Below the pieces are notes generated by a model. The model made no database searches, was not told the DNA's origin, and saw only the letters and a program-made list of their open reading frames with translations. A stretch of DNA of 64,000 bases from Podarcis gaigeae (lineage: Eukaryota). Positions 1 to 64,000 of this stretch are shown one piece after another (the stretch's first letter is position 1; each line of letters begins with the position of its first letter). Position numbers and translations under genes: made by a program. The DNA lies in assembly GCA_964106915.2 (NCBI GenBank), contig OZ066915.1, one strand, 5' to 3'.

Positions 1-2015
1 AAAGAATAATAGCATTTATATAGCATTTTAGGGTGTTCAAGGTGCTTAGTGAACTTCTTGTAATTTTACAAAAATACCTGTGAGGTATTATTGCATAACA
101 CAGGCGGGGTGGGGGCCTGAGGCTGAGAGAAGAACTTGCCTAAACCCTTTGTAAGGGTAGCCAGCATCGTGCCCTCCAGATGTTGTTGGACTCCCCTCCC
201 CATCGGTCTCAGCCATTGTGGGCAGTGGTCAAGAATTATGGGAGTTGTAGTCTACCAACACCTGTCTGAAGGACGGCATGCTGGCTACTCCACCCTAGTG
301 AGTTCATGGCGAAAAAAGATTCAAAATAGGGATTTTCTGATTCGTAACCTAGTCTATGATGTACCAGCTCTGAAATGCACACAATTCCTGTAGCTCAAGA
401 TACCCTACAGGATTTTAAAAGGTTTTAGTCCTTGTAACAGGCAGGCATGGTGAGTTTTCCTTCCTCTTTTAAAGCAGGGTGGAGTAGGTATGAGCCTTAG
501 GTGCCAAGTAATGGGCAGAGGAGATAGATGGCAGTTGACTATGTGTCCTTTCATGCTGCTGCCTGGGATGTGTGTATAAAGGGCAAGGCATCTCTGTGGT
601 TTGTTTGGTATGTCTCTGGTGAAATGAGAGGGTGGAGTTTCTGTAGAAGATTTTGTGAGCAGAGAGTACCCTGCTTATTATGGGTAAGGAAAGCAGCATC
701 CTTTTCCTTCTCTCTGGATTCCCTTTCTCATCTTTCTAGGCTGTATCAGAGATCCTATAGAATGAAGCCCAAATTTCGTAGAAATGAGTTTTTTTGGATA
801 GAGATGTTCCCAGGGTTTGCTTTGTTCTGTGGCGTTCCTCCCACGCTATATATCGACTAGTGACTCATCTTCCTTTACAGGATCGGTTGCAACAGCAACT
901 TGTTCGGGGAAATAAAAACAAAAAACCACTTCATTTTCTACTGAAAGAGACTTGTTTTAGCATTCAGCTTTATTTTGGAGTGTCTTCAAAATTGCGGGAA
1001 ATTTGCCACCCACAGAACAGACAGGGTTGCCACTAAAATTCAGCCTGTATGTCAGCTTGGCCTCTGGTCTTGAATTTCAGGGCTAAAGTTTCAGGATAGT
1101 TTGGGGCACTTAAAATTATATGTTGGCACCTTGGAATCTTGACACTTTTTACTAGCTGTGTATAGGCCTGTCTCTTTGGAATGTGAAATAGAGTAAACAA
1201 GGACAGCAAGAAATATAATGCATTCTGGTTTGGAAAGAAAAATAAAAAACACACACACCAAACCTGCTTCTACATTTTAGCTGCTTTCCCCCTGTCCTAC
1301 CCCCAGTTTTCTGCAAACTGATGGAATTATTGCTATCTGCCAGTTAAAGTTACAGAACTTTAACGGAAAGGATGGCAGCTATTATCATGACTTGCTGGAA
1401 GTCCACTTCGGAGATGACCCCTCTCCCTGTGGCCGTCCTGTAAGGTAGACTAGAGCAATATGATCTTCATCCATGTTGAAATTTTCAATTTTCCCCTGGC
1501 TATAAAACAGGGGAAGCACCTGCAGCTTCTGAAGGTCCTGGAGCAGCAGAAGGTCCTCTGCATCCACCTGGCATCCATGGACATTCTGCTGCATAAGGCT
1601 GTTTAATGTATTCCAGGGTCACTGTCCTTTCTCTGCATCAGGGATGGGGATCGTATGCCTCTCCAGATGCTGTGGACTCTAACTCCCACCATCCCCATCC
1701 CCTCTCTTGACATTAGCCATGCTAACTGGGTCTGATAGGAGTTGGGAGTCTGGCAGCCCCTGGAAGGCCACAGGTTCCCCATTCCTGCAGTTTTATGTAT
1801 CCATTTGTGGCTCATAAAATGTGATGGGGGTCTGTGAGAATTGTCCAAGCCCATTTCTAATCAATGTATGACTTGGCTCTCAGTATCAGTGTAATTCAGC
1901 GCTTTGTTTCTGTCTAAAACCCCTGGAAAGCCGCCACTGTGGAACAAGGTTGATTATATTAGATTAGGTGGACTATTGGTCTGAGTCTGTGCAAGGCAGT
2001 GTTTATATGCTCGTG

Positions 2016-2161
2016 CTGCTGCTGCTGCTGCGCCGCCAGAGCACGATTTCTGTTCTCATCCTGAAGCAAAGTGCTTAACCTGAAGCACTATTTCTGCGTT
2101 AACAGAGTCTGTAACCTGAAGCATATGTAACCTGAAGCGTATGTAACCCGAGGTACCACTG
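2016..2161. mobile_element. Tigger-like MITE family 1, truncated
   Basis: Right half only, ending AACCCGAGGTACCACTG|TA. Confidence 0.8.
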
Positions 2162-3974
2162 TACTGTGGAATTTGAGTCATTGTCATTCTATTGTGTTTT
2201 ATTGTGGGTTGGGGGAAAAACATTTTGATTATCAATATTTTCCTATTTCAGGTGTACTTATTAAAATGTCAATGAGCAGGATATTATCAGCAGGCTTGGG
2301 AACTGTCTGTCCTTGTAAGAATGGAGAGAGGAATTATTTGTCTGAAATATAAATGGTGCGATAAAGAGAGAACAAAAGTCCAACCAGATAAGACAGGGCA
2401 AAGACTGTTGTAGGTTTTTTAAAAAATCTACTTTGATGCATAATTCTAACCTAGAGTTGCTTTATGACATACAGTGACAGAGAATAGAAGCTGGACAAAC
2501 CTGGCTTGGGAATTCAGCATCTCTGGATGTTTTGGGTCAATTTGAGAATACTGGCCAGGTTCTCAGTTGAAAATACGTACCTGATAGTTGGGAAACCATG
2601 TCTTTTGCTATAATACAAGCTGTGCCATGTTCATTTTGAGCTTGAAATTTGTGTGTATTGATCATTATGATATATGTAGCTTAACCAGAGTTAACATTTA
2701 CTAACCCTGGAGTATTAGTTATGGTCAGACAAAAAAATCATAAATTATTTGACCTGAGAAACAGCAACGGTGCTGTTCCTTGTTAAAATTAAATAAATCC
2801 ATTAATGATTTCCATGTACAGAAAGTTTTCTGCTTATACAGTGGTTGATATCTGGAAGGCTTCCAGAGCTAAATAAAAATATGGTAAAAGGTTAGTCCCC
2901 CATTTCAGTAGCAAAAAACAGAAAACTTTCAAGAAGTGATAAATAGACACACACACACACACACACCACATTACTGATCTTTCCCTGTTTTGTATGCAGA
3001 TTTATATATTTCTGTGTCGTTCATGTTCTCTATAATGAGAAAGGACCAATTGCAGGGGTGGGGAACCTCCAGCCCATGGGCCAGTGTTGGTTTACCAGGT
3101 GGTCCAATTTGGCCTGTGAGGCCATTTCCCCAAACTTCAACTGGCTGGTGTTATCTGATGGGTGGGGAAGGGAGATTTCATGTTGCCTGGTGTTTCTTTG
3201 CCAGCCGCATTAAATGTGCATTAAATGTCATAATGACACCAGATGCTTAGCAGGCAGATGACTGTGCCCATCTGTCTAAGTTGACCTGTAGGGTAAGGGA
3301 AGAGAAAATCTGGCACGCTGGGCCAAAAATCTGCCCCATTCTTGCCCTGTTGCAAGAAGGCAGCATTGTTTTTATGGCATCTGTCAACTGGATGAGGTGA
3401 TCTGTTTGCCTGGATTGCTGTCTGGAGAATACAGTGGTCCCTGATAATACAAAAGCTGGTCATCCTTGGTTCTGAACTTATGGTCTTGTCTCATAAAGAT
3501 AATTTAAGATTTAATCCATCAAGTAATGTGTTTTGAGAAGTTCCACTTTCTCTGATTGTGGTTTTTGGGGTCCTGGTTTTATAACCACATAGGATAGTAA
3601 GTGATAGAAAAAGTAGCTGAAATGATTAATACCATAGGTGTTGTGTTGGCTGAGTTTTTAGATGTGTGATGTTTGACTAAAGTGGCTGTCTCTCGGGGAT
3701 AAGATCAAAGGAGGGAACTATCCAAAGAAATTGAAGGGCTTCAAACGAGGAAGAGCTCGTGTTTTTGAGCTTTCCATACTTGTTTTCTTTGACTTGCATA
3801 TGAACTCAAATTTAACACTTTTTGAGCGACTGTAAACCCATTGACTTAATACATGATTATGAGAGTTCATGACTTCAGTTGTTTATTTGCAGTGTTGTTC
3901 AAACCAGTAGCATACTGCCTGTTTCAGCAAACACTGAAACTTGTTCATATCACAGATGAGCACAGGCAGGTAGG

Positions 3975-4137
3975 AGAGGGGCTAGATGCAAATGCTTTGC
4001 ATGCAGATGGTCCCAGATGGTCCCAGGTTCAACCCCCATAAATTCCAGTTTAAAATACATCAGGTAGCAGGTGCTGGGAAAGACTCCATGTCTGAGGTCC
4101 CAGAGAGCCTGGTATAAGCAGTTTCTTAGGTTCCTAT
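3975..4137 (+). mobile_element. Degenerate Squam3-like SINE
   Basis: tgctttgcatgcaga..ggtcccaggttcaacccc and tail gcagtttcttaggttccta. Confidence 0.5.
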
Positions 4138-5262
4138 CTACAAAACATTCAAATTTAACCAGTGCTTAAAGTCATCATGCAGTGTACATTCCTTGACCTT
4201 CTTTGAACAAGTTCTGAATCTAGAACTAAAACAACAGCGAAAGAAACCACTGCTGTCATTCTCTGCTCTTAGATAGGCTTTCATTAGTATTTGTCTGAAT
4301 TTACTGTGATGTTGCTGCTGTTTTTAAAGCCAGTTTGCACTCTGCTTTTCTTTGAATTTTAGTGCAGCTTTGGTGTTGCCTGCTTGATATCAGTTGTCAA
4401 GCTGTCATAGGGAATTCTCAAGCTCCTTATTAGCTTAGGAGAGGGGTGGGAAACCTGTGGCCTTCCAGATGTTGTTGTTGGACACTAACAGTAATATCAG
4501 CCCCAGCCAGCATTGGCTCCAACCAGCATAGCCTATGGTCCGGGATGTTGGGAGTTGCATTCCAGCAACATCTGGAGCGCCACAGGTTCCCCAAACCCGG
4601 CTTAGAAGTCCCATAAGATAGAAGATATGGGGACCATTGCTCTAATCCAGTGAGGGTGATGAACATCCATGAGTGCAGTTTTTATCCTTGGCTTCCTTCT
4701 CTTTGCCAGATTGCTATCCATCACCTGAGGTTGGGTGCTCAGTGCCCGTTGTTGGGTTGCGACTCTGTATACAGTGGCTATCAGGATTCCTTTGTGACTA
4801 TGTAAGCCATTGCACTTAAGATGAAAGCATGGGTGGATACCTTGCTTTTAAGCGAGTGCCCTGAAGGTAAAAGGGCTGATGGGTGCAGCCCACTAACCTT
4901 CCGCAAATTTGAGCTAATATGTTGGAAGCCCTCGGCCTTGTGAGGTTTAGAGCAGCTGGCTCCCTTTGTCTCCCCTGTCTCCATCCCTAGGGTAAGTGTG
5001 ACTGGTGCCAGTGCCCTTCTTCCCCAGCCAAAACTGTCAGTGTTGTCAGACGCTACCATTGTTCTGGTGCATGCACGCCTTAATCTGTTGCTGCACATGA
5101 TCTTTTGATCAGGGTTTTTGTGTTCCAGTGATATCCCACAGAAATGAGAGAATGCACTATTTAGATGAACGAATACATAGTACCCTTCATAAGCCTCTAA
5201 TGGTAAGCGTAATACAGAAACCCTAATGAAATAAATGCCTAATCTTTATTTCTTTGTTCTAG

Positions 5263-5357
5263 AGCTTTCCCGTCTTGAATAACAACACTAGCTCAGATTG
5301 GAAGCTGCCAAGAGGCTCACTGCATCTCTTCTCCAAAAAAAATTCAAATGGACATAG
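5263..5357 (+). other. Candidate upstream VDR 5' exon ending in ATG GAC ATA G (phase 1)
   Basis: Branch-like cctaat, pyrimidine tract ctttatttctttgttctAG, 95-nt body and donor AG|GTAAGA. The ATG at 5348 would be in frame with both 30235 and 34439. Splice-signal evidence only. Confidence 0.4.
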
Positions 5358-6466
5358 GTAAGAAGCTTGTTGGTTATGTTCTTTTTTATTATTCCAGTAG
5401 ACTTATACAGTATTGTTGTAGTTTCTAAAACACTTCTAGGTTTCCCTACCAAAGGTCTTCTTTCTTTAACATGGCAGCCTCAATTTTTTGTTCTGCTTTG
5501 GGCTTTTTCATACAACTCTGTAAAATTGTGTAATCCATGTAATGTTCCTTAATCTAGGCAGAGGAATACGAAGGAATGCTTGTGTGATTTGGCTGTAGCC
5601 TTTTTAGTATTGATGGATCAAAGTGATATTTAGGGCATGTGTTCTTTGGCTTCAAACTGGTATAAGAAAATGAATGTCTTATAAACAGATAGGTTGTATT
5701 TTTTTTGAATAACATGTTTGTGTTTTATTCGTCTATGTGTCTTTCCACTGATTGTCTCTGAGGCAGCTCACATAAGGACAATTCATAAGCATCAAATCTC
5801 TCTGTCTTATATCCCTTTGAGACGGTTTACTAGTTAGCTCTCATGGTTTGTGTTCAGTATTTATTTTTCAATTTTACATAAGCAACTCATGGATCTGGGA
5901 ATTAAAATAAAGCACTTCCCATTGCCCCTTAGCAGTCAGCTGTAAGGCCCAAGGATTTATAAGTTTTCTGTCACAATTTTATTCCACCCTTCTTTCAAGG
6001 AACTTTCAAGGATATGGGATTATTTGGTTGTTTTCAGGTTAAGTGGAGACATATAGGATTCATTACTGAGTGAGAATTGAATTTGGGATTCCTATTTTCA
6101 AACCCATTGCTTTTATCAATGTGACATCAGTTGAGGCTGTGACATACAAGTCTCTTGTGCCTAGAAACCAGGCAAGCCTCCCTGGAGGAAAAGTCCACAA
6201 CTGTGACACCACAGCCCCCCAAAAGCCCTCTCTTGGCTCAGTTCCTGCCTCATCTCATCTGATAGGGGTTTCTGGCAGAGGGCCTCAGATAGGTTGATGT
6301 GGGTGAAAACAGTCCCTTGACAGTATTTGGATCCCAAACTGTAGGGCTTTAAAGGCTGGCACAAACACTTTGAAGGGTGCTCAGAAATGGGTTGGATGCC
6401 AGTGAAGCTTTATTTTGGTTATATAACTTCCCAATGATTAAAGTCTATTGGGTGCATTCTGTACTA

Positions 6467-6632
6467 CCGTATTTTTCCGTGTATAAGACTAGGTTTCCCC
6501 CCTAAAAAATAATGTCAAAAATTAGGGTGTGTCTTATACACGGATACATCTCCCCTCATTTTCTTAAATCTGAGTCCCCCAAAATAGGGGGTGTCTTATA
6601 CATGGGGGCATCTTATAGACGGAAAAATATGG
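6467..6632. mobile_element. Tc1/mariner (Tc2-like) MITE
   Basis: TA|CCGTATTTTTCCGTGTATAAGAC...TCTTATAGACGGAAAAATATGG|TA. Confidence 0.8.
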
Positions 6633-6710
6633 TAACTTAAGCTTTTGAGCAGCCTTCAAGGGTAGGCATACATACAATGCATTGCAGCCGTCTGTTCTGT
6701 TAATTATTGG

Positions 6711-6712
<2 letters not shown>

Positions 6713-6766
<54 letters not shown>

Positions 6767-7090
6767 TTATTATTTATACCCCGCCCATCTGGCCAAGTTT
6801 CCCCAGCCACTCTGGGCGGCTTCCAATCAAGTGTTAAAAACAATACAGCGTTACATATTAAAAACCCTGAACAGGGCTGCCTTAAGATGTCTTCTGAATG
6901 TCAGGTAATTGTTTATCTCTTTGACATCTGATGGGAGGGCGTTCCACAGGGCGGGCGCCACTACCGAGACAGCCCTCTGTCTGGTTCCCTGTAGCCTCAC
7001 TTCTCGCAATGAGGGAACCGCCAGAAGGCCCTCGGCGCTGGATCTCAGTGTCCGGGCTGAACGATGGGGGTGGAGACGCTCCTTCAGGAT
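6713..7090 (-). mobile_element. L2-clade LINE 3' fragment with (AAT)18 tail
   Basis: Minus ORF contains RAVSVVAPALWNALPSDVKEINNYLTFRRHLKAALF, typical of the L2 ORF2 C-terminus. Microsatellite at 6713-6766. Confidence 0.8.
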
Positions 7091-7999
7091 ATGAACACCT
7101 GTGTCCAGCCATCTCTGTGGAGGAGGGATTACAGCTGGCATATCAGGCTGAACTGGTGAAAAGGTGCTTTGCGCCATTGATGCCATTTGTGTTTCTGGCA
7201 GCAAATCTAGATTAAGGAGTAACTTCAAACTGAGGAGCTGATGCTTTTGGTTTGGGGGTTACAGTTCCATTCAGAACAGTTTGGACACCATCTTCCTTAT
7301 AGAACTCATAATTACAAATTTCACTGGGCAGTTTGCACCACTGTCTTAGTTGTCCTATTAATAATTGTGTAGGTCTGTTGGCTGTCACAAAAACAGCAGC
7401 ACCCTCAAGTTATTCCATGTGCAGAATCTTCACATTCTAAACATTTTATTGGTATGTTTCTGCACCTTATCTATCTGCATACTGGCTAGTATTGCTCCTT
7501 TCCTGGCACTCATTCATCCTGGGACTATAAATGCGCAAACCTTTTTTATCTGTTAAGAACTAAAAATAGCATACTTGTAGTTTGGACTGTAATTATTCTT
7601 TTTTCAATTGCTCACATGGGATAAGATTTATTTTTATAGTATATAATCTGTCTTCCTTTAAAAAAAAAGTTCACAATTTTGCACTCATTTCACTGTTGGT
7701 AGTAGAATACAATCACTGAATAGGCCTTGAACCCAAATCATTTTTTTTGCTGTGTGTAACATAGCCTTGGACAAAGGACTTCATGTGTCTCTTTGGGACC
7801 CCACCTCCCCTGCCCCATGCTTATGTGTCAGTCTTGGGAGTTTCTAGTTATATAACAGTAATTCTCAGTGTTTGGATTGTTTGTCAGTGAGTCCTTGGAT
7901 GCTAACAAATACTAGCAAATTTTCACTTGTCTTTCCCACAACTGCAAAAGCTTATTTTAGTAGCTGCAATCTTTCCTTCCCCAAAGTTACACATGGGTA

Positions 8000-8239
8000 C
8001 ACTGGTACCTCGGGTTAAGAACTTAATTCATTCCAGAGGTCCGTTCTTGACCTGAAACTGTTCTTAACCTGAAGCACCACTTTAGCTAATGGGGCCTCCT
8101 GCTGCCGCTGCGCCACCGCTGCACGATTTCAGTTCTTATCCTGAAGCAAAGTTCTTAACCCGAGGTAATATTTCTGGGTCAGCCGAGTCTAACCTGAAGC
8201 GTATGTAACCTGAAGTGTATGCAACCCGAGGTACCACTG
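8000..8239. mobile_element. Tigger-like MITE family 1
   Basis: TA-flanked, TIR CA(G)TGGTACCTCGGGTT, internal AACCTGAAG repeats. Confidence 0.88.
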
Positions 8240-11200
8240 TAATGGATTTCATTTGCTTTTAAAGGGGCAGGCAAATTTTCTCCAGATTGTGTTATCAGAA
8301 GAGGCAATGAAGGGGCACACAGGTTGCAAATAATGGCTTTTGGGTTTGAGTGTCACCCACCCCTTTTAGGTACAGGTTTTATAGCTGATAATACAGAAAA
8401 AAATATTATTACGTAAACAAACTTTAACATTACTTTTCAAAGAGGAAAGTGAAAAAGCATGCTAATAGAAGCTGTCAGAGCAATCCCATACAAACCTGAA
8501 TAAAAAAATTGTGCTGGCATTGCAAGCTGCTTTACAAAAGACACAGTGCACAAAAGTCATAAACTTGCATGTGTAATTTTTTGGGGGGATGTGTGTGTGA
8601 ATACTATACTAGAATTTACGTTTCACGCAAGGCAAGTTTGTCAAATTCCCACCCAAATTTTGCTGCAAAATCAATTTCTCTTCAAATATCCTGTTCATCA
8701 TCCTCTGCTCTCCCCCCCCCCCCCACTGAATTAAAAATGAACAGGGTTCACATCACAGTACCCTTCAGGTGGGGAGAGGGTGGGGGATCCTTGCTATGAG
8801 ATGAGATGGCCAGCAGGTGGTGTGTCTTTGTTTTTACTTGCTTAAACCAATAAGCATTTGGCAGCCTTAGGGTTGAGGCCATGGTTCAGGGCATGTAAGA
8901 GTCCTCCTGGACTTGCATCGTTGCCCCTTAGCTGCTGGTATCCAGTAGCATGCTGCCTGCAAGTCCATGCAGGCATCAGGCATAATTAGTAGCCCTCTTC
9001 CATGAATTTTGCTCTTTTAAAGATATCTGCATGAGTGGCTATCACTCCATGCATTATGGACTGTGTTGTTCCTTGTGTGATTATCAATAGTCTGTTTGCA
9101 TGAAAAGCCAACTATATGGCCCCTTAAGATTTTCTGGGCATTCTTTAAGATTTCTGTGCACCACTATCATATCTTATGCGCAGTCTACCTTGAGATGAAA
9201 ATATGTTTGAAGAAATATGAGGCTAAGGCCCAAACTACATGTTACATATAGTTGTGTGTAAGTTAAAAATAATAACTAATAGCAGTAATGGAAAACAGCT
9301 GAAGGGGAAAGAGTGGAGAATGCAGCCGAAGCAGAAAGAGTTAACTTAGTTAAGTACACCCTCATACTTGCTGGTACTCTGCTCAAGATTGCAGCCTCCA
9401 GCAGCCACTTTTGGTTAAAAAAACAAATAACAAGAAGGGGAGGAACTGTGTGCATTTTAAACTCCACCACCACACTTTCCAATAAACCTTTGCAGTAGCA
9501 GATAGGATAATTGAGCAGTTTAGACCCCAGTGTGTTGCATATACCGAACAAGCGTAGCGCCAAGAAAATACATGCAAAGCCAAATAGCTTAAGCTGACTT
9601 GTGCAATGAGCCAAACCACATGCTACAGGGGAAAGCAAAAAGAAAAGCAAAATCCCTTCAAGGTCCCTAACCTATCTGACCTTGGGGAAAGTAAGTCTTT
9701 CTTGATTGGATATGGCAGTCATTCAGACCCCAGAGGAAGGAAGGAAAAAACATTTAAAACTCACGTAAAGGGGAAACTCCAGTGTTCCACAACTAAGGCC
9801 ATATCCTGTAAGGCTATTGATCAGAAGTAATCAGCCGTGTATGATCATAGCCAGATGAGCCGAAAGAATATGCAGATATACACTTGACAATCTATTGGAG
9901 CCTGGTGGTGGTGGTTGTTACTTTTTATGTTTTTGAGTTTCTCAGGATTTGAACAGGAATCTCTAGTACTGCAATGTGTGTTCACAGCTTGGAAACTTTG
10001 GAGATGATTAGTAACAGTTTTAGTAGTGAAGATGTAGCCCATTGAGTCTCTTAGCTTGATACTATTTGCATTACTGAAGCTAAAGATGAGAAGATGAATA
10101 AGTAAACTAACTTCTCATGTTGGCAAGTGATTAAGCATAAAAAGGAAAACAAATTATATTGCAAAATGAACTTGTTCAAACTGGTTTTAGCGTGGCGTGC
10201 AATTTTCAGTGAGTGACTAATGCATTTTGTAAGGATTTGTTCAATGCTTTCTTTTGCAAAATGTTGACAGCTGATATGAAGCTAAATAGGTGTTTGTAGT
10301 ACATCTGTACTGGATCAGGCACACAGGAGCGTTGGTGGGTTCTAGCCATTGTATTGTGAGAGCTGCAATACAGTGCGCACTTACCTGAAAGTAAACCCCA
10401 CTGAACTCTGTGGAATTTAATTCTGAGTAAACACAGTTGGGATCTGCACACTTTTTGAAGGGTGGGTTGGCAAAGGCATATAGAAACTCGTTATGGTGAA
10501 TGAAGTCACATGCTTTTCAAGCATTAGGGCTGAAAGGACTTCCTTACTATGTTTGGAAGTTATGTATGTGTGTATAATATACTTTTTCAGAACTTTTTCA
10601 GAATTCTGGTCAACTTACCACTGACAAACTGCAAAATATGCAGGTGCTATGGGTGCATTTATTCATGAAGAGTGGCAGCCCTCTTCTTACTGAGTGGAGG
10701 AATAAAACTCCTGGGATTCTTTTCTCCTTGGAAGGCATTGAGTATAATATAATCAGTTTAACTTCCTCAGAGTTATCGGTACTGCTAGAAAAGGAGCTTG
10801 CAATTGGAAGCTGGTGCATTCTGGCTGTGCCTGTGAGTCATGTGACTGCAGGGTCTAAATTGTCTGTTCACTAGTTGGATCAACCAGTCACTCGCTGAAA
10901 GCACAGACCCTGGGAGCTAGGATCTCCTCTAGCCTAGGTGCTGTGAGCAAACAAGTACTACAGGTAAATATTCTGTATCATTTTTGCCTTGCTGATTTAA
11001 TATTTAGATTAGTTTCCTGCCTTTCTAAATGCTTTAAAGTTTAGCAAAAACTCGGCTGACTTTTCTTGTTAGTGTGCTCAGGTTTTTGGTCTCTGGCAAA
11101 AAGCAGTAATCCTTATAAGACATTTTTAAAAGTAAAGCATCACTAATCATTTGTAATGTAATAGATTTAGCAATTAATTTCACCCTTTCTCTCTATATGG

Positions 11201-12130
11201 ATGTTAATTAACTTGTCTTTTTTAAAATCTTTGATATAATAATTAGGTATAAACACTTCTCTCTTAAAAAAAGGGAAAAAACCCTGCTTCTTTTGATCAG
11301 GCAGGACAACTTGTTTCAGTAAAATGAACTGTAGGATGATAAATCTCTTGTCAGCAAAGATGTGCAGTATCCTGAGAGCTGTGATACAGCACAAAGTTTT
11401 TAACACTTTAGTTAGCTTGTTATGGTCTTTTCTGAGTTGATTTTCTAGGGGAAAGTTAACCTTTTGTGTAGTTAAATTAAGAAGTCAGCTCTTTACTACC
11501 AATTTGAATTAATTTTTAAGGCTTTTCGAAGCAAGAAAATGTTACTTGCATGTCATGCCAGATCCAGCTTATGTGACCCCAGTATGAGGGGGAATGCTGA
11601 AAGTGAGCTGACGCTCTTCTAAGAAATTCCCAACAGATGTGAAGCACTTGCCTTTATAAGTAGGTCAGAAATCTTATGCATGTGTTTTGGGAGAGTGGCT
11701 GAATTTTGCAGGTTCTGAGCCAACAGTATACAGAATTACACGCGTCTTCAGCCGTGATTGTTCTGCTGGCTTCAGTGAGGATTCCCCCCCTTTCCCCAAA
11801 TATTGTCCATTAGAGGGCAAGGCTTTTGGGTGTAGATAAAAGCACTGTTTTAACGCTTCTAAAAGAGTGTTTCTCACACACATGATTCAATAGAACTTAC
11901 TAATGGGAAACTTTTATATTAGAATAGGCAAATCAGATTTTATTATGACAATTTCAGTATTTATGCATTGTTAAAACTGATCTGTGCGCAATAATTTAAT
12001 TCAAAGCTCGTAATGATGGCTTTTTTGCAGGAAGTTTGGAGTGATGTGCATAGTCTAACCAGAAAGCTGTAGATGATACATGTGAATGATAAAATGTTTT
12101 GAATAAAGAAAGTAATTCCATCTCAAAACT

Positions 12131-12263
12131 GGGATAACTCAGTTGGTTGAGATTAAGACTCTTAATCTCAGGGTTGTAGGTCTGAGCCCCACATTGGGCA
12201 AAATATTCCTGCATTTCAGGGGGTTGGACTAGATGGCCCTCCTGGTTCTTTCCAACTCAATGA
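12131..12263 (+). mobile_element. tRNA(Lys)-derived SINE with CR1-like 3' tail
   Basis: taactcagttggt..gactcttaatctcagggttgt..gagccccacattgggc resembles tRNA-Lys, and is followed by gggttggactagatg..ttccaactc, a CR1-like end. Confidence 0.65.
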
Positions 12264-12359
12264 CAACATCCATCCAAGACTGTCCCTGTAGTATTCTATA
12301 TTGCACTTTAGAGATTGACTTTAAGTCTGAAATACTATTGAGCACAACTAGCAAAGCTA

Positions 12360-12618
12360 CCGTATTTTTTGCTCTATAAGACGCACCAGACCACAAGACG
12401 CACCTAGTTTTTGGAGGAGGAAAACAAGAAAAAAAATATTCTGAATCTCAGAAGCCAGAACAGCAAGAGGGATAGCTGCGCGGTGAAAGCAGCAATCCCT
12501 CTTGCTGTTCTGGCTTATGGGATAGCTGCGCAGCCTGCATTCACTCCATAAGACGCACACACATTTCCCCTTACTTTTTAGGAGGGAAAAAGTGAGTCTT
12601 ATAGAGCAAAAAATACGG
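12360..12618. mobile_element. Tc1/mariner (Tc2-like) MITE
   Basis: TA|CCGTATTTTTTGCTCTATAAGAC...GTCTTATAGAGCAAAAAATACGG|TA. Confidence 0.85.
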
Positions 12619-14020
12619 TATATGTTCATAGGCATAATTACGGTAAAGTGTGCTGCTGGACAAGAGGAGAGCTGGAGATTTGGTTTATATGGGCACCAGT
12701 TGGATTTGTTATACAGTTCCTAGATTTCCAGAGCACTTTATAAATAGTAATATTTTTTATTAATGCTGCTGTACACAATGCCAGCCACAAATCCGGCTTT
12801 GTATAGGACTAATCCCTCTCCTAGAGGACTTGCAATCTAAAGGCCTTTTCACACATGATGACTTTTCTATGCATATATCATGTTAGCATTGTGGGATGGG
12901 AACATGTATGTGTGACAAATACATGTATACCTGTTTTGCTCTAAAAGGGGGGGGGCAGTTTTTGATTGAATTTTCCAAGGATTGCTGAGAGAGTTAATCA
13001 GCAGCAGACAACTTAAGAGTGTGAGGTGCTGGCATGATTCAGGAAAAAAATGTGATATCTAACATTCATATGTGTGTGCATGGAGTGGTATGAATGATGT
13101 GATTGCACTGGTGGCTTGGATAGAACAGAAGAGGCTGTTCCAGGTGTAGCAAGAATAACAACGGAAGATATGAAGGTGAAAATTAGAGTAGTCAATTCAG
13201 GTGGCTATTGGGTAAGGGGCTGAGAGCCTTGAATGTTAGATACAACACACAAAAACAGACAGACAACAACCTTTCAACTTGAAGCAGATGCAGAAAGTAA
13301 AGGGTGTCATTCAACAAATAAGGGATACCATGAAAGCAGTAAGAGACAAAAATAGAATTATCCATCCCCTCCCTTGGATAGTAGGCCAGGTTGTTAACAA
13401 ATCCTTTCTAGTGGCTCAAATCCTCTGGGAGTTCCCACTACTCAGGGAAAGGAACCCTATCTCCATGCCCTGCAGGAGGACACTGTGCTTACCCAGCCAA
13501 GATTTACATGTGTAGCTGACTTGCCTAAGTCATACACTTTAAGCGCTTGTCTGGAGACAGACAAGAGTTGAAAATCATATGATGATGGCTTTGTTTTCCA
13601 TAATGTACAGTACACTACTTTTTTGTCACACTGCCATGGCTTAGTTACACGGGGTATACAGTATATGCTTTGAAATTATGCAAAACCCTGACTATCAGGG
13701 TAGAGTTGATTGGAGCAGCCTGCATTTAAATCCTATCTGAAGAGTTTGGAGATGTGACACTTTTTAAGATGAAAAGGGATGCCACAAGTTAGCTGAAACA
13801 TTCCACCTCCCATAGTGTGCCCCCCTACAGCCCATCATCTCTCAAAGTCATTTTCCTTCCCAGCTGTGCTGTGATACCAGAATAGAGCCTTGCTTGGAGA
13901 AAAGTTCCTTGAAGGGATGAGCTGGGTAAGCTAAGGTATGGGACCATGGAACAGTTCAGCTTATCTTACCTGAATATTCATTTTTCTCTTAAAGTTGGAC
14001 CTTCACTACAATAGAGTGGA

Positions 14021-14080
<60 letters not shown>
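14021..14080. repeat. (GT)13-GCGCGC-(AC)14 palindromic microsatellite
   Basis: Read directly from the sequence. Confidence 0.95.
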
Positions 14081-14082
<2 letters not shown>

Positions 14083-14309
14083 GGCTACTGCCTCTGCTCA
14101 CCAAGCCCACCAATGAACCAACCACTCTTTCCCCACACCTGACCAAATCCCCCTTCCTTTACACCTCATCCACCCCCTCAGTTATCCCCTCATAGCTCAC
14201 CCAAACCCACTCCCCTCACAGCTTGTCTTGGAGTCACTTCAGAGAGTGATTTGGCCTGTTGGTGGTCTTGTGAACTGCAGCATGACTACAGTCTTGCAGT
14301 TTTATTAAA

Positions 14310-14312
<3 letters not shown>

Positions 14313-14349
<37 letters not shown>
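14313..14349. repeat. (GT)n microsatellite
   Basis: Read directly. Confidence 0.95.
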
Positions 14350-14351
<2 letters not shown>

Positions 14352-15542
14352 GTCCTGAATTTAACAAATGGGTCTGCCACTGTCCATTTGAGCCTTGGAG
14401 GCAAACACAGGATACGGGTTCCACGATGAGCATTGATCTCTCTTTCAAATGGTTAGGTGCTATTTGAAAAACTCTCTAGTCTTACATTTTCCACTGTTTA
14501 GTCAGTGGTCCCTGATGAAATGTTTCTGTGCTGTTTTTTGGCCCTTCCTCCTCAACCATTTCCCGTCCTTCACTGCCGTTTCCCATTCTGAGCATGCATG
14601 CATGCATTAAAAAAAATATATATCACAGGAGATGAACAAGATTAGATATCACAAGCCTCTAATAATCATGTTTCACAATGGGCAATATGCAGGCTTGTGC
14701 TTTTGAGGGTGGGAGGAGCAGTTTCCATTGGGAGCCTTTTTAACAATAGAGGTCTTATTCAAGACTGATATTCAGCTATTCCAAAATTCTGTTAGAGGTC
14801 TTATGTAAAAGCTCTGTATTTATTTATTAACACACACAGTCCTGAGATAGTTTCCAAGGTAGTTCCACCACATATGTTGAAAGATCATGCAAGATGAGCT
14901 CCTGAAATTCCAGCATTCCTTCAGCATGCAGCAATAGGTGGAAATGGTCACGCTCATATCGTTTAGACTGACAGAAACGAAATGACTAGGTTGTGGTCTG
15001 ATGAGAAGCAAACAGCAGTAAGGGTATGATGATAGACACCACCCACCAAAACATTTACTGTGCACATGACAAACTGCTCACCCCAAAAATGTGCTAACAA
15101 GCTTTCACACCAGTGGTGATGGTTGGAGTATAACAAGTTGTTTTTCCTTAATGCATTTTCCTTGATAAGAGGAAATCCAGATTAAATGTAGCAAAAGAAG
15201 TATGGGCAGGCATTTTGATCGCAGCAGTGGCCTGTGGGAGGTGCAGAAAGCTTGTGTGCATGAGCAATATGCCTCTGTCTGGAAGGACCAGTTATCAAAT
15301 TTCTCTAGCAGATTTCCCATCAGTTCTGTTAGAAACCCTTTTCCCAAGAATTCCTGCAGATATGGTGCTCTATAAGTGAGACAGGTGAATTTCACTTATG
15401 CATTCAGCTTCAAGGTGTGTCTCAAAATATGGATATAGCAAAATGAACAATAAGATTTCAGCAGTGGTGTCAATATTCAACCTGTGAGGAATTATATTGG
15501 TGCTGTACTCCGCTCCCAGAAACTGCTGCTTTGTTCACTATA

Positions 15543-15904
15543 AGGTAAAGGTAAAGGTACCCCTGCCCGTACGGGCCAGTCTTGACAGACTCTGGGGTTG
15601 TGCGCCCATCTCACTTAAGAGGCCAGGGGCCAGCGCTGTCCGGAGACACTTCCGGGTCACGTGGCCAGCGTGACATCGCTGCTCTGGCGAGCCAGAGCTG
15701 CACACGGAAACGCTGTTTACCTTCCCGCTGGTAAGCGGTCCCTATTTATCTACTTGCACCCGGAGGTGCTTTCGAACTGCTAGGTTGGCAGGCGCTGGGA
15801 CCGAGCAGCGGGAGCGCACCCCGCCGCAGGGATTCGAACCGCCGACCTTTCGATCGGCAAGTCCTAGGCGCTGAGGCTTTAACCCACAGCGCCACCTGCG
15901 TCCC
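15543..15904 (-). mobile_element. Sauria/Squam1 SINE, subfamily A, full length
   Basis: GGGACGC head, B box GGTTCGAATCC, (ACCTTT)n tail. 13-bp TSD tttgttcactata at 15530-42 and 15907-19. Confidence 0.92.
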
Positions 15905-16406
15905 TATTTGTTCACTATAGTACCGTATATAAGAGACTAGCAGTAAACTTGACATTATTCAAGTGCCATTATCTAAAATTAATCACCAACATCCAGCAGT
16001 TTGTTGATTTCCCCAAATACCCCTTTCAGCCTTGATCTTCCATTCCAGCATAGCAATAAATTATTTGACTATTTTATTTAGGAATTCAAATAATCACAGC
16101 TTGTGTGTTGAGTGAAGAGGAGTGGAGTGGGGGAAACCCTCAATGCAATGTCTGTCTGCAGGTCCACTGCATGAACCAGCACGTTTAGAGACTCATCTCA
16201 CCTTCATACTGTTGACTGAGAAACAGGTCAATGTGCATGCAGTAAATATAACAGCCCTCATAAACTGTGAATCTGTATTTAGAACTGTTGGAATGAATTG
16301 GCGGTCTTGGCACTGCCATGCTGCATGCTCTTGCTGTCAATTTATGGAGCCTTTTCCTCATTTTACAGGCCTTGGCATCCACTTTCTTGTTACTTTTATT
16401 TATAAC

Positions 16407-17188
16407 CAGCGGCGTAGCGTGGGTTATCAGCACCCGGGGCAAGGCAAGTAATTTGCGCCCCCTAACCCGGGGCAAGGCAAGTAATTTGCGCCCCGTAACC
16501 CGGGGCAAGGCAAGTACAGTAATTTACTCTCCCAAGCAGCAGCAGCGAGGCTTCTCTTTCCCCCGCGCTCTCCCGGAGCTGCCTCTTTTCTTTCCTTTTT
16601 TCCCTTTCTCCAAGGCTTTTCGCTTTCTCTCCTTAATTGATTCCCCCTCCACACCGCAGCGTTTCCTGGCTGCTTCCCCCCCCCCTTCCCCTCTCTCTCC
16701 TCCTCGCTCTGCTTGCCTTGCCCTGCCCTGCCTGAGGGCGCCCTGAGGAGACTCCGCTCTCCTTTCTGACCAGGCGAGGTAGAAAAAAGGGGGGAAAGTC
16801 TCTTCCCGCCCCCTCGCCAGACTCCCGGCTCCGCTCGGCTAGGCTCACTACCCAGGCGGCCAGTGGAGAGAGAGCAGCAATTACCATAAAGTTCCTCTCC
16901 CTCCACTTCGCCAAGCTGTCAAAGCCCGGCAGCAGCGGCAACGGCAGCAGCAGGCGCAGCCAGACCCCCACCAGCCCGCCCGCCCGCCCGGCTTCCTCTC
17001 CTTTTTTTGCCCACGGCAGAAGGCTTTGCTCTCCCCCTTCTGCGACCTCCTCGCCAAGCCGAGCGAGCGCGGGCTCCCTAACCCGTGGATTTTAGTAGGG
17101 GCAGAGAGCTGCTAGTGCGAGTGCGCCCCCCGCCCAAGTTGCGCCCGGTGCGGCCGGCACCCCTGGCACCCCCCACGCTACGCCACTG
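16407..17188. mobile_element. Young non-autonomous hAT-type transposon with CpG-rich interior
   Basis: TIRs CAGCGGCGTAGCGTGGG / CCCACGCTACGCCACTG. Perfect 8-bp TSD tttataac at 16399-406 and 17189-96. Subterminal 33-bp tandem repeats at 16432-16516. Confidence 0.88.
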
Positions 17189-18125
17189 TTTATAACAGAA
17201 GATCTTTCAAGTTGTGCCTTGAGCAGGAGGGGGATAAAAAGCATTGCATCATTACCTACTTTGGAAATGGCTTTTAAATATGTTTTTAATGACTTGGTTC
17301 TATCTGTACCTGTTGGTTTTACTGTGAGTGCTTCCTTTCCCTTCTAACTTGTTTGCCTAGAGATAAGCTATACTGTTTGATGCAGCCATTTGAAACCAAT
17401 CAAACTTAAAGATTCTGCTGCTTTTCTGTCCCAATTGCCTGTGAAGTTTTGCTCCCCAAAGGTTTTGTGTATACCTTCTGTGACACAGCTGTTCTTTTTC
17501 CTCCCAACTGTGTTTGTGTAACAAGACCACATTCGTCATCTGGATTGATTTACCAACAACTTACAACCTCTTGGTTTTGCTAGACATGAATTGAGACCAG
17601 TGGGAATGACTTGCTTTTAAACTATTTTTGTATTGTGTGCTAAAAGGTAAAAAATGTATTAAGATTTAACCAACCTTGTTAGCTCTACACCATAGCATCA
17701 CTGCAGCCCAGGGGAGCTATAGGAACAACAGAAACATAATAAACTCCTGAACCCTGGATGTCAAAGAAGATGGAAACTCTTTAAATATGAGGGGTAACTG
17801 GGAACCAAGGTCTCTGAAATAAGGAATCCATTGAGAACCACCACAATTTTTGTTGAGAGAAGGAAGTATATTTCAAAGAGAACTAGAACTATTTTTCTTC
17901 AGATAGAATTATCTTCCAGAGAATTAGCATGCCTGTTTCTCTTGTTGCATGAAGGCTAGTGGGAAATGTTATCTGAAATAATAACATCTTATATAAGCAA
18001 TAATAGGCTCTAAGAGTGGAAAAGTACAAGATTCAAGGTTCAGTACCTAACTCTGTAGTATAAATAAAATCTGCAGATACAAATAGTCTTAGTTTTGTAG
18101 GTCCACCCCCTTCCTTTCAGCTGTA

Positions 18126-18357
18126 CAGTGGTACCTCGGGTTACATACGCTTCAGGTTACATACGCTTCAGGTTATAGACTCCGCTAACCCAGAAATAGT
18201 GCTTCAGGTTAAGAACTTTGCTTCAGGATGAGAACAGAAATCGTGCTCCGGCGGTGCGGCAGCAGCAGGAGGCCCCATTAGCTAAAAGGTTAAGAACAGT
18301 TTCAGGTTAAGAACAGACATCCGGAACGAATTAAGTACTTAACCCGAGGTACCACTG
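18126..18357. mobile_element. Tigger-like MITE family 1 (opposite orientation to 8000)
   Basis: TA|CAGTGGTACCTCGGGTT...AACCCGAGGTACCACTG|TA. Confidence 0.9.
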
Positions 18358-19870
18358 TACCTATTTAGCACTGATCTTCTCCCACCTTTGGCTATGCATC
18401 ATCTTCAGAGAATCATATAGAATACCTCTATGCTTCTTGAGTCTGTCCCATATATTTAGAACTAAAGAGGAGGGCTTTACTCCAGGGCATGTAGTGGGGT
18501 TCGTATATAGGCCTCAGCCCTGTCACATCTCTATTTAGAAATTAAACTCTGTCCACGTCTTTCAGTGTTCTGAGAGTGTGGTTTTTAAATATTTTAATTT
18601 TAAAGGTAATACTTAAGGTTGTTGTCATTCTGTAGCTAAATGTTGTATAGACCTCTGTACTTGTACAGTTTCACCGCTACTGGCATTCCTTGTTACAAAG
18701 ATCTCTGGGAAGGATCTAAAGCAGAAACTTTGGATAACTGCTTTTCATCAAAAGAAAAAATGCCAGACTAGATGGGGAAATGGTCTGACTTAGTAGAAGC
18801 AGCATCTTGTCCCTGTAGAAAGCTGTAGGTTGAAGAAGGAGGTGCACGGTTGTGAGCACTATAATGATTTTGAGTAGCGATTGGAGATGGTTGCCACCAT
18901 TTTCAGAACAATCGAAATGTGTGTGGTGGGGTAGAATTGTGAAGGGTGTTGTGAGTGGAGCATCTGTGCACATGTAGTTAGAGGCAGCTGAAAAGGTTCA
19001 GGAAAATTGAGGAAACCTGACCACTGGGGTCGCCAGAGGTGTGATTAACATGCTCTATATTAATTTGAAAATATATTTCTTACAAAGTATGTTAAAGTTT
19101 GTGTGCATGGGGTAGTTCTAGGATGAAAAGTAGTGGGTGCAAACAAATTATTTAATGCAAATCTCTTATATGCTAGTTGGCAACTTACAAAATATCTAGG
19201 AATTGGTTGAGCTGAATGGGGTGAGAGGTTGACGATGTGGACTATGCTTTCTACTATATATAGCTGAATGGTAATCCCAGCTGTAGCTGGTATTTGTGGG
19301 TCTCTGCCCATCTTGGATTTGTTAAGGAGTGGAGAAGATGTGATTGTTAAGTGCCGGCTTTAATTGTGTCCTCTGTTTGCTTTGATCTGTATTAAGCTGG
19401 AATCTAATATGGTGGTGCTACTTGCCATGATGCAGTGATATGGCGGTACAGTTAAGAGTATCGTGGTATCAATATGGAAATCATGTGCTTTTGTGGGCAG
19501 AGGCAGGAAGCAGTTTCTAGAAATAATGGTTCCAGATAAGAAGTGGAAACCAAATCTCTTTCTTGCTATTTCTATGCAACAGTAATTGGAACTCATTATT
19601 ACCGCATTTGTATTGGGCTTGTAAAACATTTACATGGGTGACTTACTTTAATGGCTAGAGCCGGTCTTGTTTAATGTCAACATAATGACATGGAAAACAC
19701 ACATTAGTGATAAACAGGTTTTATTCTGAAAATAGATGTGCAAATTTAAATATCTTCCTCCTTAAAAACAAACAAAAGAACCTCAACTCTTTGGAAGAAA
19801 ATATATTTGCCATTAGATTTTGAGGGAGAAGGGGCAGTAGCACAACTCTGCTAAAGGAAACCAGTTCGTT

Positions 19871-19875
<5 letters not shown>

Positions 19876-19931
<56 letters not shown>

Positions 19932-19941
19932 ACACACACAC
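19876..19941. repeat. (CT)n(CA)n compound microsatellite
   Basis: Read directly. Confidence 0.92.
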
Positions 19942-21896
19942 AGACACCACTTCCAATGCATTAAGAGCGTGTGGAGGGATGGACCTCAGTGTAAAGAACT
20001 ATGTACTTTATTGTACGACAGAAGTTGTCCAGTTCCTGACGTGTGCTGGTGGCTTTCTTGGAACATGCATCCTTTCAGTGCCTAACTCAGGGTATTCTAT
20101 CACAACTTCTGCGTAGCTGTGTAGTGGGTTAAGTGCTTATGTTAGCTGGCTATTGGATAAAAACCATTAGGAATAAAATCCTTAGATAAAGCAGCCTACA
20201 CTTGGGTGCAATGTTGTCAGGCCTGTTTTATTTTTAAATAAAAGGATGCAATCTTAAATGTACATAGCACAGGCACAGAGCAGACACAACACTGGTAAGG
20301 AAAGAGACCAGCACAGAACATGCAGGAGGTCTGAGGTGAAGCATGGTAATGAGGGGAAGGGGATGACATAGAGATTAGGAGTAGATGACCTGAATGAGGA
20401 ACTTGTGTGCCTGGTTTCTGAGTTTCACCATTTTTTGTGTGCTTTCATACTTTTCTTTGCAGCCACAGGGCCTGGAACTGTCCCCTTTCCCTCTTTGATA
20501 AATTGAAAGCTGGCTATTGCCAAATCTCAAACTTGCATGGTAAATCACAGGGGAAGTGTTAACTCCCAAGATGCTTCCCAGGGTGCCAGTTGACTAGGCA
20601 AGTGATCATTACAGTAAGTTTGTGTGGGTACCTGTGGTCTCAGCCATCCTCCTTCCTTTCTCATTGTGTGAACTGATGCAATCATGGTAGCCTTTCTCAG
20701 TGGAAGGAGGTGTTTGTTTATGAACATTTTATTTTTTCTGCTTTATATGTGCACTGTGATCACCTACTACTAACTGAATCAGAAATGTAACAACCAGCAA
20801 ACTTACTAAACACATTTCTTGAATTAGTAACACATGCCTATCAGTGTGTACATATCTGTATCATTATCTAGGCTCACAAACTAAAAATAGACTGTTACTT
20901 TGCACCATGTATACCTTGGAACTAAAGACAGAATGGAAGGCAGTACTACATCTCTGTGTTTTTAGCAGGACATAGTATTCCCAGTAGCTACCCTGCTTTC
21001 TGTACTTGGCGGCTTTACTAAGTTCTTCATTTAATATACAGTTACTACTATGCAGTGTCTCTAGGCCAGCTTCACTACATTCTGTAAGTAGAAACTCTTT
21101 AGTAATGTTACAAACCAACAAAGTAAAATGTGGAGTTGATTTTTTCCCCCAACGGCTGTTAGCAGAAATTTCAGAAATTATTCCATTAACAATATTAAGC
21201 CGCCATCTGGAAACATCCTATGTAGATATTGTATATCAAAGTCTTCTACTCTTGTTTACTACCCTGCACAAAGATGCTTATGTGGAAGGCTTCCCTCCCC
21301 TCTACATAAGCAAGGCTTTTGTGCTCTCTTTTATTGAAAGTTTGTACAAAACCGTAACTACAATACAAAATCCAGAAGAATGCACATTTTTCACCTGAGA
21401 TATTGATGATGAAAAGTGGAAGCTGTGGCCAGTAATCTTTGGTTAGTGTTGTTTTCCCTTGTGCAACACAGCTGTTTTCAGTTAGGAAGCAGAAATACAG
21501 ATTCTGACTTCCTTTGAGCTGATTCACACATCGCTGTTTGGTATAAAAACATGCAGTGGAATGATGCATACATTTAAATGTTGGGTTTCCCCCCACAATA
21601 AATAAAAAACCAGTGATCAGAAAAGGAAGGTGTGTATTGGCACTCTGCATCTTCTAAAAAAAGGTGAATTAATGTCTGTTCATGACAACAGACTTATGGT
21701 GAGCAGTGGCAAATACCAGGTCAAAGGTATGTCCAGCAATACATGTTGGACTAGTGATGTACTGAGATATTCATAGAGGCTCTGAAGTCCTGAGGCAGCC
21801 ACAGCAGAAATGTTGAAGTCCCCCAATATTTCTCTAGCACTACATCTGAGGCTACATCCACCAGCACAGTTAAGGAAGTTGTAATTCAGATGGGAG

Positions 21897-22260
21897 GGGA
21901 CGCGGGTGGCGCTGTGGGTAAAAGCCTCAGCGCCTAGGGCTTGCCGATCGAAAGGTCGGCGGTTCGAATCCCCGCAGCGGGGTGCGCTCCCGTTGCTCGG
22001 TCCCAGCGCCTGCCAACCTAGCAGTTCGAAAGCACCCTCGGGTGCAAGTAGATAAATAGGGACCGCTTTCTAGCGGGAAGGTAAACGGCGTTTCCGTGTG
22101 CAGCTCTGGCTCGCCAGAGCAGCGATGTCACGCTGGCCACGTGAGCCGGAAGTGTCTCTGGACAGCGCTGGCCCCTGGCCTCTTGAGTGAGATGGGCGCA
22201 CAATCCCAGAGTCTGGCTAGACTGGCCCGTATGGGCAGGGGTACCTTTACCTTTAGCTTT
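21897..22260 (+). mobile_element. Sauria/Squam1 SINE, subfamily A
   Basis: Same consensus. TSD taattcagat at 21882-91 and 22261-70. Confidence 0.92.
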
Positions 22261-23469
22261 TAATTCAGATAGGTGAATGGTACACTTTAAAAATCCCCGT
22301 TCTGTCTCTCTGTCCCAACATGACAAATAAACCCAGAAAGAGTGTGGATTGATCTTCTGGTGAGGGAGATTAATTTTTTTAATGGATGATAGTGACCCTC
22401 CCTGCCCTGGGCCTTCTTACCTGGACTGGTGCTACACAGGTGGCCTTATGCTAACCTTGGTCAGCATAGGGCAACCTAGCCCATCGGCCCCCTCATCTGT
22501 TATCAGCTTGTGGATAATATATGTTGTATTCTGGTTAAACCTGGCATTTAGCAGCAGCACCAAATGTCGGCTCCCCAGATTCTGAGATTAAGTGGCTGAA
22601 ACAAAAGGAGCAAGGGCTGATGTTACAAGCCCCACCATACCTTTACCCACCTCTGTACCTCCGCCAGCCTGCTATCAAAGGGATTATAGCCTGATTCCCC
22701 TCATCCCCCTGTCCCTGACCCAGGCACATAATTGCCTTAAACCACCTCTGATCACAGTGATAGAACACAGACAAAGTAGACAGACATAACCATCTCAACC
22801 AGAAACCACACCAACATGGGGTGTTGCATACTGATTCTGGAAGTGGTGGATCAGGTGTGCGCTCTTCAGAATTTTGGTGCATCAGAATCCTCAAGCATAC
22901 CTAATACAGGTATATAGTGAACATGACTTCTGAGATTTTTGCCTTGGGCAGATAGATAATTACTCAGAGTTTACCAGAAGGCACTAGTTATCTGCTTGAC
23001 CTTTGGCACGATGCAGGTCATATCTTCTATAATCATTCCAGCATCAAAGGCTTTCAAGAGTGCTGAAGTAAACACCACGGTGGCAGAGTCCACCAGTCCC
23101 TTTAAGAGGATTGAGTTGCATGATCCCTGTTAAATAGCACCCTGTAATGTAAGTTTTGGATTTATTGGTTGTGCAGTTGAAACTCAGCATTCCACAATGA
23201 TTTGCAGTTTTAGCTAGCTAGTAAGCAAGAGGTCACAACTGCAGCTGGGGTTGGTTGATGGCAATGATGGAAGAATCCAGTGAATGATGCAACGTCCCTT
23301 AAACGAAGGAATATGCATGCTGCGGTTCTGAAAGAGCCACCAACAAGCCGTCCACTTGTAACCTTGGCTGAATAACTCTGGCCTGTTGTGCAGAGCTGAT
23401 GTAAGACATACTGAGATATTAATGTGAGGTGATGGGAACACTTAAAAGTGCAGTATAGTTTTGAAGTTA

Positions 23470-23714
23470 CGGTCATACTCGGGTTGAAGTAGCTTCAGGT
23501 TAAGCATTTTCGGGTTGCGCTCCATGGTGACCCAGAAGTAACGGAGAGTGTTACTTATGGGTTTTGCCGCTCGCGCATGTGCAGATGCTCAAAATGACGT
23601 CATGCGCGGAAGCGGTGAATCATGACCCGCACCCGTGCGGACGCAGGTTACGTTCGCTTCAGAATGTGAACAGGGCTCCGGAACGTATCCCGTTTGCATC
23701 CACAGGTACCACTG
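23470..23714. mobile_element. Tigger-like MITE family 2
   Basis: TA-flanked. Ends cggtcatactcggg / aggtaccactg. Homologous to the copies at 28600 and 62865. Confidence 0.82.
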
Positions 23715-25948
23715 TATATTGTAATTATCCCATTCATTCTACTGAGTGAAGTGGCAAGAGCACAAGTCTAAACCTCATGCATTCTTCCTGTGCGGGGCAT
23801 GGAAAGGTGAGGCTTGGTTCAATGGGTCTCTGCAGGTAAGCAGTGCCTGCAAAGCACTTTTCAAATGCCCAGCCGTCAGCTGATTCTTGCTGCTTGCGAA
23901 ACCCTGTGCTTGGTGCTTTCCTTTATTTATTTATTAAAATTTTCATTTGATTTGTTTTGTTGAGCTTGGTGCTTTCCAAGTGCCAAGCCCAGAGCTTTCA
24001 AAGCCACTGCCCAAGGATCTTTGCAAGCTTCCTCTGGAAACGGGCATTTGGCGGGGAGCGAGAGACAATCCTGGAAGCAGATTAAATTAAAAGCACTTTG
24101 AAGACAAACCACTTCTCTGTAGAAGGGGAAATGCTCCAGTTTTAGAATTTTTTATATTTTTGTACCTGGGATTCAGTGCCACAAGGCCGGGTGGCATTAG
24201 CTTAGATAGCTTGGAGAAGATAGTATTAGTTGGAATTGCTTTAGATGTCCCTAGTCTAATAGCTGCAACATGAAAACAGTGTGATATTAAGCAAAGAAAA
24301 AGCCAACTGGAATATAGTGTATATTTCAAACCTTTCAGTCTTACAAGTAAAACAAAAAATTGCCCTGCATTGCCTCTGCACATGCACATGCACATTCCAC
24401 CCTAAAATTTCTGTAATCCCAAGCACTACAGCATAATAGGAGCCAGTGTGAACCCTGGTGCTAGTATAAAAGTAATATTCAGGATCTTGTGGCTGGAACC
24501 TGCTCAACAAGACACAGTTAGACTGAATAAACAGTTCCACTTTTTCGTAATGTTAAATTGAATGCCACACAAATGGACTCTTGGGATTCTCATAAACCTA
24601 TAATTTGACCACAATGGACAGCTTGAAACAGTTTGCTCTCAAATTAGGACTGTAAAAGAACTACCTATAGTGACACTGCTTCTGTTGATTTGTTTAACTC
24701 TCCCAAACAAGTAGTGCCTCTGTGGTCCTCAACAGTTTTTTGAAATAGGCGTAAAACATTTTTAGCAAACCTGAACCACTTCATATTCCATGTACTCTGG
24801 AACAATTATGGGGTCAGTAGTCTTGTAGTGTTTAATCTCTCTCTCTCTGCCTTAACTAAACCAGCAGGGTCTGATTTAACCCTGTTAAAGTGAATGAGAA
24901 ACTGAAATGACCAGATGCCTAAGCTAACTGAGGTCAATTCTATCCCAAGCCACTTCTCAAAATAAAATAGAGAAAATAACAAGGCATTTTAAGTGTATCG
25001 TAAGTTATATTTTTGTGTGTTTATACCTAAAGAGAACTGGAATAGATTTCTATCTTCATTTTTTTTAAAAGAAAAGGTACATTCCTGTGTACAAAAATAA
25101 ATAGGTAACTAAATTATAAAGCGCTTCAGTGATCTGTTGCACTTCTGTAGTAAATTTTATTAATTTGTGTGCAAAAGAAACAGCAATTTTAGGTATTCTT
25201 CATTTTAGTTATTGACTAGAATTATGAAACATACCTTCAAATTGACCACAGAGAGGGGTACACAAAGGAAAAATGGAAAGAAGGACTTCCTCCTCTCAGG
25301 GCAATTTCCAACACTGAACATTATCTGTCATTGAATTGTTATGTCCAATTGGTTATTGTTTGTTTTGTTTGCTCTAGACACTAATGTGCAAACAAAATAC
25401 TGAAAGTAGACATTAAATGCTGGTGCATTATCCCATTGTTCCTTTTTAAAGCATGAAAACGACTTCTGGGGGGGCAGCTAGGCATAATTCACTTATCCCA
25501 GAGCCCAGACTGCATATATTAATGTTGGAGAAAATGTGTTATTTCTTGTGGAAAAATCTGTGATCGCTTATGTAAACAGCATGTGGTTACATGAGACTCA
25601 TGAGCACATGAGCTGAGGATCAGTACTCCCTTCTTCCTCCCATTGACTGCCACCACCAGCACCACCCACTTTTAATATATTTTTAGATCTTTTGTGTTTC
25701 CAAATTTTAAAAGTGCCATTGAGGAAATGCTCTTCATGGCTGTGTTTAGAGCTGCTATGCTTTGCAGCTTTCCCCACAGCTTCCTACAGTGCTGTCCTCC
25801 CTCTCCCTCTCTGCTGAAGGAGAAGGCAGCTTCATAATATGTTAGGAGAGGCTGCAGGACAGTTGCCTCTCTTCAACAAGGCTGCTGCCTTACCCCATAA
25901 TGTGGAAGCTTGTTATCAAGCCATGGAGGACAGATGGAAGTAAAAGAA

Positions 25949-26067
25949 GGGCCATAGCGCATTGGCACACCATGTGCCTTGCATGCAAAGGATCACAGGT
26001 TCAATCCTTCCTCAGCATCTCAAGCAAGGGGATAGGAATTGTCCCCTGCATGAAAACCTGGAGCCGC

Positions 26068-26102
<35 letters not shown>

Positions 26103-26536
26103 AAAAAACAACAACCACTAAGCTAGTAGGGATGCGGGTGGCACTGTGGGTTAAACCACAGAGCCTAGGACTTGCCGATCAGAAGGTCGGTGGTTTGAAT
26201 CCCCGCAACGGGGTGAGCTCCCATTGCTCGGCCCCAGCTCCTGCCAACCTAGCAATTCAAAAGCACATCAAAGTGCAAGTAGATAAATAGGTACCACTCC
26301 GGTGGGAAGGTAAACGACGTTTCTGTGCGCTGCTCTGGCTCGCCAGAAGCGGCTTAGTCATGCTGGCCACATGACCCGGAAGCTGTACACCAGCTCCCTC
26401 TGCCAGTAAAGCAAGATGAGCGTCGCAACCCCAGAGTCGTCCGTGACTGGACCTAATGGTCAGGGGTCCCTTTACCTTTACTAAGCTAGATGGACCAGTT
26501 GCCTGCCTCAGTATAAGACAGTTTCTGGTATTCCTA
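25949..26536 (+). mobile_element. Older tRNA-derived SINE (Squam3-like) interrupted by a Sauria SINE and (CTGT)n
   Basis: Head gggccatagc...caggttcaatcc, and tail agctagatggacca...cagtataagacagtttc resumes after the nested SINE. Confidence 0.7.
26129..26479 (+). mobile_element. Sauria/Squam1 SINE, subfamily B, nested in an older SINE
   Basis: Diagnostic aaaccacagagcctagg and ggacctaatggtcaggggtccc. TSD actaagctag at 26117-26 and 26480-89. Confidence 0.92.
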
Positions 26537-28151
26537 AACACTGCCAAAAATACTTCAGTGTGACATCATTAACAGTGGGTAATTGTTCACATTTACTGCA
26601 CTAGTTTGCTTTTTCATTGCAGCCCAGTTGTCACACTGAAAGCTGTTTAATAAGCCTTTCACACGACAGCTGTGTTTAAAAGGTTAATAAGCTTCACAGT
26701 ACAGGAAAAATTCGGAAGTGGTGGGAAAGTGATATAAGCTTGTGTCTGTTCTTCTTGTTGTTATTTTTACTGAGACTGAAAATTGAGAAAAGTTAATAAC
26801 CTGAAGGAAGGTCCTGAATACTTTGGAACCACGTTATTGAAAGGAATACCCTCTCCCACTCGAACCTGCCTGTGTTGTGCGTGTCATCGGGGACCTTGTT
26901 TCATTTCTCATTGACTTCAGAGGATCATCTGATGGGAATATGGGACAGACATTTTAAATTGTGGAGTCCATATTGTGTCACTTCCTCCCCTGGGAGGCCT
27001 GATAGACTCCTTTCTTAATGCCTTTTTGATGAGGTGTAAAAGAGAATGGCCAGGCCTTAATGAATCACAGCAATTAATAAAAAGCGGACCAAAGCAAGAA
27101 ACATTTTAAAAGTATTTTTCTTTAAAATTGCCAGGGATTGGCAACATGTATGTCTTGGAGTGTGGAGCCACCACCCAAAGAACCCTGTTTTTGTTACCTA
27201 TCAACCTAATATATATAAGCAGGGCTTTGGTAGTTGATTCTAAGGCATGAGCAGGCTCATTCAGGTGGTCCTTCAGATAACATGGTCCCTAACCATGTAG
27301 AGTTTTAAGGGTCAAAAGCAACACTATAAATCAGGCCCAGAAACAAAGCAAAGGGGACTTGCCTGTGCACACATATTGAGCTAGATGGACCATTGATCTG
27401 AGTCAGTATAAAACAGTTTCCTATGTTCCCGTGAAATGCGTAATGTTGATTCCAGTGTATAACTTGACAGTGTTATTCCTTTTAAAAAGAAAAAAGGATT
27501 TCAGTTAAGGACCAAAAGAACCAGACCTTTCCAATGAGTAAAATATTTGTTTCCTGACTAGCTGATAATTTTTGCAGGATTGCTATGTCAAATACATATT
27601 TATTTAGTCATCTAAAGGGAAATGAATTGTGGATGCTACAATGAAAGGGGACAATTAAATCCTATGCAGCCATAGTAGGTGCCTGTTTGGGAAACCATAT
27701 AAAAGCTGTATTAGTCATGTCTTAGTGACGTTGTCATAATTGTGTGCTGGGAAAATCCATATGCCTTTTGGTCTTTAGCATTAATATATGTATCATAGTG
27801 AAGTATCATGCCATCCTCATTGCAATCCTTATAATTAGCCCATGGTATTTATCTAAACAGAATCTAGACATAAATTATATTAATTACTGGTTGAGACTAT
27901 CCCTCCTCCTGCATGGCCTTGCTCCCTTAACTATTAAGGACAGTTTCCAAACGACTGGAAATGTGCTATGATAAACATAACAACAACTCTAGGCTTCACC
28001 CCACAGATCCTACGTAACATGGGGTATGAACAAGCAAAAACACACACCATCCAACAGTTTGTGGAAGATACCAAACTCCAAGCAGATCTAGCTAGGTCCC
28101 TGGAAATTTTAATCAGTGAAACTAGAAGACACCTCATCTCCCAGATGCCAT

Positions 28152-28241
28152 CATAGCTGTCGCCTTTTTCCTTTTCTTTCGAGGAATCCTATTCGGAATA
28201 AGGGAATTTTCCTTAAAAAGGGGAAAACGTTGACAGCTATG
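28152..28241. mobile_element. 90-bp hAT-type MITE
   Basis: TIR CATAGCTGTC / GACAGCTATG. Perfect 8-bp TSD gatgccat at 28144-51 and 28242-49. Confidence 0.85.
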
Positions 28242-28271
28242 GATGCCATATAACCAACCTTGAAATTCCAA

Positions 28272-28445
28272 TTACAGATAGGTAGCCGTGTTGGTCTGCC
28301 ATAGTCAAAACAAAAAAAATTCCTTCCAGTAGCACCTGAAGAAGTGCTCATGCATGAAGAAGTGTGCATGCACACGAAAGCTCATACCAAGAACTGACTT
28401 AGTTGGTCTTTAAGGTGCTACTGGAAGGAATTTTTTTTGTTTTGA
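28272..28445. mobile_element. Penelope-like element terminal remnant with inverted structure
   Basis: 32-bp inverted repeat (28305-36 / 28414-45) flanks a hammerhead-like core. Direct repeat ttgaaattccaa at 28260-71 and 28442-53. Family assignment is from recall. Confidence 0.65.
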
Positions 28446-28599
28446 AATTCCAAAACAGTGAAGGGCTTTCACTGCTGCCAGGCCATCCCTTTAGCCATCC
28501 AGGAAGGTCGCTTTCAAAATACGCCTAATGCCCATGTGGCTCTGGGCAACTGGAAACAACATAACATGTCTTTTTTTCACTGCCAATACTATACAGATA

Positions 28600-28859
28600 T
28601 AGTGGTACCTCGGGATGCGAACGGGATCTATTCCGGAGCCCCGTTCGCATCCTGAACAGAACGTAAGACGCAACAGCGTGTCTGCGCGTGTGCGGGTCGC
28701 GTTTCATCGCTTCCGCGCATGCACGTGACGTCATTTTGACCATCTGCGCATGCATGAGCAGCAAAACCCGGAAGTAACGAGCTCCGTTACTTCCGGGTTG
28801 CCATGGAGCGTAACCCGAAAATACTTATCCTGAAGCGTGTTTATCCCGAGGTATGACTG
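28600..28859. mobile_element. Tigger-like MITE family 2, CpG-rich copy
   Basis: Ends (t)agtggtacctcgggat / atcccgaggtatgactg, TA TSD, internal 15-bp hairpin. Confidence 0.85.
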
Positions 28860-29233
28860 TATATGAGCTAGGTTCATCTTGCCTATACATAAATTCCCAG
28901 GTTACACAGAACAACTTTATACCTTCCTGCTGCTTCAAGATAAAAACCCAGATGTTACATACTCAGTTGCTAGATTCTGCACTGCCATGATGGATATTCA
29001 TCGAAGGATGGTTTATGCCACAAACTAGGCCTCAAATGCAAGGCCTGTGCTCCTTCACTCTCCCTCCCTTATAGTCGCTTTTAACTGTTTGTCCCTGTTT
29101 CTATCTTTTTAAGTATGTATGATATTTTAATTACTAGTTTTTATTCTTACCTATTTTAAGTCTTAAGCATTCAGTTTATTCGTACATTTTATCTTATGCT
29201 GGTCTATGACCGAAATAAAGTATACTACTGATT

Positions 29234-29257
29234 ATATATATATATATATATATATAT
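29234..29257. repeat. (TA)n microsatellite
   Basis: Read directly. Confidence 0.9.
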
Positions 29258-30242
29258 GGTCTTCAGATTCCTAGATGCCAGTGTTTTAAATATTTGGAAT
29301 GAACTTGGTGATACTAAGTCTTGTGTGTATGTGTATGCGCAATATGCATACACACAAGCACATGCATGCACACCACATATGTACAGCACACACACAAATA
29401 CAAACAGCTACAGGATGTTGCCTGAACATTGTCAAAACCTGCTAGCATACTACCTTGCTGTAGCTTGGCAGCCATGGATATTATGAGAAACCTAAGTCAA
29501 ATTCAGAGCAGGCTAAGGTAGTAGCATGGGTGACATGCCACACATTTTCTACATTGCCTACAAATCTTGATTAATTAGCAGTTGGGATTCTTTAGTTGTG
29601 GTCCTTGCATTGCAGGGAATAGATGACCACTGGGGTTCCTTCCAACTCTACAATTTTATGATTCTGTGGTTATGTAAGGTAAAATCGGGAAAACCCCTTA
29701 AATGCCAGCCTTTACAGAGGCGTGCTGTACTGTTTCCTTATCATTACAAAAATCTTATTTTAAAATACTTATCAGATGAATAGTGAATCTGAGAGATGCT
29801 TCAATTCATTGGCATGAGTTTTCTTTTTAGCTGTTAAGTAGCAGTGATCTGAAATGGGAAAGTCTTCCTTCCCTCGCCCTCATAGCAAAGACCCCCCCCC
29901 CCATGTGTAAATGCAGTTTCTTATTGAAAATTCTTCTAAATTATATGGTATGCTGCTGGGAATAATGTACCATGTGGTTAGCATTATCTCTATGCCGATA
30001 GAAGTTCCTGAGAAGCTGTACTGAAATGACACCTTCTGTTTAATGAATCCCATTCGGGTGTGGTGGATTGTTTGCAGAGTGCCACGCCTCACTTTTTAAT
30101 GTATGTTGCTTACGTCAATAGATGAGAGTTAAAAGCTAGAGTAAATTTCCAAACTCAAAGCAGAGTGTGAGATTACCAAACTGCCTTGACAGACCTTGGA
30201 TATTAAATCAAACTTAAATATTTTTGGGTTGCAGGTGGCTCA

Positions 30243-30306
30243 ATGTCGCAGTTTCAGAACTCGTGGGAATTATACCAGCAGAGTATACAAAATGACCTGG
30301 ATATTG
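30243..30306 (+). CDS. VDR: VDR upstream coding exon (exon 30235-30306) encoding N-terminal extension MSQFQNSWELYQQSIQNDLDI(E)
   Basis: Acceptor tttttgggttgcAG (AG 30233-34), ATG at 30243, 21 codons plus G, then donor GTAAAG at 30307. The phase-1 G joins AA at 34439-40 to give GAA in frame with METMA. It aligns without gaps to the recalled chicken VDR N-terminus MSELRGSWDEQQQSMAYLPDAD-M. Confidence 0.85.
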
Positions 30307-30850
30307 GTAAAGTATATCACTTTTTTGCAAACTATTTATTCAGTTTTAATAAGTATGTCTCTTTCCCTCGGTCAGCGAAGGGAGAATTGTGTGTTATGTC
30401 ATCTTGGCTTTAAAAAAATATATATGAAGAAAACAGAATAAAAAATAATGTGCTCCTTGAGGCTTGTCTGAACTGTCCACTTCTTACATGCATTTTGTTT
30501 TGTTTCTCTGCAGATTATGTTGGGTTGGTCTCTGATTAAAAAGTAGTGCCATTTCAGATGGGACTAGCTATTTGTTGAAGTAGAAGTGTGCAAGCTTTCA
30601 AGTTACATTAATGCTTTTCTAGCAAAGAGACTGACCTAAGAATCAGTGTGTCTTCAGTCTTGCCTCTGCTTCGAATTCAGGCCACATCCACACCATACAT
30701 TTAAAGCCCCGCATGATTTCCTCCAAAGAATTATCGGAACTGTAGTTTGTTAAGGGTGCTGGGAATTGTAGCTCTGTGAGCGGTCAACTACAGATGCCAG
30801 AAAGCAGTGCACTTTAAATGGTGTGGTAACCTTTCTGCTATGAGCTGGCA

Positions 30851-30853
<3 letters not shown>

Positions 30854-30893
<40 letters not shown>
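30854..30893. repeat. (CT)n microsatellite
   Basis: Read directly. Confidence 0.92.
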
Positions 30894-30896
<3 letters not shown>

Positions 30897-31825
30897 CATT
30901 GGCCCTTCATCTGCAAAACACAGACAACAGCATTGACATGCCTTAACATTTGTTTTGTTATAATCCTAACTGCAGCACTGTAATCAGAACGCTTTGAATG
31001 CCCTTTGACGTGCTATATAAAAAATAAACGTTAACATGTGTATCCTTGTTAGGAAGTCTAGTGAATCTTGAAGAGGTTCCCCATTCCCCACCTTGCTATT
31101 CTGCAGAATATCTGTGGAGGATGGGGGACAGTAATTAAAGTTTATCTTAGTTTGGGGGGCAGCTGAGGCAACAGGTTTGGGGATGGGGGAATTGGATTTT
31201 GTCCTGATTTATTATATCATGGCTGCTGTTGGGATGGGTTTGGCTACAAATCTAAATACATAGTGTAGTGTTGGTTTCTTATGCAAGTATTTAGTCACAT
31301 CTCAAACAGGCACACATGAACACCTATCAGTGAGTAGAGTATTCAAAGTAATTGTTCAGACTCCAAAATTAAGTTACCTATTTGATCTATTTGATTGAAC
31401 TGGAAATTTGCAGCTGATCAGTTTACATTGTGTGCTGAAAAACTTACAAATTGGACTGAAGCCCATTTGAAATGATATATTGGTAAGCAGCTTTGCTCTT
31501 TCTAGTAGAGCATGAATTCACCACTCATCTTCCAGATGTATTTCTACACTAGCAATTTACCGGTTCACCAAATGGATATGCTCCTTTTGTAGATTTTGTT
31601 GGCTCCTTTTGTATTTGCTGCCAATATTTAATCAACCCTTAATCAACCCTGAGGAGATAAAACAAAAATATGAGATATTAGCAAAGGCTAATAACAATTT
31701 GGAATATTAATCTGCCATCCTGGGTTATATGACTGGCATGGCTTCCACAAGGAGCCTATTCCAATACATCAGAAAAGCCATTTAACATTCTGAGGTGATA
31801 TTTGAGCTGTTTTATAGCCTTTGTT

Positions 31826-32178
31826 GGGATGCGGGTGGCACTGTGGGTTAAACCACAGAGCCTAGGACTTGCCGATCAGAAGGTCGGCGGTTCGAATCCG
31901 TGCGACGGGTTGAGCTCCCGTTGCTCAGTCCCTGCTTCTGCCAACCTAGCAGTTCGAAAGCACGTCAAAGTGCAAGTAGATAAATAGGTACCGCTCCGGC
32001 AGGAAGGTAAACGGCGTTCCTGTGCGCTGCTCTGGTTCGCCAGAAGTGGCTACGTCATGCTGGCCACATGACCCAGAAGTTGTACACTGGCTCCCTCGGC
32101 CAATAAAGCGAGATGAGCACCGCAACCCCAGAGTCGGTCACAACTGGACCTAATGGTCAAGGGTCCCTTTATCTTCTC
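31826..32178 (+). mobile_element. Sauria/Squam1 SINE, subfamily B
   Basis: Full-length copy. TSD tttatagcctttgtt(ggg) at 31811 and 32179. Confidence 0.92.
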
Positions 32179-34438
32179 TTTATAGCCTTTGTTGGGCTAG
32201 TTTCAGTTATCTGAATGAAAAAAAATATAGCCAGCTCAAAGAGCTGTGCCCCTTTAAGGCTTAAATATCTCATGTTCCATTTATTAAGTAAAATAACTGT
32301 AGCAGTCTATTTTGTTTCTACCCAGCTAACAAAGCACTATCTGACAATCCCATTTTGGTTGCAAAATATATTTGTTTCTCTGTCAGTAGTGAAAGCAAGC
32401 AAGTGATAAATATAATGTTTTAGAAAGTCCCCCTCTTAGCCACCAGCATGGTAACTAAGCAACACTCCTTCCTGCTATCTGAGCATTGTTAAATTTATGA
32501 AAGTGGAAAGATAACTTTATTGAATGTTAACGTGCTGTTTCAGATATTAAGTCTAGGTTTTAAATGGAAATAGTGACATTCAAAGGTCAACAGCGCATCA
32601 TTGATTAGTACAAACTTAGACATGCAGTTAACATAGTAACTAATAAGTGCACTTCCTATTTGGGCAGACTGTCAATGTTTGCCTTACTTGCAAAGGAGTC
32701 AGGTTAGGTCTGTAGTCAAGAATAAATCTGAATTTCCATTTAAAGTGGAAAAGGGAACTGTTGATTCAGTAAGTTCATCCATTTCTTCTTCTTTTAAAAA
32801 CAGTTTTCAATTACTCTTAGCCAGACCCAATCAGCAGAAAACTGAATGTAATAGAGGAAGAATAATAGGTTTAAAAGTAAGAATGTGAAGCCCCTGAAAT
32901 GCATGTTATGGGATAAAGGGTTGTTGCAACTAGATTGTTCTTGCTCAAACTACATGTGATGGTAGCAAACCCATTTGTTTAAAACTGGGTCTGCCCTAAC
33001 CATGTACAAAGTGGGAGGTGGAAAACCATTTTTAGACCAAAATAAATTGACTGAAACCTCAGGGCTTATCTCCTCACAGTCAGAGTCTGTCACCCAGGTG
33101 TTTTTCTCCATAGTACCTGAACTGAAAAGCACAAAGTGAGAGTTTAGCTCGTTTCACTGGCTCTTAACGTTAAGAATCCTCCATACATTTGATGTGTGAT
33201 TGGGGCAGATCTATGCCTGATCAAACAATTCTGCCAGGGTCACATCATCATTGGAATTCCATCCTTGCATATAGGTACATTTTACCAGCTGAGCATGCCA
33301 TCCACAAGAGCCTGCTTGATCAGGCCAATGCCTATCTAGTCCAACATCCTTTTCTCACAGCCACCATCCATAGCCTGTGGGAAGCCTACAAGCACAGCCT
33401 CTTTGCTCTCGCAAAAGCAAAGAATTTTAATTATACCTGCTGACAGTGACTATGTCAGATAATGCTATAAAAATTAGTTTCTCTTCATAAAACATGTCTG
33501 ACTAAGCATACAACATTACCTTGTAAACCTAAAACAACATTAGAAAGTAAATAGGAAATTTAAATTACAAGTTTCATCAAGTCCTGATTCATGCTTAGAC
33601 ATCAGCTGCCAACTTGCTGCTTGACCTCTGATGTAGCCCTCACATTTCTCATATGTATACACCCTGCCTGCTGCCTCTGTGACTTGTTTCACATACGTCT
33701 CTAAAGTCTGAGCATGGCAGGGTCACTGTGGAACTCGCATGGTCTCGTCAATGAACTTCTTTACTTCTACTGTAGTAAGTTTACATGTCAAAGGAGGTTC
33801 ATCTACCCTGTCAGACCAGTCCATCAGCTCCACCAGGGACAAACCACCGGGGTTGATGGAAGCTGTCTTCCTCAGACATCATCATCTCTGCTCCTAAAGT
33901 CGATGATCTTTTAGACACCAGCTCTCCTCTCTTTGCTGTCATCTGATAAGTGTTGGGATTATCATTTTGCTGAATGCATACCATGCTGAGTGCAGGATGG
34001 TTGGCAAAACAGCACCCTTACTTTGCAGTCTTCTTTTGCAGCCTAACTCATCACAGCTAAAACAAGGTGTGATGTGAGCCTTCCACCCAAGCATGTTTTA
34101 CTTTGATGTTCAAACCCCCCCCCCCCAAAAAAAAAAATCCTGGATTTCGCTGCAACCTGTATTATCTGTAACACAGTGGTCTATGTGAAGATGAGAAAAT
34201 GAAACCATCTTAGCTGTTGATTGTTCTGGAGGGGATGTTTATCAATGACATGTATATCATGAATTAAGGATTTTGCTGTATTCGAATTGAGTATTCGTAA
34301 GCAGATCAGAAAATGGAGTGGGGATTCTTACTAGCTTCTGCAGAGTCTTTGCTACATAGATTATGATTACCACGTAGATTATAATAGAAAAGACTGTTGT
34401 ATTGAGGTTTATAAACAATGCACTTTTCTCTGTCACAG

Positions 34439-34589
34439 AAATGGAGACCATGGCACCTTGCTCAGCATTTCCGGATCCAGCCAGTGACTTTGACAGGAAC
34501 ATTCCACGTATCTGTGGTGTTTGTGGAGACAAAGCTACTGGCTTTCATTTTAATGCTATGACCTGCGAAGGCTGCAAAGGATTTTTTAG
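34439..34589 (+). CDS. VDR: VDR exon encoding short A/B region and first zinc finger
   Basis: Acceptor cttttctctgtcacAG. Translation [50 protein letters not shown] includes P-box CEGCKG and the VDR-typical [15 protein letters not shown]. Donor AG|GTATGT at 34590, phase 2. Confidence 0.98.
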
Positions 34590-35624
34590 GTATGTGACTC
34601 CTGGCATTTGACGCAAAGTTTACTTTGAGCACAAAAGCAGATCAGCAAAAGAGGTTTCCTCTACAGTCAAACCTCAGATCCCGAATGCTGAAAACCCAGA
34701 AGTAAATGCTCCAGTTTTCGAAAGTTTTTCGGAAGCCAAATGTCTGACACAGCTTCCGCTTGAGTGCAGGAAGCTCCTGCAACCAATTGGAAGCCACGCC
34801 TCGGTTGTCGAACATTTCAGAAGCCTCTAACTCCACCCACCACTGGCATGCCCTTGGGGGGTTGCTCAGGAGGAAGTGGGGCCCTCTTGCTGCAAAGATT
34901 TCCCAACACCTGCTCTAAACCACTTTCTCTGTCTATACAGAATTTAGATGTAATTAATAACTTGACTTTGGAGAAATGCCATGGTGTTTATTATATTTAA
35001 ATGAGAGTTTATCTTATTATAATTTTACTTTAAAACATTTTGGAATTTCACTGTGTGGGAATTCCCCTGCTACTTGAGAATGGCTCCTTTTTCAAACCCA
35101 GGATAATAACTTTGATCATCCCTTACTTAAGCAGCAGTTTGGATTCCGATTATCAGCTCTTGCTTAGGGCGTACAGAAATTTGCTGTTCTTCTGGTTCAT
35201 GGGACTGCGCCTACCCATGCACCATCTGAGTTTCGCTACCCCTGCTATATGTACAAGCAGGGTGTTTTTGAATACTGAGCACAATACTGGCATAGAGGAA
35301 GCCGGAGGGCAGCTGTCTCCCACTTTCCTCATAAACTACATTAAGAAGGAGCCAGTATTCCATCTGCAGTAGCTCAAACAGTTCCAAGAACTATCAGCAG
35401 TTTAGCATATCTCACAGATGAAGTGTCCATCTTTCATAAAGCAAATTACTGTAATGATGACGTGGGACGTTTTCCTGGGAACTCTTGGTTAAAAGCAGAT
35501 GACTAATAACAGAAGTAATTAACAGCTACTATGTGACTAATTAGAGGAAAACTCTCATGTACTAAATGCTATAGTGGGACAGTAACGCAGGTATAGGATT
35601 TGTGTGGACATAAGGTAAACTTGG

Positions 35625-35982
35625 GGGACGCAGGTGGTGCTGTGGGTTAAAGCCTCAGCGCCTAGGACTTGCCGATCGAAAGGTCGGCGGTTCGAATCCC
35701 TGCGGCGGGGTGCACTCCCGCTGCTCGGTCCCAGCGCCTGCCAACCTAGCAGTTCGAAAGCACCTCCGGGTGCAAGTAGATAAATAGGGACCGCTTACCA
35801 GCGGGAAGGTAAACGGTGTTTCCGTGTGCGGCTCTGGCTCGCCAGATGCAGCTTTGTCACGCTGGCCACGTGACCCAGAAGTGTCTCCGGACAGCGCTGG
35901 CCCCTGGCCTCTTAAGTGAGATGGGCGCACAACCCCAGAGTCTGTCAAGACTGGCCCGTACGGGCAGGGGTACCTTTACCTT
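35625..35982 (+). mobile_element. Sauria/Squam1 SINE, subfamily A
   Basis: TSD taaggtaaactt at 35611-22 and 35983-94. Nearly identical to the copy at 15543. Confidence 0.92.
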
Positions 35983-38144
35983 TAAGGTAAACTTCAGGTC
36001 CGCAAGGACCATATCTTCCCAAAATAACTCCCTTATTTCAGCATCTCTATAGTAAACTAGACACATCCACTCTTGCTAGATTGTTGGAGATGGGATGTTT
36101 TGCATACCATCCGCCTTGCAGCCAGTTTTCCAGTTGGGCTAAAGTGCACCCTGGCTAACTAGAACAACAAGATTTTCTTCAATTACTGTTGCTTAAATGA
36201 GCAGCTCATCTTTCACAGGTATATTTCCACATACAAGGTTAGTGCCTTCAGCTAATCAGTCATGCGCTGTGTGCCCTGGGCAAGATAAACGTCAGTGCAT
36301 GCCATTTGTCAACTTTGAAAGACACATGCATGGAACATCTATTCCAAGGATCACTGTTAAGAAACCTTAGAAGGTAATGAGTGAGGCCTGGTGAGCCATG
36401 TACTACACTCCCAGTGAAATGTTAAGAAAATCTGAATCATTTTCAGAATTTGTCAGAAAATCTCATGCTCAGATATCTGGCCAAGGAGGATCTTCTCCTT
36501 TCATGGAAACCAGGTTTATAGGACAATACTTTCCAAATTTCTGATATCTAAGGGATGCCTTTTATGGATTAAAATTTGAGGCACCCCTCCCTCTCTTAAA
36601 CCCCAAAAGGTTGGAAGAAGGCAGACACGGAGCAAAGACTCTGAAAGAGATACAGTGGAAGTTTTCCTCTGATGGCAGGCCATTTTTCATTGAGTGCAAC
36701 TGGACAATTCATTCTCTACCAAAGCAGTCAAGCAGGAGAATGATCTGCCTTCGGAGGAGGCTGATTAGAAGGAGCTAGGATGGGAAATTCACAGCACAAT
36801 GATGTCACGCCATGCATTGTGTTATGCTCGATGTTACGAGGAAGAGAGCAGAAAGAGACATGGAGCAGCTGCTGCTCTGTATCTCTTGGAACATCTAGTT
36901 CTGGCCCATTAAATGTGGCACAATAGTTGAGGTAAGTTGCCAAGGAAGCTGGAGTTTCCATGACTTCAGACCAGCAGCGCTTGATTTTTTTCTGAAAACG
37001 TGCTGAAGGCAAATGCCAGTTGCGCTGCTTGACATAGTGGTGGCTGCAGGGACGCCAATGGCATGAATGATGCACGGGGTTAAGCCTGAAAATCCCTGCA
37101 GCATTATCTGACCTTGGAGGTGGATGGAAAAGGTCACATAGGGGAAACTTGCACTAGGCTATTTTGTTTCAAAGCAACGATAATGACATCTTGAGACCAA
37201 ACCAGGATGTTAGAAATGAGATGTCTGTCGCATAACTACTTCCCCCTCTGGACATTTTCCTCTCCTGACCATGATTCAAAGAGTTTGCCGAACACCTTGC
37301 CTTTCACCCTTTCTGTGAAGGCCTTCATAAAGAAATGTTAGAAGTGCATGTCTTGTTAGGGAACACTGAGTAACTGCATTTTAAACCTGAAACAACAAAG
37401 TTCTCAACTGCTTCACAAACAGCGACTGATCAAAATAGAATATAGTCCACTTGGTCCTTCATGGCAAATCCCTCGAGATGTTTTGCAAAACTAAATTTGG
37501 GGAAGCCATTTGGTATTGGCCTTTCAGTGGTTTCTCTTCTATTGGGAAATATAGTCTTCAACACTTTAGAGTGCATTGCCTTCCCAGTGTCCTCTGACAC
37601 CTCTTGAAGTTTGTTCATATTGGATTGTTTGTTATGGGTCTGATATCTAGGATGAAATTTTAAATACTGATAAGAATTGTAGAAACTAGACTAGATAATT
37701 AATACCTTTGCAATGTACTGAATATGAAATACTGGGTGTCTTTTCTTAATTCTATATATAGCATTGCAGATTTGTCTATTCATATCAGTCGGGGGGGGTG
37801 TTTCTTTACGGGGTCCTGGGACATTTCCAGATGGGCTGTTGGTCCACAGAAAAATTTATGGTTGTCCTGCACTATGTGGTGTGATTATCTCATGCAGGAT
37901 AACAACCAAATGTTGACAATGTCATATAGCCACCCTGCTAACATATAGCAATGCTGCTATGAGTGCTCAGTAAGCCAGTCTTTGAGCTCCCTTACTCAAT
38001 TTAATTTTCTCAGGAGTTCTTGATGTAAGGTTGCTTGGTAAAAATGTAATGAGAGAGGTGTAGCATTAGGGGGAGTTTCTCTTTTTCTCCTGAACCTAAA
38101 TAAGAGTGAGGACTTTCCTTCACACTGTGCTAACTCTCAAGACA

Positions 38145-38760
38145 TGTGCAGTTGGTGTCTTGGTGCAGTCAGCAAGCCTGCAGCTCCTGCCAGTGGAGAA
38201 GCAGAAGAGTCAGGTCTCTTGCTTGCCTGGACGGAAGCAGGCGCACCTCTTCTGCCCAGCCTTGCACTTGCAGGGCTGCTCCAGCTGAATGTTGCACAAC
38301 AAGTGGTACCTGAAAGTGGTGCTGCCTGTCTTCTGGGTGTGCAAGAAGACAATCGGCTTGTTGGCAGTGATGTGGAAGTTCACATGGCGCAGCAAGTCGG
38401 CTTCCAAGAAGTTCAGATGTGGCATGAAGCGCTGTGAGCTGTCGTCCTCTGCCTGGTAAGGGTCTCTTCCCAAGCCGGCTTGGCAGACCAACAGGGTGCA
38501 CAGGGCAGCCTCAGCCAGGCATTGCTGCAGCTGGCACTCATTGCCCAGGCACATGTCCTGCAGCACCAGACCCCTGAAAGGCAACAGTAGCACCAGCTCC
38601 CCAGTGCCAACACTCCTCCATGGCTGGGGTGGGCACATTGCCCCTGCCCAGTGGCCCCAGTCACCACCCCACCAGTGTCATTGCTGTTGTCCTCCTCGCA
38701 ACTGCCACCTCCATGACAGTGTGCATTGAAGAAGGACTCCCTCCGCCTTCTTCTGCCCTG
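38145..38760 (-). pseudogene. Decayed heparan-sulfate 6-O-sulfotransferase (HS6ST2-like) fragment, antisense in a VDR intron
   Basis: Minus strand gives VLQDMCLGNECQL...DPYQAEDDSSQRFMPHLNFLEADLLRHVNFHITANKPIVFLHTQKTGSTTFRYHLLCNIQLEQPCKCKAGQKRCACFRPGKQET*LFCFSTGRSCRLADCTK. This matches recalled HS6ST motifs IVFLHIQKTGGTTFGRHLVRNIQLEQPC and RPGKRETWLFSRFSTGWSCGLHADWTE. There is a W->stop at 38210-12, and the Kozak ATG at 38621 is out of frame. Confidence 0.9.
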
Positions 38761-39093
38761 GAGCTATAATTTTGGCTCTTTCTTGCATCATTAGAGTTTG
38801 TTATTCCGTCTTTGATTTCTCCTTCCCTTCCCCAAGGTTCAGAGTCCTCTTTCTAAGCAGGTGTGGGTTCCCTTCCAATTTGGCAGTGGGAAGATGCCAG
38901 CTATCTTGCTCAGTGCATGAGAGATTCAAGCAAAATATAGTTGACCGTTGAGCAACTTTAATGAACTTCCTGATTGGCAAAGTAGAGAGTGTTTAAGGTC
39001 TATCTGGTGGGTGGCGAGAAGAGGGTGTGACTTTAAGTAAGACCTCTCAAGTTAGGAGCAGGTGCAACCAAATGGTTGATTGGAGAGGACTCC

Positions 39094-39164
39094 GATTCCT
39101 GGAAAATAAGGTAACTTCTGGCCAAAACACAGATTCCTGGAAAATAAGGTAACTTCTGGCCAAA
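39094..39164. repeat. Perfect 33-bp direct duplication with 5-nt spacer
   Basis: gattcctggaaaataaggtaacttctggccaaa at 39094-126 and 39132-164. Confidence 0.9.
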
Positions 39165-40281
39165 GATAGGACCAGTAGATGTGCAGCAGAGACACTTCTA
39201 TTTATGGGTTATTCTAATGAGAAGCATGGGGACCTGTTCTGAGGCATGCTGCACTAGATAGTTGTATGTTTTAGGAAACAGTTTTACTTCATAAGATAAA
39301 CTTGCCCTCTTGGTGGCAGAGATTTGTTTTTGTATTCCCAGTCCTTTAGGGCAGATTTTCAAGACAATCTTCAATCTCAAAGTAATTTTTTATTTATTTA
39401 GATTTCATTAGTTTTGACATATTCTGTTTTGGTTTAGGTTCAGTTGGGGTTTGGGGTTGTTGTTGTTTTGCTTTTGGGCAGCGATTATTGTAACTACAGT
39501 ACCAGGGCTATTAGTTATTATGAGCTGATTCACATTTATACAATATGAAAAATATGCTAACAATAAGTAGAACAGCAAAACATGGAGCAAAAATGCATGT
39601 TTCTAAATATGCAGCGAACATAAGCTAGACAGTTGTGGCCACTTTCATCTCCCTGGTGCATGGCTACTGTATTACTACAAACATGCATTTCTGCTTTATA
39701 CTTTACAATGCATGCTGCTCCAAACCCTGGGCTTGTGCGTAGCACCCCCGCAATGTAAAGTGTGATTCAGCTCTTAACAGGTCAAGATTAAAATAAGGAA
39801 CTTCCACATTCAATTGCCCTTGCTCCTGCTGTTAGTATTGGAGACAGGCAGCATTCCTTTACTGCAGCTATAGCTTAACTGAGCTAATTCACAAGTCTTT
39901 TATGAAGGATAAATCACTGAATTATTCACAGATGTTCCCATCCTCCCCACCATCCTAAACTGTGTCATGGGATACATTATGTTTCCCCGTTAACAGATGG
40001 TGGTGACTAAAATTAATTAGTGGCCCGTTTAGAGGAGACTGAATTAATCTGCGCTTGCATGTCCACATGCATCATGTTCTAATTGCTGAATGGTTACCAG
40101 TCTAGTACAGAGCTAGAAGAGGTTGGCATACATGTAGTCACAGGGCATTCCACTTATAAGGGTGAGTAGTAGAAGCCCTTTGGTGATTGTCAGTTGTGTT
40201 TACATAGGGGTTGCTACATGTACACCAGTGCTGCTACAGTGAGCTCTGAAAAGTGTGTTTGGAGATGCCTATCTGCAAAAA

Positions 40282-40633
40282 GGGACGCGGGTGGCGCTGT
40301 GGGTAAAACCTCAGCGCCTAGGGCTTGCCGATCGCATGGTCCGCGGTTCGAATCCCTGCAGCGGGGTGAGCTCCCGTCTTTCGGTCCCACCTAGCAGTTC
40401 GAAAGCACCCCTAAAGTGCAAGTAGATAAATAGGTACCGCTTTCTAGCGGGAAGGTAAACGGTGTTTCTGTGTGCTGCGCTGGTGCCGGCTCGCCAGAGC
40501 AGCTTCGTCACGCTGGCCACGTGACCCGGAAGTGTCTCCGGACAGCGCTGGCCCCCGGCCTCTTAAGTGAGATGGGCGCACAACCCTAGAGTCGGACACG
40601 ACTGGCCCATACGGGCAGGGGTACCTTTACCTT
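40282..40633 (+). mobile_element. Sauria/Squam1 SINE, subfamily A variant
   Basis: TSD tatctgcaaaaa at 40270-81 and 40634-45. Confidence 0.92.
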
Positions 40634-42280
40634 TATCTGCAAAAAAGTGCTTGAGTATGAACCAGGGAATCATGGCCAGTGGTGGGTCTCCAGCATAAGC
40701 ACCTTGTGCTTGACATAACACCTGCCTTTGACCTTTCACTGTTTTCACACAATGAGAAACAGTAAAGAAACAATAAGATTCATCTCTCTTGTAAAGTGTG
40801 AACTGGCCCGGAATTTGCAGTCTGACTTGTCACACTTGTGGGATATTGGAGCAGTGATGAGTGGAACGTCTTAGGGTATTGATCTTTTTCAGCAATCCCT
40901 TGGAAGTATAGCAAGCTGCTTCTCATTTTCCTCATTAGTAACTCATGTGTCGCTCAAAAGCTAGTATACTGTTCACTTTACCAAAATATCTTGTGATGGA
41001 ATATCTCACTACCGATCTTGTAACACTGTGGATCAGTGAGATGGGCAGTTTATGTTCTGCATCTGCCTACTGGCTTATGCCATGTTAAGCATACCAAGCT
41101 CACTCTTGTAAGTACAGTATGTCATCATTTTCTTACGTAACTGCATGAAGAGGACATTCTATGGAAGTCAGAGGAGTCCCTTCAAAGATTCTTCCCCCAC
41201 TCCTTAAAAGACAGACCAAGAAAAATCTGCAAAGGCAAAATGCATTTAACACCTAGCTAGTTTTTAAACCCGTCCACCCAGTCTAGTCAGCCTTTTTAAA
41301 TGTTATACCCAATTACATTTATTTACATAAACAGAAATGTGCAACTAGGGGAAAGGTAGAGATGTCAAATACTTCCTAACGACAGCAACAGCAGCAACAG
41401 CAGTGAAGGACATTTGCTTTCAATTGCCTTGTATAAGGAGAGAGACTTACTTTTCTCCATGACTTCATAAAACAGTGGAGAAAAGGAGATTGCCATTCTT
41501 CCAAGGTTACACGGTGGCCTTGTTTGTACGTCACACTAAACTATGGTTTTGTCTGAACACATAGAGAGGAGATTATGGCCGTTTTGCTCGTCCCTGGTCA
41601 TCTTGTTGCTGTGTCAAGCTGAGACATAGTTTGCCTTCATGTGTCATTTGAGCCTTTCCTCGTGGTTTAGCTTCCCCAGAAAAACCACGAGCCATAAACC
41701 AAATGGCAAACCTTGGTTATAGTTCATGGTTAGTCTGGAGAGAGGGAAACCACGAGCCAGATTCAGATAACACAGTAAGCCAAACTATAACTTAGCTCAG
41801 GACAGCGCAGCAACAAAACACTCAGGGAGGAGGTAGCAAAGAAGCTACAATCCAGGAGCTAACGTATTTGGGCTACACCAGTATGGGAAAGCTCCTGATT
41901 CCTGCTCCAGTGATGCTGCCTCTTGTCATTCTCTGAATTTCTTTGTCCAGTAGACCATTGAGATAATATCCAAGCTTTATCAGGGTCTCACGAGTCTTTT
42001 AAGAAAAGAAAAACACTAGGCAGTTCTTGCTTCACTTCTGAGTCTATATGTGTCACCTTTGCAGACTGTTGTGTATCTATGCTCCTGCCACATTCTTTGT
42101 CAACTTCATGTATCTGTTGACGATTATTGCTAATGGAAACTCATGGAGCAAACCAGTTAGTCTTTTCTGGAAATTCTTTCATTTTGCTGCTTTGGACTAT
42201 TTTCCCTCAGATTTATAAAGTAATCAGAAATGCTTGAAAATTGTCAAATGCTACATCTTTGTTTTTGAGTTGAATTCTGG

Positions 42281-42316
42281 GTTTGTTTGTTTGTTTGTTT
42301 GTTTGTTTGTTTGTTT
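42281..42316. repeat. (GTTT)n microsatellite
   Basis: Read directly. Confidence 0.92.
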
Positions 42317-42710
42317 CTTCTATTCAGTTCCTAAATAGTTCTCCAACTTTAGATGGCTCTATTTGAGCCATTCAGACTGTGGTTAATGTTTTCCTGTTTA
42401 TGGTACGAGTTGCATCCGTTGGACAAGAAACTGTGTTTTTCTGTTTGTGTTCCTTAAAATATTAAGTTCTTTTTAGAAAGAAAACCATGAAGACGTGCAG
42501 ATGGTTACTGTTTTCAAAGTATAGTAACAGGGCAGATTTTTAAATAAAATAACCAGATTTCTTAGAAACAGAACAGTAGCTATTTAGGGGATGTTTATTC
42601 CATGCCTGGTAAATACTTTTACGTTGCCCATTTAGCTCGTTTTGTATGCAGGTCTGCCACACTGTTTGTTTTCTGAATGGTAACCATGCAAAACTGATGT
42701 ATTTTCCTAA

Positions 42711-42896
<186 letters not shown>

Positions 42897-45179
42897 TAAA
42901 CATGTAGCACAACAGAAACATTGCAATAATCCAAGAGTGTGAAAATCCAGATCACTTCCTCAAGTCACTTTGATTCACTTAAATACATTTTGAAAATTCC
43001 ATCCTCCGTGTTTGATTCACTTTTTTAAAGGAGGAGGCGAAAGTTGGTTCCTTTACCTAGATTTCCCCAATAGTCGTATTTTGTCAATATGTGGGTGTTC
43101 CCCTGCCTTAAAAATAATAATTTAGATACCTAAACGCTTCTTAATACAAAAGTTAAAGCATGTGTCTACCTAGGCGAAAGAGGTGTGTGTGTTTGTAGTA
43201 GATCTAACCTGAAAGGTATTTGTATCCCTTCACCTTTTCAGTGTCTGGCTAAGAAGATTATTAGGCAAGAGGGTAAGAGAGAGGATCAGCAGTCTTGTCA
43301 AGATGGAAGTGTAGTAAATCATTGATAGTCTGTTTAGAATTTAGAATTGTTTTAGGCCATTTGCTAGCAAACTAGCAAAATTTGAAACCAGAAAACATTT
43401 ATTGCCTATACTTCTATGAGTTCCCATTAAGTCTGGGGCAGGGAGAGGTGGGGACAAAGTAATTGGTGGCAGGTCTACCACTGGGTATAGATCAACAGAA
43501 TCTCTGTGCTGCTGTAACCAAACTTGTTCACTCACCTGGAAACTTTTATAGGGATTGGGGAGTATCACATTAAGAACTCTAGCATAATTCCCATCTAGTC
43601 TTTTTCTAGGTCCTTCCTGCAGCCTAATCTTCAGTGGTGGTGCATAGTCTTAAAATCTATTGTCTGACATCCTGGTGTGGGCTAGGTTCCTGGCAGATGG
43701 CATTACTGTGTTAAAGAAACTGGCAAGAAATTATCAGTGTCTAATATAACAATGGGGAACCTTGGATGCTTCAGATGTTGCTGGGCTATAATTCATATCA
43801 TCGCTGGCCATTGGCCATGCTTGCCGTGACTGATGGGAGTTGTAGCTCAGCAACATTTGGAGAGCCAAAGGCTCCCTACATCAGCTCTACTATGTAGATC
43901 AGGGGTAGGCAATGTAGTATGCTATACAAGTTTTTGACTACCACTCTTTGAGATTGGTTTGAGTTGCAGTAGGGCTGCCATACGTCCGGAATTTCCTGAA
44001 CATAGCTGGGATTCGGTTGTCAAAAACATCCATAGTTGTAGTCTATAACATCAGAATGACACCATGTTAGCTACTCCTGATGGAGATTCTTGGTCCTTCT
44101 TGTGCTTGCTGGGCTTAGAACTGGCAGTATCCTTGATTTGATTTGTATTCTGTATTGTATTCAATGTTTGTTATGCTCAGAATAGATCCGCTGGAATTAA
44201 TTAACATGACTAATTTAGGCCTATTGATTTCAATGAGTCTCCTCTGATTTTAGTTTAGCAGGCAACAACATTCTGTTTCCTTTCACCTTTGTAAGCAGCC
44301 AAATCTTCCTTACTCAGCAGTCATTTGAAACTGTAACACCAATATTTATTTTGGAAATCAACTCCCTAGCACATAATTATTAGTTAACTAACTGCAGAAA
44401 CTAGTGATTGGAAGGAGTCCATGTAATCTTGCCCAGTTTGTGTTCACTGTGGTCAGATTAATGTAGCATTTCTTCCTTCTCTTCCAGAGAAAGTGCCCTC
44501 TTTACTTTGCTGGCAGTCAAAGTAGATGTGCTATTGTTTTACTAGAGCAATATAATGTGTGAAAGTATAATTTTTTTAATGGTATTTTGAGCTGTTAGTT
44601 GCTGTGATAATAGAAGCACTTCCTTTCCTTATGACTCAGACTGCTGCTTTACTGGAATTGTTCCCCTTCTGAGGAAGCATAACTCATCCAGGGCTGTTCC
44701 ATTCTCCTCTTTCTAACTTAGGAGGGATGTAAAGTTTATAGCAGCCATTCTGTGTTAGGTTTTTTTTAAAAGTTTCTAGGAGGTGTGGACTATTAGTGCA
44801 CACTTGCCACAGGCACGCAAATATTCACACACATTCAGGCACTGTTTCTTGTGTGTGTGCATGCATGCACGAGCCCACACAGATATTCATACATCCCCTA
44901 CTCTCTTAGCAAACACTCAAGCTGACACACATACTTATTTAGATACGCACTCCCACCTTGTGCTTTTCCCCCTGGGGGGACGCAGAGGTATGCATACGCC
45001 TAAACATTTTGTGAATCTATATTTGGCCTCCTTGAGGGGCAGTATTTCAATATGAGTAGGAAAATGAGAGTACCCCTAAACATTTTTTTTTTTAGAAAAA
45101 GCACTGCTCCCACCTACTACTCTGCCATTCAGCAGAGCACACAGAAGAGGCACAAGGGATTTTCTTTCCCATCAAAACA

Positions 45180-45657
45180 CTGTAATGGAGTTGGAAGGGA
45201 CCCCAACGGTCATTTAGTCCAACCCCCTTCAATGCAGGAATCTCAGTTAAAGCATCTGAGACATATGGCCATCCAAACTCTGCTTAAAAACCTCCTGTGA
45301 AAGAGAGTCCAGAGCCTCTTGAGGGAGTCCATTCCACAGCCGAACATCTCTTAGTAACAGAAAGTTTTCCTGATGTTTAGTTGGAATCTCCTTTCTTGTA
45401 ACTTGAATCCATTGGTTGGAGTCCTGCGCTCCAGGGCAGGAAAAAATGAGCTTGCTCCATCTTCCATGTGACAGCCCTTGAGATATTTGAAGATGGCTAT
45501 CATATCTCTTCTCAGTCTCCTCTTTTCCAGGTTAAGCATACCCAGCTCTTCCTACTGTTCCTCATATGGCTTGGTTTCAAGACCCTTGCCCATCTTGGTT
45601 GCCCTCTTCTGCACATGTTGCTGCTTGTCAATATCCTTCTTAAATTGTGGCGCCCAG
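45180..45657 (-). mobile_element. CR1 LINE 3' fragment
   Basis: Minus [24 protein letters not shown]...[18 protein letters not shown] is typical of the CR1 ORF2 C-terminus. Confidence 0.88.
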
Positions 45658-46112
45658 TTAGATGACTGTACTTAGATTACTGCAACTTGTTATACTTGGG
45701 ACTGCCTCTGAGGACAGTTCAGAAACTTCAGCTTGTGCAGAATTCAGTGGCCAGTTTGCTCACCAGGACAAGACAGTTTGAGTATATAAGACCAATCCTG
45801 GCTTGACTGCACTGGCTGCCAGTTAGTTTCCAGGCTCAATTCAAAGTGCAGGTTTTGACCTATAAAGCCTTAAACGGCACAAGACCGCAATATCTCAAGG
45901 ACCACCTCTCCACATATGAACCTACGCAGAACCTGCAATCATCTTCACGTACCTTCTTGTGACAGGTCTGGAGGGCAGCAACTCAAGAATGGGCCTTTTC
46001 TGCAGTGGCTCCCCACTTGTGGAATGGTCTCTTTAGAGAGGTACGCCTGGCGCCTTTGTTACATATCTTTATGCGCCGGACAAAATCAGTCCTCTTCTTC
46101 CAGGCCTTTGGC
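45658..46112 (+). mobile_element. L2-clade LINE 3' fragment
   Basis: Translates LDYCNLLYLGLPLRTVQKLQLVQN...LHWLPVSFQAQFKVQVLTYKALNG. Confidence 0.85.
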
Positions 46113-46113
46113 T

Positions 46114-46626
46114 AATTTTTCGCTTCATAAGACGTACCTGACCATAAGACGCACCTAGTTTTTAGAAGGGGAATTCAAGAAAAAAAATATTCTTTAAAGG
46201 GAGTGCTGAGCAGAGCCTGTATGCATCCCAGGATCTGCTCAGCGCTCCCTTTAAAGAGCCGCATGGAGCGTGTTTGCGGCTCTTGGGGGCTTTTCCACGA
46301 GGAGGGAGAAGGGACTGATGGGCTGCCCTCTGTCCCTTCCCCCACCTCCCGGAAAAGCCAGCAAGAGCCACACGCTCTTTAAAGAGCCGCTTGAAGTGTG
46401 TGTGCAGCTCTTGGGGGCTTTTCCCCGAGGAGGGAGCAGGGACTTACGGGCTGCCCTTCTCCCTCCTCAGGGAAAAGCCCCCAAGAGCCGCACACATACT
46501 CCACGCGGCTCTTTAAAGGGAGCACTGAGCAGAGCCTTCCGCCTGCATTCGCTCCATGAGACACACACACATTTCCCCTTACTTTTTAGGAGGGAAAAGG
46601 TGTGTCTTATGGAGCGAAAAATACAG
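46114..46626. mobile_element. Tc2-like MITE related to 12360, with expanded palindromic interior
   Basis: Shares cataagacgcacctagtttt and acacatttccccttactttttaggagggaaaa with the 12360 copy. Right TIR intact, left TIR eroded. Confidence 0.8.
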
Positions 46627-46650
46627 TAAACAGTCTATGACCCTTTAAAC

Positions 46651-46907
46651 CAGGGGTAGGCAACCTAAGGCCCGTGGGCTGGATGCAACCCAATCGCCTT
46701 CTCAATCCAGCCTGTGGATGGTCCGGGAATCAACGTGTTTTTACGTGAGTAGAATGTGTGCTTTTATTTAAATTGCATCTCTAGGTTATTTGTGGGGCAT
46801 AGGAATTCGTTCATTTCCCCCCCCCCTTTCAAAATTTAGTCCAGCCCACCACATGGTCTGAGAGACGGTGGACCCGGCCCACGGCTGAAAAAGGTTGCTG
46901 ACCCCTG
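46651..46907. mobile_element. hAT (Charlie-like) MITE
   Basis: TIR CAGGGGTAGGCAACCT / AGGTTGCTGACCCCTG. 8-bp TSD ctttaaac / ctttaaat. Confidence 0.82.
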
Positions 46908-46969
46908 CTTTAAATGGTTGTGGGGCATTGTTTTCGTTGTTTATCGTGCTGTATATTTTTGCGTTTCTA

Positions 46970-47194
46970 CAGTGGTACCTCGGGTTACATATGCTTCAGG
47001 TTACATACGCTTCAGGTTACAGACTCCGCTAACCCAGAAATAGTGCTTCAGGTTAAGAACTATGCTTCAGGATAAGAACAGAAATCGTGCTCTGGCAGCG
47101 CGGCGACAGCAGGAGGCCCCATTAGCTACAGTGGTGTTTCAGGTTAAGAACGGGCCTCCAGAACGAATTAAGCACTTAACCCGAGGTACCACTG
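46970..47194. mobile_element. Tigger-like MITE family 1
   Basis: Same TIRs and TA TSD. Confidence 0.9.
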
Positions 47195-48254
47195 TATATT
47201 GTAAGCCACCCTGTATTGTAATCAAACAAAGGATCTCAATAGCAAGAGACCGTTCTCCTGTAACAGTGTTTCCCTCTAACCCACCCACCCAAATGCTACT
47301 CATTAGACAGGTAGCATTTAAATGGAGTCAATGCCTTTGTGGAATAATTGTGCATAGCAAGCTCTGAAGAGAGCTGAGGACTTTGATTCCTGCAGTCCTT
47401 TGCGGGAGTAAGGGGCAGCTCCAGTGGAACTGCACTTACATTGCCTAGTTCGTAAATTTGGCAAGGCTACCATGAAACCTCAGTAGCGGCATGGGGTGTC
47501 CCTCTACCCTCTTCCCCACCTTTGGATATTGTTTTACATATTACATTGAACGTAACTGAAAGACTTTGTAATATGATCAAGAAAAAAAGTGAAAGACATT
47601 GCACGTTATTTCTAGTTCATGAAAATCTTCAATGAAAATTATTTCAATAAATTAATAAATAAATTATTCTTTTCGTGAAATAGTTACATGATTAAGGAAA
47701 CCTTAACTGACTCCAGCTAAAAATAGCCTTTCCCGGCTGTCCGCTAGTTAAATGAATGGGAACAGAATGTGCTTCAAAGAGCTCTAGGCCAAATTACTAA
47801 AAGGGTCGTGCTCTCTGTTAGGGTGCTAACTAGCTGGGTTTTTTTTTTTCCCTGGAAGCAGCTGTTGCAATCCATACTACATCCTGGATTTAGCATTCCA
47901 CTTCTGTGAACTAAGGTTTGTATCCAACAAACTCATCCCATTAACGCAAGAGCCTTCCATGAGTACTAACGTAGCGCTAATTCTTTCCAAGGCTGGCAGT
48001 TCTCAAAACATCCTAATTAAATAGTAAACAAGAGTGACTCTGTTAATCTGCCACTATCGTTGGCCTTGCTTCTTTTGACAACAGCCTGTCCGCTGTGAGT
48101 TTGTGCCTGACTGTTCCCTCAGCTTCAGCTACAAAAGTTTTGGCCTTGAAGGGTTCACCTAATTACATTCCTTTGCACAGGCACCTTGACCACCCGAATC
48201 CCACACATAGATAAACCTTATGTTGTAGCAAGGGATGGAAGAGATTTGGATTTA

Positions 48255-49220
48255 CAGTGGTGCCTCGCAAGACGAAATTAATTCGTTCCGCAAGTCTTTT
48301 CGTCTTGCGAGTTTTTCGTCTTGCGAAGCACGGTTTCCCATAGGAATGCATTGAAAATCAATCAATGCGTTCCTATGGAAACCGCCTTCAGACCAGGTTT
48401 GGGGACAGTCTGTCCCCCGACCTCTTCTGAAGGCCGACGGGGGGCGAAAGTCTTTGCTTCCCCCCCCCCTTCCCGGGACAGCGGAGACTTCTCTGCTGTC
48501 CGGGGCGATCTTAAAATGCTGGCGGGCGGCAACGCTGCCGCCCGCCAGCATTTTAAAATCCCCCGGGAAGGCAGGCAGGGGGGACAAAGACTTTTGCCCC
48601 CCACCCGCCTTCAGCAGAGGTCCAGAGGGCTCTCCAAGCTGCGGATAGCAGCCTGCTGCCCCGCGCGAGGGGCGCTCTTAAGCAGAGCGCCCCTCGCGCG
48701 GCGCAGACATTCGCAGCTTGGGGAACCCTGCAGGACTTCCCCGCAGGGCTCTCCAAGCGGCGAATGTCGGCCCCGCGCGAGGGGCGCTCTGCTTAAGAGC
48801 GCCCCTCGCGCGGGGCAGCAGGCTGCGCACCTTCCCCTCTGTTCCCGGACCTGTCCTGAAGGCTTGCGGTGGGAGGAGGGCTTTCCTCCCCACCGCCAAC
48901 ATTCAGAATGCTGTTCTGAATGTTGGCGGTGGGGAGGAAAAACCCTCCTCCCACCGCAAGCCCCGGGAACAGAGGAGAAGCGCTGCGCACCTTCCCCTCT
49001 GTTCCCGGACCTCCCACCTCAAGCCTTAGGACAGGTCCGGGAACAGAGGAGAAGGCGCGCTGCGCTTCCCCACTGTCCCCGGAGATTTCCCTATGGGCTT
49101 TCGTCTTGCGAAGCAAGCCCATAGGGAAATTCGTCTTGCGAAGCCGCTAAAAAATCGGAAAACCCTTTCGTCTTGCGGGTTTTTCGTTTAGCGAGGCATT
49201 CGTCTTGCGGGGCACCACTG
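48255..49220. mobile_element. Tc1/mariner (Tigger/pogo-like) non-autonomous element with palindromic GC-rich interior
   Basis: TIR CAGTGGTGCCTCGCAAGACGAA / TTCGTCTTGCGGGGCACCACTG, TA TSD, multiple subterminal TTCGTCTTGCG motifs. Confidence 0.9.
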
Positions 49221-49429
49221 TACTGTACTAAGCTGGAACATGCAAGACTAGACAAAGGAAAAGTCTGCCAATGGGAAATATTTTAAGTCAGCAGCAGGAC
49301 ATAAAGTCTTTTTCAAGGACATGCTAGATAAGAGAAAAAAGTCTACTTAGGATGAAGACAGGAGCTCTTGAACAAGTTGACAGGTGCTGGACAAGTCATG
49401 CTACAGGAGGTTTACAAAAGAGGTGCAAA

Positions 49430-49710
49430 GAAGCTTTGCCTTATGAGGAATGGTTGAAGGAGCTGGGTATGTTTAGCCTGGAAAAGAGGAGACTGAGAGG
49501 AGATATGATAGCCATCTTCAAATATCTCAAGGGCTGTGACATGGAAGAGGGAACAAGCTTATTTCCCCCCCTGCTCTGGACGGTAGGACTTGAAGTAATG
49601 GATTCAAGTTACAAGAAAGGATATTCCTACTAAACATCAGGAAAAACTTTCTGACAGTAAGAGCTGTTGACAGTGGAATGGTCTCCCTCAGGAGGTTGTG
49701 GACTCTTTCA
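49430..49710 (+). mobile_element. CR1 LINE 3' fragment
   Basis: [33 protein letters not shown]. Confidence 0.88.
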
Positions 49711-49874
49711 CAGAAGGTCTTGCCTTGCCAAGACCTTTGATGAAGTAGGCTTGCACACTGGGAAGGTCACTTCAGTGCGGCTAACACACTGGTTTTGCTT
49801 CACCCCTGGAGGCACACTCCATTGTCTTTTGAGACATGTGTATATCAAGAAGGGCAGGACCTGGGTTGAGTATG

Positions 49875-49876
<2 letters not shown>

Positions 49877-49906
<30 letters not shown>
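49877..49906. repeat. (GT)n microsatellite
   Basis: Read directly. Confidence 0.92.
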
Positions 49907-49907
<1 letters not shown>

Positions 49908-50407
49908 AGTGTCACAAGTTACTTCAATTTGTCTATAATGTGAAGTAAAAAGTACCTTGGGTTTTCATGTTAATTTTGATCTGCATCACTAACTAATAGC
50001 ATTCATATATTATGCTAATTTAACAAAAAATTGAATATATGATGCATTTTTCTGGTGATGTGTGACTGGATATGGAATCAATTTTTGACTTGTGTTTGAT
50101 TTTAAGGAGAAACATAGGTGATTTTGTGTAATTATGATGATGTGTTTTGTTTTTTCTCATGTAAGTCTCATGTCTGAAAATTGAGATGCAGTGGGGCGGG
50201 GAGGGGAAGAATGTGAAAACACTGGAAAGTATGAAAGGGAATAAATCCTATGATAGCATGATGGTGAAAGAGCTGACAGAATATATGGCTGCAGGAACAA
50301 CTTGATGTTAATGGGAAAGAGCATAAAGGTGATAAAGCCTATGCAAAGGATGGGCCTGTTTACTTAGGAATGTAGAGCAGTGAAAACCTCATATAAAACA
50401 GGCAGTA

Positions 50408-50756
50408 AGGTAAAGGGACCCCTGACCATTAGGTCCAGTCGTGGCCAACTCTGGGGTTGCAGTGCTCATCTCGCTTTGTTAGCTGAGGGAGCTGGCATAT
50501 AGCTTCTGGGTCATGTGACCAGCATGACTGAGCCGCTTCTGGTGAACCAGAGCAGCACACAGAAACGCCGTTTACCTTCCCGCTGGAGTGGTACCTATTT
50601 ATCTACTTGCACTTTGACATGCTTTTGAACTGCTAGGTTGGCAGGAGCAGGGACTGAGCAACGGGAGCTCACCCCGTTGCAGGGATTTGAACCGCCAACC
50701 TTCTGATCGGCAAGTCCTAGGCTCTGTGGTTTAACCCACAGCGCCACCTGCGTCCC
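50408..50756 (-). mobile_element. Sauria/Squam1 SINE, subfamily B
   Basis: Reverse complement of the 31826 consensus. TSD unclear. Confidence 0.9.
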
Positions 50757-50890
50757 AACAGTACCAGCATGCAAAGCTGCCTGCTTTGCGCACTGTTAAA
50801 TGAAAACCTTCACAGGGGAGATTCATGTGGAACATAGGTTTGTAAATGCATTCAGTTATTTGGCTCCCCCACTCCATCTTTACATAAATG

Positions 50891-51025
50891 AGGCATAGAC
50901 AAACTCGGCCCTCCAGCTGTTTTGGGACTACAACCCCCATCATCCCTGACCACTGGTCCTATTAGCTAGGGATGATGGGAGTTGCAGTCCCAAAACATCT
51001 GGAGGGCCAAGTTTGCCTATGCCTG
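50891..51025. mobile_element. Short palindromic MITE; related copies near 153-296, 1638-1788, 4438-4600, 43750-43880 and 55774-55857
   Basis: aggcatagacaaact..ccctccag..gactacaac..cccatcatcc / gatgatgggagttg..catctggagggcc..agtttgcctatgcct self-complementary layout recurs across the window. Confidence 0.7.
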
Positions 51026-53144
51026 ACATAAATAAATGGCAGGCCCATATAAAAACATACAGTGTGTTTCCAAGGGGAAAAACACTTGGGTTAGGAGTGT
51101 TTATATGTCTAATTTGAAACATTTTAACTAAGGGGTACAAATGTAAAATATGAAAGAAAAGACAACAGTGCTGTATGAAGAAAACGTCTCTGTAATCTAA
51201 ACCTATTCCAGATTGCATAATCTATGTTTACCAACATAAAACACAATAAGCCATCACTGTCATAGTGTTGTGCAAAAGCAAATAAAATTCTAAATGGTGG
51301 TTACGGAGAAAAGCTGTAATAACATAGTGTTTGTTTTAATTAGGACTGTACTTCGTGTTTGGCATGCCAACAGTATAGGGAGGCAAAAAGGCAACGCCTC
51401 AAAATGCTGCAAAGATGTAGGAAATCAGATATAAGATTAAACTTCTGATAAGAAATACGAAGTTTCCTATATCTTGGTATCATTTTGAGGCTTTGTTTCT
51501 GATTTTTGTCACCTTGAGGTCTGATGTTGCCCACTTTCTTCCAGCTTAACAATCCAGAAAACCATAGGTGTTTCAAGCCATAATACCTTTTCCCTCCTAA
51601 ATTTCAAACATTTGACTTTACGTTTTATTTTCCCATCTACTTGTGATGGACTTCCAGGGTGAGGTCCAAAGAGCTGTGTACAAAACACTCCATTGCACTG
51701 GGACTTTTTGAGGGTGTGGAGGCAAGGGCACACACCTAAAAGTCACTCTTGGAAGTTGAGGGAACTTTTAGAGGACCATTTGATATATTATGGGATGCTG
51801 CAGTTGGAAAGGGAAGCTGGCTGAGGAATAACCTGCAATTAATAAAGAAAGGAAAAATAGCCTGCAGCTATGGATATGCAGTAGAGTTTTCTATTTGCAC
51901 ACAGGCTGCTTTGGCCTCATTGTTTTATTTATAGGGACAGTTGCTGTGTTAATGCTACCTGTGCCCATCAGTCACACCTGCATAGCTCTGCATGACTTGA
52001 GACCCCACCACCTCTGAAGGTAGCATGTGTAAACATTAGTTGTAGGAATTTTGTGTATGTTGATAATGATCCTAATGTGAAGAGAAAGCAGGTTCCCATG
52101 ACTGCTATATACATCTGATTTAAATCAGCCAAGGCCACTCCAACAGAAAAACATCTGTGGCCCTAGCAATTTCTGAGATGCAACGTTTATCTTAACCTTT
52201 TAAGAGCCAGAACTTGAGCATAGAAGAGATTTGCTATGTTTGGTAAAATTCCACACTTCTGCTAATTCAAACCATTCCTGTGTTCTAGTTTGGTGCTTAC
52301 AGTTTGTTGTTTGAGTTCTGTATGAAGCCCCCATGGGGGAGGCAAAGAGGTTAGGGACATCTTAAGTTCTGGCATTAAAAATAAAATTACCAAAACACGA
52401 AACACTGTTAGCACTTTTGTAGGTTGCATTTAAGAAAATGGACCATTTCTTCATTGTTTACACGTATACTTGTATACCCTATTTCTCGACAAAGGATCAA
52501 TGATGTTATATGGGAGTATCCCAAACCAGTGATCTGGTCTGTGTGTTTATAGTTCTAATTTATAATTTAATGTATAATTTTGAAGTTCTTTGCGAGTTCT
52601 TCCTACCTCCTAACAAATGCTGAGATGAGTTTTATTGAAGGACTGTTTGTTGCAAGCAACTAAAGATGTGGCAATGAGAGATTTTCTCATGAACAAACAG
52701 TGCAGCAGCAGCAGTAATACGTGTGACTCTGTAAAGAATGTGCAATTCCTATGTCGATGAGAACAAACAAATTATGGCTTAGTTAAACTGGAGTCAATGA
52801 CTGATGAAACGAACACAGCAAATCAATATTTTGGGGGGTTGGACCCAGAGGTTTTACTCTGAACAGAACACGTTTCCATTCATGGTCACAGAGTGAAACA
52901 CTTGCGACCAGATCGTTACCTTTTTCAAGCCATGATGTGCCTGTTTTCGCTGCCCAAATTTAGAGGCATGCTGGGGGTGGTGGTAAAAAGTCAGTTTCCA
53001 GGATACTTGGGAAAACTCACGTGTGTTAAATGCACGCAGCCTAAAAGCCCTTTGTAACAGTGCCAGGAATGCTACTGTAAACTCTCTCAGTGTGCCATTT
53101 TTCAATTTGGCTGAAAAGCAAGTAGAAGAAAGTCATATGCTGTA

Positions 53145-53369
53145 CAGTGGTACCTCAGGTTAAGTCCTTAATTCGTTCCAGAGGTCCATTCTTAACCTGA
53201 AACTGTTCTTAACCTGAAGCACCACTTTAGCTAATGGGGCCTCCTGCCGCCGCCGCGCCGCCAGAGCACGATTTCTGTTTTATCCTGAAGCAAAGTTCTT
53301 AATCCAAGGTACTATTTCTGGTTTAGTGGAGTTTGTAACCTGAAGCGTATGTAACCTGAGGTACCACTG
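53145..53369. mobile_element. Tigger-like MITE family 1
   Basis: Same TIRs and TA TSD. Confidence 0.9.
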
Positions 53370-53503
53370 TAGTACTTTGTAACTGGTTGTAAAAAAACAA
53401 GGCCTGGAAGTAGTACTTTCTGCAGTTTCTGTCTGCCATTGCTCAGTCTAAAGGAGGTTTACACTGGGCTACTGGCAACGCTTTGAAACTGCGGTTTCAA
53501 AAT

Positions 53504-53655
53504 GGGGAGGGCTGTAGCTCAGCGATGAGAATACCTTCTTTGTATGCGCAAGGTCCCCGGTTCAATGCCCGACATCTCTTGCTAAGACTGGGAGAGAAAC
53601 TGTCCTGAAACTCTAAGAGCCAATGCCAGTCAATGCCGGCAGTGCTGAGGTAGAT
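53504..53655 (+). mobile_element. Squam3-like tRNA-derived SINE fragment
   Basis: gggctgtagctcagcg A box and ggttcaatgcc B box. Body resembles the 25949 and 3975 copies. Confidence 0.65.
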
Positions 53656-54576
53656 CTATTGCAATCTATTTCTTCTGACTGAGCTACCTTGTGAAGCTGT
53701 GTGCTGGGGTCAGATTAGGACTAGGTAATTAAGGGATCGTTTTATTCCTATTTGTATATGGAATATTGGGTGGGGGTCAGGGAGCCCAAAGTACATACAG
53801 TCCTGTAGCAACATTGTAAATGGCCCTATCATGCAGACCAGAATCTGAGGAAAGATGATTCACCTGTTTATAATTTTGCCTGGGTCAGCATACTGAAACT
53901 CCCTTTAATATACTATTCCACTGGCTTCTCTGTTAATGGTGAATCACTTGGGTACCCATGGTGGTTTTCATTACTTTTTGCGGCCATTTATTACTTGTTA
54001 TGCGTTGTTTGATTCAGAACTACAAAAAAACTAATTGCATTCCTTCCTTCTGAAATATATGATGTGGCATGTCTCCATCAGTATTCAGTTCAAGCAAGGA
54101 CATCACCACCCTTCTGCTTATAGGAAAAGTGACCTTCTATTCATTGTGCTCTTTAGAAAAATGTGCCATGCTCTGAAAGAACAGTGTATTAAGTCTTCTG
54201 CATGGTAAAAAAAATCTTAGAGCAGTTGCAGTTATTACCCTCTCCAGAATCTAGGGCCCATAGGACTCGTGTGAGTATATTTTATTGTAAAATATAGCCT
54301 GCAGCCTGCAATCCTGCGGTTTGAGTGAACTATATAAATTTATAATTTCAAGCATAGCTTGAAAAAACTTCTGGGAGTTAGTTTGACAAAAATACATTAT
54401 AATTGTAATGGTTCTTTCAATTGCTATTGCTTGTGTGTGTTGTTTTTTTAAAAAAAGACAGTGGGTCTCCTTCCTGGTCCACTTCATAACATTGAATGAA
54501 ATAGGCTCTTGTCTTTTGAAGCTCAAACTGCAGTAAAGTAGCTAAACCTGAAAAAGTGCTGCAATACTCTTTTTAG

Positions 54577-54776
54577 NNNNNNNNNNNNNNNNNNNNNNNN
54601 NNNNNNNNNNNNNNNNNNNNNNNNNNNNNNNNNNNNNNNNNNNNNNNNNNNNNNNNNNNNNNNNNNNNNNNNNNNNNNNNNNNNNNNNNNNNNNNNNNNN
54701 NNNNNNNNNNNNNNNNNNNNNNNNNNNNNNNNNNNNNNNNNNNNNNNNNNNNNNNNNNNNNNNNNNNNNNNNNNNN
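54577..54776. other. Assembly gap (200 N)
   Basis: Run of exactly 200 N, a round number suggesting a placeholder of unknown true size. Confidence 0.98.
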
Positions 54777-55374
54777 GCTGTTGAACTGGTTGCAAAGTAG
54801 TGATATAGTATGGACTAGCACCAGTGTTGGGTACTCGGAATCCATATGACTAATTTGAATAATTTTACTATCTCCATTGATCTGAAGATATTCTACAACA
54901 TCATTTAATCTTTCATAACATATTGGTTGCATGGGAAGCTACAGTGATTCATTTCCTACGTTCTATCTTAGCACACAAGCTGTTGCAATAGGCTTTCCAG
55001 CCCTGTTCGAAATACTTACCGGTATATTTAAAGGTTTTCTTCAGAAACGTGTCCCAAAGCAAATCTTCCCCACCCCCGCTTTCCTCTTTTAAGAATCTTG
55101 AAATATTTTGCATCACAGAAGGAAATAAAAACCTTTGCTCTTGCGTGTTAAAAAGAAAGAAAGAATATGAGCTTGTAATTAAAAGAAAAAGGTTTGTTTT
55201 CTTAAAAAGTGTCTCTGAGTCACTTTGGAAACAGATGGCCAGAACTACTTCTAAACAACCTAATTTGAAGATCAAACCTCCAATGTACCTTGAGAGGAGG
55301 AGGAGAAGTGTTTTTTTGGGATGGTAGATCATGATTCTTGTGACTGGTTAAAGAAGTGTCAAGATGTTTTAGTG

Positions 55375-55765
55375 CAGGATTCCCCAAACTTGGGTGTCCA
55401 GCTGTTTGTGGACTACAGCTCCCCTCATCCAGTGCCAGTGTGGTGTAGTGGTTAAGAGCGGTAGTCTCGTAATCTGGGGAACCGGGTTCGTGTCTCCGCT
55501 CCTCCACATGCAGCTGCTGGGTGACCTTGGGCCAGTCACACTTCTTTGAAATCTCTCAGCCCCACTCACCTCACAGAGTGTTTGTTGTGGGGGAGGAAGG
55601 GAAAGGAGAATGTTAGCCGCTTTGAGACTCCTTAAAGGGAGTGAAAGGCGGGATATCAAATCCAAACTCTTCTTCTTCATCATCCATTGTTAGCAGGACC
55701 AGTGGTCAGGGATGATGGGAATTGTTGTCCAAAAAGAGCTGGACGCCCAAGTTTGGGGTCCCCTG
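55375..55765. mobile_element. Palindromic hAT-type MITE, host of the SINE
   Basis: Ends caggattccccaaacttggg / cccaagtttggggtcccctg. 8-bp TSD ttttagtg / ctttagtg. Confidence 0.75.
55434..55678 (+). mobile_element. tRNA-derived SINE (Squam2-like) inserted in a hAT MITE
   Basis: A box tggtgtagtggt, B box gggttcgtgtc, core gggtgaccttgggccagtcac, (CTT)n tail. TSD-like tcatcca(g/t)tg. Confidence 0.8.
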
Positions 55766-58700
55766 CTTTAGTGCATGGGTAGCCAATGTGGTACCCTCCA
55801 GATGTTGCTAAACTACAACTCCCAATCATCTGGAGGGCACCACCTTGCCTACCCTTGTTTTACAGCATTTGTCTGCTGGATAGTGCAAGCCATTAACAAA
55901 TAAATAAGATTAAGCGTTTCTCAGTGAGAGATTTGACTGGGATTTTCAGTAGATATCATTGATTGGCCTTGCAAAATGCTTTCTACAAAAGATACAGCAT
56001 GTGGTGGTCTTAATGAGGCAGTCATTGCTTCACTGTTTTGTGGGAAGAGGAAAACTCTGGCTGGGTTCCAGAAGGAGATTAAAATGTGGAGCGTGAATTT
56101 TTCAGCATGCCTACTTTGGCTGAAGCAAAGTGCGGAAACTCCTTTGCTCTTCAGTCTCATGCAAGTGCGAATATTGAAAGCAGGTGTTTTTGTTTCTTCG
56201 GGGGGGGGGGGGGGAATAGAATTAAAGTTAATCCATTTGTGACAGGTGCTGTAAAGAATCTTTCCCCCTCAATTGTAAGCATTTAAACAAAGCTTATCCA
56301 TGCCAAGTGTAGTGGTAACGAGGCTGCTAATCACTTCCTAGAAGACATTAAGAGTCTCCAAAACAAACATCGCCTCTCTGTTAACAAGTTGACCGAGTTC
56401 GTCATAAGGAGTAGATGAGGCAACCTGTAGAATCCAATCCCCATAGCCTTCCAGAAGAAAGTTTGCAATCGTGCCAGTCTAGTGCATTAAAAAAAAACAA
56501 CTGTTTTGACTTTAAAGCCAGATTTTAAACACACACATATGAACACCACTCCCATTCGGCTCAATCCATGAATGTTTACGTTCTTTGCCTGTCCTCCTGC
56601 TGCTTCCCCTTCAGTCTCCCAGCCCCCACAACATTTGCTATGTATGCCCAGGGGTGTTTATTTTCCACCTAATTCATCAGTGCTCAGCCATCCAAATGTG
56701 CAGTGCACACGTTTGCAACAACTGTGTGTTGAATAGAGGTGATGCCTGAATTTGTGCAGGGGGCAGGGGCTATACCATTAAGGTTATGTCTGTAAAGAAC
56801 TGAAAATGTCTTTCTTCCAAAACGGCACCCACTTAGGTGAGAGAGCCTGTGGCAAACATACGGTAATTCCCCCAGACCAAGCATAGCCAATGCGATGTTC
56901 CCCAGATGTTGTGGACTACAACTCACATCAGCTGCAGGCAGCATGGCCAGTGAGTTGGGGTGTTTGCAATAGCTACTTAGAGTCCTTAGGTACTAACACC
57001 AACACTCTTTGTCCTTGCAGTTTTGGCATGGATTGACTTTATATTTGCCCGATCCTTTCTAAAGAATAAAATCTGGACTAAATAGCTTCCACTCAAGACA
57101 GCCAAAGCAAGAGTATTCCCACTGGAAGCTCTGTTACCCGGTGAGAGTTTATTTAATTTATAGAGGCCTGAAGGGGTGTGCTTATTTTGAGGATAAGCAT
57201 AAAAAATGCTTACACAGTTATATAACTCACAACTTAATTACCTCTCCAAATGAATGTTGGTACTCTAGCCACCTCATAGCCTTGAAACACACAGCTGGAC
57301 ACCACCTTGATCTTTTCGATCATTTTCAGGCATGCATAGAGTTGTGCAACTTTTGTATTGGAAAAACACTAGCGGCTAATTAACCCTCAGCCGTAAGTAG
57401 CTGCAGGCTGCATAGCAGAGCAACTTGCTTTGCATCACGCATGTATGCTGCTACAGCACATGACCTAGGTGCTTTTATTTTTCCTTGCCAGACCTCTCAT
57501 TCCAAACCCCACCTTAACCGTAAAATGTTCCTTCTGCCCAGTGTCTGCAAAAACAACATCCCAGTCCTCTGATGAATGCTTTCTTGTGAATTGCTACTCC
57601 CTTTTTTTTTTAAGGTTGCTAGTGTCTTAGTAAAAAGCAACGTTATTGTTGGCTGCAAGTTCTTTTTCTACTGTGCTGCTGAGTTGTAGTTGCATTAAAA
57701 GCTTGCATTTCAATGCTTGATTGTAGCTTTTAGTGCACAAATGGTGGAAGAAAAATCCTACACTGAATGTGAAAATGCAAATCTCACACGTACGAATTTG
57801 GTGCTAGTTTGGCAGAAACCTGCATCAAATGAGAATCTTTTCTTGAGCTTGTATTATTACATTACACACAGAGAGTCTTGTCTCAGTGAGCCATAGTCAA
57901 GAGGGCAAACTATTAAAGCAGGGCAGATTCATTGACCATTTAAACAATGTATACATAAAGACCACATTGTAGACTAGCTGACTCCTGACAATATAGTTGC
58001 CCTGTAAATGTGACAGGCACGTTGTCCTAGCCTGCACTGCCTAGTTTAAGCATGTTTCTTTTTAAGAAATGCCAAGCCCAAAGTCTCAACATGTGAGAGT
58101 TTTCATGAGACTGCTTAACTCACAGAAGGCTTGCCGGGTAAAAATAGGTGCTGTGAACTGATCCCAAGGCAAACTCTTCTTGTTGTTGAACTCTGAAACT
58201 CAACTTTACCTTTCATTTAATCTATGCATTCTGTTTCATCATTAAATACAGCAAACATAATAATAACTTGTAATTTTCTTATTTGTACGCCACCCATCTG
58301 GCTGGGTTGCCACAACCATTCTGTATTCTGCACCTCTTTCAGATTTTACTATCCCTCTCCTTCTCCAATCTTCCTGCTTTCAGAATTGAGGCCAAAACCA
58401 GTTTCCTTGTTCATTGTTAGATTTACTGAAAGTAATTAAGAGGTTTTTTATATCTGGGAATCTCAGTAATAGAATCATAAAGTTGAATGCAATATAGAGT
58501 AATAATAGGTTTTATTACTGTGGTTTTAGATTAGCTCCTAGATACCAGCCTTGTTTCAGCTGCAATTATTGGATGGCCTTGAGTGAATTGCCTCAGCTTC
58601 AGATTCCTAAATCTGGGCTCTTATAAAAAAAAAAATGAACAAACCAGTTTGCAGCCTGGATGTGCATTCTTACACCTTATCTAAGAGCTGCTGTATCATA

Positions 58701-59332
58701 ATACCGATACATATTGCACAGATTTGCACATTTACTTTATTATTTCTTTTAGATGTCTCTCCTACTTTCTCTCTCTCTCTCTCTCTATATATATAGCTTG
58801 TTGACTCTATGGCATTTAGTTTAATGGGGTTGGAAGATTCAGTAACCACGTTTTCTGGTTGTAAATTTGCATCAGGGTGTGGCATTGATTTCCTAGGAAA
58901 CTGCAGTTTGTGATCTTTTTCCTGTAGAAATATTTCTACATGCACGTGACTAGTATTGTGCAAATTTCCCAGAAGTAATGCATGTGATTCAGAGAAAAGG
59001 GAATAATATGTCTCTGGTAAACAGCTTGCTGAGAGTTTGGTCACCCTCTTAGTTCCCTTTGAAATAAAATGCATGTGTGCCTGTGCTTTCTAAACCAGGA
59101 GCTGAGACTCTGATCTTTCACATACTTCCCTGTCTCTTAAATAGATACTATTTTGAGTAATGCATGAGGTATGTTAATCACAAATCTGGCTGTATTATTA
59201 TTTTTTATGGAGCAATAAACCATTATGTGAAATCAGACGAGATTGAAGAATAAGTGTTATGCAACATAGAGTAATATACTTTGCAGCTTGTACCAGCCAT
59301 TGACATTTTCCAGCATAACTGTTAAATATATA

Positions 59333-59558
59333 CAGTGGTACCTCGGGTTAAGTACTTAATTCGTTCCGGAGGTCCATACTTAACCTGAAACTGTTCTTAA
59401 CCTGAAGCACCACTTTAGCTAATGGGGCCTCCTGCTACTGCCGCGCCGCCGGAGCACAATTTCTGTTCTCATCCTGAAGCAAAGTTCTTAACCTGAGGCA
59501 CTATTTCTGGGTTAGCGGAGTCTGTAACCTGAAGCGTATGTAACCCGAGGTACCACTC
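59333..59558. mobile_element. Tigger-like MITE family 1
   Basis: Same TIRs and TA TSD. Confidence 0.9.
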
Positions 59559-61373
59559 TATATATCTGAGACATATTGTCTGGGCTTACCCTGTTTTTGT
59601 AGTGGGAGGGGTGGAGGAAGGAAAAGAACCACCCTCATGTAACCTAATGGCTCAGAATCCTCTTCCTTCCCCAGTTCTCAGATTTTAAAGGTTTGGCCTC
59701 AGTTGTTGCTATCAGAACATAACCACAACTTAATCAAAAATGTATCAGCAACAGTTTTGAAATTGATCAGAAGTAGGCATTCCTGGAATAAGCATGATGT
59801 GTATACCCAGCTCAACTGTGTTTCTTTGGTTGCTGGAATCCTAGCAGCATTGAGACCGTTGTTATAGCAAGTTATGTGTGCTGGCCTCTTGCAAACCATA
59901 ACAGGTTCTGCTCCAGCTGCAACCACAGGATGGATCCCACCCTGACATTCTCCCTCAACAACTCATACCTGCACACTAGCTAAGAAGATAAGAAGACTCT
60001 TAAGAGCCCTGTAATTCTAGTGTACACACACAGAGTGGCTTGAGCTGCAAAACTCAGTTTGGTGTCCTTTCATGCCTGCACATGATGCATTGCAGGCTGA
60101 CCCTTGTAACACTTCTAGCGTGCAGAGGGCTTCCTAATCTCTGTCTCATTAATCCTCGCATCTGTGTTATAGGTCATTTTTTTCAGTTTCCAAGCACAGA
60201 AACTTGATTGCTCAAGGCTACCAATAGCTGAGGAGAGATATGAGCTCCAATTTCCCAGGTTCTAAGTCCAACTTTCTTTCCAGTGTAGACATCTGCCACG
60301 CTGTCATTTTGTCTCAGAGCATCTTTTTGAAATAATTTAAGTCCACCATTTTCTAATTAAGGGTTGCCAACATGGCACCAGTATCTCCTATTCTTCCCAT
60401 GGAAAATCAGTAAATATCTTTAATACAGTGTGCGAGAGAAGCTGTTTGCTCTTCCTTCTCAGTACCTATTTGCACTGACTTGGCCTCTCCTACATTGAAT
60501 ATGCCCACATTTCATTGGATGCCAATGTTGTGAACAGAGGAAAGGTGCTAAGAATTTCTTTTTGTGAACAAGCACTGGAGTGGCTAGTGTAGGCACTTTT
60601 CACATTGAGATGGAGGACACGGCTGCACCATTTTGTAGTCCTCTCTCTTTCTTTGCTTTTGTAAATGTGGCGGCCATTTTGTGGCTTCCCCCTTGCTCCA
60701 AGCAACATCTGTTTTGTGACTGCTACCTATGGCACTTCCTCATAATTCCAAATGTGTTCACTGGTCCAAAAAGGTTGCCATGTCCCAACCACAGAGGCAT
60801 TCTTTAACAATCCAAGTGATACAAAATGAGTATCCGAAATAATCCTGGATTAAGGTGTGCTGTGGCTACAGAGATACCATGTAATTCCTCAGAACATGTA
60901 TGCAATCATTGAAACAACCAGAGCTAATCAACCCATCTGATTTGAAGAGCAGACAAGACACACCTGCCCACTTTATGTACAAAATAATGTGTGGTGTGGT
61001 CACTCTGCATGCAAGTCCATTTTCTTGCAGACCTTCAAATCTTACTCCACAGAACATGCACAGGGTATTTCCCATTTTGTATTTAAAAAGCAGCATATTG
61101 TGAAATTCTGCTGAAATTTGTGTATTTTTGCACACTAAAGCACTTCACGTTCCTGCAGCTTCTTCCCCATAACAGTCACACCAGTCTGCTTGGAGTTAAC
61201 TTTGATTCTACTGAATTGTTTGGTCACCACCTCTTGTCTCTCTTCGCTGAAAATATGCCCGATAGCCTATTAATGTCACACAACTCGTGTGAACATCTGT
61301 AGCAGCCCCTCTTTACTCAGCAGTAGTTGCCTTCCCACCAGCACTAATTTACATGCACAGTAACTGCAAGGCC

Positions 61374-61736
61374 GGGACGCAGGTGGCGCTGTGGGTAAAA
61401 GCCTCAGCACCTAGGGCTTGCCGATCAAAAGGTCGGCGGTTCGAATCCCCGCGGCGGGGTGCGCTCCCATTACTCGGTCCCAGCGCCTGCCAACCTAGCA
61501 GTTCGAAAGCACCCTCGGATGCAAGTAGATAAATAGGGACCGCTTTCTAGCGGGAAGGTAAACGGCGTTTCCGTGTGCAGCTCTGGCTCGCCAGAGCAGC
61601 GATGTCACGCTGGCCACGTGACCCGGAAGTGTCTTCGGACAGCGCTGGCCCATGGCCTCTTGAGTGAGATGGGCGCACAACCCCAGAGTCTGGCAAGACT
61701 GGCCCGTACGGGCAGGGGTACCTTTACCTTTACCTT
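61374..61736 (+). mobile_element. Sauria/Squam1 SINE, subfamily A
   Basis: TSD taactgcaaggcc at 61361-73 and 61737-49. Confidence 0.92.
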
Positions 61737-62478
61737 TAACTGCAAGGCCTACACAGGCTGCAAAACTTTGTTTTTTCTGATAACGTTCTGACACAAGAGG
61801 CCACGGGGCCCTCTGAAATGACCTCTTCCTATCCTGAAATGCTCAAAATGTTGGTATTGGTAGCCCTAATGCCACAATACTCAGCGATGGAAATATATCC
61901 ACAAACATTCAGTTGCTTGATGTTCAAGGAGTTGCGCTGCACTGTTCCACTAGTTATTTACAGCTGTATACATGGAAAATGCATTGCCCATTTTGGAGTG
62001 TGCATCATTGCACAAGGGAAAGAAATGCTGTTGGCTTTCTGTTTCCTTGACATCTGTGAGATGCATATGAACATAAGAAGAGCTTGCTGGATCATTCCAG
62101 CGGACCATCTAGCTCAGTTTCCTGTTCTCACAGTGGCTATCAGATGCAGTCATGGGTATGAGTCTTGACTGGGCCATGCGCACTTAAGAGATAGGTTTCT
62201 GTGACCGGCAAGCATCTTGCTTAGATGTGTAGCACGCAAATGTTGCTCCTGCTTGGCAAATGAGTTGTGAACATTTCGTGAAGTTTTAAGGTTCACCAAT
62301 TGTCATTGGTTTTCTTGTCTGTTCAGTTATTTGTTCTCTTCTCGGACATTAGTGTCACCATGCTAATCACTCCGAGTCTTTATAAAAGACTGCCCTGGAG
62401 TTACTTAACTCTTCGGCTTGTCCTAGAAGATGGATTCTAAGTGTTAAATGTGTTTGGCATCTCTCCATCTGTTGACAG

Positions 62479-62663
62479 TTATTCTGACAGATGAAGAGGT
62501 TCAGAGGAAAAGAGAGATGATAATGAAGAGGAAGGAAGAGGAAGCCCTGAAAGAGAGCCTAAAGCCCAAATTGTTGGAGGAGCAACAGCGGACCATCGAT
62601 ATCCTCCTGGAAGCCCACCGCAAGACCTATGATTCCACATACTCTGATTTCAACCAATTTCGG
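62479..62663 (+). CDS. VDR: VDR exon encoding C-terminal extension/hinge and LBD helix 1
   Basis: Acceptor ctctccatctgttgacAG. The 185 nt encode (F)[61 protein letters not shown]. Donor CGG|GTAAGC at 62664. The remaining LBD exons lie beyond the window. Confidence 0.98.
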
Positions 62664-62864
62664 GTAAGCTTCAGGCCCCACTTTCCTTCTAACTTCATTA
62701 CGGCTGTGACTAGTAGGACATCTGCTGGTGGAATAAGTAAACTGAAGCAGTAGTTCTGAATCAGCGAAACCTTTGCTCCCTTCTCACTTGGAAGAAAGTA
62801 ACATGCAGCCTGCAAACTGAAGCCAGTTAGGTAGACCCGTAATCTACCTGCTGTGAGTGAACTA

Positions 62865-63082
62865 CAGTCATACCTCAGATAAAATGTGCTTCAGGTTGAG
62901 CGTTTTCATGTTATGCTCTGCGGCGACCCGGAAGTAACGGAGCGTGTTACTTCCAGGTTTTGCCGCTCACGCATGCACAGACACTCAAAATGACCCGCGC
63001 ACACACAGTCACGGTTTGCATTCACTTCAGGATGCAAACGGGGCTCCGGAACAGATCCCGTTCGCATCCAGAGGTACCACTG
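62865..63082. mobile_element. Tigger-like MITE family 2
   Basis: TA|CAGTCATACCTC...GAGGTACCACTG|TA. Confidence 0.82.
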
Positions 63083-63110
63083 TATATGATATTTCCTTAC
63101 CTTTGCCTTT

Positions 63111-63455
63111 GGAACTGGCAGGTGGTGCTGTGGTCTAAACCACTGAGCCTTGGGCTTGCCGATCAGAAGGTCGGCGGTTCAAATCCCTGCAACGGGGTGA
63201 GCTCCGATTGCTTGGTCCCAGCTCCTTCCCACCTAGCAGTTCGAAAGCACATCAAAGTGCAAGTAGATAAATAGGTACCAGTCCAGTGGGAAAGTAAATG
63301 GCGCTTCCGTACGCTTCTCTGGTTCACCAGAAGCAGCTTAGTCATGCTGGCCACATGACCCAGAAGCTGTCTGCGGACAAACGCCGGCTCCCTTGGCCAG
63401 TAAAGTGAGATGAGCGCTGCAACCCCAGAGTCAGGGTCCCTTTACCTTTACCTTT
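63111..63455 (+). mobile_element. Sauria/Squam1 SINE, more diverged copy
   Basis: Same body and ACCTTT tail, more substitutions, no clear TSD. Confidence 0.88.
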
Positions 63456-64000
63456 AAGAGAAGCTTTTGAAACGTTGGCATTCATAATTTTTTTTGGTGC
63501 CTTGTCAAATGCCATAATTAACATGTGCGCTGAATCAATATGATCTGGTTGCGGGTGAGGTGCTTTCAAATCTCATAGCCTCTGAGCCAGCTGCTTGTTT
63601 TTGAAGGCCTAATTGTGAAGCCACTTATTCCAGTGGACGGTGTGGATACCAGAAGGCCAGGCTTCTGGTGGGCGGGTGTACCATTTAGCCACCTGTTGGC
63701 ACATCTTCCTAAGCTGCACTCACGTCCTGAAACAGCTGTTTTCCTCAGTTCTGAGGAAGAAAGAGCAGGGAGGAGAAAGCACTTGTGGCTGAGGCAGCCA
63801 CAACTCCTTCCTGTTTGGTAAGAACTAGTGAAACAGCTGGGAACTAGAGCTCAGCTTTGGGGTTTGAGTGACGCACGTAAGAGCTAGGGAGAAGGGCTGG
63901 GGCAGAGAGAGAAGTGGGGGAAAGAGAACCAGCTCTGTCTGACTCATGGTTTTGACAACTTGGAGCTGGTAACACTTGTTGTTTTGTACTACTTCCCAAT

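What the first reader, a model, noticed from the sequence alone, without database searches (positions are those of the whole stretch)
16407..17188. Pack-type hAT element carrying apparently captured CpG-island/5'UTR-like cargo
Seen: near-perfect TIRs, perfect 8-bp TSD and 33-bp subterminal tandem repeats sharing TTGCGCCC with the right end. They enclose about 590 bp (16520-17110) of non-palindromic CpG-rich sequence with GC boxes (CCCGCCC x several), (GCA)n/GGC runs, pyrimidine tracts and TAAT/CCATAAA homeodomain-like motifs, and no transposase ORF. The surrounding intron is CpG-depleted. Inference: a young non-autonomous DNA transposon that captured a host promoter or 5'UTR fragment, like plant Pack-MULEs, and dropped an instant CpG island into the VDR 5' region. 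Such capture elements are little described in reptiles, to my knowledge.
Basis: partly seen in the sequence, partly recalled or inferred. Interest (0 to 1): 0.7.

Follow-up and report, generated by a model that had tools for sequence, protein, structure and literature searches.

The report
Lizard transposon family swapping gene promoters
A small cut-and-paste jumping element in a lizard genome carries a 550-base copy of the CpG-rich DNA at the likely start of the developmental regulator gene BCOR and has spread it to about 90 places, and elements with the same ends carry the CpG-rich starts of other genes to tens or hundreds of places, a scale of gene-switch copying rarely reported for this kind of element in animals, though the copies appear to be methylated and none is shown to work.

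Summary
Confirmed and extended. Window 16407-17188 is a 782-bp non-autonomous hAT element with 17-bp TIRs and an 8-bp TSD; the site is empty in two related organisms. Of 94 genomic loci holding its interior, 91 are TIR-bounded copies, 2 are truncated and 1 lacks TIRs. That donor lies in a large CpG island ~43 kb upstream of BCOR coding exons. In one relative the interior is single-copy, which fixes the direction host to transposon. A 4.8-kb partner with an open hAT transposase frame shares only the ends. The same ends carry other cargos. All 4 donors found are CpG islands: BCOR, a likely GNAL first exon (302 hits), a Frizzled 5' region (42 hits) and an unnamed island. Two cargos replaced the GNAL cargo at 3-bp and 16/17-bp homologies, suggesting template-switch capture. 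CpG decay (4.3% vs 0.9%) argues against working 'instant CpG islands'. Pack-TIRs are known in animals, but multicopy cases were 4 of the reference-genome set. This scan noted Pack-hATs before on other DNA (CENPW in this genome; HCN1, TPR, DNAH10 elsewhere).

The parts
16407..17188 (+). Whole 782-bp non-autonomous Pack-hAT element (BCOR-cargo family)
   Evidence: empty site skipping 790 bp in X17 and X20
16399..16406 (+). Left copy of 8-bp target-site duplication
17189..17196 (+). Right copy of 8-bp target-site duplication
16407..16423 (+). Left 17-bp TIR; first 66 bp match the end of the autonomous partner L258:2530-7364 at 92%
16432..16516 (+). 33-bp subterminal unit, 2.6 copies; its core motif occurs 1-6 times among family members (2 in 45, 3 in 35 of 88)
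16517..16525 (+). 9-bp filler resembling the subterminal unit; junction of a secondary deletion from a longer (850-bp cargo) form (inferred)
16526..17076 (-). Captured host CpG-island DNA from G000:C8:49417882-49418402, likely BCOR promoter/5' region; BCOR sense is the window minus strand, antisense to VDR
   Evidence: single-copy in X20
17073..17095 (+). Remnant of the left subterminal sequence of the autonomous element (its bases 51-73)
17095..17188 (+). Right end, matching bases 4750-4835 of the autonomous element (the end upstream of the transposase frame); includes right TIR 17172-17188

Best explanation
This is one of about 90 transposed copies of a non-autonomous hAT element whose interior is a copy of a single host CpG island at the likely BCOR promoter, probably pasted in by template-switching repair and likely mobilised by a co-resident hAT transposase with the same ends. 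Steps: (1) shown: an autonomous-type 4,835-bp element with an open 825-aa transposase frame and thousands of short derivatives share these ends. (2) Inferred: repair of a break inside a short derivative switched template to the BCOR island and copied about 850 bp, then returned to the element. (3) Shown as structure, inferred as order: a ~330-bp deletion with a 9-bp filler gave the 551-bp-cargo form, which then transposed to ~90 sites with distinct TSDs, one of them upstream of the VDR coding exons in one lineage only. (4) Shown: other cargos in the same ends also come from single CpG islands, and two retain the tail of an earlier cargo, so capture is serial. (5) Inferred: most copies are methylated passengers rather than working promoters.
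For: Donor without TIRs: 1 of 94 loci; the match stops at the cargo boundaries while the CpG island continues for kilobases. Direction: run X20 holds the shell ends at very high depth but the interior at depth 13-36 against flanks of ~34, in one 1,529-nt contig; 10 of its 12 listed differences from the window copy equal the G000 donor allele; it also keeps a 25-bp stretch that 87 of 88 copies have and the G000 donor lacks. Transposition: 84 of 88 copies have perfect TSDs, 3 have one mismatch, 87 distinct TSDs; empty site in X17 and X20. Single origin: left junction in 88 of 88, right in 87 of 88. Longer form L344:8188-9238 has a TSD, the same right junction, 850 bp of donor and donor-like alleles. 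Partner: PF14291 + PF05699, perfect TSD, matches only element bases 1-66, 667-689 and 689-782. Other donors: L137, L208/L209, L333; GC 0.64-0.73, CpG o/e 0.73-0.94, against 2 of 298 flank windows passing GC>=0.6 and o/e>=0.65. Junction homology: 5 bp at the GNAL left junction, 3 bp and 16 of 17 bp between new donors and the retained GNAL tail.
Against: The BCOR junctions themselves show only 0-1 bp of microhomology in the short form, so the repair mechanism is borrowed from sister families. The L055 family (30 of 30 fetched) carries a complete internal mini-element beside its cargo, which fits fusion of neighbouring insertions better. The link between the donor-adjacent exon and BCOR mRNA rests on strand, position and a 3,998-nt contig leaving at a GT, from runs only guessed to be RNA; no joint to BCOR coding exons was seen. 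Only one full-length partner copy and one deleted copy were found among 50 stretches examined, drawn from part of the 90 hAT-domain hits; activity is untested. The cargo sample was enriched for one end variant, so the CpG-island bias is from a small, non-random sample; one composite (L040) has a 225-bp insert of GC 0.56.
Confidence: 0.85

Rival explanations
1. Capture by fusion of neighbouring insertions: two mini-elements landed about 0.85 kb apart in the BCOR island, moved together with the DNA between them, and later lost their inner ends.
For: Model described for plant Pack-TYPE elements (PMC8903248, passages). The BCOR element has a left-subterminal remnant to the right of the cargo. L055-type, L056 and L040 composites keep whole internal mini-elements inside one outer TSD.
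Against: No TIR at the boundaries of any of the 4 donors in G000. The Frizzled and C31 cargos join the retained GNAL tail at sequence homologies, which needs recombination with an existing Pack element.
Confidence: 0.2
2. The copy upstream of the VDR coding exons works as a portable promoter or enhancer and changes VDR regulation in this lineage.
For: Cargo still meets classical CpG-island composition; the copy is young (0.8-1.3% from its five nearest sisters) and lineage-specific; the donor lies 145-160 bp upstream of the 5' end of two transcript-like contigs.
Against: Transitions at CpG positions run at 4.3% against 0.9% at other C/G in the cargo, 67 of 74 CpG positions hit (rare variants only: 1.3% vs 0.5%). 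BCOR-sense orientation is antisense to VDR. No functional data.
Confidence: 0.1
3. The interior is just the GC-rich non-coding end of an autonomous hAT, or the BCOR island segment itself came from the transposon.
For: This is true for a sister family: the ~390-bp L045 type matches bases 4171-4209 and 4540-4835 of the autonomous element.
Against: The BCOR cargo has no match to the autonomous element, has one TIR-free host donor and is single-copy in X20.
Confidence: 0.02

Closest known systems
Multicopy animal Pack-TIRs, e.g. Pack-hAT-N8_XT carrying the CAPSL 5' UTR (Tan et al. 2021, PMC8277862; seen: passages)
   Same: Non-autonomous TIR element, host 5' sequence inside, distinct TSDs, unlinked TIR-free parent; the paper notes multicopy cases tend to capture high-GC DNA and proposes fork/template switching.
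   Different: That survey found 4 multicopy cases (1.4%) in reference genomes, the frog example at 3 sites. Here one end-family holds at least 5 cargo families of roughly 20 to 300 copies, with serial cargo replacement and an open-frame partner.
Plant Pack-MULEs and Pack-TYPE (including Pack-hAT) elements (PMC8903248; seen: passages; Pack-MULE figures as cited in PMC8277862)
   Same: Recurrent capture of gene fragments into shared ends, multicopy families, composites of neighbouring elements. The GC-rich, 5'-end preference of Pack-MULEs is seen only as reference titles and otherwise recalled.
   Different: Vertebrate host; cargos are CpG-island promoter/5' regions, mostly non-coding.
Bat Helitrons such as HelibatN3 with the NUBPL promoter (Thomas et al. 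2014, PMC4224331; seen: passages)
   Same: Vertebrate DNA transposons that captured promoters, 5' UTRs and first exons with a 5' bias, sequentially, and amplified them to high copy number.
   Different: Rolling-circle elements without TIRs or 8-bp TSDs; far higher copy numbers; different capture chemistry.
Anolis hobo_AC non-autonomous families with filler DNA (Novick et al., PMC3014272; seen: passages)
   Same: Lizard hAT families with shared ends, family-specific interiors, capture of extraneous DNA and inter-element recombination.
   Different: Filler there is described as often other TEs; host promoter donors are not identified in the passages seen.

Membership tests
hAT superfamily (non-autonomous) | 8-bp TSD | tested here: met
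   Perfect in the window and in 84 of 88 copies
hAT superfamily (non-autonomous) | Short TIRs starting YARNG | tested here: met
   17-bp TIRs starting CAGCG/CAGTG; motif as given in PMC3014272
hAT superfamily (non-autonomous) | Autonomous partner with hAT transposase and the same ends | tested here: met
   L258:2530-7364, 825-aa frame from first Met, PF05699 E 7.8e-12, PF14291 E 3.3e-16
hAT superfamily (non-autonomous) | Mobilisation by that transposase | not testable with these tools
   Needs a transposition assay
hAT superfamily (non-autonomous) | Placement in a hAT clade (Ac, Buster, Tip) | not tested
   No tree built; a Tip100-like affinity is only recalled
Pack-TIR / Pack-hAT | Non-TE host sequence between the TIRs | tested here: met
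   Donor L085, 89% with gaps, 16 of 517 substitutions to the copies' majority
Pack-TIR / Pack-hAT | Parent copy not linked to the transposon | tested here: met
   No TIR match (up to 3 mismatches) in the 40 kb around the donor
Pack-TIR / Pack-hAT | Multicopy class: transposition after capture, distinct TSDs, empty orthologous site | tested here: met
   87 distinct TSDs in 88 copies; empty site in X17, X20
Pack-TIR / Pack-hAT | Microhomology at capture junctions | tested here: inconclusive
   0-1 bp for the short BCOR form; 5 bp, 3 bp and 16/17 bp at three sister-family junctions
Functional CpG-island promoter | GC>0.5 and CpG o/e>0.6 over >200 bp | tested here: met
   0.63 and 0.66 over 551 bp
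Functional CpG-island promoter | Unmethylated state | tested here: inconclusive
   Indirect only: CpG transitions 3-5 times above other C/G sites across copies point to methylation; this copy not measured
Functional CpG-island promoter | Transcription start or enhancer activity at the copy | not testable with these tools
   Needs CAGE/ATAC/reporter data from a carrier

The most novel reading that the evidence does not exclude
A vertebrate hAT system that preferentially and serially samples CpG-island promoters of regulatory genes (BCOR, a G-alpha, a Frizzled), swaps one captured promoter for another through short homologies, and has scattered several hundred ready-made promoter fragments through a lizard lineage, some of which escape methylation and rewire nearby genes such as VDR: a cut-and-paste counterpart of plant Pack-MULEs and bat Helitrons, still testable because an open-frame transposase survives.
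Probability: 0.25. Interest if true: 0.82.

Novelty: new variant of a known kind. Interest (0 to 1): 0.62.

Why it matters
In animals, TIR-transposon capture was reported as mostly single-copy and transposition-independent, with few multicopy cases. Here one lizard hAT end-family has repeatedly captured CpG-island gene starts and amplified them 20- to 300-fold. Donors, an intermediate form, empty sites, a relative lacking the family and an open-frame transposase are all available. That makes two open questions directly testable in a vertebrate: how cut-and-paste elements acquire host DNA (template switch or neighbour fusion), and whether transplanted CpG-island fragments keep or lose their unmethylated, promoter-like state. 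It also warns that hundreds of promoter look-alikes can confuse annotation and read mapping at BCOR, GNAL-like and Frizzled loci in these lizards.

Tried and rejected
A 22-bp exact pattern gave 17 hits; the one new place (L061) was another copy, not the donor. The first DNA search scored only 40 of 415 candidates and missed the donor. Motif scanning of the donor region for homeodomain/zinc-finger exons was uninformative; a codon-bias exon scan found the gene. The 951-aa large exon had no Pfam or PDB hit; BCOR rests on PF15808 in an exon ~14 kb further along the same strand plus recalled sequence likeness. The 201-aa likely GNAL-XL frame had no Pfam hit; the name rests on a recalled motif and its position 38 kb upstream of a Gs/olf-type first exon. 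FZD5 as subtype is recalled; Pfam says Frizzled. No gene was assigned to the C31 island. The L055-family donor was not found (40 of 141 candidates scored); L056 and L040 donors were not sought. The multicopy 658-aa and 730-aa hAT-domain families do not carry these TIRs. No RNA holder was listed on record for the donor stretch; RNA reads over the cargo could not be split between donor and copies, so they are not used as evidence of expression. The look-up of earlier findings by this sequence returned nothing. A FastTree rooted on the donor gave distances of 0.044-0.095 for 85 copies and was used only descriptively. Paper searches found no description of this family or of BCOR/GNAL/Frizzled capture; Repbase/Dfam and the supplements of PMC8277862 and PMC3014272 were not seen and could list related elements.

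Full report
Observation. The sequence shows a 782-bp element at 16407-17188 with 17-bp TIRs matching at 16 of 17 bases and a perfect 8-bp TSD. The TIR pattern has exactly 2 hits in the window against 0.24 expected. A 33-bp unit is repeated 2.6 times at 16432-16516. The cargo (16526-17076) has GC 0.63 and CpG o/e 0.66; the flanks have o/e 0.16 and 0.14. Six of 128 500-bp bins in the window are similarly CpG-rich, so composition alone is not special. The host gene is VDR; the element lies about 18 kb before the first coding exon.

It is a family. The interior gave 40 full-length matches of 93-100% among 40 scored of 415 candidates. Two interior patterns gave 89 and 88 hits with 0 in the reversed controls; their union is 94 loci, all fetched. 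Of these, 90 are short-form elements (88 analysed, 2), 1 is a longer form, 2 are truncated and 1 has no TIR. Among the 88, 84 have perfect TSDs, 3 have one mismatch, 1 is offset, and 87 TSDs are distinct. Copies differ from their majority by 2.0% on average in the cargo. The left junction is shared by 88 of 88 and the right by 87 of 88, so there was one capture followed by transposition.

The donor. L085 (G000:C8:49417882-49418402) matches element bases 120-670 at 89% including gaps, 16 substitutions in 517 columns to the majority. It sits inside a CpG island of several kilobases within a ~60-kb CpG-rich region, with no TIR in the 40 kb scanned. On the minus strand, a 951-aa open frame lies ~43 kb away and a further exon hits PF15808 BCOR at E 5.7e-30. 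Two contigs from runs guessed to be RNA cover L126:7605-8122 and 7605-8138; one is 3,998 nt long and leaves the stretch at a GT after 520 nt. The short cargo starts 145-160 bp upstream of these contigs' 5' ends. I therefore call the donor the likely BCOR promoter/5' region; the splice to BCOR coding exons is inferred, not seen.

Direction and age. Laying four runs on 15900-17900: X15 runs into both element ends with no differences (it may be the assembly's own sample, so it is not independent). X17 and X20 each have one contig that skips 790 bp, the element plus one TSD copy. X20 has the shell ends at summed depth ~500,000 but the interior at 13-36, like its flanks (~34), in one 1,529-nt contig. 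X17 has the interior at 550-5,000. So the organism of X20 has the transposon and the donor but not the Pack family. Ten of 12 listed X20 differences equal the G000 donor allele, and X20 keeps a 25-bp stretch that 87 of 88 copies have and the G000 donor has lost. Contig depths are rough and show presence, not absence, but the contrast is two orders of magnitude.

The longer form. L344:8188-9238 has a TSD, a damaged left TIR, the same right junction, donor-like alleles and 850 bp of donor (L126:7954-8803), reaching 169 bp into the transcript-like exon. The common form is most simply a ~330-bp deletion of this, sealed by a 9-bp filler.

The partner. A PF05699 search gave 90 matches (150 of 316 candidates scored); 50 stretches were examined. 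L258:2530-7364 is a 4,835-bp element with the same TIRs, a perfect TSD and an open frame of 825 aa from the first Met with PF14291 and PF05699. It does hold for a sister family: the ~390-bp L045 type is a plain deletion derivative.

A capture system. The left end has 5,331 exact hits. In a C1 sample of 64 TSD-bounded elements, partly enriched for one end variant (8 further left ends had no TSD-bounded partner and were left out), 32 were 125-212-bp empty elements, 6 were L045-type (one with a SINE-like insert) and 26 carried other DNA. Donors were found for all four families whose hits could be listed or targeted: BCOR; a likely GNAL XL first exon (302 hits); a Frizzled 5' region (42 hits, 40 of 41 non-donor loci with TIRs and TSD); and an unnamed island on C31 (20 full copies). 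Their GC is 0.64-0.73 and CpG o/e 0.73-0.94, while 2 of 298 flank windows pass GC>=0.6 and o/e>=0.65. A fifth CpG-rich family (30 of 30 fetched with TIRs and TSD) had no donor among 40 of 141 candidates scored. The Frizzled and C31 families end in the tail of the GNAL cargo and join it at a 16/17-bp and a 3-bp homology; the GNAL cargo joins its parent at a 5-bp homology. This is what template switching from an existing Pack element predicts. Against a single mechanism, the fifth family, L056 and L040 keep whole inner mini-elements, as neighbour fusion predicts (model in PMC8903248), and the BCOR junctions show 0-1 bp of homology.

Function. In the cargo, transitions at CpG positions run at 4.3% against 0.9% at other C/G; 67 of 74 CpG positions are hit; counting only rare variants gives 1.3% against 0.5%. 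By established knowledge of methyl-CpG deamination this points to germline methylation of most copies. The BCOR-sense strand is antisense to VDR. Nothing here shows activity of this copy.

Comparison. Tan et al. (PMC8277862, passages) report 370 animal Pack-TIRs, with four multicopy cases in reference genomes, including a frog hAT with a CAPSL 5' UTR at three sites; 'lizard' and 'reptile' do not occur in the main text, though an alligator case does. Novick et al. (PMC3014272, passages) describe anole hobo elements that take up filler DNA, often other TEs. Thomas et al. (PMC4224331, passages) describe bat Helitrons with 5'-biased promoter capture at high copy number. Nine paper searches found no account of this family; Repbase, Dfam and supplements were not seen. 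This scan's earlier notes list a CENPW-carrying hAT in this genome and HCN1, TPR and DNAH10 cases in other genomes; I did not test them and they are not used as support.

Verdict. A real Pack-hAT with an identified donor, a new variant of a known kind. What is unusual is the scale, the CpG-island bias and the serial cargo exchange in one vertebrate cut-and-paste family. Capture and amplification are shown; the repair mechanism is inferred; regulatory effect is untested and, for most copies, unlikely. Interest 0.62.

Noticed in passing
L258:2530-7364 (G000:C2:65527529-65532363); deleted copy L259:3579-6456: 4,835-bp hAT element with perfect TSD and an open 825-aa transposase frame (PF14291 + PF05699); candidate autonomous partner of thousands of short elements.
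   Followed up: partly
L137:2752-3122 (G000:C16:49813752-49814122): 371 bp with the 5' region and first 18 codons of a likely GNAL XL exon, captured in the same ends; 302 pattern hits genome-wide, 8 copies checked for TIR and TSD.
   Followed up: yes
L333:1514-2106 (G000:C1:131245013-131245605): 593 bp ending ~530 bp upstream of a Frizzled start codon, captured in the same ends; 40 of 41 other hits have both TIRs and a TSD; joins the GNAL tail at a 16/17-bp homology.
   Followed up: yes
L208/L209 (G000:C31:12943738-12944863): Isolated CpG island, gene unassigned, donor of a ~1.3-kb Pack family (20 full copies, 1 truncated, 2 internally deleted).
   Followed up: partly
L055 and L264-L293: A fifth multicopy CpG-rich cargo family (at least 40 copies) with a complete mini-element at its left and an extra right end; donor not found. 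L056 and L040 are similar composites.
   Followed up: partly
L344:8188-9238 (G000:C19:69099187-69100237): 1,051-bp longer BCOR-cargo element with a damaged left TIR, overlapping 169 bp of the transcript-like exon; likely close to the original capture.
   Followed up: yes
L244-L248 and L249-L252, L260, L261: Two other young multicopy hAT-domain families with open 658-aa and up to 730-aa frames and different ends.
   Followed up: no
window 48300-49230: GC-rich (0.66, CpG o/e 0.75 at 48501-49000) element with repeated CGTCTTGCG-type subterminal motifs and internal palindromes; another DNA-transposon-like CpG patch inside VDR.
   Followed up: no
window 15501-15900: CpG-rich (o/e 0.84) patch 500 bp left of the element that resembles a young lizard SINE (label recalled).
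   Followed up: no
L339, about 8.3-7.7 kb before window base 1 (G000:C2 ~14313700-14314300): CpG-rich promoter-like patch with GC boxes and a plus-strand GT donor; candidate VDR first exon (inferred).
   Followed up: no
window 54577-54776: 200-base run of N (assembly gap or withheld stretch).
   Followed up: no
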